In this document: in pieces, positions 1 through 64,000 of the stretch | Position numbering within the stretch: position 1 is the stretch's first letter | Layout of the letters: every line of letters starts with the position of its first letter | Translations under genes and position numbers: made by a program | The notes under the pieces: generated by a model | The model's database searches: none | What the model saw: the letters and a program-made list of their open reading frames with translations, nothing else | Told to the model about the DNA's origin: nothing | DNA from: a virus | DNA length: 64,000 nt | Reading direction: 5' to 3' (one strand) | Virus record (IMG/VR): IMGVR_UViG_3300005613_004097 | Span: 32,001 to 96,000 of that record

Positions 1-26
1 CAAAGGGTGGTATTGTACATTTTGAT

Positions 27-509
27 ATGCAAGTATTCAAGATTCCTGTGTTCAGGATCGAGAATGGTCGAGTATATCTCAACTTTGATCTTCGTTATGA
101 GAATCAATTTTTTAAAGAATTAAGATATCTTTTGAAAAATAATGTTGATCTATTTCTTGTTTCAAGGAATCATTTCATACCGAGGAAAAGAAATCCAGAC
201 CACTGGATAAGTAATTCGAATGGGGTAGATGAGGATATCAGAAATTTTTTACACAATTATGCTCAAAGCTCAGTAAATAAAAAATTCAAAAAATATGATA
301 TAGATGCAATTGAACTGCTAATAAAATATGTTGACAGTGAGAATGCATTTGAAACACTATCTGAGGAATATACGAAAATAAATAAACAAATACAGACCGA
401 ACAATATGATTGGTTCCAATCAAGAAAATATTTCGATCATGATAGGTCGGTTCGTGAAGAGTATGATGGACTTTTACGAAGAATAAAATTAAAGAGGATA
501 TTGTTATGA
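27..509 (+). CDS. hypothetical protein with C-terminal RxxKLxxIL motif
   Basis: 160-aa ORF, ATGA overlap with next gene, ends RRIKLKRILL. Confidence 0.75.
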   Translation: MQVFKIPVFRIENGRVYLNFDLRYENQFFKELRYLLKNNVDLFLVSRNHFIPRKRNPDHWISNSNGVDEDIRNFLHNYAQSSVNKKFKKYDIDAIELLIKYVDSENAFETLSEEYTKINKQIQTEQYDWFQSRKYFDHDRSVREEYDGLLRRIKLKRILL

Positions 510-1384
510 AATGGACAAGTGAATTTGTAGGCCTCTTCGAGGATTCGAAAAAATATAAAAGGAAGTTGAAAATATCAAATATTCTCGATAAGAATGATAT
601 GCCGAATGGTAGTCCTTTTTTTCAAGGAAAAAAATTAAGGTGCGTCACTGATAAAGATTTCAGGTATACCGAAGATGAGATCGATTTCAAACTGAAACTT
701 GCAAAGGACTGTATGATGTATTTCCATGAAATTTTTAAAGTCCGTAATGGTAACAATAATCTTACATTGAGAACTGATCAAAAAAAGTTTATTGAAATGC
801 TTTACAATAACAGGTTCAATATGTTAGTCACTGCACGCCAATTTGGTAGCAGTACATTGATGGATTTTTTTATCATATTGAATATTTTAGAAGGAAGATC
901 TGTGAGTCTGTTTACGATACATGGTGATAGGGTAGAAAAATTATTGAAAAAAATATCACTGATGCCATATTATCTTCAGCCGGTGTTAAGACATTTCGAT
1001 GATTCCATTATTGAATTCAGAACTGATGCATCGATTCGTATCAATGATATTAACAATTTATTGGATGTTTGTATAATTGACGATATGGCCTATATCAATG
1101 ATGAAAACTCTATATATGATCGGGTGCTGTCACATTGTATTTCAACTACTGCATCCATGTCAGTAATATCAACACCTCAAATGGGTTCATATTTCAATGA
1201 GATATATCAGAAAAAAAGTCCTTTATTTGTTCATAAGAAATTCGCAATGATACCTAAATTCTATCATAAAAGTGGATTGAGTAGGTACAGTTATGAGCAA
1301 GAGTATAATTGTGTCATGGATGAAAAATTACTGAAAAAATATAAGAGACAGGATCTGATCGGTAAAATCACTGGTGATCCATAA
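506..1384 (+). CDS. degenerate, truncated terminase large subunit-like ATPase (no nuclease domain)
   Basis: LTLRTDQ, ARQFGSST (Walker A-like, Lys missing), IIDDMA (Walker B-like), ISTP coupling motif, YEQEYNC; only 292 aa. Confidence 0.7.
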   Translation: MKWTSEFVGLFEDSKKYKRKLKISNILDKNDMPNGSPFFQGKKLRCVTDKDFRYTEDEIDFKLKLAKDCMMYFHEIFKVRNGNNNLTLRTDQKKFIEMLYNNRFNMLVTARQFGSSTLMDFFIILNILEGRSVSLFTIHGDRVEKLLKKISLMPYYLQPVLRHFDDSIIEFRTDASIRINDINNLLDVCIIDDMAYINDENSIYDRVLSHCISTTASMSVISTPQMGSYFNEIYQKKSPLFVHKKFAMIPKFYHKSGLSRYSYEQEYNCVMDEKLLKKYKRQDLIGKITGDP

Positions 1385-1409
1385 ACAAATGAATGTCAAT
1401 GAGTTATAA
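1382..1409 (+). promoter_or_regulatory. putative phage middle promoter TAAAC-N18-TATAA
   Basis: Same motif and spacing found before five genes (1382, 20206, 34819, 41581, 58606). Confidence 0.65.
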
Positions 1410-1431
1410 TAATTAAAATAACTCAAATGAT

Positions 1432-2412
1432 ATGTTATTGAATTTAATATTAGATGGTAATTACCTACTTTCAAAATTGGTATTTACACTTCACAAGAAC
1501 AACCTATTATATGGTGCTTTAGAACAAGCGCTCGAAAAATCAATTGAAAACTACAAGAAAATGTATCCGTTTCACAGGATATATCTCGTCTCAGACTCGA
1601 AACAATTGTCTTGGAGGAAAAAATTGAATAAAAAATACAAATCAACCAGAAAGAAGGATTCTGATATAGATTGGAAATTCGTTTATGATACTTATGATTC
1701 ATTCAAAGAATCCAGAAGCTACATCACTGTGCTTGAGTCCTCAGGAATAGAAGGTGACGATTGGATAGCACTTTTATGTGAAAAAACAAATGCAAAAAAC
1801 GAATCAAACTTCATAGTTACAAATGACCATGATATAAAACAACTTGTCAGGTTGAACACTGATGATGAATGGTTGAATTTCATGTCAAATGAAATGTATA
1901 ATAACAAGAATGTTTTCATGCCGAAAAATTACAGGATACTTGTAAGTAAGATAAAGCAAAGACCAAATGATGATATTTTCAATCTTAACAATGATACAGA
2001 ATTCATTGAACTTATAGAAACCTTATCCAAGAAATATAACATGAAGGAAATTGATTGGCAAGAATCTTTAGTCATCAAGTTGATTTCTGGTGATAGGTCT
2101 GATAATGTAAAGTCTGTTTACCTCAACCGCATGAAGAATGGAAAGCTAAGAGGTATCGGGGAAAAGGGTGCTGAAAAGATATATGAGAATTATCAGAGTG
2201 AGTTCGGTCAGATAGATATCAACGATCCCGACATGGGTGAGAATATCGGTGATATCATATGTGAAATGAAAAAATTATCAAAGACAAAGATACAGGACAT
2301 TTCCAAGAGGGTTGCTCAAAATAGAAAGATAATTGAACTTAAAACAGCATATTTTCCTGAGGAAATACGCGAAACTCTCGAAAAAAAATGGAAAGAGATA
2401 AATGAGATTTGA
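1432..2412 (+). CDS. rnh: T4 RNase H-like 5'-3' exonuclease (FEN1/PIN fold)
   Basis: ILDGNYL, SWRK..YK..RK, EGDD, NDHD, GDRSDN, GIG motifs. Confidence 0.85.
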   Translation: MLLNLILDGNYLLSKLVFTLHKNNLLYGALEQALEKSIENYKKMYPFHRIYLVSDSKQLSWRKKLNKKYKSTRKKDSDIDWKFVYDTYDSFKESRSYITVLESSGIEGDDWIALLCEKTNAKNESNFIVTNDHDIKQLVRLNTDDEWLNFMSNEMYNNKNVFMPKNYRILVSKIKQRPNDDIFNLNNDTEFIELIETLSKKYNMKEIDWQESLVIKLISGDRSDNVKSVYLNRMKNGKLRGIGEKGAEKIYENYQSEFGQIDINDPDMGENIGDIICEMKKLSKTKIQDISKRVAQNRKIIELKTAYFPEEIRETLEKKWKEINEI

Positions 2413-2731
2413 TATATGGGATTCATATGTGGACTCTGTTTTGAATGTACAAAACCCTGTTTTAAAAAAACATTTGGTCCGGTATTTGAATGTCAGTCAA
2501 GTGACTGACTCTTTGAAGGAGACACTTATCGATGTTTGTGATAAAATTGATAAACTAAAGGAAAACGAGACAAAGAAAGGATCTGAATTACACATCGTGT
2601 GTAAGGATGCACCATTGAACTTTGATTGTTTTCTGACCTATGACCAACTTTTTGAAATAATCCCCATAGAATATTTTGAAAAGTATGAAAAATCACTTCT
2701 AAGGAAATGGAAACTCAATAAGTTATTATGA
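2402..2731 (+). CDS. hypothetical protein with C-terminal RxxKLxxLL motif
   Basis: Coupled ORF ending RKWKLNKLL. Confidence 0.7.
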   Translation: MRFDIWDSYVDSVLNVQNPVLKKHLVRYLNVSQVTDSLKETLIDVCDKIDKLKENETKKGSELHIVCKDAPLNFDCFLTYDQLFEIIPIEYFEKYEKSLLRKWKLNKLL

Positions 2732-3120
2732 ATCTTCTTGAAATAACAAATATAATGTTCAAAGACCGTGAAAAGTGGTCAACTGTAACTGCACAGGATA
2801 AGATCAAGAATTCCTTTATAATAAACAGATTCTTTGCAAAGAAAGAACCAGAACTAGCACAGTCCTTGAACTTCAAGGATTCTGATCCGGTAGTTGTGAT
2901 GGATACATGGTTCCATTACATGCAAAATAAACCTTATCCAAGATGGTTCTGGTCGAAATCAAAAAAAAAGACCGACAAGTTGACCAATGAGGATAAGTTG
3001 ATGATGGAAGAATTTTCTTTGGATAGAATGAGTATGGATTTTTTAAAGGAGAATTTCGAACAAGAATATAAACAAGAACTAAAATTAATAAAAACAAGAT
3101 TAAAAAATGGAAAAAAATAA
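2728..3120 (+). CDS. clamp loader small subunit-like (T4 gp62-like)
   Basis: FIINRFFA ... PRWFWSK pattern, size 130 aa, replication context. Confidence 0.6.
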   Translation: MNLLEITNIMFKDREKWSTVTAQDKIKNSFIINRFFAKKEPELAQSLNFKDSDPVVVMDTWFHYMQNKPYPRWFWSKSKKKTDKLTNEDKLMMEEFSLDRMSMDFLKENFEQEYKQELKLIKTRLKNGKK

Positions 3121-3649
3121 GATGAATTGGTATGTGATAAAAGTTCAGAACAACAGAGAGAAAAAAGTATTGCAGAAAATAATCGAGCAACTTGAATCTG
3201 ATGAACTTTCACATGTTATCGGAGAATCTATCGTGCCTGTAGAGAAACACGTCACTATGAAGAATGGGAAAAAACAATTCAAAGATAAAGTTGTTTACCC
3301 TGGATACATTTTCTTGGAGACAAATGCGATTGGTGAGATCAATAATGTGATCAGACAGACCGATGGTGCAGGTGGTTTCGTAAAGCAACGAGATGGATCT
3401 ATCATACCTATGAGAACTCGTGAAGTTGAGAAATTGTTCAAGGACCAGCAGAAAGAAGACGATATCGATATAACAAAGCTGTTCGTATCTGGTGAAGAGG
3501 TCAAGGTGATTGATGGAGCATTTGCTTCTTTCAAAGGAAGTATCAAAGAAATAAATGCTGATAAACAAAGATTGAAGGTAGAGATCGCCATTTTCAATAG
3601 AATGACAGATATTGACCTTGATTTTGCACAGGTTGAGAAATTAAGTTAA
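3107..3649 (+). CDS. nusG: transcription termination/antitermination factor NusG
   Basis: NWYVI..., YPGYIF NGN domain; GEEVKVIDGAFASFKG KOW; VEIAIFNR. Confidence 0.95.
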   Translation: MEKNKMNWYVIKVQNNREKKVLQKIIEQLESDELSHVIGESIVPVEKHVTMKNGKKQFKDKVVYPGYIFLETNAIGEINNVIRQTDGAGGFVKQRDGSIIPMRTREVEKLFKDQQKEDDIDITKLFVSGEEVKVIDGAFASFKGSIKEINADKQRLKVEIAIFNRMTDIDLDFAQVEKLS

Positions 3650-3650
3650 G

Positions 3651-4406
3651 ATGGGCCTAAAAAAGACGGTAAGTAAGGACAGGAAAATATACGGCCAGTT
3701 CAAGGTTTATTCACCTGATGATGTTCTGATGTTCCATTGTGGTAAGAAAAAGGTAGATTGGTATCTTAAAAGAGATCTTGCTGAAAAGATAGCTCACAAT
3801 GTTATAAGATTGACATTTCAACCGAAAGGTTATGGCAATCATAATGATGAGTTCGGACTGACGAATATGGAAAACAGGTGTGTGAATTGTGGTGATCGGG
3901 AACACTTGACACGACATCACATTGTTCCTTATTGCTATAGACGACATTTTCCTCTTGAAATGAAGTCGCATGATTTCCATGACATAGTTGCCATGTGCGC
4001 TTCGTGTCACGAATCATATGAGAAGTTGGCATTTCAACTTAAAACCGAATTGTCTGAAACATACAATATCTCACTCAATGGAACGAGAGAATTTGATAGA
4101 GATACTTTCAATATGCAAAAGAAACTTTTTGCACTTCAACTTGATAATGTGCCTCAAAGTAGGAGAGATCAATTGAAAACTGAAATAAAACAACATTTCG
4201 GTTGGAAAAGATTGACAAAGAAAAGAATCGAGTGGTTGGAGAACAAAACGGTAAGGAAGCAAATAAAAACACATGGTGAACTATTGGTTGAGAAATTGGA
4301 AGACTTTGATGAATTCATCATATTGTGGAGGAAACATTTTTTAAGAAACAATAATCTTGAATTCCTACCTGAAACTTGGTCTGTGGATTATAAAAAAATA
4401 AAATAG
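3651..4406 (+). CDS. HNH-like nuclease (EXD2 C-terminal domain-like)
   Basis: CVNCG...LTRHHIVPYCYRRHFP..KSH..HDIV.MC..CH; ends in TAG. Confidence 0.8.
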   Translation: MGLKKTVSKDRKIYGQFKVYSPDDVLMFHCGKKKVDWYLKRDLAEKIAHNVIRLTFQPKGYGNHNDEFGLTNMENRCVNCGDREHLTRHHIVPYCYRRHFPLEMKSHDFHDIVAMCASCHESYEKLAFQLKTELSETYNISLNGTREFDRDTFNMQKKLFALQLDNVPQSRRDQLKTEIKQHFGWKRLTKKRIEWLENKTVRKQIKTHGELLVEKLEDFDEFIILWRKHFLRNNNLEFLPETWSVDYKKIK

Positions 4407-4409
4407 AAT

Positions 4410-4853
4410 ATGGAATTGATCACAACAAAAACAGCACTTGCTTCTGATATGGGTGTGTCAGGAAATCTGTTCGGTGGTGTCATGCTTTCTTGGCTTGACC
4501 TGAGCGGCGCGGCATACGCATCTCAAGTATGTGATTCACCGAGATTGGTAACGGTGAAATTCGAAGAGGTCATATTTGAAAGACCTGTCAAAATAGGAAA
4601 TCTCATAAAAATATATGCAGATGTCGTTAGATTTGGGAAAACTTCGATAACCATAAAAATAGAAGCCAGAAAACACAATGTAGAGACAGGCACTCAGCAA
4701 TGTGTGACCAAAACAATTGCCGTATTTGTGAAGATAAATGAGGATGGTGATCCTATACCTATACATGAGAATTTAAAGAATAGGTATCAGGAGAGAAAGG
4801 AAAAATACGGAAGAGCACTTCTGACACCGGAAGAATTCGATTGTCAAGTTTAA
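4410..4853 (+). CDS. acyl-CoA thioesterase, YciA-like hotdog fold
   Basis: GNLFGGVMLSWLD, VTV...F..PV.IG, GKTSI motifs. Confidence 0.9.
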   Translation: MELITTKTALASDMGVSGNLFGGVMLSWLDLSGAAYASQVCDSPRLVTVKFEEVIFERPVKIGNLIKIYADVVRFGKTSITIKIEARKHNVETGTQQCVTKTIAVFVKINEDGDPIPIHENLKNRYQERKEKYGRALLTPEEFDCQV

Positions 4854-4956
4854 TATATAGGTGTAAGGTATATACCAGAGTTGGGTATGTGATATTGGTC
4901 GGTATGTGCCTCAAAAAACAGAATGAATATGGAAGAGTGTTCCAGTGAACTGACAG

Positions 4957-5181
4957 ATGAAGATAGTAAAAAAAAGATTGGCAGATATTTTTCTATTCGC
5001 CGCGGCATTTTTCAATCCGTTCGGGTTCGATGCTGCTCAGATGTTGCTGATCAAATTTTTAGGATCTTTGTGGAAGGCCAATCTGGCTTTGTATTTCCTT
5101 TCGGCACTTTGCTTTGGATTTTATATTGTATTCTCTAAGACAGATCCATTTGATGTCATAAAAAAACTAAGAAAGAAATGA
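4957..5181 (+). CDS. small two-TM membrane protein (holin-like candidate)
   Basis: Two hydrophobic segments, basic termini, late motif TAATATATA at 4851-4859. Confidence 0.6.
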   Translation: MKIVKKRLADIFLFAAAFFNPFGFDAAQMLLIKFLGSLWKANLALYFLSALCFGFYIVFSKTDPFDVIKKLRKK

Positions 5182-5726
5182 TAAAGAAATTCAGTCAATA
5201 TAACGAAAACTTTCAGGATACACCTGAGGAGTATATCAAAACTGCCTTGATGAAGATAAAAAACAAGATAGATGGATTTTTCGAAAAGGAGCCAGAGCGA
5301 GATCCAAATGAGGTGATATCAATGAGTCAGGCGATCGAACAGGGAAAGAAAAAATCAAAGAAGGATAAGAACATGTCACTTTCTGATATGGGGTTGAGTA
5401 TCGAGTCGTCAGAACTCAGTAAATACTCTGCTCTTTATGATAATGTTACTTTCAAGTTCTCTGATCCTGAGTTCTGGTATAATCTTTACATTACTATCCC
5501 ACTGAATTACATTGAGATGGACAAGGAATCTGATTTTTCAGATACTGATATAGAAGAATGTTCGATAAAATTCAAAAAATACAATTACGAGAACAATATC
5601 ATCGGACAGTTAGGTCCGAGAAAGGTCAAGATAGAAGATATTGATGAGACATTTTTGGTCGATCTTAAAATTGAATTGGACGAGGATTTTCCGAGTGAAG
5701 AGGAAGAATTTGAAATAGAGACCTGA
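5178..5726 (+). CDS. acidic hypothetical protein with capsid-targeting-like leader
   Basis: Starts MIKKFSQYNE. Confidence 0.7.
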   Translation: MIKKFSQYNENFQDTPEEYIKTALMKIKNKIDGFFEKEPERDPNEVISMSQAIEQGKKKSKKDKNMSLSDMGLSIESSELSKYSALYDNVTFKFSDPEFWYNLYITIPLNYIEMDKESDFSDTDIEECSIKFKKYNYENNIIGQLGPRKVKIEDIDETFLVDLKIELDEDFPSEEEEFEIET

Positions 5727-5746
5727 TCCTTTGTGATATATATTTC

Positions 5747-6232
5747 ATGTCGTTCAATGTAGTAACTAATATGAGGGTGATGCAGGATATCAAGAAATCG
5801 CCATATTTTAAACCCAATTTAGGAATGGTGGCCACCATTGACAAAGCTGGTGATAGAATCTATAATGAAAGAGATAAATTCGCTTTCTTCTATAATAATC
5901 GATATAGGACAACTATTTATGGACAAGGAAACTTAGGGGATATCATGTTCTATGTGGATCATTACATCCGTGATAACCAACTTGCTTTTTACAAAGAACA
6001 GGAAGAATTTATTTTTGACCATGATCCTAAGATGATCGAAGAGAAGGGTATAAATTTCTTTTTAGGTGATATCTTAAAAAGGATCGATGAAAAATATAAA
6101 GAGCGAGTTCAACAGGCAGAGGATAAGAAAATAGAGATACCGAAATCAGATCCTAATAAGATAATTCAAAATCCAGGTGCAGTTTCATATGAGGATCTTA
6201 AGGCTTATTTGCAAAGCAAGAACAAGTTATAA
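5747..6232 (+). CDS. hypothetical late protein
   Basis: 161-aa ORF after TGATATATA (5734-5742). Confidence 0.7.
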   Translation: MSFNVVTNMRVMQDIKKSPYFKPNLGMVATIDKAGDRIYNERDKFAFFYNNRYRTTIYGQGNLGDIMFYVDHYIRDNQLAFYKEQEEFIFDHDPKMIEEKGINFFLGDILKRIDEKYKERVQQAEDKKIEIPKSDPNKIIQNPGAVSYEDLKAYLQSKNKL

Positions 6233-6463
6233 TGAGCACATTCTTAAAAGATGATCGTGTATCTTGATCTTTGTGTATTCGTCAATATCCTCAAAGTAAT
6301 AAGGTATGTCAAGGTCATCATCAAACTCGTGTAGAATAATGTGGTCAGTTTCCCTATCCCATTCTATGGTGTCAAAACAATAATCATTCACATTCATTTT
6401 CAGAATTATCTCATTGTGTGTGATGCCCAATAGTTTGATATATGTTCGTATATTTTTTTCCAT
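6227..6463 (-). CDS. hypothetical protein
   Basis: 78-aa ORF, near-consensus AAC-N18-TATAA upstream (6475-6500). Confidence 0.6.
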   Translation of the reverse strand: MEKNIRTYIKLLGITHNEIILKMNVNDYCFDTIEWDRETDHIILHEFDDDLDIPYYFEDIDEYTKIKIHDHLLRMCSL

Positions 6464-6502
6464 ATTACACTCATTTATATTGAAATTTCAGATAAAAGTT
6501 AT

Positions 6503-6510
6503 TATATTTG
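6503..6510 (+). promoter_or_regulatory. Bacteroidota housekeeping -7 element (TATATTTG), early promoter
   Basis: TAnnTTTG 4 nt before ATG 6515; about 13 such sites precede genes in this window. Confidence 0.75.
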
Positions 6511-6514
6511 TACC

Positions 6515-7696
6515 ATGTCAAAAAAGCAAAAATACTATCTTCCAACTTATGAGCAAGCTGTTTCAATGTGTGAGGCAAATGGTAATTTGCTTTTCTATGA
6601 GACCAAGCACAAACTAGATGGGTATGATATTTCCATATTCAATTATAGACTTGCTCAATGGTCAGATTTCGAAGACCCACTGAAAGATGGTGGGTCAGTA
6701 AAAGCATATGAGATGAGAGGACTTGTATTTGTCTTCGATAAGGATGGATCATTATACGATAGATTTTTATTGATGGATAAGTTCTTCAATCTTGGTCAAA
6801 CACCATCTAGTGAGTTGTCTGTTGTAAAGGATCTTAAAGTGAATCGAGTATTCAATAAAGAAGATGGTTCAATTGCAAGTTTCATCAAACTTCCAAACGG
6901 CAGAGTTTTTGGTAAAAGCAAGACCTCATTTTCAAGTGATCAGGCAATTGAGATACAAAAGATATATGACACTGATATGAACATCAAAAGATGTGTCGAT
7001 CATTTTCTTGACAATAATATTGTTCCGATATTCGAGTATGTGTCTCCAAGGAATAGAATTGTGGTTTCTTATCAAGAAACTGAATTGATACTATTGCAGC
7101 TCAGAGATAACTTGACCGGTGAATATCTTGACATCGATAGATTTTCTCATGTCCTACATGGTGTCAGAGTTGCTGAGAGTGAAGATATCACTTTAGAGAA
7201 GGCAATTCAATTGGCATCTTATATCAAAGACAAGGAAGGTTGGGTATTTCAATTCAGTGATGGTACAATGATCAAGTTGAAAACTCTTTGGTATTTCAAC
7301 TTACATAAATTGTTCACTGATGAGATCAACAGAGAGAACACTTTACTTGCCATGATATTGAATGATACGATCGATGATGTTATCTCACAATTGGGTAATG
7401 ATGAAACTGCCAAATTGACAAAGAATGAGATATCATTTACAATAGATGTTGTGAATTTCAAGATCGGTCAGTTATCTGATGAGATAGGTGTTTTACTATC
7501 AGAATATACAGGTGATAAGAAAGAATTTGCTATCAGATACAGAAAACACCATCTGTTCCATTTTGCAATGGGTATCATCGGTGGTAAGAATAAGATCGAT
7601 ATGATACGGGAATATCTATTGAAGAAAACTGCCAGGTTACAGACTGCTAGAAAGTGGCTTGATACTGCGAAGATGGATTATCTAAAGTGTCATTGA
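6515..7696 (+). CDS. T4 Rnl1-family RNA ligase
   Basis: KFFN, NKEDGS (motif I), FEYVSP.NRIVV, KEGWV, KLKT.WY. Confidence 0.9.
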   Translation: MSKKQKYYLPTYEQAVSMCEANGNLLFYETKHKLDGYDISIFNYRLAQWSDFEDPLKDGGSVKAYEMRGLVFVFDKDGSLYDRFLLMDKFFNLGQTPSSELSVVKDLKVNRVFNKEDGSIASFIKLPNGRVFGKSKTSFSSDQAIEIQKIYDTDMNIKRCVDHFLDNNIVPIFEYVSPRNRIVVSYQETELILLQLRDNLTGEYLDIDRFSHVLHGVRVAESEDITLEKAIQLASYIKDKEGWVFQFSDGTMIKLKTLWYFNLHKLFTDEINRENTLLAMILNDTIDDVISQLGNDETAKLTKNEISFTIDVVNFKIGQLSDEIGVLLSEYTGDKKEFAIRYRKHHLFHFAMGIIGGKNKIDMIREYLLKKTARLQTARKWLDTAKMDYLKCH

Positions 7697-8510
7697 AAAC
7701 TGAAAGGAATTTCTCAGATTCTCTTGATCGTCTTTTCGATAGAGATTCTTTGAATTTTTCTTTCAGTTTATATTTTTTTATCATCTCTCCTGCCTTTTTA
7801 AGATTGCCTCGCTTTATCTTCTGTATAAGATTACTTTCTCGTAGAGATCCGACTCCTGAATTGAAAGCCAGTGAAACAAGTACATCAAATTGATCCTGTG
7901 TGAGTTTCACATCTATTCCTTTCTCTTCCCACTCTTTGAAGATCTTTCTCACACCATCGGCAGCTATTTTAAGATCTTCTTCTAATAATTCCTGAGCTCT
8001 TTCTCGTGTTATCTCATCTCCTACTTTATACTTTGATCGTCTTATTTTCTCTGCATGTCCCCATCCGATTGTAACCATACCATCACCAAGTTTATATGCT
8101 TTCAGAACAGGTTCTCCCTTTTCCTTTGCACTTCCTTCTTCATATTTAATTGATTTCCAACCCTCGCTTGAAAGTCTCATCTTGGTGACATCTTTGAACT
8201 TACTTTCAAATTCATCGAGTTTTGATGTTATCTCATCTTCTAGTTTTGGTTCTATCTGTTTTATTTCTTTTTTGATCGATTCGTCCTTGATTATTGTTTC
8301 TATCATGACGGGAGGTGCTATCATTAACATTGAGGCTATCAAATAACCAATTATCTTTTTCTGTCTTTCAAAATTGAGCTTCTTGATCTTCTTTAATGTG
8401 GATAAAAATGTTGATCGAAGCATATTCAGATTTGATTCATTGATTGTCGATAATCTCTGGTCGATGAATTCTTTTATTTCTGATTCTATGAATTGTTGAT
8501 AATTCTTCAT
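7647..8510 (-). CDS. GH24 phage lysozyme with N-terminal extension (start revised to ATG 8510)
   Basis: EEG...YKLGDG..TIGWGH, QDQFDVLVSLAFNSG; leader MKNYQQFIES; late motif 8562-8570. Confidence 0.85.
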   Translation of the reverse strand: MKNYQQFIESEIKEFIDQRLSTINESNLNMLRSTFLSTLKKIKKLNFERQKKIIGYLIASMLMIAPPVMIETIIKDESIKKEIKQIEPKLEDEITSKLDEFESKFKDVTKMRLSSEGWKSIKYEEGSAKEKGEPVLKAYKLGDGMVTIGWGHAEKIRRSKYKVGDEITRERAQELLEEDLKIAADGVRKIFKEWEEKGIDVKLTQDQFDVLVSLAFNSGVGSLRESNLIQKIKRGNLKKAGEMIKKYKLKEKFKESLSKRRSRESEKFLSVFNDTLDNPSSQYQATF

Positions 8511-8601
8511 TTTACATTTTTCCAAATTTTGACTCGCATTTTTTTAGATGTCTCATAGTTGTATATATTAAAAATGATCATTATTTTTGAAAAAAAAACA
8601 A

Positions 8602-9120
8602 ATGAAAGAACAAGCTAAACAATTCGCATTCAAAGCACACCAAGATGTAAATCAAAAATATGGTGATAAACCATATTCATATCACTTACAAATGGTTGTA
8701 GATGCTGGTGAAGAATTCATTCACCTCATCCCCGAAAACAAACGAGATATTGTGATATCAGCATGTTATTCTCACGACCTTATTGAAGATGCCAGAATGA
8801 CTTACAATAATGTGAAACAAGTTCTTGGTGAGGAAGTTGCTGAAATAGTATATGCTCTCACTAACGAGAAAGGAAGAACAAGAAAAGAAAGAGCCAATGA
8901 TAAATATTATCAAGGTATCAGAGAAACTCCTTTTGCTTCTTTTGTAAAAGTGTGTGATAGAATTGCCAATGTTAGGAATTCAAAAGCAGAGGGTAGTAGA
9001 ATGTTTGAAATGTATAAAAAAGAGAATCAAAATTTCGTTGACAAGATATATGATGAAGATTACAAAGAGATTTTTGATTATCTTGATTCATTATTCCGAT
9101 TAAAAAATTTGGTAGTTTAA
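8602..9120 (+). CDS. RelA/SpoT-type HD hydrolase (small alarmone hydrolase / Mesh1-like)
   Basis: FA..AH..Q.Y...PY..H, HDLIED, VKVCDRIAN; TATTTTTG promoter at 8582-8589. Confidence 0.85.
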   Translation: MKEQAKQFAFKAHQDVNQKYGDKPYSYHLQMVVDAGEEFIHLIPENKRDIVISACYSHDLIEDARMTYNNVKQVLGEEVAEIVYALTNEKGRTRKERANDKYYQGIRETPFASFVKVCDRIANVRNSKAEGSRMFEMYKKENQNFVDKIYDEDYKEIFDYLDSLFRLKNLVV

Positions 9121-9138
9121 AAAACTTCCTTATATTTG
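9108..9138 (+). promoter_or_regulatory. Bacteroidota-type promoter (-33 TTTG / -7 TATATTTG) driving the CUA tRNA
   Basis: TTTG 9108-9111 and TATATTTG 9131-9138. Confidence 0.75.
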
Positions 9139-9156
9139 TATCATATAAAGAAACAA

Positions 9157-17845: not shown

Positions 17846-18307
17846 CTAAATTTTCATATTGATAACATCTGATAAATATTCACCTTCTTCAAGTTCTATT
17901 TTATTGCAATTTTCCTGTTCTTGTAATTGGTCTATCCACATATTCCAGTTTGTTTCTAACAATTTTACAAATTGCTCGTTGTTTCCTCGATCGACATACC
18001 TTTTGATATACTCATCCTTTATACTTCTTTTTGGATAAATCAAGGTAAAATCTATATTGTTCTCAACAAGCGCATCTCTTACTTCCTTATGTGAGGATAC
18101 TAAAATGATATCAACCTTACCAACATTCTCCTTTATGTGTTCAATATAATTTCTAGGAAAATCAGATTTGTCAAATTTACTTGAATCTGAATCTAATATC
18201 ACTTTGTTGCTTTGGTTTCGATACAGGTGTGATTTACCACATCCAGGAAATGCTGATATTACTAAGGTTTGTTTCATATTATGTTCATTGAATTTCTTTA
18301 TTTTCAT
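17846..18307 (-). CDS. P-loop kinase-like protein
   Basis: VISAFPGCGKS Walker A, DSDSS, YVDRGN; leader MKIKKFNEH. Confidence 0.8.
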   Translation of the reverse strand: MKIKKFNEHNMKQTLVISAFPGCGKSHLYRNQSNKVILDSDSSKFDKSDFPRNYIEHIKENVGKVDIILVSSHKEVRDALVENNIDFTLIYPKRSIKDEYIKRYVDRGNNEQFVKLLETNWNMWIDQLQEQENCNKIELEEGEYLSDVINMKI

Positions 18308-19490
18308 TTTTCAGTATATATTTTCTTGTTCCACAATTCCATGTGTTGTATTGTCCAGATTCAACTATCACAGGTGATGTTGAATCTATCAGACAAGATC
18401 CTTCTACCAATCTATCATCATACCAATCCAGTTCAATTGTCAGGATATTGTCTTTGATATCAAAATCATCAATATCAATTATATCGTTTACCAGATTGAA
18501 AAGTTTTCTTTTAATAATGTCCTTTTGTGTGTTCCATTCAAATTCTCTTATCTGTAAGAGTTTGTATCCTTTTTCAAGACACATGTTTGTCTTGTTCAAG
18601 TGATAATTCATATCATCATTCACTTTTGTGGAATGCCAATAATCACCATTGAATTCAATACATATTTTCATATCAGGTAATACAATGTCGATCTCATATG
18701 GGGATATCAACTTTCTGTCACTTCGATGTATCATACCATCATAAATTGAGCTGATATACTCATAAACTTCCTGCTCTCCCTGTGATCCGATATATTCATT
18801 ACATAGGTTGCAAGGTTCTATATTATCCTTTTTTCTATTTGATAAAGTATATTTACTTATTTCGAAAGTGTGATTTGATTTACATTTTATAGTATAATAA
18901 AGTCCATTAACAGATATTAATTTGTATTTTTCTGGCAAACCTTTCTGGATTTTGATAAATCCTCTTTCAGCATCTGATATTGTTTTTGACCTTATCTTAT
19001 CCAATGATATAGGTTCTTTGACGCCCCACTTTTTCAAGTTATTTTTTTGTCTCTTTTCGATGATCTCTTTAGATTTAGTAGAGTTATCCACGCCATATTT
19101 TTCCAATAGTGTCTTTTTCGACTTCTCTTTCATGATATTGGTCTGTGTAATATACTCAACACCATATTTTTTCAAACATGTATCTCTTTTTTTCTTTTCA
19201 CGAACAACATTCTGACACGATTTTGATCCACATGTTGGTCTATATCCATAACAATGATATTTTCGTTTCTTACCGCATACACACTTTGGTATATCCTTGA
19301 TTCTTTCTTTGAAATGGTAGAGTAGTATCATTGGAGTTTCATTTAGTCCTGTTTCAGACTTTAAAAAATCCAATAGATATCCGTTATTCTTAATGTGATA
19401 CGATATCTGATTGTTGTTTGAACATTCTTTCAAAAGAATATCAATATCCGAAACAGGATCACCAGTCAATTTAATAGTTGATTTTGCCAT
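18285..19490 (-). CDS. free-standing homing endonuclease-like protein (KYGV repeats plus PD-(D/E)XK/Vsr-like domain)
   Basis: Zn-binding Cys clusters, three K(Y/W)GV repeats, EIDI...IEFNGDYWH, LLQIRE.EW. Confidence 0.8.
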   Translation of the reverse strand: MAKSTIKLTGDPVSDIDILLKECSNNNQISYHIKNNGYLLDFLKSETGLNETPMILLYHFKERIKDIPKCVCGKKRKYHCYGYRPTCGSKSCQNVVREKKKRDTCLKKYGVEYITQTNIMKEKSKKTLLEKYGVDNSTKSKEIIEKRQKNNLKKWGVKEPISLDKIRSKTISDAERGFIKIQKGLPEKYKLISVNGLYYTIKCKSNHTFEISKYTLSNRKKDNIEPCNLCNEYIGSQGEQEVYEYISSIYDGMIHRSDRKLISPYEIDIVLPDMKICIEFNGDYWHSTKVNDDMNYHLNKTNMCLEKGYKLLQIREFEWNTQKDIIKRKLFNLVNDIIDIDDFDIKDNILTIELDWYDDRLVEGSCLIDSTSPVIVESGQYNTWNCGTRKYILKNENKEIQ

Positions 19491-19538
19491 AAACTATATA
19501 TTAAAAGATGAAACCTCCGTTTCGGATATGAACATTGA

Positions 19539-20144
19539 TTAAGCATACATCTCTTCGAGAACATCAAATTCCTTCTCGGTTTCGGATATTAGCTTCAATC
19601 TTCCGTTTCTTATCTGACTTTTGATAGTGCTGAGATTTTTCCCTAATTTCGATGCAATATCCTTGTATGCCATTCCATTGAGTTCTCTCATAACAATAAC
19701 TGTTTTGAAAGGTTCTTTGAGTTGATCGATATGTTTTTTCATGATGCTGGCTTTTTTCTGCCACATTTCATCAAGTAGGATATCATCAGAAATGTCATCT
19801 TGTATGAAATCTTTCATTGTTGTGCCATCTTCATCAACCGTTACATCCATTGATATCGTCTTGTTGTCATTTTTAATATCCTGTAGTGTGAGGTTTCTAG
19901 CTATTGTGAATAACCATGTAGAGAATTGTGCTTTGTCTTTTTCGTATTTTTCAATCTTATTGAATGCTATCAGGAATGATTCTGTTGCTAGATCCTCAGC
20001 TCTTGGTTGGTCATTACAAAGTTTTTGAATGTAATATATCAGTTTGGGTAGATATTTATCGTAGTAGAATTGAAAGTTGTTACCTGTTCTTTCGATAAAA
20101 AGTTTTTCTTGTTCGTTGAAATTGATCTTTACTGCTTTTTCCAT
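19539..20144 (-). CDS. ECF-type RNA polymerase sigma factor
   Basis: AEDL..E.F, FSTWLFTIARN (region 2), YKDIA..LG..LSTIKS.I..GR (region 4). Confidence 0.95.
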   Translation of the reverse strand: MEKAVKINFNEQEKLFIERTGNNFQFYYDKYLPKLIYYIQKLCNDQPRAEDLATESFLIAFNKIEKYEKDKAQFSTWLFTIARNLTLQDIKNDNKTISMDVTVDEDGTTMKDFIQDDISDDILLDEMWQKKASIMKKHIDQLKEPFKTVIVMRELNGMAYKDIASKLGKNLSTIKSQIRNGRLKLISETEKEFDVLEEMYA

Positions 20145-20205
20145 GCCGTTTAATTATTTTTTTATTGCCTTTTTTGCCGTTTATTGTACCATAATGATAC
20201 ATATA

Positions 20206-20233
20206 TTATATATCATATCAGATACTTTGTTTA
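20206..20233 (-). promoter_or_regulatory. TAAAC-N18-TATAA promoter upstream of the sigma gene (possible autoregulation)
   Basis: Exact motif and spacing. Confidence 0.65.
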
Positions 20234-20257
20234 GTTTATTTAAATAAAAAGTTTAAA

Positions 20258-20551
20258 TTATTTCTGTAACCACTTGTCTATCAACTCATTGCCTTTCATG
20301 AGTAGTGTGAAAAGGTTTGGTTCGCCTGTTACTTCGATATGATCGTAGTATTTGAAATCCTTGAATTTTTCACTGTCTGATACCATCATTTGTATGTACC
20401 ACTGATCATTTGATATGGATTTTGCTTTGAATATCATTATTTCCTTATTGTTGATAATTCCCTTTATTTTTCTGGATAGATCATATGGTTTCATTCCATG
20501 TGGATTGAAGTGATCGATGTTGAATATTATATCGAAAAATCTTTTAAACAT
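20258..20551 (-). CDS. hypothetical protein
   Basis: 97-aa ORF, TTATATATA upstream. Confidence 0.65.
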   Translation of the reverse strand: MFKRFFDIIFNIDHFNPHGMKPYDLSRKIKGIINNKEIMIFKAKSISNDQWYIQMMVSDSEKFKDFKYYDHIEVTGEPNLFTLLMKGNELIDKWLQK

Positions 20552-20582
20552 GTCGTTATATATAAAATGAATCGTGTTCCTC

Positions 20583-20885
20583 TTATTTATCGATCACTTT
20601 TCTGATCCAAACCTCGTTCTTTCTCATTATCTCATTTTCGATATCATCGATCGAAAAACCGAATCTTGATGCAACCAATAAGAGGTTTTGAAAGGTATCT
20701 GCCATTTCTTCGAGTATATTGTCTCTTACTTGGCTTTCAGTTTCGTTATGTGTTTTCATACCGATCGATTTATTGACCTCTCGTGCGAATTCACCCACTT
20801 CTTCATGGAATTTACACATTGCCTTTTCAAGTGATTTATAATCCATTTGGTCAATTCTTTTAATGTCTTCGAGTGCTTTTTTCAT
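20583..20885 (-). CDS. mazG: MazG-like NTP pyrophosphohydrolase
   Basis: EEVGE ... EEMAD motif pair. Confidence 0.85.
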   Translation of the reverse strand: MKKALEDIKRIDQMDYKSLEKAMCKFHEEVGEFAREVNKSIGMKTHNETESQVRDNILEEMADTFQNLLLVASRFGFSIDDIENEIMRKNEVWIRKVIDK

Positions 20886-20943
20886 AGTATGTGATTTTTT
20901 GTTTATATCTCTGTTATTGCTTTATAATATTCTTCTATTTTGT

Positions 20944-21171
20944 TCATTTTAATATTTCATTTATTTTTATCCTTCTATTTTCTTTTATCCAATTGTTTCT
21001 TTTATCCTCCAATAACAGGAAAATATATCGGTCAAATCCTTTGCCATAATGGCCTGAGAATTGATACGATTTATAGACCGCCTCTGATGACCTACATTTT
21101 TCCAAAAATCTTACATTAGGGTTTTCAATGTTACCATCATATTCAATTAGTATGTGAACAAACTCATTCAT
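20944..21171 (-). CDS. hypothetical protein with C-terminal RxxKIxxIL motif
   Basis: Ends RRIKINEILK. Confidence 0.65.
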   Translation of the reverse strand: MNEFVHILIEYDGNIENPNVRFLEKCRSSEAVYKSYQFSGHYGKGFDRYIFLLLEDKRNNWIKENRRIKINEILK

Positions 21172-21535
21172 GTAATATTTTGTTTAATCTATATCTTCTT
21201 ATGACATCTTTATTGTTCGTAAATACTCTATATTTTGATTCTCCAATAATTCTACCATCTTTTAGATTTAAATGTTCATGATTATAAGATCCTCTTATTC
21301 CTTTAAGAGGTGTTATAACTTGCCATCCTGTGAAAGCATATCCGAATATGGTTCCCTTTCCAACATAGGAATCATATTCATCTATTTGAAATTGATAACC
21401 ACCACCATTTTTATAGTATTCTCCATCGGGTAAGATTATTCTATCAAACTCAACATATCCATTTGATATCAATTCATTTACCAATTCTTCTTCAAACTTT
21501 GTCTCTTTCATCAATTTTTTGATTTCTTTTTTCAA
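21164..21535 (-). CDS. hypothetical protein with C-terminal RxxRLxxIL motif
   Basis: Ends RRYRLNKILHE; start uncertain. Confidence 0.65.
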   Translation of the reverse strand: MKKEIKKLMKETKFEEELVNELISNGYVEFDRIILPDGEYYKNGGGYQFQIDEYDSYVGKGTIFGYAFTGWQVITPLKGIRGSYNHEHLNLKDGRIIGESKYRVFTNNKDVIRRYRLNKILHE

Positions 21536-21620
21536 CGATTCACCAACTTACCATTATAACGTATGGGAACAAGTTTAAACTCTTCAAAATTTTTTAATTG
21601 AACTACCTTTGGTTTATAAC

Positions 21621-23453
21621 TCATTTCAGTAATGTTTCAAGTTCTTCAACGGTCAGAATTTCACATCCAAGTGATATTGCTTTCTTTTCTTTTGCACTTC
21701 CACTTCCTTTCACCTTCATAACAAGATGTGTGGTTGTTTTACTCACAGATGAACCAACCTTACCACCTTTGCTGAGAATAATTTCATTGAGATCATTTCT
21801 ACGAACTCCAGTGAATACAAATACCTTACCATCAAGATCATTACTGACAGATTCTACCTTTTCAGTTCTTTTCCAAGTTATAGGTAGATCTTTCACGAAT
21901 TGATAGAATTTATCCCAACCATCAAGATATGATTTTGCAGATGTTTCAGCAAATCCTTCAATTTCAATAATTTGATCAATAGTCGGTTTTTCTTCAAAAT
22001 GTTCTAAAAGTAGTAACTTCTTCGATCCAAGTCCTTTAAACAATCCAGTCGCGTGTTGAAGTTTTGAAAGTGTAACATCTTTCATTTTTGACTGAATTGA
22101 ATTGAATACAATAAGTGATTTTCTTTTACCGAAGCCTTCCAATTCATTCAATTTATCCGGAGTTGCTTCAAGAATTGATTTGATAGAGTTGTATCCAGCA
22201 TCCCAAAGTTGTCTGATAACTCCTTCTGATACATTTTCAACACCAAGAATTTCAAAGAAAGCAACTGTTTGTTTGAATCTTTGCTCATCAGTTTCTGTTA
22301 GTGTGATAAGTTCAACACCGTTTTCATTCCAATCTATGTTCGGAACATCTGGTATTTGAAACTCAACAGTTTCCAATACATCGTAAATGATGGGAATAAC
22401 CATTCCTGATCTTTTGATAACAACTTTTGCACCAACGCCTAATCCCATATCCTTAACGAATCTAGCATTATTACCAGTGACATTTGAAATTGTAACTCCA
22501 TCAAGTTTTACCGGATCAACGTGTAGAGTGGGTTTTAGGTAACCCTGTTTTGAGATATTATAAGAGATTCCAATAATTTCAGTTTCAGCAGTTTGTTCAA
22601 AGTTAGGTGATTTGTATGCTCTTGCCCATACAGGATTATTTGATGAAGTTTCTCTACCCAATTCTTCTTGTTCCTTTAAAAAATCCACCTCGATGATAAG
22701 TCCATCTATCTCGAATTCTTTTGACCATTCATCGAAAAGAGATTGGAGATGGTCTTCTGTCAATTCATTTATGTTTTTTACTTCAAAGGGAACAGTTGTA
22801 TCTTGTCCGTTATTCAGTTCAGTCAATAGTTCACTTTTTGTCATAAATGAATTTTCGAAATCTTTTTTGAATTTAGCTCCATATTTAATGTAGTGAATAT
22901 CTTTCAATGGCTCTGTAACTTCTTTTGAGTTGAGAAGTCCAGCTACAAGGTTTCTTGGATTGGCAAAGTCAGCGGCATATTTTTCCAAAAAGGTTGATTT
23001 TTTCATCATTACCTCACCGTATGTGAATTCAAACATAGAATTCTGAGATAGTTTATTACCCATCAGTTGATAATGTTTATCGGATTTTTGTCCGAATTCA
23101 CCATCACCTCTTGTGAATGCTTCTCCTGTAATTTCATTCACGCAAAGTGAAAGACCATCATATTTAGGTGTGATAACAACGGTTTGTGATGGATTGATTT
23201 CTTTGTTTCTACACCAATCGAATATTTCATCGATTGTTTTTACTTTGTTCATTGAAGCCATTTCTATTGGAAGTTTGGCTTTTCTTGATTCGTCTTTTAT
23301 CTCATGTCCTACTTTATCAAGTATAGGATTATGGGGATCCAATTCTTGCAGTTCTTCTATCAGAATATCATATTCTGAATCAGAGATTATTGGTTTTCCA
23401 AGACGGTAAGCCTTATTGGCCTTATCGATTTTTTCTATTAGTTGTTCTATCAT
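21621..23453 (-). CDS. ligA: NAD-dependent DNA ligase (start revised to ATG 23453)
   Basis: Y..G.P.ISDSEYD, KYDG, TRGDG..G, NPRN..AG, DG, HhH repeats, BRCT (FTG...GG....VSK.T); TATCTTTG 23470-23477. Confidence 0.95.
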   Translation of the reverse strand: MIEQLIEKIDKANKAYRLGKPIISDSEYDILIEELQELDPHNPILDKVGHEIKDESRKAKLPIEMASMNKVKTIDEIFDWCRNKEINPSQTVVITPKYDGLSLCVNEITGEAFTRGDGEFGQKSDKHYQLMGNKLSQNSMFEFTYGEVMMKKSTFLEKYAADFANPRNLVAGLLNSKEVTEPLKDIHYIKYGAKFKKDFENSFMTKSELLTELNNGQDTTVPFEVKNINELTEDHLQSLFDEWSKEFEIDGLIIEVDFLKEQEELGRETSSNNPVWARAYKSPNFEQTAETEIIGISYNISKQGYLKPTLHVDPVKLDGVTISNVTGNNARFVKDMGLGVGAKVVIKRSGMVIPIIYDVLETVEFQIPDVPNIDWNENGVELITLTETDEQRFKQTVAFFEILGVENVSEGVIRQLWDAGYNSIKSILEATPDKLNELEGFGKRKSLIVFNSIQSKMKDVTLSKLQHATGLFKGLGSKKLLLLEHFEEKPTIDQIIEIEGFAETSAKSYLDGWDKFYQFVKDLPITWKRTEKVESVSNDLDGKVFVFTGVRRNDLNEIILSKGGKVGSSVSKTTTHLVMKVKGSGSAKEKKAISLGCEILTVEELETLLK

Positions 23454-23484
23454 TCGATTGTAATTTTGACAAAGATAATAAAGT

Positions 23485-23792
23485 TCAGTTAATAATACCA
23501 AGTTGTTTTAATTTATATCTCCTATTTTCTTGTATATCTATTTGAAGATTGCTCGGATGTACTGATCTTGGTTTACCTCTATTGTCAAAGTTACTCACCA
23601 ATAAACAACTTTCAAGTGATTTTGAAAGTACTACCACTTCCATTAAATTATTGTGATAGTATGTGCATTTTTTTCATTTTCAGCAAACCTCACCTTTGTT
23701 CCAACAGGAAAACATTCACTCAGGTATTCATCAACCTCTTTTATATTACAAAGTGATTTATGTATCTCATAATCGTATTTCTTAAAATTCAT
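23485..23792 (-). pseudogene. SH3-like small protein split into two ORFs (23643-23792, 23485-23643) at an A7 run
   Basis: A -1 shift at GAA AAA AAT joins FPVGTKVRF to EVVV..VHPSNLQID..RRYKLKQLGI. Confidence 0.5.
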
Positions 23793-24075
23793 CAGGTGAC
23801 ATATAAAGATTCTCACTTATCAGTTGTCTATCATCAGGATCAAATGAAGATACACCATAAATAATTTGTCCTTCACGATAAGCTATTTCATAAGCTTCTT
23901 TTCTTGAAACAAACCTCTTATTCGATGTTAAGAATCCAAAATCTTTTCTATTGGTTGGCATCTCAGATTGGGGAACATTGAAGAATTCTAATGTTTCAAT
24001 ACAATCAGAATGTCTATAACCGGTGATTATTTTTCCTTTGAAAAGGACTGCTGAACAAAGTATTCTTTCTCTCAT
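23782..24075 (-). CDS. hypothetical phage protein
   Basis: GYRH..C, GFLTS..RFVSR.EA..IA, L.SE.LY pattern. Confidence 0.75.
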   Translation of the reverse strand: MRERILCSAVLFKGKIITGYRHSDCIETLEFFNVPQSEMPTNRKDFGFLTSNKRFVSRKEAYEIAYREGQIIYGVSSFDPDDRQLISENLYMSPDEF

Positions 24076-24090
24076 TTTAACTTTTTTGTG

Positions 24091-24164
<74 letters not shown>

Positions 24165-24276
24165 TTTAAATTACATTTAAAACAATCATAAGCTGAATCA
24201 ACTCCTCCATCACAGTTACATACTTGATAAGAGAAAATATGATTCAACTTTGATATTATTTTATGTATCCTTTTCA

Positions 24277-24558
24277 TCAAGATTCTGTGACCTGAGAAGA
24301 ACTCACTTCATCATATGCACAATTCGCAACAATGTAGGCATCGCTGAAAAGTGACCAATCAAGTTTGTTTTCATGGCAGAATTCAACAGAATCCATGTTG
24401 TATTTTTTGATGAGTCTCAGTTCAGGTTCATAATTTTTCAGCTCTTTACGAACTTGATCATCATCGAGAAAATCCGGTGAGTCCATGAATTCGACAATAG
24501 ACATGTACTTATCTTCCAAACTGAGCTGTCTTAGGTTTTTAACTTTTTCTAGATTCAT
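24277..24558 (-). CDS. hypothetical protein
   Basis: 93 aa; TATATTTG promoter 24596-24603. Confidence 0.7.
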   Translation of the reverse strand: MNLEKVKNLRQLSLEDKYMSIVEFMDSPDFLDDDQVRKELKNYEPELRLIKKYNMDSVEFCHENKLDWSLFSDAYIVANCAYDEVSSSQVTES

Positions 24559-24721
24559 TTTTTTTTTGTTTTTATTGATTAATTATTAAGAAATACAAAT
24601 ATAAGGAATAATTTACATTATACCAAATGATCTGAAACCAGATCTTCAAATTCCTGTGGATGTGATTCCTTTACCTGTTTTTCTGTTAATTTAATTTTCA
24701 TGTTATTGTTATTGATTTATT

Positions 24722-25099
24722 TTAAAATATTTTTTCTAAAAGTTGAGTTGCTTTTTCAATATCAAGTGAATTGTTCCAAAGAAATGCGCCAATATAAGGT
24801 ACACCGACATAAACTATGGACAATGATATGGAGTGTAATAGTATGGATGTGAGAAAGAAAATGATCCAACTTGATTCTTTGATTTTTTGTATGGTCTTGT
24901 TATCCCGTATGAAATCGTTGGTCAGTATTACTAACATTAAAAATGGGAAAACAAGACCAAGATGTAATGCAACAAAAAAGAAGTATGCAATTCCAATTAA
25001 AACGGCAAGTATTTTCAGTGAAAGTAAGAAATTGAATGCAATGAAAAGTAGTGATGCTATTCCAATAATTGATACGATTGTTTTATCTATTTTTTTCAT
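24722..25099 (-). CDS. multi-pass membrane protein
   Basis: About three hydrophobic helices; TACATTTG 4 nt before ATG. Confidence 0.7.
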   Translation of the reverse strand: MKKIDKTIVSIIGIASLLFIAFNFLLSLKILAVLIGIAYFFFVALHLGLVFPFLMLVILTNDFIRDNKTIQKIKESSWIIFFLTSILLHSISLSIVYVGVPYIGAFLWNNSLDIEKATQLLEKIF

Positions 25100-25123
25100 G
25101 CAACAAATGTAAGGAATTTTTTA

Positions 25124-25303
25124 TCAAAAAAATTGTAGCTCATACATTGAGGCATTGTGAGAGTAGAGTATATGTGGTTCTCTTACTGCAGACCCATATA
25201 GATTCCGATCAACAACTTCTTTGACTGTCTCATAGGAGATTTGATAAGGCCATTCACTAATGCCCAATTCCCATAATTTAAGTTTTCTAAGTTGTTTTTT
25301 CAT
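25124..25303 (-). CDS. small hypothetical protein with N-terminal RxxKLxxLG motif
   Basis: ATGA-coupled start 25303, MKKQLRKLKLWELGI. Confidence 0.55.
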   Translation of the reverse strand: MKKQLRKLKLWELGISEWPYQISYETVKEVVDRNLYGSAVREPHILYSHNASMYELQFF

Positions 25304-25524
25304 ATTCCAAGTTGTCTGAGCTTTTTTCTTCTCAGTTCTTTTTTTCTTTCTGATGGATTGAGATATTTCATCTTTGTCCTGTAATTTGAGGCACATTTTT
25401 TTGAACAGGACAAACCCCATCCTCGTTTAAGATTTCTATTATCAGGCTTGAATTTTTGATCACAGAAAATACAATTTCTCATACCATCATCACAATTTTT
25501 CAGAGCTTCCTCAAATATGTTCAT
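25300..25524 (-). CDS. small zinc-finger protein with C-terminal RxxKLxxLG motif
   Basis: CIFC...CSKKC; TATATTTG 4 nt before ATG 25524. Confidence 0.7.
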   Translation of the reverse strand: MNIFEEALKNCDDGMRNCIFCDQKFKPDNRNLKRGWGLSCSKKCASNYRTKMKYLNPSERKKELRRKKLRQLGI

Positions 25525-25594
25525 TTTACAAATATAATAAAATAAAGAGAAAATCAAAAATCTTAATATATAACAAAAAACTAATAATAGCATC

Positions 25595-28500
25595 ATGCCA
25601 ATTCAAAGTTCATTTGCAACAGTCGCAGAACAGATTCTAGCCTATAACAGCAATATTGTTGAAATACTCACAAAGATAAATTCGCTTTCGACCACGACCG
25701 ATCCTTCGGTTGATGTGAGAATATTCGATGCGACCGGACAACAGAACAGTTATTCATTGCCATCATTTTCATATTTGAAGAGTGAAATAGAAAGATTGAA
25801 CAATTCGATAAACTCACTTTATTCGATAGACACGAACGGTGCATTGATACAGACATCAAATCGAAATAAATTCAAGAAAATAATAACAGTGGACCTCAAT
25901 CGCGAACCCAATCCGATAGATCAATTGCCACCGGTGACCCAGTTCAGATCATCAAAGAATTGGATATTCGATGGACTTTTGAATCCTTTGTTATCGGTAG
26001 AGATTGATCTATCTGATAAGATCGAGAACAATGTCAGAAAATGTCTTACTAGAAGATACATAGTTGAATTCAATCGCGATTCTGCTGGTGAACTCACCAC
26101 ATTAGGTCAGGCAGCTTTATCAGAATTCAATCAATTGTTCAGAGGTAGAACAGATATTGATCTTCAGGAATTTGAGAATTGGCACAGAACCACATCTGGT
26201 GTTGTATCTCCCTTGAGCCCGAATTATGATGAGCAGATGTTCGATATAGAACCTAATAATCTACTTTGGGATGGTGTTTTCAATGTATTGGAAATTGAAG
26301 AAGATACTGTGAATCGAAAATTATGGTATAGGATCAATACACTTGATTATATTGTGAATGATACTTTGGAAGTAAAGCAATTGGTCGTTGGTGATGAGGT
26401 GATAATAAATCAGACCATCTCAAATACGCGATACAAGATAATTGAAGTTTCAACCACTGAGTCAAATCCAAGGATAAGACTCGAGCGAGTTGAAGGACTT
26501 CAACCAGTTCCTGTCGGTGTTGGCACACTCAAGATATATTCGCCAGTGATATACACGAAAAGATTGAGAGTTTCTATTGGTTACAATGAGAGAAACATAG
26601 TTTTTGTCAAGGCAATGAATGCAGATAACAACTTAATTGCAAAAAGTTGGTCCAAAGGAATAGGTTTTTATACTGGAGATCTTACATTAAGGTCAAATGA
26701 TTCATTCAATGGACAGACACTTGAACAATATTATGTGAGTCAGGTGTATGACTATGGTAAAGTTCTTTCAGACCTTGTTGCAAAAAAGACACCGAACACA
26801 TTGGCGGGTAATCCCAACCCAGTGACATTGAATCCCGACAATTTCAAAGTTGTTCAGATAAACAAACACTTGACCGATACACCTGATGCCAATATCGTTA
26901 AGAACAAACACAATTATACAGTTTCTTTGAAAAATGAGATCAAACAGGTTCAAGAGGCAATATCTGATAGAAATAAGAAATTGAGAGTGACAAAATTTGC
27001 ATCACAGGCAGCTAAAAAGAAGTTTGAGTTGGAAATTGATGAATTGAACAAAAAGAAAGTTTCAAAATCCAAGTTGCTTGCAACCACTGTCAATGAGATC
27101 CTTGATCTTACCAGAAACGACCAGACAAGGGTTGATCCGAAATACAGACTCAGAGGATTCTGGGAAATACCAGATGCAGTTGTTACAAGAGGAACAAAGC
27201 CACAGGAGATCATTCAGTTCAGAGTTCAATACAGATATGTCTCAAAGGATGGAAGAGAGCCGAATGTTGAATCATATAATATCAAAGAGCAGGGTCAGAA
27301 TAAAACGGCAGCTTTTTCCAATTGGAATGAGTTCAAATCAGATGTTAGAAAAAGAACTTTCAACAAGGCAACTGGTGAATATCAGTGGCAGATCGAGAAT
27401 GTTGAAGATGCAGATACTCCAAATATCAATCAATTGGATATTCCCATAACTCAGAATGAGCGTGTTGAGATGAGAATAAAATCCATATCAGAGGTCGGTT
27501 ATCCTGATTCACCGGTAGAATCTGAGTGGTCAGATATATTGACAGTTGATTTTCCTGATGATCTTAATGATGTTCTCACTGATAATCAATTCATATTACA
27601 GGAAGCATCAAAAGAGGATCTTAAAGTGAGTGTTGAATCTGAATTGAGTGCAAAAGGTCTTGATGAACACCTTGCAGAAACGACCATAATCAATAATAAG
27701 ACATATTTACACGATGCTTCTTCAATATTGAGTGGATTTCAAGATGCGAATGGTGTCTCTTTGGATCTTTTCCAATATTTGAACAGATTGGAAACAAGAA
27801 TTAGACAGCTCGAAGAGCAAATAGCTAGAACGCGAGGTGAACTTGAAGTTGTTATTCTAAGGAACAATCAGGAATTTGTCATTGGATACAACTCTGAGAC
27901 GGTATTCAATGTAGAGTGTGAAGATTATCTTGACTCTTTCTCAGGAACCGGTATACCATCTGGTAGAGTGTATGCAAATAACATTTATGTCATAAAGGAC
28001 TTTGCAATTCGTATAAAGAACCGTTCGGTTGAGTCCAATTTGGGACTTCTCAGTGATTCGTTATATAACAGTAATTCTGACTTTTACAATACACAGGTTC
28101 CTCAAGTTTTCTGGGTGAACCCACAGGATGAGCTTTTATTCTCAGATGTTTCAGGGGTTTCGAGAACTCAATTGAACAATCAGTTCTTATGGGCAGTGAA
28201 TTATGAGACGATAACATCACAATCCAATATTGTGAGTCGATTATCAGAGAATATCGGAAACAGTTTCGTTGCACAATCAAGTAATTCATTGACTGATTTC
28301 CTTTCTTTGGATGAGTATAATATTGGATACAGTGAGACACAGACATTGAATTTTGTTTCAAATAACTCATCACTTTTGGATAATTCAAAATGGGTTGATG
28401 ATACTGTTTCAGTTGGATCCACAACCAAGTTCCTGACAACAATACATCCTGTCATAAATGAATTGGAAGATATTGTTGAAGACAATCAAGATAAGATCAA

Positions 28501-28768
28501 GACATTGGATGGTGGTGAGGAAATAATAATACCATTGAACATTTACTTCAAGATGAATGCTTTGGATAATACACTTACTGGTGCCAATTACGAATATGTT
28601 AATTTGAACAATCAAACAGAAACGGTCAAACATACTAAAAAATTGAAATTCCTATTGGAAGATGAATCTGAGAACAGACCTTTTAAATTCACAATAGTTT
28701 TCAATCTGAATAGAAATAAAGTAACTTTCGCAAGTCCAAGTAAAAATTACACAACAATAGTCAAGTAA
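25595..28768 (+). CDS. large virion structural protein (baseplate/tail-associated, inferred)
   Basis: 1057 aa, beta-rich with coiled coils, late motif 25564-25572. Confidence 0.6.
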   Translation: MPIQSSFATVAEQILAYNSNIVEILTKINSLSTTTDPSVDVRIFDATGQQNSYSLPSFSYLKSEIERLNNSINSLYSIDTNGALIQTSNRNKFKKIITVDLNREPNPIDQLPPVTQFRSSKNWIFDGLLNPLLSVEIDLSDKIENNVRKCLTRRYIVEFNRDSAGELTTLGQAALSEFNQLFRGRTDIDLQEFENWHRTTSGVVSPLSPNYDEQMFDIEPNNLLWDGVFNVLEIEEDTVNRKLWYRINTLDYIVNDTLEVKQLVVGDEVIINQTISNTRYKIIEVSTTESNPRIRLERVEGLQPVPVGVGTLKIYSPVIYTKRLRVSIGYNERNIVFVKAMNADNNLIAKSWSKGIGFYTGDLTLRSNDSFNGQTLEQYYVSQVYDYGKVLSDLVAKKTPNTLAGNPNPVTLNPDNFKVVQINKHLTDTPDANIVKNKHNYTVSLKNEIKQVQEAISDRNKKLRVTKFASQAAKKKFELEIDELNKKKVSKSKLLATTVNEILDLTRNDQTRVDPKYRLRGFWEIPDAVVTRGTKPQEIIQFRVQYRYVSKDGREPNVESYNIKEQGQNKTAAFSNWNEFKSDVRKRTFNKATGEYQWQIENVEDADTPNINQLDIPITQNERVEMRIKSISEVGYPDSPVESEWSDILTVDFPDDLNDVLTDNQFILQEASKEDLKVSVESELSAKGLDEHLAETTIINNKTYLHDASSILSGFQDANGVSLDLFQYLNRLETRIRQLEEQIARTRGELEVVILRNNQEFVIGYNSETVFNVECEDYLDSFSGTGIPSGRVYANNIYVIKDFAIRIKNRSVESNLGLLSDSLYNSNSDFYNTQVPQVFWVNPQDELLFSDVSGVSRTQLNNQFLWAVNYETITSQSNIVSRLSENIGNSFVAQSSNSLTDFLSLDEYNIGYSETQTLNFVSNNSSLLDNSKWVDDTVSVGSTTKFLTTIHPVINELEDIVEDNQDKIKTLDGGEEIIIPLNIYFKMNALDNTLTGANYEYVNLNNQTETVKHTKKLKFLLEDESENRPFKFTIVFNLNRNKVTFASPSKNYTTIVK

Positions 28769-28793
28769 GTTGTAACTTTTCAATATATAACCT

Positions 28794-31700
28794 ATGAAAA
28801 GTTTTTCTTTACTTAGAACAAATGTTGCCTTGACCACCAATGTTAAGTTGTTGGTCGACTCGAAATACAATCTTTATCTTGAATCGATCGAGTCTGCTGA
28901 TGAATTGGCAGCGAGTAGATTGAAAAAATATCAATTCAATAAAGATAATTTTTATGATGAATTGGTACCTGATTTCTTCAAAAACTTTCCACCTGATATT
29001 GCATTCTCAGTGAATTATGACAATGACAATGATAACATGTCAAATGATTATGCAAATCAATATGATGAGACATATGTTGCCGGTGCAAAGAACATAATCG
29101 ATAATAAGAATTATACTGAAGAGTATGAATACTTTGCCCCGCTTTATGTATTCAAGCACCATTTACCCAAATACTTTGTAATATTCAGAATAGATGGTCC
29201 TGGACTTTTGGATCTGAATAAGGATAATTTCAGAGATGAGTTTCTGAACAATTTCAAGTGTGTCAAGTTGTTCGATATGACAAGAGAGACAGTTCTTGGT
29301 GAATTCATAGATAGGAACTTTAAGAACAATATAAGTTATCCACCCACTGGTCTGGATATTGATTTCAGAGAACTCGAATTCACAAAATGGATCGGTATTG
29401 ATTACGAGTCAGGTGGATATACACAAAAGTCGCTTTATTTCGATGAGGAATTGCAAAGAGAATCAACCCTTTTCGATATGGAACAGCTCATAACAGATGG
29501 TTACAGGGTCAATAAGGTGATACATCCGAATATTATAAACTTTACATTCCTTTTTGATGATACACCAGCAACAAAAGATACATTAAGAAAGTGGTCACTG
29601 AACAGATATTCGGGTTTCTATCTAGATGACATGCAAATTTATGATAAGATACACCCTTTCAAACTACCAAGATTGCAAAGTGATGTTGTCATTTTATCGG
29701 GTAATGAGATCATATCAACTTCAAAGACTGATCCATTTGTCGAAGGATTCAAAGTGGATGATACAATGTGGGTTGAGTATGATGGTGAGTTCTATCGAGT
29801 TGAAAGATTCGAGAAAACGCTTGCAAGAAAGGTGAATCCTGAAAAGCGAGGTGCAAGGAACAAACAGATCACAGTTGATGAGGTTGTTTCACCAAAAGTG
29901 ACAAGATACAGAATAATAAGTGACCGTGACCTTTCAGGACAGCAAGCACTATTGAACAGACAACATTGTTACATCGATGATATGAACAGGATAATCGATG
30001 CATCGACAGATTCTGCTTATGTGATACCCGATTTTGATTATGCAGATGTGAATCTCATATTGATAGATGGTATCTATCATAACATTGTATTTGATTCGGG
30101 ATTTTATAGATTGAATACAGATTATGGATTCACATATTCAGAGGATTATAGATTGACATATTTCACCAACTCAGGCATTGATGGATTTTCAAAGTTCATT
30201 GACCTTGATATCACAACTTTGAATCAACCTGTGAATTTTCCTATATTCAGATTGAAATTCACCGACATCAAAGATTTTGATACAAGTATAATAGATACTG
30301 AATTTTCAAAATTCGAATATGAGAAAAGAAACGATATCACAAAAACTGAAGAACCAAAACTTTATTTCACAGACCTCAGATCAAATTCGAATCCAGCTCC
30401 TTTTGATGATTTCACATTCAAAGGCAGAACAGAATTGATACCGGTTGCATCTGAGTACACAGCAAATCTAGAGACATTCAGAGAAGAGAATGGTCAACTC
30501 ACAGAACTTTGGAGAAAAAGTCCAAATCATGTTCGTTGGGGATATCAGAATTCACTGTCTGCACATGATCATCAATATCTTTTGAACAATACTGATCTGT
30601 TGGGTAATTTCAATCAAACAGTTGATACGAGAAATTTCATACCTAACAGATCATCAAGAAACTTGGATTACTTTTATACGATAAACTCTGGAACAACATC
30701 ATATATACATCATACATTGCATGTTGAGAAGAATGTTGCGCCTTTCATACAGGATCAGAATTACAGATTCGAATTGGATAAATATCTGAATTTGGCCACT
30801 TACTCCTATTTTGGTCTTACCTATTCGTATGATTTCAATTATTTTGAACATTTCTTTTCGCCTACCCAATCTTTCATGGATGGTGAGATCGTAAGAAATG
30901 TCAAGAAATGGTCCTATTTTGAAGAAGGTGACCGATCAATACCATCAATGACCGTTTTCAAGGGAATCAAGTTCAAGATATTTGAAGTGGATTCCATCAT
31001 CAAGAACAATGTGAGTGTTGAGAATCTGAATCTTTTCACATCGAACAAATTCAATGATTATAAATTCTCAATATTACTTTCATCGAATGATAAGATGGTT
31101 GCAAATGATGGAACATTGTATGAACCTTATATCACGGATAGTTTCATTTCAGCAACTGATCTTGGTGGCGGAACAACATCCTTCTTAACTTCGATATCAG
31201 CATCACCATCGGTTGCCGTTGATGATATTATTGAAGTCGAATTTCCTCAATATCAAACGAATTTTGCAACTGTTAATTATGTTGGTGCTGTGACAGGTGG
31301 ATTCGGATTCAATGCTGTTACGAATATCATTGGATCACAGAATTTCGGTGGTAATTATAGAATAAAGCTACAATGGAAAAGAATTTTCAATTTTGAACTT
31401 GATAGAGAATATAAGGTCGGTGACATTGTGATATGGAACTATCAGACATATGAATGTGTTTCTGATGTCACTTTGATACAACCAGCTGATAATCCAAGTA
31501 CAAGTTCATCCTTTATTACATTTACCACAACACCATCACAGGTTCATCCATTTTGGAGAGGTACTTCAAATTCATATTCACCAAATGAATGGGTTTATAT
31601 CTATGGTGAGTATTATACACCGGTCATACCGATTAACACAAATATATATATAAATAACTTCTGGGATGATACATTACTATATTCATCAGGTGATATAGTC

Positions 31701-33734
31701 ATTTATAAGAACAGATATTACAGAGTAAATACAGCTAATGTTCCTGTAGGAACACCACCTGTTGTTTCAAATAGAAAGATAAGTGTCAATTTTGATGGTG
31801 TCCCATATTGGCAAGAAATTCCTCAATCACAAGTGACAAACCCTATATGGGAAAGAATCCCGCTGTGGAATGTGAATGAGAATATATCATCACCATTGAC
31901 CTATCGAGTGCATAACAATGTATTATATGTGAATAATAGTCAACCCTTAACGGGTGAGGAAATTCCTGGTGAATCAACGCTTTGGGATAGAGTTTATTCG
32001 TTTGAACCGGATACTGATTACACTTATGAGTTTTATGATAACCCTATTATCAATATTGATGGTTGGTTTTATTTGAACACATTCAATCCAGGTCAAAACT
32101 ATAGTGATCCTGAAACATACGAGGATGCTGATCTGACACTTGATTCGGGTATAACAATTTATATTCATAAACCGTTCAAGAATGTTTTTGTGAACATTGC
32201 AATAAATGACAATACGCTTCAAGCCATCGAAGATGTCATCAATGAGACCAAGAACATTGAAAGAGACCAGCTTTATGTCAAACCCAATAAAAGATTGACT
32301 GCTGCCAATTTCATAAGACAGATAAATGATCTTGATACAAAGTATGGATTTGCAGATTATACATCTTATGTTGTGATAGATGATGACTTTACTGTTTCAA
32401 AATATAAATTTGATCATCAACTTGAAAGATTACCATACCTTTTGATCGCAGAAGAAGCAGATGAATTGAGTATAGATGAATCATCACTGAGATTTGAAAG
32501 ACAGGATATTCCAAAGAATGTTCTGAGATCAAAAAGATATCTCGAAGATGGTAAAATAGACAATTTGGAAAAATTGAACTTTTACAATGAAAATCCAATA
32601 TCATATCAGATCGAGCAAGTCAAGGATCAGGTCACTCCTGTTACCAATTACAATTCATTGTCAAACAATATACAGAAATCAATTTTCAGACATTCTGGAT
32701 ATTACATGCCATTGGTCTATGAGGTTGAACTTTTCAGAAACATCTCATTTTATGATTCTTTAGATTGTTCAGATATATGTCCTGTGATAACTTGGGATTG
32801 GAATCATCAAGACGATTCAAATTCATTTTATGGAGTAAGTTATTCAACAACACCTATACCTTTGTTTTATATTGGTGAGGATGCAACACAAAGGCCAACA
32901 TATCAGGGCATTCTTGTTGCCGCTGGTGGTGAAATAGATATAAATTTAAGTTTCAATTCAGGTTATTGGAATTTGAATTGGAGTTTTGGAACATCTTCAT
33001 TTGATGTTATGTCAAGTGAATCTTTATTTGGAACATACTCGTATAATTCTGGAACTTTATTTACACCAGTTGATTTTTATGATTCAAAAATAGTATGTGG
33101 TGATTTCAGTGATGCATATTATGTTAGTCAGAAACAAGGAACATTCTCATATAATTTACCAGCTTATGCAACTCGTAATGAAATCACCAGTAATATTTCA
33201 TATACTATATTTCCTGATGTTTACGGATTTGATTGGTCAACACAATCATCTCAATGGGATGTTCGATTGGTGGGACCTTGTACGTTCATTTTACCCGGTA
33301 CTCAATCTTATCTGCCAGAAGGCACATTCAGTCAGTGTGGTGGAACAGTTTCGATATCAAAAGGAATTGATCCTAATATTTTCGGAATAAATGCAATTGA
33401 TCCTTGTATATACACAAAGGTTGAAAGATCAGGTAATTGGCTGTTCGACACTGATCTTAGTTTATTCGGTGTGAAGCGACAGCGTGTTATACAGAAAGTG
33501 AATTCGATAGATAATGTTTTGAAATTAAGGAACAATGAAAGTTTCTCATCAATATATCCAATGCTGGATGAGTTCGGATATATGGTTGTTGATTTTTTCA
33601 TTTTCAAATCAACATGGGATTACCTTTATCATTATAAGACAAATGATCCTAAGATATCATCGGTTCCTTCTCAACAGAATATTTTCAGAACCTTATATCT
33701 TCAACAGATAATAAAAAATTACAATACGATATAA
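28794..33734 (+). CDS. large virion protein with CBM5/12-like repeats
   Basis: 1646 aa; YKVGDIVIWN..TYEC and W....YSSGDIVIYKNRYY repeats; CAATATATA 28781-28789. Confidence 0.6.
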   Translation: MKSFSLLRTNVALTTNVKLLVDSKYNLYLESIESADELAASRLKKYQFNKDNFYDELVPDFFKNFPPDIAFSVNYDNDNDNMSNDYANQYDETYVAGAKNIIDNKNYTEEYEYFAPLYVFKHHLPKYFVIFRIDGPGLLDLNKDNFRDEFLNNFKCVKLFDMTRETVLGEFIDRNFKNNISYPPTGLDIDFRELEFTKWIGIDYESGGYTQKSLYFDEELQRESTLFDMEQLITDGYRVNKVIHPNIINFTFLFDDTPATKDTLRKWSLNRYSGFYLDDMQIYDKIHPFKLPRLQSDVVILSGNEIISTSKTDPFVEGFKVDDTMWVEYDGEFYRVERFEKTLARKVNPEKRGARNKQITVDEVVSPKVTRYRIISDRDLSGQQALLNRQHCYIDDMNRIIDASTDSAYVIPDFDYADVNLILIDGIYHNIVFDSGFYRLNTDYGFTYSEDYRLTYFTNSGIDGFSKFIDLDITTLNQPVNFPIFRLKFTDIKDFDTSIIDTEFSKFEYEKRNDITKTEEPKLYFTDLRSNSNPAPFDDFTFKGRTELIPVASEYTANLETFREENGQLTELWRKSPNHVRWGYQNSLSAHDHQYLLNNTDLLGNFNQTVDTRNFIPNRSSRNLDYFYTINSGTTSYIHHTLHVEKNVAPFIQDQNYRFELDKYLNLATYSYFGLTYSYDFNYFEHFFSPTQSFMDGEIVRNVKKWSYFEEGDRSIPSMTVFKGIKFKIFEVDSIIKNNVSVENLNLFTSNKFNDYKFSILLSSNDKMVANDGTLYEPYITDSFISATDLGGGTTSFLTSISASPSVAVDDIIEVEFPQYQTNFATVNYVGAVTGGFGFNAVTNIIGSQNFGGNYRIKLQWKRIFNFELDREYKVGDIVIWNYQTYECVSDVTLIQPADNPSTSSSFITFTTTPSQVHPFWRGTSNSYSPNEWVYIYGEYYTPVIPINTNIYINNFWDDTLLYSSGDIVIYKNRYYRVNTANVPVGTPPVVSNRKISVNFDGVPYWQEIPQSQVTNPIWERIPLWNVNENISSPLTYRVHNNVLYVNNSQPLTGEEIPGESTLWDRVYSFEPDTDYTYEFYDNPIINIDGWFYLNTFNPGQNYSDPETYEDADLTLDSGITIYIHKPFKNVFVNIAINDNTLQAIEDVINETKNIERDQLYVKPNKRLTAANFIRQINDLDTKYGFADYTSYVVIDDDFTVSKYKFDHQLERLPYLLIAEEADELSIDESSLRFERQDIPKNVLRSKRYLEDGKIDNLEKLNFYNENPISYQIEQVKDQVTPVTNYNSLSNNIQKSIFRHSGYYMPLVYEVELFRNISFYDSLDCSDICPVITWDWNHQDDSNSFYGVSYSTTPIPLFYIGEDATQRPTYQGILVAAGGEIDINLSFNSGYWNLNWSFGTSSFDVMSSESLFGTYSYNSGTLFTPVDFYDSKIVCGDFSDAYYVSQKQGTFSYNLPAYATRNEITSNISYTIFPDVYGFDWSTQSSQWDVRLVGPCTFILPGTQSYLPEGTFSQCGGTVSISKGIDPNIFGINAIDPCIYTKVERSGNWLFDTDLSLFGVKRQRVIQKVNSIDNVLKLRNNESFSSIYPMLDEFGYMVVDFFIFKSTWDYLYHYKTNDPKISSVPSQQNIFRTLYLQQIIKNYNTI

Positions 33735-34465
33735 TGAGAAGAACTTACATATCACCTGAATTTGATTACACACAAGTTTGGGGAACATACAACATGAAGG
33801 AAGAATCCTCATTTCTATCGAGTAAAATGTTGGAAATTGAGGATCAACTTATCTTAGATGACCAAAGTCTTGTTTATTTTCAGAAGGCAAACAAAGAACA
33901 GATCGATCTTTCTATTGAACAGTCATTGCCAAGTCAATCTTACTCGACCTCTGACAATAAAAGACAGAATCACACTTTATCGATCGATGAGTCGCAATCA
34001 CAATTACAGAGAGACACAAGGTGTCGATATATTCTGACAATAGACCTTGCAACCATCATCACAGAACATGTTTTTGCTTTATTGAAAAGATACAGAACAT
34101 TCGAGGGTGTCAGAAACATTATGACCAGAACGGGTGATGTTGATTTTGCAATCAGAGAGTATGTGCAGAAAAATGTTCTTGATAGATATAGACTGAGAGA
34201 GGTAAGATTGTATTTGAAATACAATCAATTGAACAATCAGGCAATTTTGAAATATAACAATGTTTGGTCAGGATTCACAGATCCGACCACATCAAGAACT
34301 GCGATATTGCCTGCTGATATTGTGCAAGATCAGTTCAGATTGAGGAATGTTGAGACTGAAACAGAATTCGATCAATCAAGAACAACTTTGAAGTTTTCTC
34401 AGCAACAGGATGCGAGAAGTTTCAACTTTGATTATTATTTTATTATTGATATTGAAAAAATTTAA
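33734..34465 (+). CDS. probable virion structural protein
   Basis: 243 aa, coupled to structural operon. Confidence 0.55.
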   Translation: MRRTYISPEFDYTQVWGTYNMKEESSFLSSKMLEIEDQLILDDQSLVYFQKANKEQIDLSIEQSLPSQSYSTSDNKRQNHTLSIDESQSQLQRDTRCRYILTIDLATIITEHVFALLKRYRTFEGVRNIMTRTGDVDFAIREYVQKNVLDRYRLREVRLYLKYNQLNNQAILKYNNVWSGFTDPTTSRTAILPADIVQDQFRLRNVETETEFDQSRTTLKFSQQQDARSFNFDYYFIIDIEKI

Positions 34466-34468
34466 AAT

Positions 34469-34834
34469 ATGAAAGGTCAGGATCTAGAAAAATTGAAAAG
34501 GTTGATATCTGCTTTTGAAGGCAGACCAAATCATTTGGCAAAATTTCTCTCAGAGAAGAATGCTTTCAATGATGAGTTCATAGATAAATTATCGAAAAGT
34601 GAGGTCAATATAGATGACATGCCCAATTTCAGAACAATCAAAGAAATGAAAAGATGGTTCAATGACCTTATTGATGATCTTGATCATTTGAAAAAGAAAA
34701 AGACGAAAAAACAGATAATAAAAGAGTTGAATAAAAAGCTGCAAACTGCAATTGAGATGGAAGATTTCGAAGAGGCGTGTAGGATCCGAGATTATATGAT
34801 AAAAAATAATTTCAGATCTAAACCAAACAAGTAA
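34469..34834 (+). CDS. protein with C-terminal UVR (UvrB/C) helical motif
   Basis: LNKKLQTAIEMEDFEEACRIRD. Confidence 0.75.
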   Translation: MKGQDLEKLKRLISAFEGRPNHLAKFLSEKNAFNDEFIDKLSKSEVNIDDMPNFRTIKEMKRWFNDLIDDLDHLKKKKTKKQIIKELNKKLQTAIEMEDFEEACRIRDYMIKNNFRSKPNK

Positions 34835-34846
34835 TGATCGATATAA
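34819..34846 (+). promoter_or_regulatory. TAAAC-N18-TATAA promoter before the S1-like gene
   Basis: Exact motif and spacing. Confidence 0.65.
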
Positions 34847-34875
34847 ACATTCGTAACCTTTTAAAAATCAAATAA

Positions 34876-36000
34876 ATGACAGAAGAATTAGTTAAAGCAG
34901 AAAAAACAACAACAAGACAACCTATTTCAGACCAATCATGGTGGGATGAGATCGAGTATGAACAGAAGCGTTCATTGAGAAATGTCAAGCCAGTAACACA
35001 ACAGGACATCGAATTTTACAACATGGTCAAGAACATTCAGGTCATTGATCCAAGACCAGGAGCTGTCGTGAGTGGAAAATACATTGGGATGCAAGGACAG
35101 GATTATATTTTTTTCTTTGAGGGATTCAAAGACCACATTCGTGTAGAGAACAAACCAAATGAGGAAAAGTATATCGAGAACATTCAAAAAGGAGATTCAG
35201 TGGATATCCTTATCTATGATGTTGATAGAAAAAACTTTGAGATCAAAGGATCAATATCACAACTTTTCGAGACAATGGTTCATAAAGAACTGTCTGAGGA
35301 CTCTGATGTTATTGTGATGGCCAAAGTGAATTCAATGAATCCAGCAGGATACGACATCACATTGGAGTATAATAATGTTGAGATGAGTGCATTCATGCCC
35401 AACACACTTGCAGGAATCAACAAATTACATGACCCTGAATCGATAGTAGGTCAAAAATTCGAGGTCATGGTCGAGTCCTATTCAGAGAGTGAGGGAACTT
35501 ATATTGTGTCAAGGAGAAAGTATCTTAAAACATTGATGCCAAAAGAACTTGATAAACTTATGACCAACACTTTATATCAAGGTCATGTGACCGGTACAAC
35601 ACCGTTCGGAGTCTTTGTTGAGTTCAACAGATGTCTCACAGGAATGATACACAAGGCCAACATTGTTGAAGAATACAGAGACAAGATACAGGATATCAGA
35701 CCTGGCCAAAAGATCGAATTCTATGTGAAAGAGATCATCAAGAACAATAAGATAATTCTAACTCAGATATTGAGAGAGACGCTTTGGGATAACATTGAAG
35801 TCGGTCAATCACTTTCAGGTATCGTTAAAGATGTGAAGCCTTTCGGAGCATTGGTGGTCTTAGATTCAGAAACTATCGGACTTGTACATTCGTCTGAGAT
35901 TGAGAAGAACAACTTGGATCTTTCAAATGGAAGTCAGGTCAGTGTGAAAGTGTTGAGAGTTGATAGAGGAAATAGAAAGATATTCCTCACCGTTGAGTAA
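34876..36000 (+). CDS. rpsA: ribosomal protein S1-like (about four S1 domains)
   Basis: AFMP, IVSRR, FGVFVEF...GMIH, FGALV.L....GLVH.SE, KV..VD..NRKI.L. Confidence 0.85.
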   Translation: MTEELVKAEKTTTRQPISDQSWWDEIEYEQKRSLRNVKPVTQQDIEFYNMVKNIQVIDPRPGAVVSGKYIGMQGQDYIFFFEGFKDHIRVENKPNEEKYIENIQKGDSVDILIYDVDRKNFEIKGSISQLFETMVHKELSEDSDVIVMAKVNSMNPAGYDITLEYNNVEMSAFMPNTLAGINKLHDPESIVGQKFEVMVESYSESEGTYIVSRRKYLKTLMPKELDKLMTNTLYQGHVTGTTPFGVFVEFNRCLTGMIHKANIVEEYRDKIQDIRPGQKIEFYVKEIIKNNKIILTQILRETLWDNIEVGQSLSGIVKDVKPFGALVVLDSETIGLVHSSEIEKNNLDLSNGSQVSVKVLRVDRGNRKIFLTVE

Positions 36001-36010
36001 GTTCATTTAA

Positions 36011-36036
36011 GAAGGGGATTCTTTTGAATTCCCTTC
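36011..36036 (+). terminator. putative intrinsic terminator hairpin
   Basis: GAAGGGGATTC-TTTT-GAATTCCCTTC right after S1 stop; weak U-tract. Confidence 0.55.
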
Positions 36037-36062
36037 ATTTAAAAAAATTAAATATTCAGAGA

Positions 36063-36491
36063 ATGATTAAATTGCATGATAAGATAGATAGTAAAATTTT
36101 GAAATCTTTACCCAATCCAACAAAGGAATCATATGAGGCAAAGATAAAAATTCCAGAATGTACATTCTTAGGTGTGAAAGAACAACCAGACTTTGCAACT
36201 ATTTATCTTACATTCTATGCAGGTGACAAGATAATTGAATTGAAATCACTCAAACAATATATCTTCCAATTGAGGGATATTGTTGTATCGTATGAACGTT
36301 TGATAAATATTATCTATGATGATCTTATGAAAGTTTATGATCCTCAAAGATTAAGAATTGTTATGATATGTAATCCAAGAGGTGGTATATCATCAACACT
36401 TACGATCGACTCTGATTGGTCTGTCAGAGGTGGTAAGGAAGTTTTCAAAGATTGGAATAATTCTGATGATACTTGGAGTGTTACTATGTAA
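36063..36491 (+). CDS. queF: QueF-like T-fold protein (preQ0 reductase family), canonical Cys displaced
   Basis: QPDFA, ELKSLKQY QueF motif, SYE, PRGGI. Confidence 0.8.
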   Translation: MIKLHDKIDSKILKSLPNPTKESYEAKIKIPECTFLGVKEQPDFATIYLTFYAGDKIIELKSLKQYIFQLRDIVVSYERLINIIYDDLMKVYDPQRLRIVMICNPRGGISSTLTIDSDWSVRGGKEVFKDWNNSDDTWSVTM

Positions 36492-37419
36492 AGTAACGCT
36501 CCAATATATCACTGAGTTTCATATTCATTATCTCGTTGAAATCCTCTCTTTTAAGGTCTAGATTCTTTTCAGATTTTTTTATATGAAATATTAAAACACA
36601 CAGGTCTTTAGCCTGTGTGATGCAAATATATGAAAAAAAATTAAAAAAGTGATAAAAAAATCAAGAGGGAAGGTGAACGATCTAATATATAGATAAGACA
36701 AAAACCAAGTCTTAAAAAAATTAAACAGTCTGGTCAGGGGACCTGTCAACGGACTTTAAACAAAAACACGGTGAGGCGTTCTCGTTGGAGAAGTCTGTGA
36801 AACGTGAAACACAAAAATCTTTAGTTTTTGTGTAGTTCATTGCCCAATCGATAGGATCATATACATGTCTTTTCTCATTCGTGGTGCTTTTACTGAGAAT
36901 ATCGAACAATTTTTTATTTTTATTATCAAATTGTTCGATCATTCTTTTTTTGAAATCAACTGTGAAGTTTTCTTTCTTATTGAATATATGAGATATCTTT
37001 ATCTTTCTGGATTCCTTCTTACTTAATAATTTGAAGGTTTTATTGTTGTACCAAAGTTCTTTATCATATCCTTCAAGTTTTATCTTGTACAACGGATAGT
37101 AAGTGGTTCCACATTTCTCTACACTGGATATCCTGTACTTACCACCTTTGATGAAATATCTGTAAGTTTTCACATTACATATTATGATCGAACCAACTTC
37201 GGGAAATGCATCTTTTTGTTCATTCATATAATCTTTTGTTGGATCTAGATCTTTTCCATCCATAAGAACAAACTTGTCTGCATAATACCAACCAAGTCGC
37301 TTACCACACTCGGTCTCAACAAGGTATTGTCTCCAATTGCCACTTCTTTTAACATCTATAAGTGAATAGATGTTTCCTTTTATCAGTACATCGGTATCAT
37401 CCTTCGCTTTTACTCTCAT
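36484..37419 (-). pseudogene. hypothetical gene interrupted near its 3' end by a non-autonomous IS element
   Basis: Removing 36583-36840 restores ...PIDWA-IKKSEKNLDLKREDFNEIMNMKLSDILERYFT* in frame. Confidence 0.8.
36583..36840 (+). mobile_element. non-autonomous IS200/IS605-family element (tnpA/tnpB-less) with omegaRNA-like right end
   Basis: Subterminal hairpins 36597-36619 and 36809-36833 share loop TCTTTAG; left flank TTTAT; right end TAGTTCAT; no target duplication. Confidence 0.8.
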
Positions 37420-37858
37420 TCAAATATTTTTCATATAGTTTGTCAATTGAATCATCATCGATATCTTTCATAAGTTGAGAAAAATGTTCTTTTATCAAAA
37501 GAAACATGTTCTCAGAATTCAGAATTTGAATATCTTGATATAGTTTTGATGCAACTTCATCAGTTAAAATATCAATTTTTGTTTGATTGGATCCTATTCC
37601 GATTGCAACAAGCTTTTTCATTCTTTGTCTTTTCGTATCATCGATGATGAACTCCCAATCTGTCATTTTTTCGAGGTTCATTCTCAGGTCCGATACACTT
37701 TTAACAACCAGAAATCCGGAAGATATTTGTTCGAATCTGAATCTGTCACAGAATTCTTTGGCTTCTTTCAAACCAAGATCTGTAGAGAATTTTATTGCCT
37801 TTACAAGGCCAAGATGTTGGCTACCTCTTTTTCTTAATGTGATCTTTACTAATTCCAT
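37397..37858 (-). CDS. protein with N-terminal ribosomal L7/L12 C-terminal-like domain
   Basis: LVKAIKFSTDLGLKEAKEFCD; TACATTTG 4 nt before ATG. Confidence 0.7.
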   Translation of the reverse strand: MELVKITLRKRGSQHLGLVKAIKFSTDLGLKEAKEFCDRFRFEQISSGFLVVKSVSDLRMNLEKMTDWEFIIDDTKRQRMKKLVAIGIGSNQTKIDILTDEVASKLYQDIQILNSENMFLLIKEHFSQLMKDIDDDSIDKLYEKYLNESKSEG

Positions 37859-37908
37859 TCAACAAATGTAAGCAAATTTCCTATAAATTCAAACTAAAAC
37901 ATCTTAAA

Positions 37909-39015
37909 ATGATCAAGAACATAAAATCACAGACAGAATTATCAGGACTTTACATAATCTATAATGGATCAACCTTACTGGAAAAACCAGGATGGTATGG
38001 TATATCACATCTTATGGAACACCTTGTGTGTAAATCATTTGATGATCTCAATGATGATTTTGACCGTGATGGAATTTCTTGGAATGCTTATACTGAAACA
38101 AACTTGATAAATTTTCATTTCACAGGGTTGGAAGAGAATTTGAAAAAATATAGAAATAAGATATTCGACAGAATATTCAAATTCGATGTCACTAAAGAAC
38201 AATTCGAGACAGAAAGAAATATTGTTCTTTCTGAGTATGAGGATTACTTCAATGATCAAGCTTACGCACATCACATGAATTTGAACAGAAAAATGTTCAA
38301 TGATTTTGATCCTATCGGTCTTAGAAGTGACCTTGAAAAAATGAGATTCATGGATGCCATTGAGTTCTTTGAACTTCAATATATGAGACCATCCATGGTA
38401 ATAAATGTTTCCAAAGACTTTGAACTGCGTGATATCCCAGTTGAGTTCAGTGATGTTACAATAGATAGAAATCTTGTCATGGGTGAGAACCAAGTAGAAC
38501 TTGAGTTGAATAATGAATTCAAAGATAAATCATCGATAATATTCACGGCACCGTTGGTCGAATCGGATTTTGCAAAAGTTAATTTCATCACAAAGATGCT
38601 TTCAATGGGTCTCCAATCACCTTTATACAAAGAGATTCGTGAAAAAATGGGTCTTGTTTATTACATAAATTGTTATCAAGGAAGATTCAACAAACAAGGT
38701 GTTTTAAGAATTGATACACTCACGAACAATAGGAATGTTGATAAGTTGATAAAGGGTGTTGAACAAGTTCTAAAAGATAAAGATAGTGTTCTCAATCAGG
38801 CGAGATTCGATGTTGTAAAGGCAAGTCTGAAAAACAAATACAAGAAACAGGAAATACTAAGGTTTCAGAGTGTTGATAAATTCTTCATACCTGAAGAATT
38901 TCAGATCGAGCAAATAATTGACACACTCACTCTCGATGATCTTGCTCCGGTTTACGAGAAATATTTTGATTTTTCGAAATATCATATTTCCAATGATAAA
39001 AAAGAGTTCAGATGA
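37909..39015 (+). CDS. M16 family zinc peptidase
   Basis: GISHLMEHL (HxxEH), NAYT, ERNIVLSE, SPLY.EIREK.GLVY. Confidence 0.92.
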   Translation: MIKNIKSQTELSGLYIIYNGSTLLEKPGWYGISHLMEHLVCKSFDDLNDDFDRDGISWNAYTETNLINFHFTGLEENLKKYRNKIFDRIFKFDVTKEQFETERNIVLSEYEDYFNDQAYAHHMNLNRKMFNDFDPIGLRSDLEKMRFMDAIEFFELQYMRPSMVINVSKDFELRDIPVEFSDVTIDRNLVMGENQVELELNNEFKDKSSIIFTAPLVESDFAKVNFITKMLSMGLQSPLYKEIREKMGLVYYINCYQGRFNKQGVLRIDTLTNNRNVDKLIKGVEQVLKDKDSVLNQARFDVVKASLKNKYKKQEILRFQSVDKFFIPEEFQIEQIIDTLTLDDLAPVYEKYFDFSKYHISNDKKEFR

Positions 39016-39506
39016 AATATTTTCTCAAAAAACCTATTAAAAAGAAATGTTCGGATGAGATAAGACCTTTACTTGAGGTGATAAATGCTCTTCCGGCAAT
39101 TGAGATACACTCTTATTCTGAAATGGGTAACCATACTATAGTTTTTCTATATGTTGATAATAAACAGGAAAGAGATGACTTTGGTATTCAACAAACACCA
39201 TTATCACAGGGTCTTTTCTTTTTGGCCAGGTCAATAGATCGTAGATATTTAAACTATTTTGTAGAGATATCGATAAGTGTAATGGATATTTATGAGGAAA
39301 AAGAAAATCTACCAACAATCTATGAACTGCACATAATGGGTGATGATCAAGCAGATGTTTCTGGAAAGATCAATGCTATCATAGAGAGTATGGATCAACA
39401 TCTTCATAATGAGAATTTCATCAAATATTATAATATCGATCTTTCGCGGTTCAGTATAATGACCATAAAAGATGACAGGCGAGAAAAAATAAAACAAATA
39501 CTATGA
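39012..39506 (+). CDS. hypothetical protein with C-terminal RxxKIxxIL motif
   Basis: Ends RREKIKQIL. Confidence 0.7.
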   Translation: MKYFLKKPIKKKCSDEIRPLLEVINALPAIEIHSYSEMGNHTIVFLYVDNKQERDDFGIQQTPLSQGLFFLARSIDRRYLNYFVEISISVMDIYEEKENLPTIYELHIMGDDQADVSGKINAIIESMDQHLHNENFIKYYNIDLSRFSIMTIKDDRREKIKQIL

Positions 39507-39685
39507 ACACAAAAGAATTCAGAGAAGAGATGATGCAAAAGTTGAATGATATTGCTATGAAATATCAATTTGAATTTGATACTCCGGAAATGCGAGATCA
39601 AATGCAACATGAAATTGACATTGTTACCGGTGAGTATAAAAGAAAAGAAAGAACCAGAAAGATCAAACAGATTCTTGACCTTTGA
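39503..39685 (+). CDS. small protein with C-terminal RxxKIxxIL motif
   Basis: Ends RTRKIKQILDL; ATGA coupling. Confidence 0.65.
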   Translation: MNTKEFREEMMQKLNDIAMKYQFEFDTPEMRDQMQHEIDIVTGEYKRKERTRKIKQILDL

Positions 39686-40220
39686 TATGGTCGATCAACA
39701 TTAAAAGGTTTTCTGAATTATTCGGATACCTGTTCATCATTTTTTCTAAAAACTCGAGTCTGGCTGGTCTGTACATCTCACCAAAAGATTCATATTCCTT
39801 TGATATACCATTCTCCCATTCCAATAATTTTTCATAATCACTTTCAACAATCGACATATCCATCTCACAGAACATTTTAGATAATTGATCCTCTGTTTCG
39901 TGTGTCTTGGTGTCCAATATCATCTGTTTGATGTGCTGAATATCCTCTCTTTTGACATCATAGCAAAGTTCTTCAAAGAACCTCACAGATTGTTCTTCAT
40001 TGTCAGTTCTTTTCGGATCATATATGATATCGTGAAACAATGCAGTTATCATCAACTTTTCATATTCTTTTTGTGAAAGTTGATCTTTCCTTTCATTTAT
40101 CATGTCGATAAGTTCGAGAAGATGATTCTGATTATGATAATATCTGTGTGATTCATTCCACATATCAAGAAGCATCGTGTAATTGCCTTTGATGCTCCAT
40201 CTGTCTAAAAGTTCTTGCAT
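39663..40220 (-). CDS. HD-superfamily phosphohydrolase
   Basis: HRYYHN..H, ALFHDIIYDP...NEE.S, IL.TK.H, D; late motif 40241-40249. Confidence 0.85.
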   Translation of the reverse strand: MQELLDRWSIKGNYTMLLDMWNESHRYYHNQNHLLELIDMINERKDQLSQKEYEKLMITALFHDIIYDPKRTDNEEQSVRFFEELCYDVKREDIQHIKQMILDTKTHETEDQLSKMFCEMDMSIVESDYEKLLEWENGISKEYESFGEMYRPARLEFLEKMMNRYPNNSENLLMLIDHIKGQESV

Positions 40221-40261
40221 TTGAAAAATAATATTTTATCTATATATTAAAAGTGTTTGCT

Positions 40262-41554
40262 TTAAAAGTCCCAAAAATCATCAGGTGATTCAACTTTTTC
40301 AACTTTATTTGGTTTCGGTTCTTTGAATATCATGTGATTTTTTTTACTTTTCGTGTCTATCAATCGTTTTCTCATGTTCAATTGAAAGAGTAAAAGTTCT
40401 TCATTTGTGTATTGGTCAATTTTATCCAACTTGAAATTGGGATGTTCAAGAACACATATTGCAACATATTTCTTTTCACCTTCATATCTTGATATCAACC
40501 TATTCACATAATTGATCTGTTCACTTAATTTATATCCTCTCAGATTCGGTATTGTCTGTGGAGCTGTTTGTATGATATCATGTAAAAGTTCTATATCCTC
40601 TTTCGATGCATTCATGTCGAAATAATCCTTTCTATCAATAACATGTCGCAATTTCGTATATAATCCTTTTTCAATATGTCTGAAATTTCTTACATAACTT
40701 TCAAATTCCTCACATGTTGTGCAATTGAGACCGTTGAATTCATTATAATCCAGGTCAGGATTGAATTCATCACTTGAAGACATACGAAATATCATATTCT
40801 CATTTCTTTCCAATTCATTTTTGAATATGAAATTCTTCATACTATCATCCTTTTGGATCATAAAATACTTTTTGAGTATGTTTGCATTTTCTCGGAACAT
40901 ATTTGCATATTTCATGGTGAAATATCTTCTGTTGACTCCGATAAAGTTTTTGTGATTCACATAGGCGCATAACTTCAATTCATATTCATCAAGTTCAACA
41001 TTCAACTCTTTGGCCTTTTTTGCAATTCTTATGGCAGAGTGTGATGGTGACATGAAATTGACGACATATAATTTACCGGTCTTCAAAAAGTTTATGAAAT
41101 CATCTGTGTAATAGAATTTTTCACTTTCAAGACAATATGCGACTTGTGTACAATTTATGTCAAATGAATCCAATACCGTCTGAACATCATTGTCAGTTCC
41201 ACCAATATCTATTTTATTTATGATACCATCCTGTTGTGTTGATATGATATAATAGAATTTATCTACATCGGATCTGAATGTGAGCCCAGAATATGTCTCA
41301 ATATATTTGACATCTTTTACCTCATAGAAGTTCTTTTTCGGAAGTTGATATTTTCTCAGTTTATGATATTCCTCTTTGCTTGTTTTTTCTTTGAATTCAA
41401 AGATATCTACATCATTGATGACGGCCTTGTTGCCAGATACGATCTCCCACATGATGTTTGCCAATGATCCACCGGCAAGTATTCCAGTTTTAGGTAGAGT
41501 GGTTATTTGTTTTATTCGTTCAAGTGCTTCTTGTGATATTTTTTCAATGTTCAT
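40262..41554 (-). CDS. nucleotidyltransferase-like protein (poly(A) polymerase/CCA head-domain-like)
   Basis: LAGGSL...NDVDIF, FDINC.Q motifs. Confidence 0.6.
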   Translation of the reverse strand: MNIEKISQEALERIKQITTLPKTGILAGGSLANIMWEIVSGNKAVINDVDIFEFKEKTSKEEYHKLRKYQLPKKNFYEVKDVKYIETYSGLTFRSDVDKFYYIISTQQDGIINKIDIGGTDNDVQTVLDSFDINCTQVAYCLESEKFYYTDDFINFLKTGKLYVVNFMSPSHSAIRIAKKAKELNVELDEYELKLCAYVNHKNFIGVNRRYFTMKYANMFRENANILKKYFMIQKDDSMKNFIFKNELERNENMIFRMSSSDEFNPDLDYNEFNGLNCTTCEEFESYVRNFRHIEKGLYTKLRHVIDRKDYFDMNASKEDIELLHDIIQTAPQTIPNLRGYKLSEQINYVNRLISRYEGEKKYVAICVLEHPNFKLDKIDQYTNEELLLFQLNMRKRLIDTKSKKNHMIFKEPKPNKVEKVESPDDFWDF

Positions 41555-41580
41555 TTAATTATTATTAAAAGGTTCATTGA

Positions 41581-41608
41581 TTATATCCTCTTATTTTTGA
41601 TTTGTTTA
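41581..41608 (-). promoter_or_regulatory. TAAAC-N18-TATAA promoter
   Basis: Exact motif and spacing. Confidence 0.65.
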
Positions 41609-41660
41609 CTTCAATTTCTGTTTACAAATTTCGTAATAGCTATCATCGTTCTGATAATTT

Positions 41661-41867
41661 TTATTTTGAAACTTTCGTATCAATTTCGACATATGTTTCC
41701 AAATACTTTTTACCGCCGAATTTTGTGTGAAAATATACTCTATTTTTGCCTCCGAATATATCTTTTATGAATTTGATATTCTTTGCGTCTTTAGGTAATT
41801 TCACACAGAATTCGTTGCCATCTTGATCCTCTAATATATGTTTCATTTGATCAATTGATTTCTTCAC
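41661..41867 (-). CDS. small hypothetical protein
   Basis: 68-aa ORF downstream of the RNA ligase. Confidence 0.5.
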   Translation of the reverse strand: MKKSIDQMKHILEDQDGNEFCVKLPKDAKNIKFIKDIFGGKNRVYFHTKFGGKKYLETYVEIDTKVSK

Positions 41868-42939
41868 CCGTCTCTTTGTATTTAGGGTTGATGATCTTCA
41901 ATCTCAATTTAGTACCATCTTTCGCATTCCTGTCAATGTATGGTCTGAGAACAACACCTTCTCTGATGTGTCTTTGTTTACCGGATACTTGTTCCATTCC
42001 TTTACAAAGATTCACAATGTCTTTTGGAAGACTTAGCACTTTCTTTGTTTTGTGGACACCAATGGTTGGATCAGAGAATATGACAACTTCACTTTCGTCA
42101 AGATCGATGTTACCATCAAAGATGATAGGAACCCAAAGTTCTTTGAAATCATCTGAAACCTTATCGTAGGGGATTGAAACACCATCATGTCTGATGTCGA
42201 ACAACCTTACAGTTGGCTTTGTCTGTCCGTAATCATATCCTTTCTGAACAGGAATTACCTCACCGAATACTTGAACTACACCACTGGTGAAACTATTTCT
42301 GATCTTTTCAACGAGATTGTCATTCTTTGAGGCGATCCAGTAAGTATTATCATCAGATTCTTCCAAGATGAGACCTTTCTTCAACATGCCTTTTGATGAG
42401 ATGATGGTTTCATCCTTTTCAATATCATGTCCAAGGATAAACTGAGATCCATGCACCTTCTCGGTGAGTACAACTCTCTCGCCTTGAACAAGTTCATTTG
42501 CATATACACCAACATGTTCACAATCATGTGATCCGATGTGATCCATCTGAAAGCTCTTCACTTTACCGGCAAGTTGTGTAGGGATTGGTGGTTCGTAGTG
42601 TGTGATGCCAAGTTTTTCAGAAATATCCTCGCCCAACTCATATTGGTCCATATCTTCAACCAAGAATGGTGGAATGATAACACCACTTGAGATTTCACCT
42701 CTCAATCTCACTGCCTTGACACGATCCTTGTTAGGTCCTACGAGATATTTTTCAAACTCGGTTTTGATGAGTCCGCTCAGAACTGATTTTTCAGGAGCGA
42801 ATATTACCTCATCACCATCATTGTACAATCCTTTCTGAACTACAACTTGGTATGATCCAACTTTGCCGATGACAAGTGCATTGGCATCTGGGTGTGTGAA
42901 TAATTCGATTTTTTCTTTACTTACTTTCCACTGTGACAT
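41851..42939 (-). CDS. RNA ligase, DRB0094 family
   Basis: N-terminal OB module (HPDANAL, LRGEISSG), TEKVHGS, FGEV, FDI, REGVV, KIINPKY. Confidence 0.9.
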   Translation of the reverse strand: MSQWKVSKEKIELFTHPDANALVIGKVGSYQVVVQKGLYNDGDEVIFAPEKSVLSGLIKTEFEKYLVGPNKDRVKAVRLRGEISSGVIIPPFLVEDMDQYELGEDISEKLGITHYEPPIPTQLAGKVKSFQMDHIGSHDCEHVGVYANELVQGERVVLTEKVHGSQFILGHDIEKDETIISSKGMLKKGLILEESDDNTYWIASKNDNLVEKIRNSFTSGVVQVFGEVIPVQKGYDYGQTKPTVRLFDIRHDGVSIPYDKVSDDFKELWVPIIFDGNIDLDESEVVIFSDPTIGVHKTKKVLSLPKDIVNLCKGMEQVSGKQRHIREGVVLRPYIDRNAKDGTKLRLKIINPKYKETGEEIN

Positions 42940-42975
42940 AATTTATCTTTTTTTAATTTGATACAAATATATGGA

Positions 42976-43443
42976 TTATTTTATCAGTTCCAATAATTTG
43001 ATCTTTCTTTCTATTATTTTCCTGTCGTATTTGGATCTTGATAACCAATCCCCTAAGACAATTGATACACCATTTGAACTTCCTAAAATCTCCACAAACT
43101 TATCAAAATTATCATAACATTCATCTATCACCTTTTTTTCCTGTGACTCTTCAATTCCATACATTCTCAGTTCGTAATTGACTTCTTTGAATATATCATA
43201 GAAAATATCTATTATACCAATTATATTTTTGTGTTCAAAAATGTCGTTACTATCGGGTTCAGGATAATCTCTGAGAGAGGTTTTCAACATTTCCCATTGA
43301 CTTTTTTCGATGTATTTGTTGAGATATCGAATTGATTTCTCATTCACATAATCTTCAATATTAACCCAATCAGTGTCATATTTCTTCTTTTTATTAAAGA
43401 ATATGACTGTGTAAAAAAATAAAATCCCTATGAATTTGTCCAT
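42976..43443 (-). CDS. hypothetical protein with C-terminal RxxKLxxLI motif
   Basis: Ends RKIKLLELIK; TATATTTG 4 nt before ATG. Confidence 0.7.
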   Translation of the reverse strand: MDKFIGILFFYTVIFFNKKKKYDTDWVNIEDYVNEKSIRYLNKYIEKSQWEMLKTSLRDYPEPDSNDIFEHKNIIGIIDIFYDIFKEVNYELRMYGIEESQEKKVIDECYDNFDKFVEILGSSNGVSIVLGDWLSRSKYDRKIIERKIKLLELIK

Positions 43444-43500
43444 TTCACAAATATAATAAAAAATGCAAGATATAAATCGGACTTTTATATATACCCTGTG

Positions 43501-46500
43501 ATGAAATTACCTAACAGGCTAGCCATAAATACAATATACAAGGGTTTGAATGGTCTCAACGATGATCAGTTCAATATTCTTAACGATTCAATATCAGCTT
43601 CACCGCAGAATGTGGTGAAACTTGATACTAAAAAGATACTTAAAGAATCAACAGATAGAACATTCTCAGTTCGTCTTATGAAATGGGTCGAGCCATATAA
43701 CATAGGAGGTATTGAATATTCTCTTTTCTACACTGAGGTAGATCACAATTTGAAAGTTGGTGACCGTGTTTTCATCATCGGTGGGTATTATGATTCAGAT
43801 GACATACTTGAAAATTCAACTGATCCTTACTTTGCAGGTGTTGATGGATACCGTGTTCTTTATGTTGATAGAACGAAAATAGTTCTTGATATCGAATATG
43901 TTGGAATTGATCCTACAAATGAAGAACCAATTGATAATTTCATTAAAGTTTATGTTGCATCAACTCAATATGAATTTGATTACTTTCTACAGGCTCTTTC
44001 GATGAGAGATGATAACGGTAATATTGAAAGTAAATTTTTACAAGGATATAACAACTTTTTATATCTAAATGGTCAATTCACGATAAATAATCCTGGTGAC
44101 TATAATGGCCTTTTAAGTTTTCTTTTAGAGGATTTATCAACACCAAACACTGCTGGTAATGGATTCTTTATAAGAAATAATTCAGAACTTGAAGAGATAA
44201 CCAGTGATGTTCTTAGTAACACTAACATAACAGCATATTTGAACACAGGATATAATGATCCACTATCAGGGTTTTTCAATATACTTAAGATCAGAGTCAT
44301 GAATGGAAGATTTTTTGCTGGATCAACAGAGTGGAAAAGAGATTTCATCTACTACTACAATGCAACACATCAAAAGTGGATGGTTGATCGTTCATATACA
44401 CCTACCATACTTACAAAATCGAATTTCCGTGGTGGTCTTTTCCACTCAGGTGAATTCAATCAAGGTCTTTATGGTCATTATGATGAGCGTCTTGATTATG
44501 ATGGTACAGATATAAAATGGACGCTCGGAACAACTTTGAATGTGAATTGGAAAGCAGGAACACTTGGTTCTGATCATTACTTCAAAGATTCAAATTTCAC
44601 TGTGTTCGATAGAACAGGACTTCCACAGATAAGGGCAAATGCAGAGAATAACGGAGGTGCAGGTTACAATTATGTATTCGATACTGATTTCGAAGGTGGT
44701 GATGTGATAAATGGAAATATCTTTAATCTTTCAACATTCTATGGTACAATGTCATCTGAATCTGCTTTGGATAATTACTACACAGGAACACAGACAACTT
44801 ATTCTGTTACACTTTCTGGTGGTGTTTATTACAATTCTGATATTTTATTTGCAGACATCTCAAATGTTACTTTGATAAGTTCATATGTCGTTAACTCTAT
44901 AATAAGAAACTCAAAGGCTGTTAACTCAGAGATTGTTGCAACTGCATTTTTGAACTCACTTTATCTTGGTGACAATGTGATAAAGATACAAGCATATGAA
45001 GAATCAAACATTCTTTGGTATGATGTTGATACACCACTCACTCCTGGTGTGAATTATAAAATGTATAAGTTCTATGTGACTGAATCTTCATTCTTGAGAC
45101 TCAGAGAACTTCAATATTTTTACTTCAAGGATATTATTGTGAATCTTCCGAATACAGATCTTTTGAATTTCTTTGATGATAAGTTTCAAATAGGACATTG
45201 GACTCAGACATTTGATACAATAGGTCAAAAGCAAGGAAGACAGGTTCTTGTTCAATTGTCAACAAAAGAAGAGAATAGGAACTCACCAGGTCAGATCACA
45301 ACTGAAACCGATCTACAACCGAATTTCGATAATACTTTACCATCTATTGATGTTTTCATTGCAGGCGGTGAAGATTTCAATTTTGCTTCAGCTTCAACAT
45401 ATCCAAGACCGTTCATTGCTGAAACTGTTGATATCACAAATGCCTACATATTGGAGGGAGATTTTGTATCAGGTCTGTTCAAGGATTCTATTTGGGTGAG
45501 TGGAAATTACATCAACTATAATAAAGATTATCATTTTGAACAGGACAGTGGTCTTTATCAAGGACAATCATCATTTGGTCCACATGAGATCGACACAACA
45601 TCAAATCTTTTAAAGATAAAAACCCCACTTGCGTTCAGACCGAACATAATAGGAACACAATCTTACGAATCGAATATTGTCTATATAAACTCGGTATATT
45701 ATGATTCAACATTGAATACATCCGATCCTGGTCAGAATTTGGTAAGAATGCCAGATACATTTAGAATATTGAGCGCCAATGATATTTCACCAACTCAAAG
45801 AGATTTTGTTTTACAGGATGTATCAACTCAATCAACATTGAGTGGATTCAACTCTGTAACAAATGGTGGTAATTATTTCACTTCAAGACAGGCAAGAAAC
45901 AGATATAATTATATACATCCGGTCAAGTTTGAGAACTCGCAGATCAGGTCAGGACTTTTCAGAGGTGCTTATTTTGAGAATTGTACATTCACCAACTTTG
46001 ATTTTGATGTGCTGGATAAGGACCTTGAAAAGGTGATAGAGAAAAGGAATTTCCTTGTCAGTGATGTCATTTTGGATGATAACTCGAATTCGATAAATTC
46101 CGGTATTTTCCAATATTCACATTTCCTTGCTGGGTCTGACCAGTGGAATTCAGCTATTTTCCATAAAGGCATATGGTCAGAATCAACTTTCACATATTCG
46201 TTCTCACCAAGCTTCTCAACAATTTTCACAAGAGAGCCAAGTAAATTCAAAAATGGTGTTTTCAGAGAAAGTGAATGGCAGGACGGTATATTTGAAAATG
46301 GCATATTCTATAAGAACAGATCAAATCAAGCAGGTACTTCACAGGTACTCAGTGGAACAACACCTGTCTATTACGCTGATACACTTGATACTAAATGGTC
46401 ATGGCAACAAGGAACATTTGAAAATGGTGATTTCGAAAAGTCAAACTTTGAAACTGGAACATTTGAAGATGGTAACTTTTTCAATTCTGATTTCCTCACA

Positions 46501-49500
46501 GGAGAAGCAACTGGCGGAAACTTCGGTAAAAAGAACATACCATTTGATCGTTCAAGAGTATGGACAGGAACATTCTCAAATGTGAATGTGATAAATGCTG
46601 AGTTCAGAACCGAGTATCCTGAGGGAACTTACCAAACATCATCGATCGTTTGGAATTCAGGTATATTCAACTCAGGTATATTCGGAGTTCAAATGAATGG
46701 ATTATCACCTCAATATGTTCCTGCAACATTCCAATTGAGCAATACATGGTATGATGGAACATTCAATGGTGGTGATTTCACAGATGTTGCAGAATGGAAA
46801 TCGGGGATATTCAATGGTGGTAGATTCCGTTCATTCTATTGGTATGAAGGGCAGACACCTTATGAACTAAGTTTGGCAACAGGTGGTTCATTCAGTTGGC
46901 AATCGGGTAAATTCAATAATGGTGAGTTCGGAAGAGCTGATAGAGCAACAAACTCAACATGGTTCTCAGGTGAGTTCAATGGTGGTAAGTTCAATGGAAG
47001 ATATTGGAGAGATGGTGTGTTCACACGAGGCAACTTTGAAGGACATGCAGCAAGTTTCTCAACTGATATAGACAATTACAATGATTTCATTGCAAGTTAC
47101 ACGACAGAATATTATGGATATTGGCAGACAGGTTGGGTATCAGAGGTCAAGGATAAATTCTTGAAGGATCAAAAGATATGGACAGAAGTTGTAAGAGAAT
47201 CCACAAAGAAAAGAAAAAGAAAAACGGTCGAGTTCAAAGACATGTTATGGTATTCTGGAACTTTCTCACATACTGATGGTGATATGATAAATTCTGTATG
47301 GCTTGATGGATCACATCAGAAAGGATTGTTCTATGAATCTGTGTTCAATCCATATATAAATCTTGCACTTCCTATTTTTATTGATAGTCAGCCATCTCAA
47401 AATTGGGTCATTACAGGATCAGTTTCATCTGGACAGAATGGAAGTATTCTTGTTCAGAATATTTCCACACTTGATTTGATTGATGTTCTGCAACCAGGTG
47501 TTGAATATACATTCAATATTTATGTGAATGAGAACACAACAGGATCTGATGTTTTATTGAGTGATGGAACAATATTTGCTCCTGATCTACATCAAGGTTT
47601 TTATCAGGGTAATTTTATATCACAATTTGCAGATTTTGGATTCTCAACAGGACCTGGAACATTCAGTTTTTCTGATCTTGTACTTTATCCTGGAACGGTA
47701 TCAGGATTCAGAACAACAGATTCGTGTATTTGGGAAAATGGAAAAGCTTTTTCATCTGACTTTTATTTCTCTAAATGGAAGCAAGGTAAATTCTCTTCAT
47801 ATGCAAACTCACCACAGGGAAATGCATGGGGTCTGATATTTCAGGATGGTATATCTGATTATATGAATGCGTATAATGTGTTCTGGGGTAAAGGTATTTG
47901 GAAAAACGGTAACTGGAATGGGTCACCTTTCAATAAGCGACTTTCACCAATATGTGAGGATGTATTGATAAATGGTGATTTCGAGACAGATGATTCTGGA
48001 ACTGGAAATGGTGGTTCAAATTGGCAAGTTACCAATGATCCTGATGTACAAACATTCATACAAAATGGCATCTTAGAGACAACTTTCGGTGCAGCAGGTA
48101 CATCAACAATTGTTCAGGATTCTGTGCTTAATTCAGGTACAACATATAATGTCTCTATCACGGTACAAAGCAATTCAAATGTCTCAGTAAATGCAGGTGA
48201 AACCGGTAACTGGGCAATTCAATCATCGGTTGGTCAAACAGGATTCATAACAGGAACATTCACTGCTGGTGGGTCAGATTTTGAGATTTTGTTAGAAACA
48301 ACTATTACACCAGTGAGTTGGTTTGATGGTACGATCACAGGACCCAATGGGACTATTCCGGTACCACCTTCTTCTGCTCTATTTAATGGGTATTATGATA
48401 TAAGTCCATATGATCCAGATCCTTCTACAGGCACTTCTTATGGGCAATATGGTTGTCTCACATATAATCCACCACCTGGTCTTGTGATACTCGATCCACA
48501 AGATTTTATTTGGTCAATCGATAATATGACAATTCCTCCGTCAATCGTAAATAACTTTGATGCAAACTCATCACAATATTGTGGTGTTTACCAAAATGTC
48601 AACCAAAACTTCTTACAAGTTGGATCATACAGAGTGCAATACAACGGTGATGTTTCAGGATCACAGGCAAATATTGTTATTCTTGATGTACAGGTTACTA
48701 TTTGTAACACAAATGATCAACTAGTTTACCCAGGATTCTCATCTGATATTATAAACAATATTGCATCTTACGCAACTCAATCAGAATATCAAGATTGGGA
48801 ATCAATTCATATGAATCACACATTCACACTGAATGTGCCATTAGAGATACTTGATGATCCTGAGCTGGATAATGGATTCGGTTCAGGTGGGTCGGTTACT
48901 GCTAGTTTACCACTGAATTGGATCCCTTCCCCAAACTCAACTCCATATCCTACTTATAATAATTTTCAAAATACTTGGAACGTACTTTCTACTATACCCA
49001 CAAGTTCGATTTTTACAAATTCAACAGACTTTGTGACAATTTTGAATGCCGTTGATGGTCAGTTCATATTCAATGATATTGGACTCTATGAAATAGAGAT
49101 AGATTACTTTGTTGTTGTTGGACAAACTATTAATTCTGGTCCTGTGGATGTAAACATACAGATAATAGCAGGTGACACACAAAATAATGGGATTGATCAA
49201 ACAATTACCGAGACAGTCAATCTAAATCAAGAACTAGTTGGATCATTAGTTCCTATAAATAGTTATTATGGTGTGAGTCCACAGAAAACTGCGACCTTCA
49301 CATACAATTCACTTCAACCGTTCACTGACGATAGAGCAAAGCTCAGAATCAGAAAACAAACTACAGACCCAAATACATTTTTGTTCATCACAAATATAAG
49401 TGTAAAGTCATCTTTGAGTGAATATGATGAGCCAACAAACAATGAACTTTGGCAGCCAAGTAACTGGACACCTTCGATCGGTGCTACTATTTCATTGCCA

Positions 49501-51741
49501 AATACAATATCATACCAGACAGGCGCTGCTTTGACCAAATTCGGAAATGGTTCATTCAGATCTGGTATTTGGGAAAATGGAGTTTGGAATGAAGGATGGC
49601 GCGATGATCAGACGGTTTTATATGCAGATGACCTTTTTGTTTTCCCTGGTGGTAAGAATCATGCATTCAGAACTGAACGGTCTGTTTGGACAATAAAATT
49701 GAATATATTGCGTGGTGGTGAAAGTCCAGCTTCAATAGAAGATACACTTTATCCATACCAAGTTGGTGATAGGGTTTCGGTTGGTAATGTGGTTGCAATA
49801 GATGTCAATGATAGGAGAAGATTGATCAGAAATTATATGACCATAACAGCGATAAATATCAATAACATCAATAATACGGCTGATATGACATTGACTTTCG
49901 AAACAACATTCCCTATAAGAAGAATTGAAAAAGATTCAGAAGAACACATAATTCATATTTCAAAGAATGTTTGGTTGAATGGTGTTTTCTTGAATGGTAA
50001 ATTCTTGAATGGTGTTTGGTCAAATGGTCTGTTCCAAGGATTCCCTTATGTCACTGAGATGGAGGATTCTCAATGGATAGATGGTCAGTTCAAAGGTGGG
50101 GCTTTCCGTGGATTCACTGCAAGCTATGTTAATTCACAATCTGATAATATTGAATATCATACTGGTGTGATACAGAAATTCGTGTTCTCAGATGAGAATG
50201 TTTCATATCAGCCTAAAAAATTCAAATTCAATTCATGGATCGATGTGAATTACTTTGAAGACTCTGGTGTGAATATCAATAAGATAAATGAAACATATGC
50301 TCAGACACCATTGAATTTCACTACTGATTTCATTGAGAATAACTTCTATGGATATCCAACCAAAGATGTACTCGAATCAGTATCAAGTATAAGAAATGGA
50401 TTTGATCTGAACTCAAGAACATACAAACTTGGTTGGAAGTTCAAGGAATATCAAGATTGGATACCGTATAGAGAAGACCAAGACCAATTCACAGAGATAA
50501 ATGATCTGAGATATTTCAATAATCCACCAGAATTCCCAGTTCAAGGTCTTACTGATATTAGCTCATATTCTCCAACTTTAGGAGTGGAACCAATCAACAA
50601 TCAGACATTTAACTTTCCAAATGGTGTTGTGATAGATTCATATGGTATTGGTAATCTTACAGATAATGGTTGGATATTCAAATATGGTTCAAACTTTTTA
50701 ACACAATCAGGTAGCACATCACTATATGGTCAAGGATTCAGTGATGTTGGACTTGGACTTTGGGTGATATTTTATGCACTGACAGGAGGTGTGTTGGATT
50801 TCACACAACTTGACTTTTTAGTTAATGGCAACTATTTGAATCCGGTCGGTAACCGTATCAGATCAAATTATTTCCCAATTGCACCTCCAACATTGGAAAT
50901 GGAAAGAAAATTGATAATCGGTGGTGGAAAAGCCGAGGTTGGTAGTGGAACTGATGATAAAACGAATTTCACACTTGATTACATAGACAATTCAAATGTA
51001 GAGATGGATCGTCTGAGATACTCTTTCGTTGAAATAACAGGACAACACTACACATTCACACAATCAAGTGTGATATCAAATCCAATTGTATTCTATAATA
51101 ATTATCCGGCCACATACTCAGCGGTTGTTAGTAGTATAAACTTCAATGGGTCTCAGATATCTGTTCCTGTGAATCAGATAAGAAGTGAGACTTTCAACAA
51201 ACAAAGAGAATACTTCTTCAATAAGAAAGGACTTGAAATGACAATATTCTCAGGATCGAATCCATCGACAGATGGTAGATATCAATTAGGATTTGATTCA
51301 ATAAGAGTTGTTGAGACAGATATGATACCATTCTTCCTTTTTGCAACAGATTGTATCCAAAGAGTAAATTTCACAACTTGGGGAGAAGCTGATATAAATT
51401 GGGAGGTTGCTGAGCTTGATCCACCCGGTGATATTGAATTCTTACCATCATCAGGAATTCCGACTTGGGATAATTTCTATCTGTTCCAATCCAGCACTGC
51501 AGATTGTATATCATATGTGAATCAGGATGTTCAGGTTCCTTATATAGGAAAGGCGCCTGATATAGATTTTTCAAATCAGAATTTTGATTATGTGAGTTCT
51601 GCAAACATACAGACAGTAGAGATACAATCAACTCAATTGTCAGGAACATCGCCGATAGAGATCATAAGTGAATTCTCACAGATCCAGACACCACAGGTCA
51701 TTGATGATGTTATATCAATAAGTTACGCAAGAAGAGTTTAA
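43501..51741 (+). CDS. giant virion protein with [WF]xxGxF pentapeptide repeats (beta-helix) and CBM-like inserts
   Basis: About 2746 aa; many WxxGxFxxGxF blocks; LINGDFE module; TTATATATA 43485-43493. Confidence 0.65.
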   Translation: MKLPNRLAINTIYKGLNGLNDDQFNILNDSISASPQNVVKLDTKKILKESTDRTFSVRLMKWVEPYNIGGIEYSLFYTEVDHNLKVGDRVFIIGGYYDSDDILENSTDPYFAGVDGYRVLYVDRTKIVLDIEYVGIDPTNEEPIDNFIKVYVASTQYEFDYFLQALSMRDDNGNIESKFLQGYNNFLYLNGQFTINNPGDYNGLLSFLLEDLSTPNTAGNGFFIRNNSELEEITSDVLSNTNITAYLNTGYNDPLSGFFNILKIRVMNGRFFAGSTEWKRDFIYYYNATHQKWMVDRSYTPTILTKSNFRGGLFHSGEFNQGLYGHYDERLDYDGTDIKWTLGTTLNVNWKAGTLGSDHYFKDSNFTVFDRTGLPQIRANAENNGGAGYNYVFDTDFEGGDVINGNIFNLSTFYGTMSSESALDNYYTGTQTTYSVTLSGGVYYNSDILFADISNVTLISSYVVNSIIRNSKAVNSEIVATAFLNSLYLGDNVIKIQAYEESNILWYDVDTPLTPGVNYKMYKFYVTESSFLRLRELQYFYFKDIIVNLPNTDLLNFFDDKFQIGHWTQTFDTIGQKQGRQVLVQLSTKEENRNSPGQITTETDLQPNFDNTLPSIDVFIAGGEDFNFASASTYPRPFIAETVDITNAYILEGDFVSGLFKDSIWVSGNYINYNKDYHFEQDSGLYQGQSSFGPHEIDTTSNLLKIKTPLAFRPNIIGTQSYESNIVYINSVYYDSTLNTSDPGQNLVRMPDTFRILSANDISPTQRDFVLQDVSTQSTLSGFNSVTNGGNYFTSRQARNRYNYIHPVKFENSQIRSGLFRGAYFENCTFTNFDFDVLDKDLEKVIEKRNFLVSDVILDDNSNSINSGIFQYSHFLAGSDQWNSAIFHKGIWSESTFTYSFSPSFSTIFTREPSKFKNGVFRESEWQDGIFENGIFYKNRSNQAGTSQVLSGTTPVYYADTLDTKWSWQQGTFENGDFEKSNFETGTFEDGNFFNSDFLTGEATGGNFGKKNIPFDRSRVWTGTFSNVNVINAEFRTEYPEGTYQTSSIVWNSGIFNSGIFGVQMNGLSPQYVPATFQLSNTWYDGTFNGGDFTDVAEWKSGIFNGGRFRSFYWYEGQTPYELSLATGGSFSWQSGKFNNGEFGRADRATNSTWFSGEFNGGKFNGRYWRDGVFTRGNFEGHAASFSTDIDNYNDFIASYTTEYYGYWQTGWVSEVKDKFLKDQKIWTEVVRESTKKRKRKTVEFKDMLWYSGTFSHTDGDMINSVWLDGSHQKGLFYESVFNPYINLALPIFIDSQPSQNWVITGSVSSGQNGSILVQNISTLDLIDVLQPGVEYTFNIYVNENTTGSDVLLSDGTIFAPDLHQGFYQGNFISQFADFGFSTGPGTFSFSDLVLYPGTVSGFRTTDSCIWENGKAFSSDFYFSKWKQGKFSSYANSPQGNAWGLIFQDGISDYMNAYNVFWGKGIWKNGNWNGSPFNKRLSPICEDVLINGDFETDDSGTGNGGSNWQVTNDPDVQTFIQNGILETTFGAAGTSTIVQDSVLNSGTTYNVSITVQSNSNVSVNAGETGNWAIQSSVGQTGFITGTFTAGGSDFEILLETTITPVSWFDGTITGPNGTIPVPPSSALFNGYYDISPYDPDPSTGTSYGQYGCLTYNPPPGLVILDPQDFIWSIDNMTIPPSIVNNFDANSSQYCGVYQNVNQNFLQVGSYRVQYNGDVSGSQANIVILDVQVTICNTNDQLVYPGFSSDIINNIASYATQSEYQDWESIHMNHTFTLNVPLEILDDPELDNGFGSGGSVTASLPLNWIPSPNSTPYPTYNNFQNTWNVLSTIPTSSIFTNSTDFVTILNAVDGQFIFNDIGLYEIEIDYFVVVGQTINSGPVDVNIQIIAGDTQNNGIDQTITETVNLNQELVGSLVPINSYYGVSPQKTATFTYNSLQPFTDDRAKLRIRKQTTDPNTFLFITNISVKSSLSEYDEPTNNELWQPSNWTPSIGATISLPNTISYQTGAALTKFGNGSFRSGIWENGVWNEGWRDDQTVLYADDLFVFPGGKNHAFRTERSVWTIKLNILRGGESPASIEDTLYPYQVGDRVSVGNVVAIDVNDRRRLIRNYMTITAININNINNTADMTLTFETTFPIRRIEKDSEEHIIHISKNVWLNGVFLNGKFLNGVWSNGLFQGFPYVTEMEDSQWIDGQFKGGAFRGFTASYVNSQSDNIEYHTGVIQKFVFSDENVSYQPKKFKFNSWIDVNYFEDSGVNINKINETYAQTPLNFTTDFIENNFYGYPTKDVLESVSSIRNGFDLNSRTYKLGWKFKEYQDWIPYREDQDQFTEINDLRYFNNPPEFPVQGLTDISSYSPTLGVEPINNQTFNFPNGVVIDSYGIGNLTDNGWIFKYGSNFLTQSGSTSLYGQGFSDVGLGLWVIFYALTGGVLDFTQLDFLVNGNYLNPVGNRIRSNYFPIAPPTLEMERKLIIGGGKAEVGSGTDDKTNFTLDYIDNSNVEMDRLRYSFVEITGQHYTFTQSSVISNPIVFYNNYPATYSAVVSSINFNGSQISVPVNQIRSETFNKQREYFFNKKGLEMTIFSGSNPSTDGRYQLGFDSIRVVETDMIPFFLFATDCIQRVNFTTWGEADINWEVAELDPPGDIEFLPSSGIPTWDNFYLFQSSTADCISYVNQDVQVPYIGKAPDIDFSNQNFDYVSSANIQTVEIQSTQLSGTSPIEIISEFSQIQTPQVIDDVISISYARRV

Positions 51742-51751
51742 TATATATCAT

Positions 51752-53149
51752 ATGGCACTTGACTTGACAAATGAATATATTGCACTGACCTTTCAAAGGC
51801 TCTTACAGATAGATCCAAATGAGGCGGCAGCAGGGTTCAAACCTTTTTCTCTTTCAAATGCAATAAACTCTGATTCTGCTACTCTTATAAATGGTGTTGG
51901 TGAGAAGATAAATGGTGTTGTGATAGAGCAGTTTGATCAGGCAGGATTGTTTTTAAAGAATACAAGTGATGTATTTCAGATATATTCCGGTGAGGATTTT
52001 TATGGAAATCAAGGTATATCAATATCAAAATACGATCCGACACAACCAGTAACAACTGGTATATTCGTGAAAGATAATGGTGACCTTGTGGTAGGATTTC
52101 CATTTCCTCAATCTTTTTCATATTACTCACTTTATGTTGATAAGGGAATTCATATCATAAGCCAAAATGGAAAATCCATATTGAAAGGTAAAGGATTCAC
52201 CTCATCAAATCCATATCAAGAATCATCAGAAATAAGATTTTATGCCAAGAATGTGAGAGATTTAAGTTACACATCAACATCTGGAAGTATTGGTCAAGGA
52301 ATATCAGAGTTAGTTGCAACGCCTGGTGGTGTTGGGTTGTTATCTGGTCTGAGTTATCAAGATTATCCACTAAGGGTAGAAATAGTTATAGCGGATTTAG
52401 TTGCCGGAATGCAAATAGATTTTTACTTTCAAATACGAACTTTACCCGATCTTACTAATGCTCTTGAGGTAGTAGATATATTTTATGAAGTTACACTTGC
52501 AGATGCACAGAATCCTGCTACTTTCAAAACAAATTTTGAAACTTTTTTTAACAACGAAGTGAGTAACGCTACAGCAGTAGTTGATATAAATTCAAATGAA
52601 ATCATCGTTACTTTAAGTGGTAATAGAGTAATACCAGGACCACCAAGTCCCCCTTATCCACATATTTGGCAATTAATAAATCCTTCACCAACCGGCAATA
52701 ATCAAAGTGGGGTTCAAGTAGTTGTTGATCTTGATAAGGATATCATGGACTCAGGAATATTCAAAAGGATTGATACTAATGGTAATGTAAAATGTTCTAT
52801 GATATGGAGAAGAGTCGGTAATGTGATTCATGTGACTGGTTATAGACAGCCAATAAGTTATGCTACCGGTGATGTTGATGCAGTTGAGTTATTACCTGTT
52901 GTGCCACAAAGTCATGTCGATGATGGAAGTGATGTTTATAATTCTTTGTTTGGTAATGGTGTTCTCAGAGATGGAGATGATGCAAGTAATCCAGTTCCTA
53001 TAATATGTAAGGCAAACGATCAGAGTGGAACTATTGCAAGTCAAAATTGTGCTGTTCAATTTTTCGAATATGATGATCTATCTAATCCGATAAAGGATGT
53101 AGGTGAAGGTGACATAAGATTTTCATTTTCTTATGATCTGAAAAATTAA
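51752..53149 (+). CDS. tail fibre/receptor-binding-like protein, paralog 1
   Basis: DLT...I..TF..LLQ, W.RVGNVI, FSFSY; late motif 51739-51747. Confidence 0.6.
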   Translation: MALDLTNEYIALTFQRLLQIDPNEAAAGFKPFSLSNAINSDSATLINGVGEKINGVVIEQFDQAGLFLKNTSDVFQIYSGEDFYGNQGISISKYDPTQPVTTGIFVKDNGDLVVGFPFPQSFSYYSLYVDKGIHIISQNGKSILKGKGFTSSNPYQESSEIRFYAKNVRDLSYTSTSGSIGQGISELVATPGGVGLLSGLSYQDYPLRVEIVIADLVAGMQIDFYFQIRTLPDLTNALEVVDIFYEVTLADAQNPATFKTNFETFFNNEVSNATAVVDINSNEIIVTLSGNRVIPGPPSPPYPHIWQLINPSPTGNNQSGVQVVVDLDKDIMDSGIFKRIDTNGNVKCSMIWRRVGNVIHVTGYRQPISYATGDVDAVELLPVVPQSHVDDGSDVYNSLFGNGVLRDGDDASNPVPIICKANDQSGTIASQNCAVQFFEYDDLSNPIKDVGEGDIRFSFSYDLKN

Positions 53150-53159
53150 TATATAACAC

Positions 53160-54104
53160 ATGTCATCAAGCTTTTCAGGGAAATTTGTTCCTAATACATA
53201 TGTGAATTTACTTCAAACAGGCCAGAATAACCAAGTGCAAGGTCAGATATCCTTCACTGATCCAAATGGTGATACACACACGGTGGTTGATGCATTCGGT
53301 AGAAAAGTTCAAGGTGTTGTAATAGACCAAGGTAATAATGCTGATGGTGGTCTATTGTTCAAACAATCAACAACAAATTTAAGGGGATTGAATGTTAAAA
53401 GTGAAATGGATATTACAAATCAAGGACTTAGATTTTTGAAATACACATCAACTGAAAATACAAATTTGTTCTTGGATGAAAAGGGACTTGTTGTTGGACA
53501 AGATTATGATCCAACAGGTACGTTTCCCAATTTTTCAAATACTTATGAATCTAACATAAAATTATATACAAAGAGAGGTGTATATCTAAGATTCTCAAAT
53601 CAAGTTGGTAATCTGAAATCTGATCAGCATTTGGTGATATCAGCAGAGAATGATACTCAAATAAATGACACAGTTAATGTAATAAATTTGCGTGATGAGA
53701 ATGTGATTTCATCAGGTGTTCAAATATACGAGAATAATGCGTTTGAAAAATATTTTGTTTGTATATGGTCAAGGTCTGGAAATGTCATAACTTGTGATGT
53801 TTGGATTAATCATGAAAAAACTATTGGTGGAAATCAGATATTACCTTTGCCTGTTTATCTAACAAGCCAAATAACAGACAATCAATTTGGTTCATTTGGA
53901 TTTATCGGGCACGGTGTAAACTTCAGTGGAGGCCAAGGTAATAATGGTCAAATTCTTTCACAGGCAGTTGAATTTAAGTCCAGAGCAAATAACAGAGAAT
54001 TCGAAGTAACAAATACTGGCCACACAAACAGTGGAGCACCGAATTTTAATAATGTTATTTTTCATGGTATAACAAGAGGTAGATTCTCATACAAATTAAA
54101 TTAA
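53160..54104 (+). CDS. tail fibre/receptor-binding-like protein, paralog 2
   Basis: TY..LLQ, GVVIDQ..GG, WSRSGNVITC, FSY; late motif 53147-53155. Confidence 0.6.
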   Translation: MSSSFSGKFVPNTYVNLLQTGQNNQVQGQISFTDPNGDTHTVVDAFGRKVQGVVIDQGNNADGGLLFKQSTTNLRGLNVKSEMDITNQGLRFLKYTSTENTNLFLDEKGLVVGQDYDPTGTFPNFSNTYESNIKLYTKRGVYLRFSNQVGNLKSDQHLVISAENDTQINDTVNVINLRDENVISSGVQIYENNAFEKYFVCIWSRSGNVITCDVWINHEKTIGGNQILPLPVYLTSQITDNQFGSFGFIGHGVNFSGGQGNNGQILSQAVEFKSRANNREFEVTNTGHTNSGAPNFNNVIFHGITRGRFSYKLN

Positions 54105-54108
54105 GAAA

Positions 54109-55032
54109 ATGGCAGATCTAACTGGAAATAACATATCACAAACATTCGAAAAGTTGATTCAGATCGATACATCTGTGCCGATCACTGGTGATTATATATT
54201 CAATTTGAATCAGGCTCGCACAACAGATGAATTTACTTTGTTGAACGGTGAAGGCGATCGACATCTTGGAATAGTAATAGACCAATCAGACAATGATGAT
54301 GGAGGAATATTTATTAAAAATAATGATACAATAGGAATTCAAAATCTTGGTAATGAATTAAAATTCACAAAGAATAATAATCAGATCGCCTTTTTAAGAA
54401 ATACCGGAACACTACATATAACAGATGATCAAAGTGTGCAAGATAATTCTGACTATTTTTTATACATAAAGGGTGGTATGTTATTGAATGGTGATTCTAA
54501 ATTTATTGTCTCTGATGGTTTCACAGAAACAAATATACAAAGATTGAGAATAGATGCAAGAAATCATTTTTTCACAGAGAACCAACCATATGAGTTTGAA
54601 GATCAAGATTCTGCCATGGTTGATAAAAGTCAGGATATATTCATATCTGGTAGGTATGTTGACGAGGGAATAGAAATAATTTGGCAAAGATCTGGTTCTG
54701 TTGTTACATGTAACGGTAGAATAGACCATGATATTGCTCCGCAAAATGATAGCAATTCAGTTCCTTCAAATAATCCTTCATACAATATAGGATATCCATT
54801 ACCTTGTCGATCAGATCAAACTACTGAACAGTATTATGTGTCTGGTAGTCCAAACCTTGCGCCTGGACTCATTGGTAACGGAACTCATACAGATAAGGGT
54901 GAGATAATAGTGATACCTGAACCTCAAGGGGAGGAATTTCAACTGAGATGGTGGAATAGTAGTCAGGAACTTGAAGCTGATCTATTCAGTGGTATATCCT
55001 ATTTCAGTTTTTCTTATCGATTTGTTTTTTGA
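54109..55032 (+). CDS. tail fibre/receptor-binding-like protein, paralog 3
   Basis: DLT..ISQTF..LIQ, GIVIDQ..GG, WQRSGSVVTC, FSFSY. Confidence 0.6.
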   Translation: MADLTGNNISQTFEKLIQIDTSVPITGDYIFNLNQARTTDEFTLLNGEGDRHLGIVIDQSDNDDGGIFIKNNDTIGIQNLGNELKFTKNNNQIAFLRNTGTLHITDDQSVQDNSDYFLYIKGGMLLNGDSKFIVSDGFTETNIQRLRIDARNHFFTENQPYEFEDQDSAMVDKSQDIFISGRYVDEGIEIIWQRSGSVVTCNGRIDHDIAPQNDSNSVPSNNPSYNIGYPLPCRSDQTTEQYYVSGSPNLAPGLIGNGTHTDKGEIIVIPEPQGEEFQLRWWNSSQELEADLFSGISYFSFSYRFVF

Positions 55033-55735
55033 TGATAACCAACGAACCACTTCGTGTAGTATCATAATATGAAATATGACCCATTGATTTTATAACGGTT
55101 TCTTCACCTTCAAGTTTTATATCCTTCACACGTTGTTTTCCTAAGATTCTCCTTTCACCATCACATGTTTTACAAGGATTCAATCCAACCTTTCCTTTTC
55201 CCTTACAGAAACCACATTCATTGCCTCTGAAATCTTTACCAGATCCATCGCAAAAATCACATCCTTCGTCACCATCAAAATATTTAACTTCACCTCGATC
55301 GTTCTTGATTGCGATCCTTGTTGAGTTATCTTTACCGGTTCCTTGACATTTCTTACACATGACATATCTTGCAAATTCCAATGTTCCATCGAAATTGCCA
55401 CCATCAACTTCAATTATGATATCAAGAACCTCCTTTTCTTTGAACTTCTGATACTTTGATTTTTCAGAGACATGATCAAAATCAATGTCTATATTGAAGA
55501 ATTCAATGAATTCGTTGTAATTTGCACCATACCTTGACTTTTTATCATACGCTTCTCTGTCATTTGTGAGTGTCTTATATGCCTGACAGATATCATCGAA
55601 TACCTTTTCATCACCTCCTTTATCAGGATGATGTTTCATGCTGAGTGCATAATATTGTTTCTTTATCTGTTTTGTATCGGCATCCTTTTCTATTTGAAGT
55701 ATGCCATAGTAGTTCTTATTGAGATTCATTTTCAA
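55004..55735 (-). CDS. dnaJ: DnaJ-like co-chaperone (J domain plus zinc finger, short C-terminus)
   Basis: YY.IL, HHPDK, four CxxCxGxG-type repeats. Confidence 0.92.
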   Translation of the reverse strand: MKMNLNKNYYGILQIEKDADTKQIKKQYYALSMKHHPDKGGDEKVFDDICQAYKTLTNDREAYDKKSRYGANYNEFIEFFNIDIDFDHVSEKSKYQKFKEKEVLDIIIEVDGGNFDGTLEFARYVMCKKCQGTGKDNSTRIAIKNDRGEVKYFDGDEGCDFCDGSGKDFRGNECGFCKGKGKVGLNPCKTCDGERRILGKQRVKDIKLEGEETVIKSMGHISYYDTTRSGSLVIIKKQIDKKN

Positions 55736-56111
55736 AATAGTTAATTATTGCCTCGATTGATTTCTGTCGTTGTATCTCAAAGTTTCCCATTTCTTCAAGT
55801 GTGAGTTCAAATCCTAATCGATCTTTCACAAAATGTACATCCAACCAATTGGGATCTGTCATAAGTGATATGAGACATTCAGAGAATGAAACAAGTTTAT
55901 CATATCCATGATGTTTGTCAGCGCATCCACCATCTTCGAACATTTTTCGTTTTATCTCATCTCTCAGATCTCTTTCATCTGGGTTCATATCCTCGTAAAA
56001 GTTTGATGACCAACTATCGAATATGAGAGCATCTGCTCTCAGATAGTCATCAATGTTATGAATATTGTCTATGATGTGTTGTTTTGTTATGAATCTTTTA
56101 TGAAATCCCAT
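55716..56111 (-). CDS. hypothetical protein
   Basis: 131 aa, MGFHKRFI start, coupled. Confidence 0.7.
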   Translation of the reverse strand: MGFHKRFITKQHIIDNIHNIDDYLRADALIFDSWSSNFYEDMNPDERDLRDEIKRKMFEDGGCADKHHGYDKLVSFSECLISLMTDPNWLDVHFVKDRLGFELTLEEMGNFEIQRQKSIEAIINYFENESQ

Positions 56112-56295
56112 CGTTTTTGAATTTTTTCTCTACATGAATTGCATGTCGCTTTTGATTTCTTTTCTTTATAGAAGGCTTTTCAAACTCTTTCCTTTTTCTG
56201 AGTTCTTTTTTCATACCTGTTCTATCAAATTTTCGTTTGAGTTCTTTCAAAGCTTTCTCGATACTTCCTGAACTTGTGACATCTATTATTATCAT
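56098..56295 (-). CDS. rpsU: ribosomal protein bS21 (Bacteroidota type)
   Basis: IEKALK..KRKF...G...ELR.R..FEKPS..KR. Confidence 0.92.
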   Translation of the reverse strand: MIIIDVTSSGSIEKALKELKRKFDRTGMKKELRKRKEFEKPSIKKRNQKRHAIHVEKKFKNDGIS

Positions 56296-56606
56296 AGTAT
56301 TTTCTTTAATTTTAGTTTTCTCAATACCTTTTTTTTCTCAGCCGCATCCATCGTGCAGAATTTCTCGAAACTCATATCTATACCCATGATCTCAAATGCA
56401 AACTCAATATAATCTTTCATAAGTTCCATATCACTCGATACGGTCCATATTTGATTGTTCCAGTTCGGATTTGTTCCAGTGGTCGTTATAGTACTGGGAT
56501 ATCCCCATATGTTTGAACATCCATTCGGGTAATTTCCAAGGGTTGAACATGCTCCAAATTGATTGGTATGTGCTGCTTGTTTTGTTGATGTGCTTAAAAG
56601 TGACAT
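56292..56606 (-). CDS. hypothetical protein with C-terminal RxxKLxxIL motif
   Basis: T/S/N-rich N-half, ends RKLKLKKIL. Confidence 0.7.
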   Translation of the reverse strand: MSLLSTSTKQAAHTNQFGACSTLGNYPNGCSNIWGYPSTITTTGTNPNWNNQIWTVSSDMELMKDYIEFAFEIMGIDMSFEKFCTMDAAEKKKVLRKLKLKKIL

Positions 56607-56890
56607 AATAGTTTCTTTAATTTTTCTGCTCTTTTGAATTTGAGTGTATCAAATTGAAATATTGGCATGCCATCTGCTCTGCTCTTACCTCTGTATCTCA
56701 ATTTAAGTATATATTTATCCAACGATATCATCTCCTGTTTTTTATGTTCTGTTTGGTTCCAACTAACACCATCGAAATCATGTGAAATATCGGGAATCAC
56801 TCGATCGATTTTATCTTTATCAAATCGGATATTATAATACTGGTTTTCGATCCAATCACCTTTTTCTTTATATATGAATGTAATTATCAT
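56594..56890 (-). CDS. hypothetical protein with C-terminal RxxKLxxLL motif
   Basis: Ends RAEKLKKLLCHF. Confidence 0.65.
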   Translation of the reverse strand: MIITFIYKEKGDWIENQYYNIRFDKDKIDRVIPDISHDFDGVSWNQTEHKKQEMISLDKYILKLRYRGKSRADGMPIFQFDTLKFKRAEKLKKLLCHF

Positions 56891-58584
56891 TGTTCAAATT
56901 CGATTTCATTTATTGTTGTGAAAATGTTCTTATCGATCTGTATTATTCTATCGAAGTATTCATTGTTCATAATGGCATGATGCACAACAAAAATATTTAT
57001 ATTGTAATCATTTGCAAACGATTTCAGTAATATCAGTATCTCCTGTATTCCTCTCAGGTCGATCGATGAGAATATCTCATCAAGGAAAAGAATGTTGATA
57101 TGTTTTTTTGTTCGTATCATTTTAAGGTATGCAATGAGTATTGCAATGTTTATTCTTCTTGTTTCACCGGTACTGAGCGTATCAGGTTCAATTTCATTAC
57201 CAAGTTGTAATATTTTTGCAGTGAACGAATCATCCAACCTGACCTCAAAATTCAACCCCATTTTCTTGATGTTCTCTTTAATGAAAACATTTATTGGTTT
57301 GACTATTGATCTGATTATTGACCTTTTAACACCTTCTTCTGAAAAAACATTTGCAAGTTCATTGTAATAAAGTTGCTTTTCTTTTTCCAATGTGATGTGT
57401 TCCTGTGATGTTTCTTTTTTCTCACTGAGTTCCTTTATGGACTCTTTGAACTCTTCAACATCGACCGAGTTTTTTTCATTCAATATCCTTTGTTTTTCAA
57501 TTTTCTCAATGTCTATCTTACACTGTTTAAGAAAATAAGTGACATCATTATAAGCTTTATTTGCTTTCAATGATATTTCATTGAGTTTTCTCTGTTTTTC
57601 CTTTACATTATTGATATTCGATTCGACCTCATCTTTGAGTTGATTTGTCTTGCTGAGCTTTTCAACCAATGTTTGTCTGAGTGAAATAAAGTGTTCCGAA
57701 TCAAATGAAGTTGTGCAAGTAGGACACTTTCCTGAATCATAAAGTGCAATCTCCTTTTCTGTCTTTTTCACATCCTGACCAAGTATGATGTATTGTTTTT
57801 TCTCATCATCTATCTGTTGTTTAAGTTCATTCTCCTTTTGCTTTATCTTTTCCACTTTCGATTTTAGTTCAGTGTATTCGGATTTTTTTTCTTGCATCGA
57901 TTTTTTTATCTTCTCGATCTCGTTATCACTGTCAACTATTTTTCTGGCCTTTGATCGTTCTATTGACCTGTTTATCGAATCGATCGAACTTTCAAGTGTG
58001 TCCATTTCACTTTGAAGTGATGCCATTCTCATTTTATTGTTCTTGACAAGCTCTTTCAATATCTTACTCATGATATTGATCACTTCAAGATTGAATAATT
58101 TATCAAGTAATAGTTTTTTCTCTTCAGCGGTCAGTGATATGAAATTTTTAAAGTCATTGATCGACATTGAGATGAATGATTTGAATGTCTCTATATCAAG
58201 TCCTACATAATCTTCGATCACGGTGTTGATATTTGACTTACCAGCTCTATCGTTCAGAACTCCGTTCTCATAAAGTTCCAATTTATTTGGTGATATGCCT
58301 CGTTTGATCTCTACATCGGTTGAGTTTGAGATGAATTTTATCCTTGTGAGTAGTTCATTGTTGATCCTGTTGGGTAATGTTGATAATTTTGCCCACTTTT
58401 TGACCTTTGCGGACTTTACTTTTCCGTAGAGTGTAAATTCAAAAGTTTCAATTAGGGCCGATTTACCATTCCCATTTTCTCCGCTCAGTAGTATTAACTG
58501 ACCTTTTTCGGTATTGAGTTTTAAAGTTTGTTCGTTATTTCCAAAAGATTTGTATCCTTTTATACCTATTTCATTGATAATCAT
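56887..58584 (-). CDS. Rad50/SbcC/T4 gp46-like recombination ATPase
   Basis: GENGNGKS, CPTC zinc hook, LSTGE signature, LFLDE, coiled coils. Confidence 0.93.
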   Translation of the reverse strand: MIINEIGIKGYKSFGNNEQTLKLNTEKGQLILLSGENGNGKSALIETFEFTLYGKVKSAKVKKWAKLSTLPNRINNELLTRIKFISNSTDVEIKRGISPNKLELYENGVLNDRAGKSNINTVIEDYVGLDIETFKSFISMSINDFKNFISLTAEEKKLLLDKLFNLEVINIMSKILKELVKNNKMRMASLQSEMDTLESSIDSINRSIERSKARKIVDSDNEIEKIKKSMQEKKSEYTELKSKVEKIKQKENELKQQIDDEKKQYIILGQDVKKTEKEIALYDSGKCPTCTTSFDSEHFISLRQTLVEKLSKTNQLKDEVESNINNVKEKQRKLNEISLKANKAYNDVTYFLKQCKIDIEKIEKQRILNEKNSVDVEEFKESIKELSEKKETSQEHITLEKEKQLYYNELANVFSEEGVKRSIIRSIVKPINVFIKENIKKMGLNFEVRLDDSFTAKILQLGNEIEPDTLSTGETRRINIAILIAYLKMIRTKKHINILFLDEIFSSIDLRGIQEILILLKSFANDYNINIFVVHHAIMNNEYFDRIIQIDKNIFTTINEIEFEQ

Positions 58585-58605
58585 ATAATTAAGATGATTT
58601 TTAAC

Positions 58606-58633
58606 TTATATGATGTTGGGTAAATTAAGTTTA
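58606..58633 (-). promoter_or_regulatory. TAAAC-N18-TATAA promoter
   Basis: Exact motif and spacing. Confidence 0.65.

Positions 58634-64000: not shown

Follow-up and report, generated by a model that had tools for sequence, protein, structure and literature searches.

The window analyzed here is a stretch of 64,000 nucleotides that corresponds to bases 32001 to 96000 of the 108,514-bp IMG/VR virus record IMGVR_UViG_3300005613_004097, and positions are given in window coordinates throughout. The GC content of the record is 33% and its completeness was estimated at about 18% with CheckV, which indicates that it represents a fragment of a very large phage. This picture was matched by the genes in the neighborhood, which include genes for an S1-domain protein, a QueF-like protein, M16 peptidases, and an RNA ligase. 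No match to the region was identified among the GenBank phages in blastn searches.

A gene of unknown function on the minus strand, with no match in Pfam or PHROG, was found to be interrupted by a protein-less segment of 258 bp at positions 36583 to 36840, which is an IS200/IS605-type (PATE-like) element and is read with the plus strand as its top strand. The 5' part of the gene, located at positions 36841 to 37419, encodes 193 amino acids, and the severed 3' part at positions 36484 to 36582 encodes 32 amino acids (36487-36582) followed by a TAG stop codon. The end of the QueF-like gene on the plus strand (36491) overlaps the stop codon of the interrupted gene (36484-36486) by a few bases; the two genes converge, and the element is therefore located at a point of convergent transcription. 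It was also noted that, for the gene just upstream of the interrupted gene, on the minus strand at positions 37397 to 37858, the match to the C-terminal domain of ribosomal L7/L12 stayed below the threshold (24.2 bits, as compared with a cut-off of 25.9).

The sequence-only reading held that precise removal of the insert restores the gene and that a lack of empty-site alleles would speak against it; the gene is indeed restored, and such alleles exist. Excision of positions 36583 to 36840 joins the 193 and 32 amino acids into a protein of 225 amino acids, which is 95% identical to a protein of the same length in a public collection (P0001) that reads continuously across the junction (...DPIDWV-IKKSEK...) and has a C-terminus matching the severed part (IKKSEKNLDL...ERYFT). 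No homologs of P0001 were identified in IMG/VR, and the two empty alleles came from a scan of metagenomes. These are short contigs of about 1.1 to 1.4 kb from different samples (L082 and L083), in which the gene is uninterrupted and the sequence is colinear with the window up to position 36582 and again from position 36836, at 93% to 96% identity. On the plus strand, the empty site reads TTTTTTTAT followed by TACCCAGTCGATAGG, and the flank in the window reads TGCCCAATCGATAGG, from which it follows that the insertion was scarless, without a duplication, and directly 3' of TTTAT.

The TTTAT pentanucleotide at positions 36578 to 36582 on the plus strand represents the target and putative transposon-adjacent motif (TAM), is kept directly before the junction in the empty alleles, and contains the left cleavage site TTAT as its last 4 bases. 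The insert terminates with TTCAT (36836-36840), and the exact boundary can be slid by 2 nt since the left flank and the insert both end in "AT". No target duplication was observed. Only 2 open reading frames are present within the insert. One is the read-through tail of the interrupted gene, which consists of 39 codons and a TAA stop codon at positions 36721 to 36840 on the minus strand and gives the truncated gene its new end within the element (ORF 36721-37419). The other is a mechanical frame of 52 amino acids with a TTG start. The coordinates and features that had been described from the letters alone, that is, a 258-bp insert after TTTAT that ends in TTCAT, carries 2 hairpins with the loop TCTTTAG, and contains neither a gene nor a target duplication, were thus confirmed.

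The first of the 2 hairpins, CACACAGG-TCTTTAG-CCTGTGTG, is located at positions 36597 to 36619, and the second, ACACAAAAA-TCTTTAG-TTTTTGTGT, at positions 36809 to 36833. They are arranged in direct orientation with a shared loop and lower stem, without terminal inverted repeats, and they differ by 3 compensatory changes in the stem, with the loop and the CACA/TGTG foot being kept. No other hairpins with a TCTTTAG loop and a stem of at least 4 bp were identified in the whole 108,514-bp record, and because both hairpins are unique to the insert, we rejected the reading that they represent phage terminators or REP-type hairpins. A TIR-type MITE with a TA or AT duplication was likewise considered and rejected, since the ends in the family are not inverted repeats and the shared 2-nt "AT" represents the boundary ambiguity.

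The left end of the element (36593-36619, plus strand) consists of the 4-nt DNA guide AAAA (36593-36596) and the subterminal hairpin (36597-36619), in the same layout as in 60 left-end hairpins from viral contigs; its nearest match, in L054, was 88.7% identical over 52 nt. An A-rich spacer follows at positions 36620 to 36682 on the plus strand, which aligns with the mini element L041, is homologous to the sequence that precedes tnpB in the full-length relatives, and resembles, by eye, the tnpB upstream sequences of L044, L051, and L145. The right end (36806-36840, plus strand) consists of the DNA guide GAAA (36806-36809), the hairpin CACAAAAA-TCTTTAG-TTTTTGTG, and the tail TAGTTCAT, within which the right cleavage site TCAT is located at positions 36837 to 36840 on the plus strand.

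To place these ends in a family, we scanned IMG/VR with a degenerate hairpin pattern and recovered 73 viral stretches, which resolved into a left-end class and a right-end class. Members of the left-end class contain TTTAT, about 18 nt ending in AAAA, and then the hairpin, and TTTAT precedes the left end in most members of the family. Members of the right-end class contain GAAA, a hairpin, and then TAGTTCAT, after which the homology stopped in 54 right ends. The paired ends defined 2 size groups, one of full-length elements of 1275 to 1813 bp and another of mini elements of 119 to 373 bp, here called minis. The long elements encoded either TnpB alone (L010, L049, L042) or Y1 TnpA and TnpB in divergent orientation (L014, L044), and the short elements of 119 to 373 bp, of which the element in the window is one, were without genes.

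The Pfam domains in the full-length elements were Y1_Tnp together with OrfB_IS605, Cas12f1-like_TNB, and HTH_OrfB_IS605, and the Y1_Tnp matches in L014 and L044 had E-values of 1e-29 to 2e-31 and were located between the same types of ends. The NCBIfam models transpos_IS200 and IS200_TnpB matched the full-length relatives with 119 and 446 bits, respectively, and the TnpB proteins of the family matched the ISDra2 TnpB structures in PDB over the full length with an E-value of 1e-79. The sequence-only reading implied that tnpB genes with related ends should be found, and elements with the same ends that carry tnpB and tnpA do exist in IMG/VR. Among the unique scaffold-type tails in the sampled viral contigs, 41 were protein-less and 12 (12/62) were tnpB-bearing.

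The cleavage sites of IS608 are recognized through guides of 4 nt that lie 5' of the foot of each hairpin (PMC3201880). In the window, the guide at the left end, AAAA, corresponds to TTAT, and that at the right end, GAAA, corresponds to TCAT. The fourth base of the right guide was found to covary with the last base of the element: in a set of 63 right ends, GAAA was combined with TTCAT in 33 and GAAG with TTCAC in 25, with 4 exceptions. A corresponding change was seen at the left end of L026, where AAAG is combined with TTTAC. The covariation of guides and sites is a family-specific signature which both ends of the window element obey, and it parallels the CL/GL and CR/GR rule of IS608 (PMC3201880).

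The GC content of the element is uneven, with 42% at positions 36728 to 36840, as compared with 25.5% at positions 36583 to 36727 and 33% genome-wide. The GC-richer segment had been proposed to encode an omegaRNA, and the analyses uphold this by identifying there a covarying scaffold that is homologous to the tnpB 3' end plus right end found in autonomous relatives. This omegaRNA-type scaffold spans 113 nt (36728-36840, plus strand), as indicated by its fold, covariation, a covariance model, and a remnant of the C-terminus of TnpB, and it contains 5 helices, all on the plus strand: S1 (36727-36732 paired with 36750-36755), S2 (36735-36738 with 36742-36745), S3 (36767-36770 with 36803-36806), S4 (36774-36783 with 36788-36796), and S5, which is the right-end hairpin (36809-36818 with 36824-36833).

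The last 91 nt of the element (36750-36840) are 80% to 94% identical to the right ends of family members, with 80% to 90% for L044, L051, and L069 and about 81% for the full-length elements L044 and L051, and the nearest scaffolds linked to a tnpB gene are about 81% identical to that in the window. Minis such as L055 align with the window over 155 nt, and the best match to the element, for which no near-identical copy was found elsewhere, was 83% identical over the right 155 nt. When read in the frame of tnpB, the tail of the element in the window translates into GEAFSLEKSVKRETQKSLVFV followed by a stop; in the relative L076, the TnpB frame ends with VEALSLDESMKPETHKSLACV and a stop. The homology of the right ends, taken together with this translation, identifies the 113-nt tail as what is left of the 3' end of tnpB, together with the right end. 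OmegaRNAs are encoded at this place, and their guide of about 16 nt is derived from the flank (PMC8612924).

The covariation was assessed in an alignment of 63 sequences, consisting of the window scaffold and 62 further unique tails from a second scan. The fraction of paired cells was 95.8% in this alignment, as compared with 78.5% in column shuffles and only 31% to 44% when the partners were slid, and changes on both sides were observed in 20 of the 31 consensus pairs. None of 500 shuffles reached any of the 5 covariation measures. All 31 consensus pairs are made in the window copy, the minimum free energy fold of which corresponds to the consensus (z = -2.3), and the covariance model R1 matched the window with 125 bits and an E-value of 1.3e-27, this being its sole match in the record. 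The covariation among the minis may represent inheritance from tnpB-bearing parents and is not proof of selection in the minis themselves. It was also noted that RNAalifold proposed a pseudoknot from loop to tail, in which GGA in the S2 loop pairs with UUC of TAGUUCAU, and that the changes at these positions were one-sided only.

Searches of both strands against Rfam at E-values of up to 10 gave only noise from snoRNA and miRNA models and no match to an intron, ribozyme, or omegaRNA family. This bears on the alternative of a self-splicing intron or some other mobile insert (group I/II intron, IStron, or TIR-type MITE) that is removed in the RNA so that the gene remains functional. Like many phage introns, the insert is located inside a phage gene, its length is a multiple of 3 (258 = 86 x 3), and IStrons are known to combine IS605 ends with introns. 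However, the top strand of the element is antisense to the interrupted gene, a 258-bp insert with a scaffold of 113 nt leaves no room for a ribozyme, and the ends match IS200/IS605, with neither a consistent terminal inverted repeat nor a target duplication. Furthermore, the frame through the insert contains the in-frame stops TAA, TAA, TAG, and TGA, and since these are of 3 kinds, no single recoding would open it. We consider this alternative highly improbable.

Additional sequence features were observed in a subgroup of minis of about 320 to 370 bp (L055:4822-5140 on the minus strand, L091, L098, L139, L164, L228, L016, and L080), which contain an extra conserved module located between the promoter motif and the scaffold. 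The module reads ...AGTTCTTTGA...GGTTCTG-variable hairpin-CAGGTAAAATCA...AAAGT, and the arms of its hairpin, which is absent from the window element, vary in a compensatory manner between copies; it may represent a second RNA domain.

The same type of omegaRNA scaffold was also identified in contigs from cellular genomes (L195-L227), mostly of Bacteroidota and mostly of the GAAG/TTCAC subtype. It was present in multiple copies in Bacteroidota, with 11 loci in Algoriphagus resistens NH1 and further occurrences in Chitinophagaceae, Flammeovirgaceae, and Cytophagales, and it was also found in MAGs of Saccharibacteria and other Patescibacteria. Contigs assigned to bins of Saccharofermentanales and Trichloromonas contained the TCTTTAG/TTCAT subtype; these contigs may represent phage DNA that was binned wrongly.

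Upstream of the scaffold, an exact copy of the 9-mer TAATATATA is located at positions 36683 to 36691 on the plus strand and points into the scaffold. The window contains 18 copies of this promoter-like motif, as compared with 1.5 expected, and the record contains 28 copies, 25 of which fall in the 8% of the sequence that is intergenic. As many as 20 of the 28 copies are located at most 100 nt upstream of an ATG start codon on the same strand, often only 4 to 24 nt away, and this usual distance suggests that the leaders are very short or absent. Examples in the window are the sites at 15679, 25564, 51739, 53147, and 61883 on the plus strand and at 14814, 15674, 19503, and 40249 on the minus strand. 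The motif was also found about 6 nt upstream of the ATG of tnpB in L014, L044, L051, L145, and L049, and it precedes ordinary phage genes in related contigs.

The sequence-only reading had called the motif a phage late promoter. It was found to be a recurrent intergenic motif of the phage that is present also before tnpB, but the label "late" is neither supported nor refuted, given that the genes located behind the motif in the record are mixed and include genes for a nudix protein, an Acb1-like 2H phosphoesterase, an HNH homing endonuclease, a lysozyme, and proteins of unknown function. Two of these genes are located on the minus strand of the window: a gene resembling those for HNH-type homing endonucleases at positions 18285 to 19490 (PHROG 3339, E-value 6e-41) and a gene for a 2H phosphoesterase at positions 14266 to 14799, for which the match to the Pfam family Acb1 (anti-CBASS) was just above the threshold (28.9 bits, as compared with 27). 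Within the element, the motif is located 36 nt upstream of the scaffold, for which reason the 5' end of a predicted RNA would need processing. In the independent minis L017, L019, L065, and L062, a promoter-like motif is located 3 to 8 nt before GTCTGG, which suggests that the scaffold starts there, corresponding to position 36728 in the window.

By the established mechanism of TnpB (PMC8612924), the flank UGCCCAAUCGAUAGGAUCAU at positions 36841 to 36860 on the plus strand would provide the guide portion of the RNA. No second copy of this predicted guide occurs in the window. At the same place, L082 and L083 read TACCCAGTCG, with mismatches at positions 2 and 7, and these empty alleles may for this reason not be cleavable by the RNA from the window. 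It was also noted that a 12-bp AT-rich inverted repeat, ATCGAACAATTT ... AAATTGTTCGAT, followed by CATTCTTTTTTT, is located inside the interrupted gene at positions 36901 to 36952 on the plus strand, where it was noticed through a spurious Rfam match to a miRNA. Situated about 60 to 110 nt downstream of the right end, the repeat could end plus-strand transcripts that leave the element.

The layout of the strands agrees with the earlier suggestion that the predicted plus-strand RNA is antisense to the interrupted gene. On the minus strand, the left-end hairpin (36597-36619) is followed by TTTTAATATT and scores as similar to an intrinsic terminator, about 100 nt past the new stop codon of the truncated gene. 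An alternative explanation is that the element has been exapted as an antisense or regulatory RNA, or as a terminator for convergent transcription, without the involvement of TnpB. A plus-strand transcript antisense to positions 36841 to 37419, the terminator-like score of the reverse complement of the left-end hairpin, and the location of the element where 2 convergent sets of genes meet would all fit such a role. Yet the insert is absent in relatives of 93% to 96% identity and thus not a fixed feature, it destroys the conserved C-terminus of the gene, and its conserved features are all explained by constraints on the transposon and the omegaRNA that are common to tnpB-bearing elements, so that we find exaptation improbable.

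We conclude, with a probability of roughly 0.8, that the insert is a non-autonomous, protein-less, PATE-like derivative of an ISDra2-related IS200/IS605 element, the RNA of which would be used by TnpB in trans. Both hairpins of the TnpA type and both 4-nt DNA guides are intact, the scaffold copy is complete, and the insertion is antisense to the gene. The element probably originated when an internal deletion eliminated nearly all of tnpB and spared the left end, the tnpB promoter region, the last approximately 40 codons of tnpB, and the right end. Transcription from TAATATATA, or read-through from the upstream genes on the plus strand (ending at 36491), would produce an RNA of about 150 to 170 nt, predicted to consist of a leader, the scaffold, and a flank-derived guide (UGCCCAAUCG...). 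TnpB supplied in trans would load this RNA and cut empty alleles flanked by TTTAT, and recombination with an occupied genome after the cut would restore or spread the element. Candidate sources of TnpB are the unsequenced 82% of the phage genome, a co-infecting phage, and the host, and Y1 TnpA would be needed in trans for excision and transposition. As a side effect, the interrupted gene would lack its last 32 residues, and the reverse complement of the left-end hairpin together with a run of T resembles a terminator for the truncated gene.

No gene for TnpA or TnpB, not even a pseudogene, was identified in the 108.5-kb record, which covers about 18% of the genome, apart from the tnpB tail inside the insert itself. 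Neither blastn nor the covariance model identified further copies of the element in the record. In IMG/VR, no tnpB gene was found with the exact scaffold subtype of the window, the 15 loci of this subtype being either minis or copies cut by the ends of contigs. The element could accordingly be seen as an inert relic, a stranded PATE that meets neither a compatible TnpA nor a compatible TnpB during infection and has a functionless RNA, for which the only effect is the truncation of the gene. The lack of transposase and nuclease genes for the element in the record, its single copy there without near-identical sisters, and the missing tnpB partner of the same scaffold subtype in IMG/VR all speak for such a fate. 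Against it, both hairpins, both DNA guides, all 31 RNA pairs, and the exact 9-mer motif are intact, the record covers only about 18% of the phage genome, and many tnpB copies with the scaffold type of the window are present in related phage contigs and in Bacteroidota genomes. We consider an inert relic unlikely, but the most probable of the alternatives.

Several features of the element correspond to those of previously characterized systems. PATE-like elements have been described in Geobacillus stearothermophilus, where PATEs often encode omegaRNAs that are acted on in trans by the TnpB proteins of other elements (Meers et al. 2023, PMC10055086). Like these, the window element is protein-less, has subterminal hairpins at both ends in common with elements that carry tnpA and tnpB, is inserted without a scar 3' of a TAM, and retains a guide-RNA scaffold close to the right end for which TnpB would be needed in trans. 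The TAM is also the same, since TTTAT is the TAM of the experimentally tested GstTnpB2 (PMC10055086). In contrast to the G. stearothermophilus PATEs, the window element interrupts a gene in a huge-phage genome and contains the motif TAATATATA, which recurs upstream of this phage's own genes, it is without partner genes in a fragment of 108 kb, and protein-less scaffold copies outnumber the tnpB-bearing ones by 41 to 12 in the sampled viral contigs. TnpB genes have been reported in phages, including huge phages (PMC12607003).

The similarity to ISDra2 of Deinococcus radiodurans, which encodes TnpA, TnpB, and the reRNA/omegaRNA (PDB 8H1J, 8BF8, 8EXA), includes the homology of TnpB in the full-length relatives throughout its length, the divergent arrangement of tnpA and tnpB in L014 and L044, and an RNA that originates from the 3' end of tnpB together with the right end and takes its guide from the flank (PMC8612924). 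The window copy differs from ISDra2 in being without both genes, in having TTTAT rather than TTGAT as the TAM, and in the length of the RNA, with a scaffold of about 113 nt here, whereas the RNA of ISDra2 is about 150 nt including a guide of about 16 nt. As in IS608 of Helicobacter pylori, the paradigm for Y1 TnpA, there are 4-nt guides and insertion occurred 3' of a tetranucleotide without duplication (PMC3201880), but the sequences of the hairpins and sites differ. Furthermore, the left site is 14 nt from the foot of the hairpin (18 nt in most relatives), as compared with 19 nt in IS608, and the distance from the foot of the right hairpin to TCAT is 4 nt, as compared with 10 nt in IS608.

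Since omegaRNA-encoding PATEs have already been described (Meers et al. 2023, PMC10055086), the window element belongs to a known type, and the picture of how IS200/IS605 and PATE elements work is unchanged. What is modestly new is that the element resides in a phage, that it uses a motif recurring upstream of the phage's own genes, and that copies which lack a protein gene but retain the scaffold are in excess in these phage contigs. In a clade of AT-rich phage contigs, an ISDra2-like IS family with TTTAT as its TAM is common, and its tnpB is located behind the gene-upstream motif of the phage, and a covariance model built from 63 sequences is now available for a type of omegaRNA that is absent from Rfam. 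The locus unites all parts of the TnpB homing model at the level of sequence, that is, occupied and empty alleles, the TAM, DNA and RNA guides, and a candidate promoter, and it does so in a huge phage, a setting in which co-infection supplies partners for recombination. The idea of a guide RNA acting in trans thereby becomes directly testable with defined sequences.

A bolder proposal, which we regard as rather unlikely at present, is that the minis that encode only an omegaRNA form a self-sustaining, phage-adapted lineage, in which the RNA is transcribed from a phage promoter motif and a TnpB borrowed from the host or a co-infecting phage cuts the insertion-free alleles of competing phages during co-infection. 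If so, the minis would spread as an RNA-only gene drive, or serve as a weapon for marker exclusion analogous to the homing endonucleases of phages, without ever encoding a protein.
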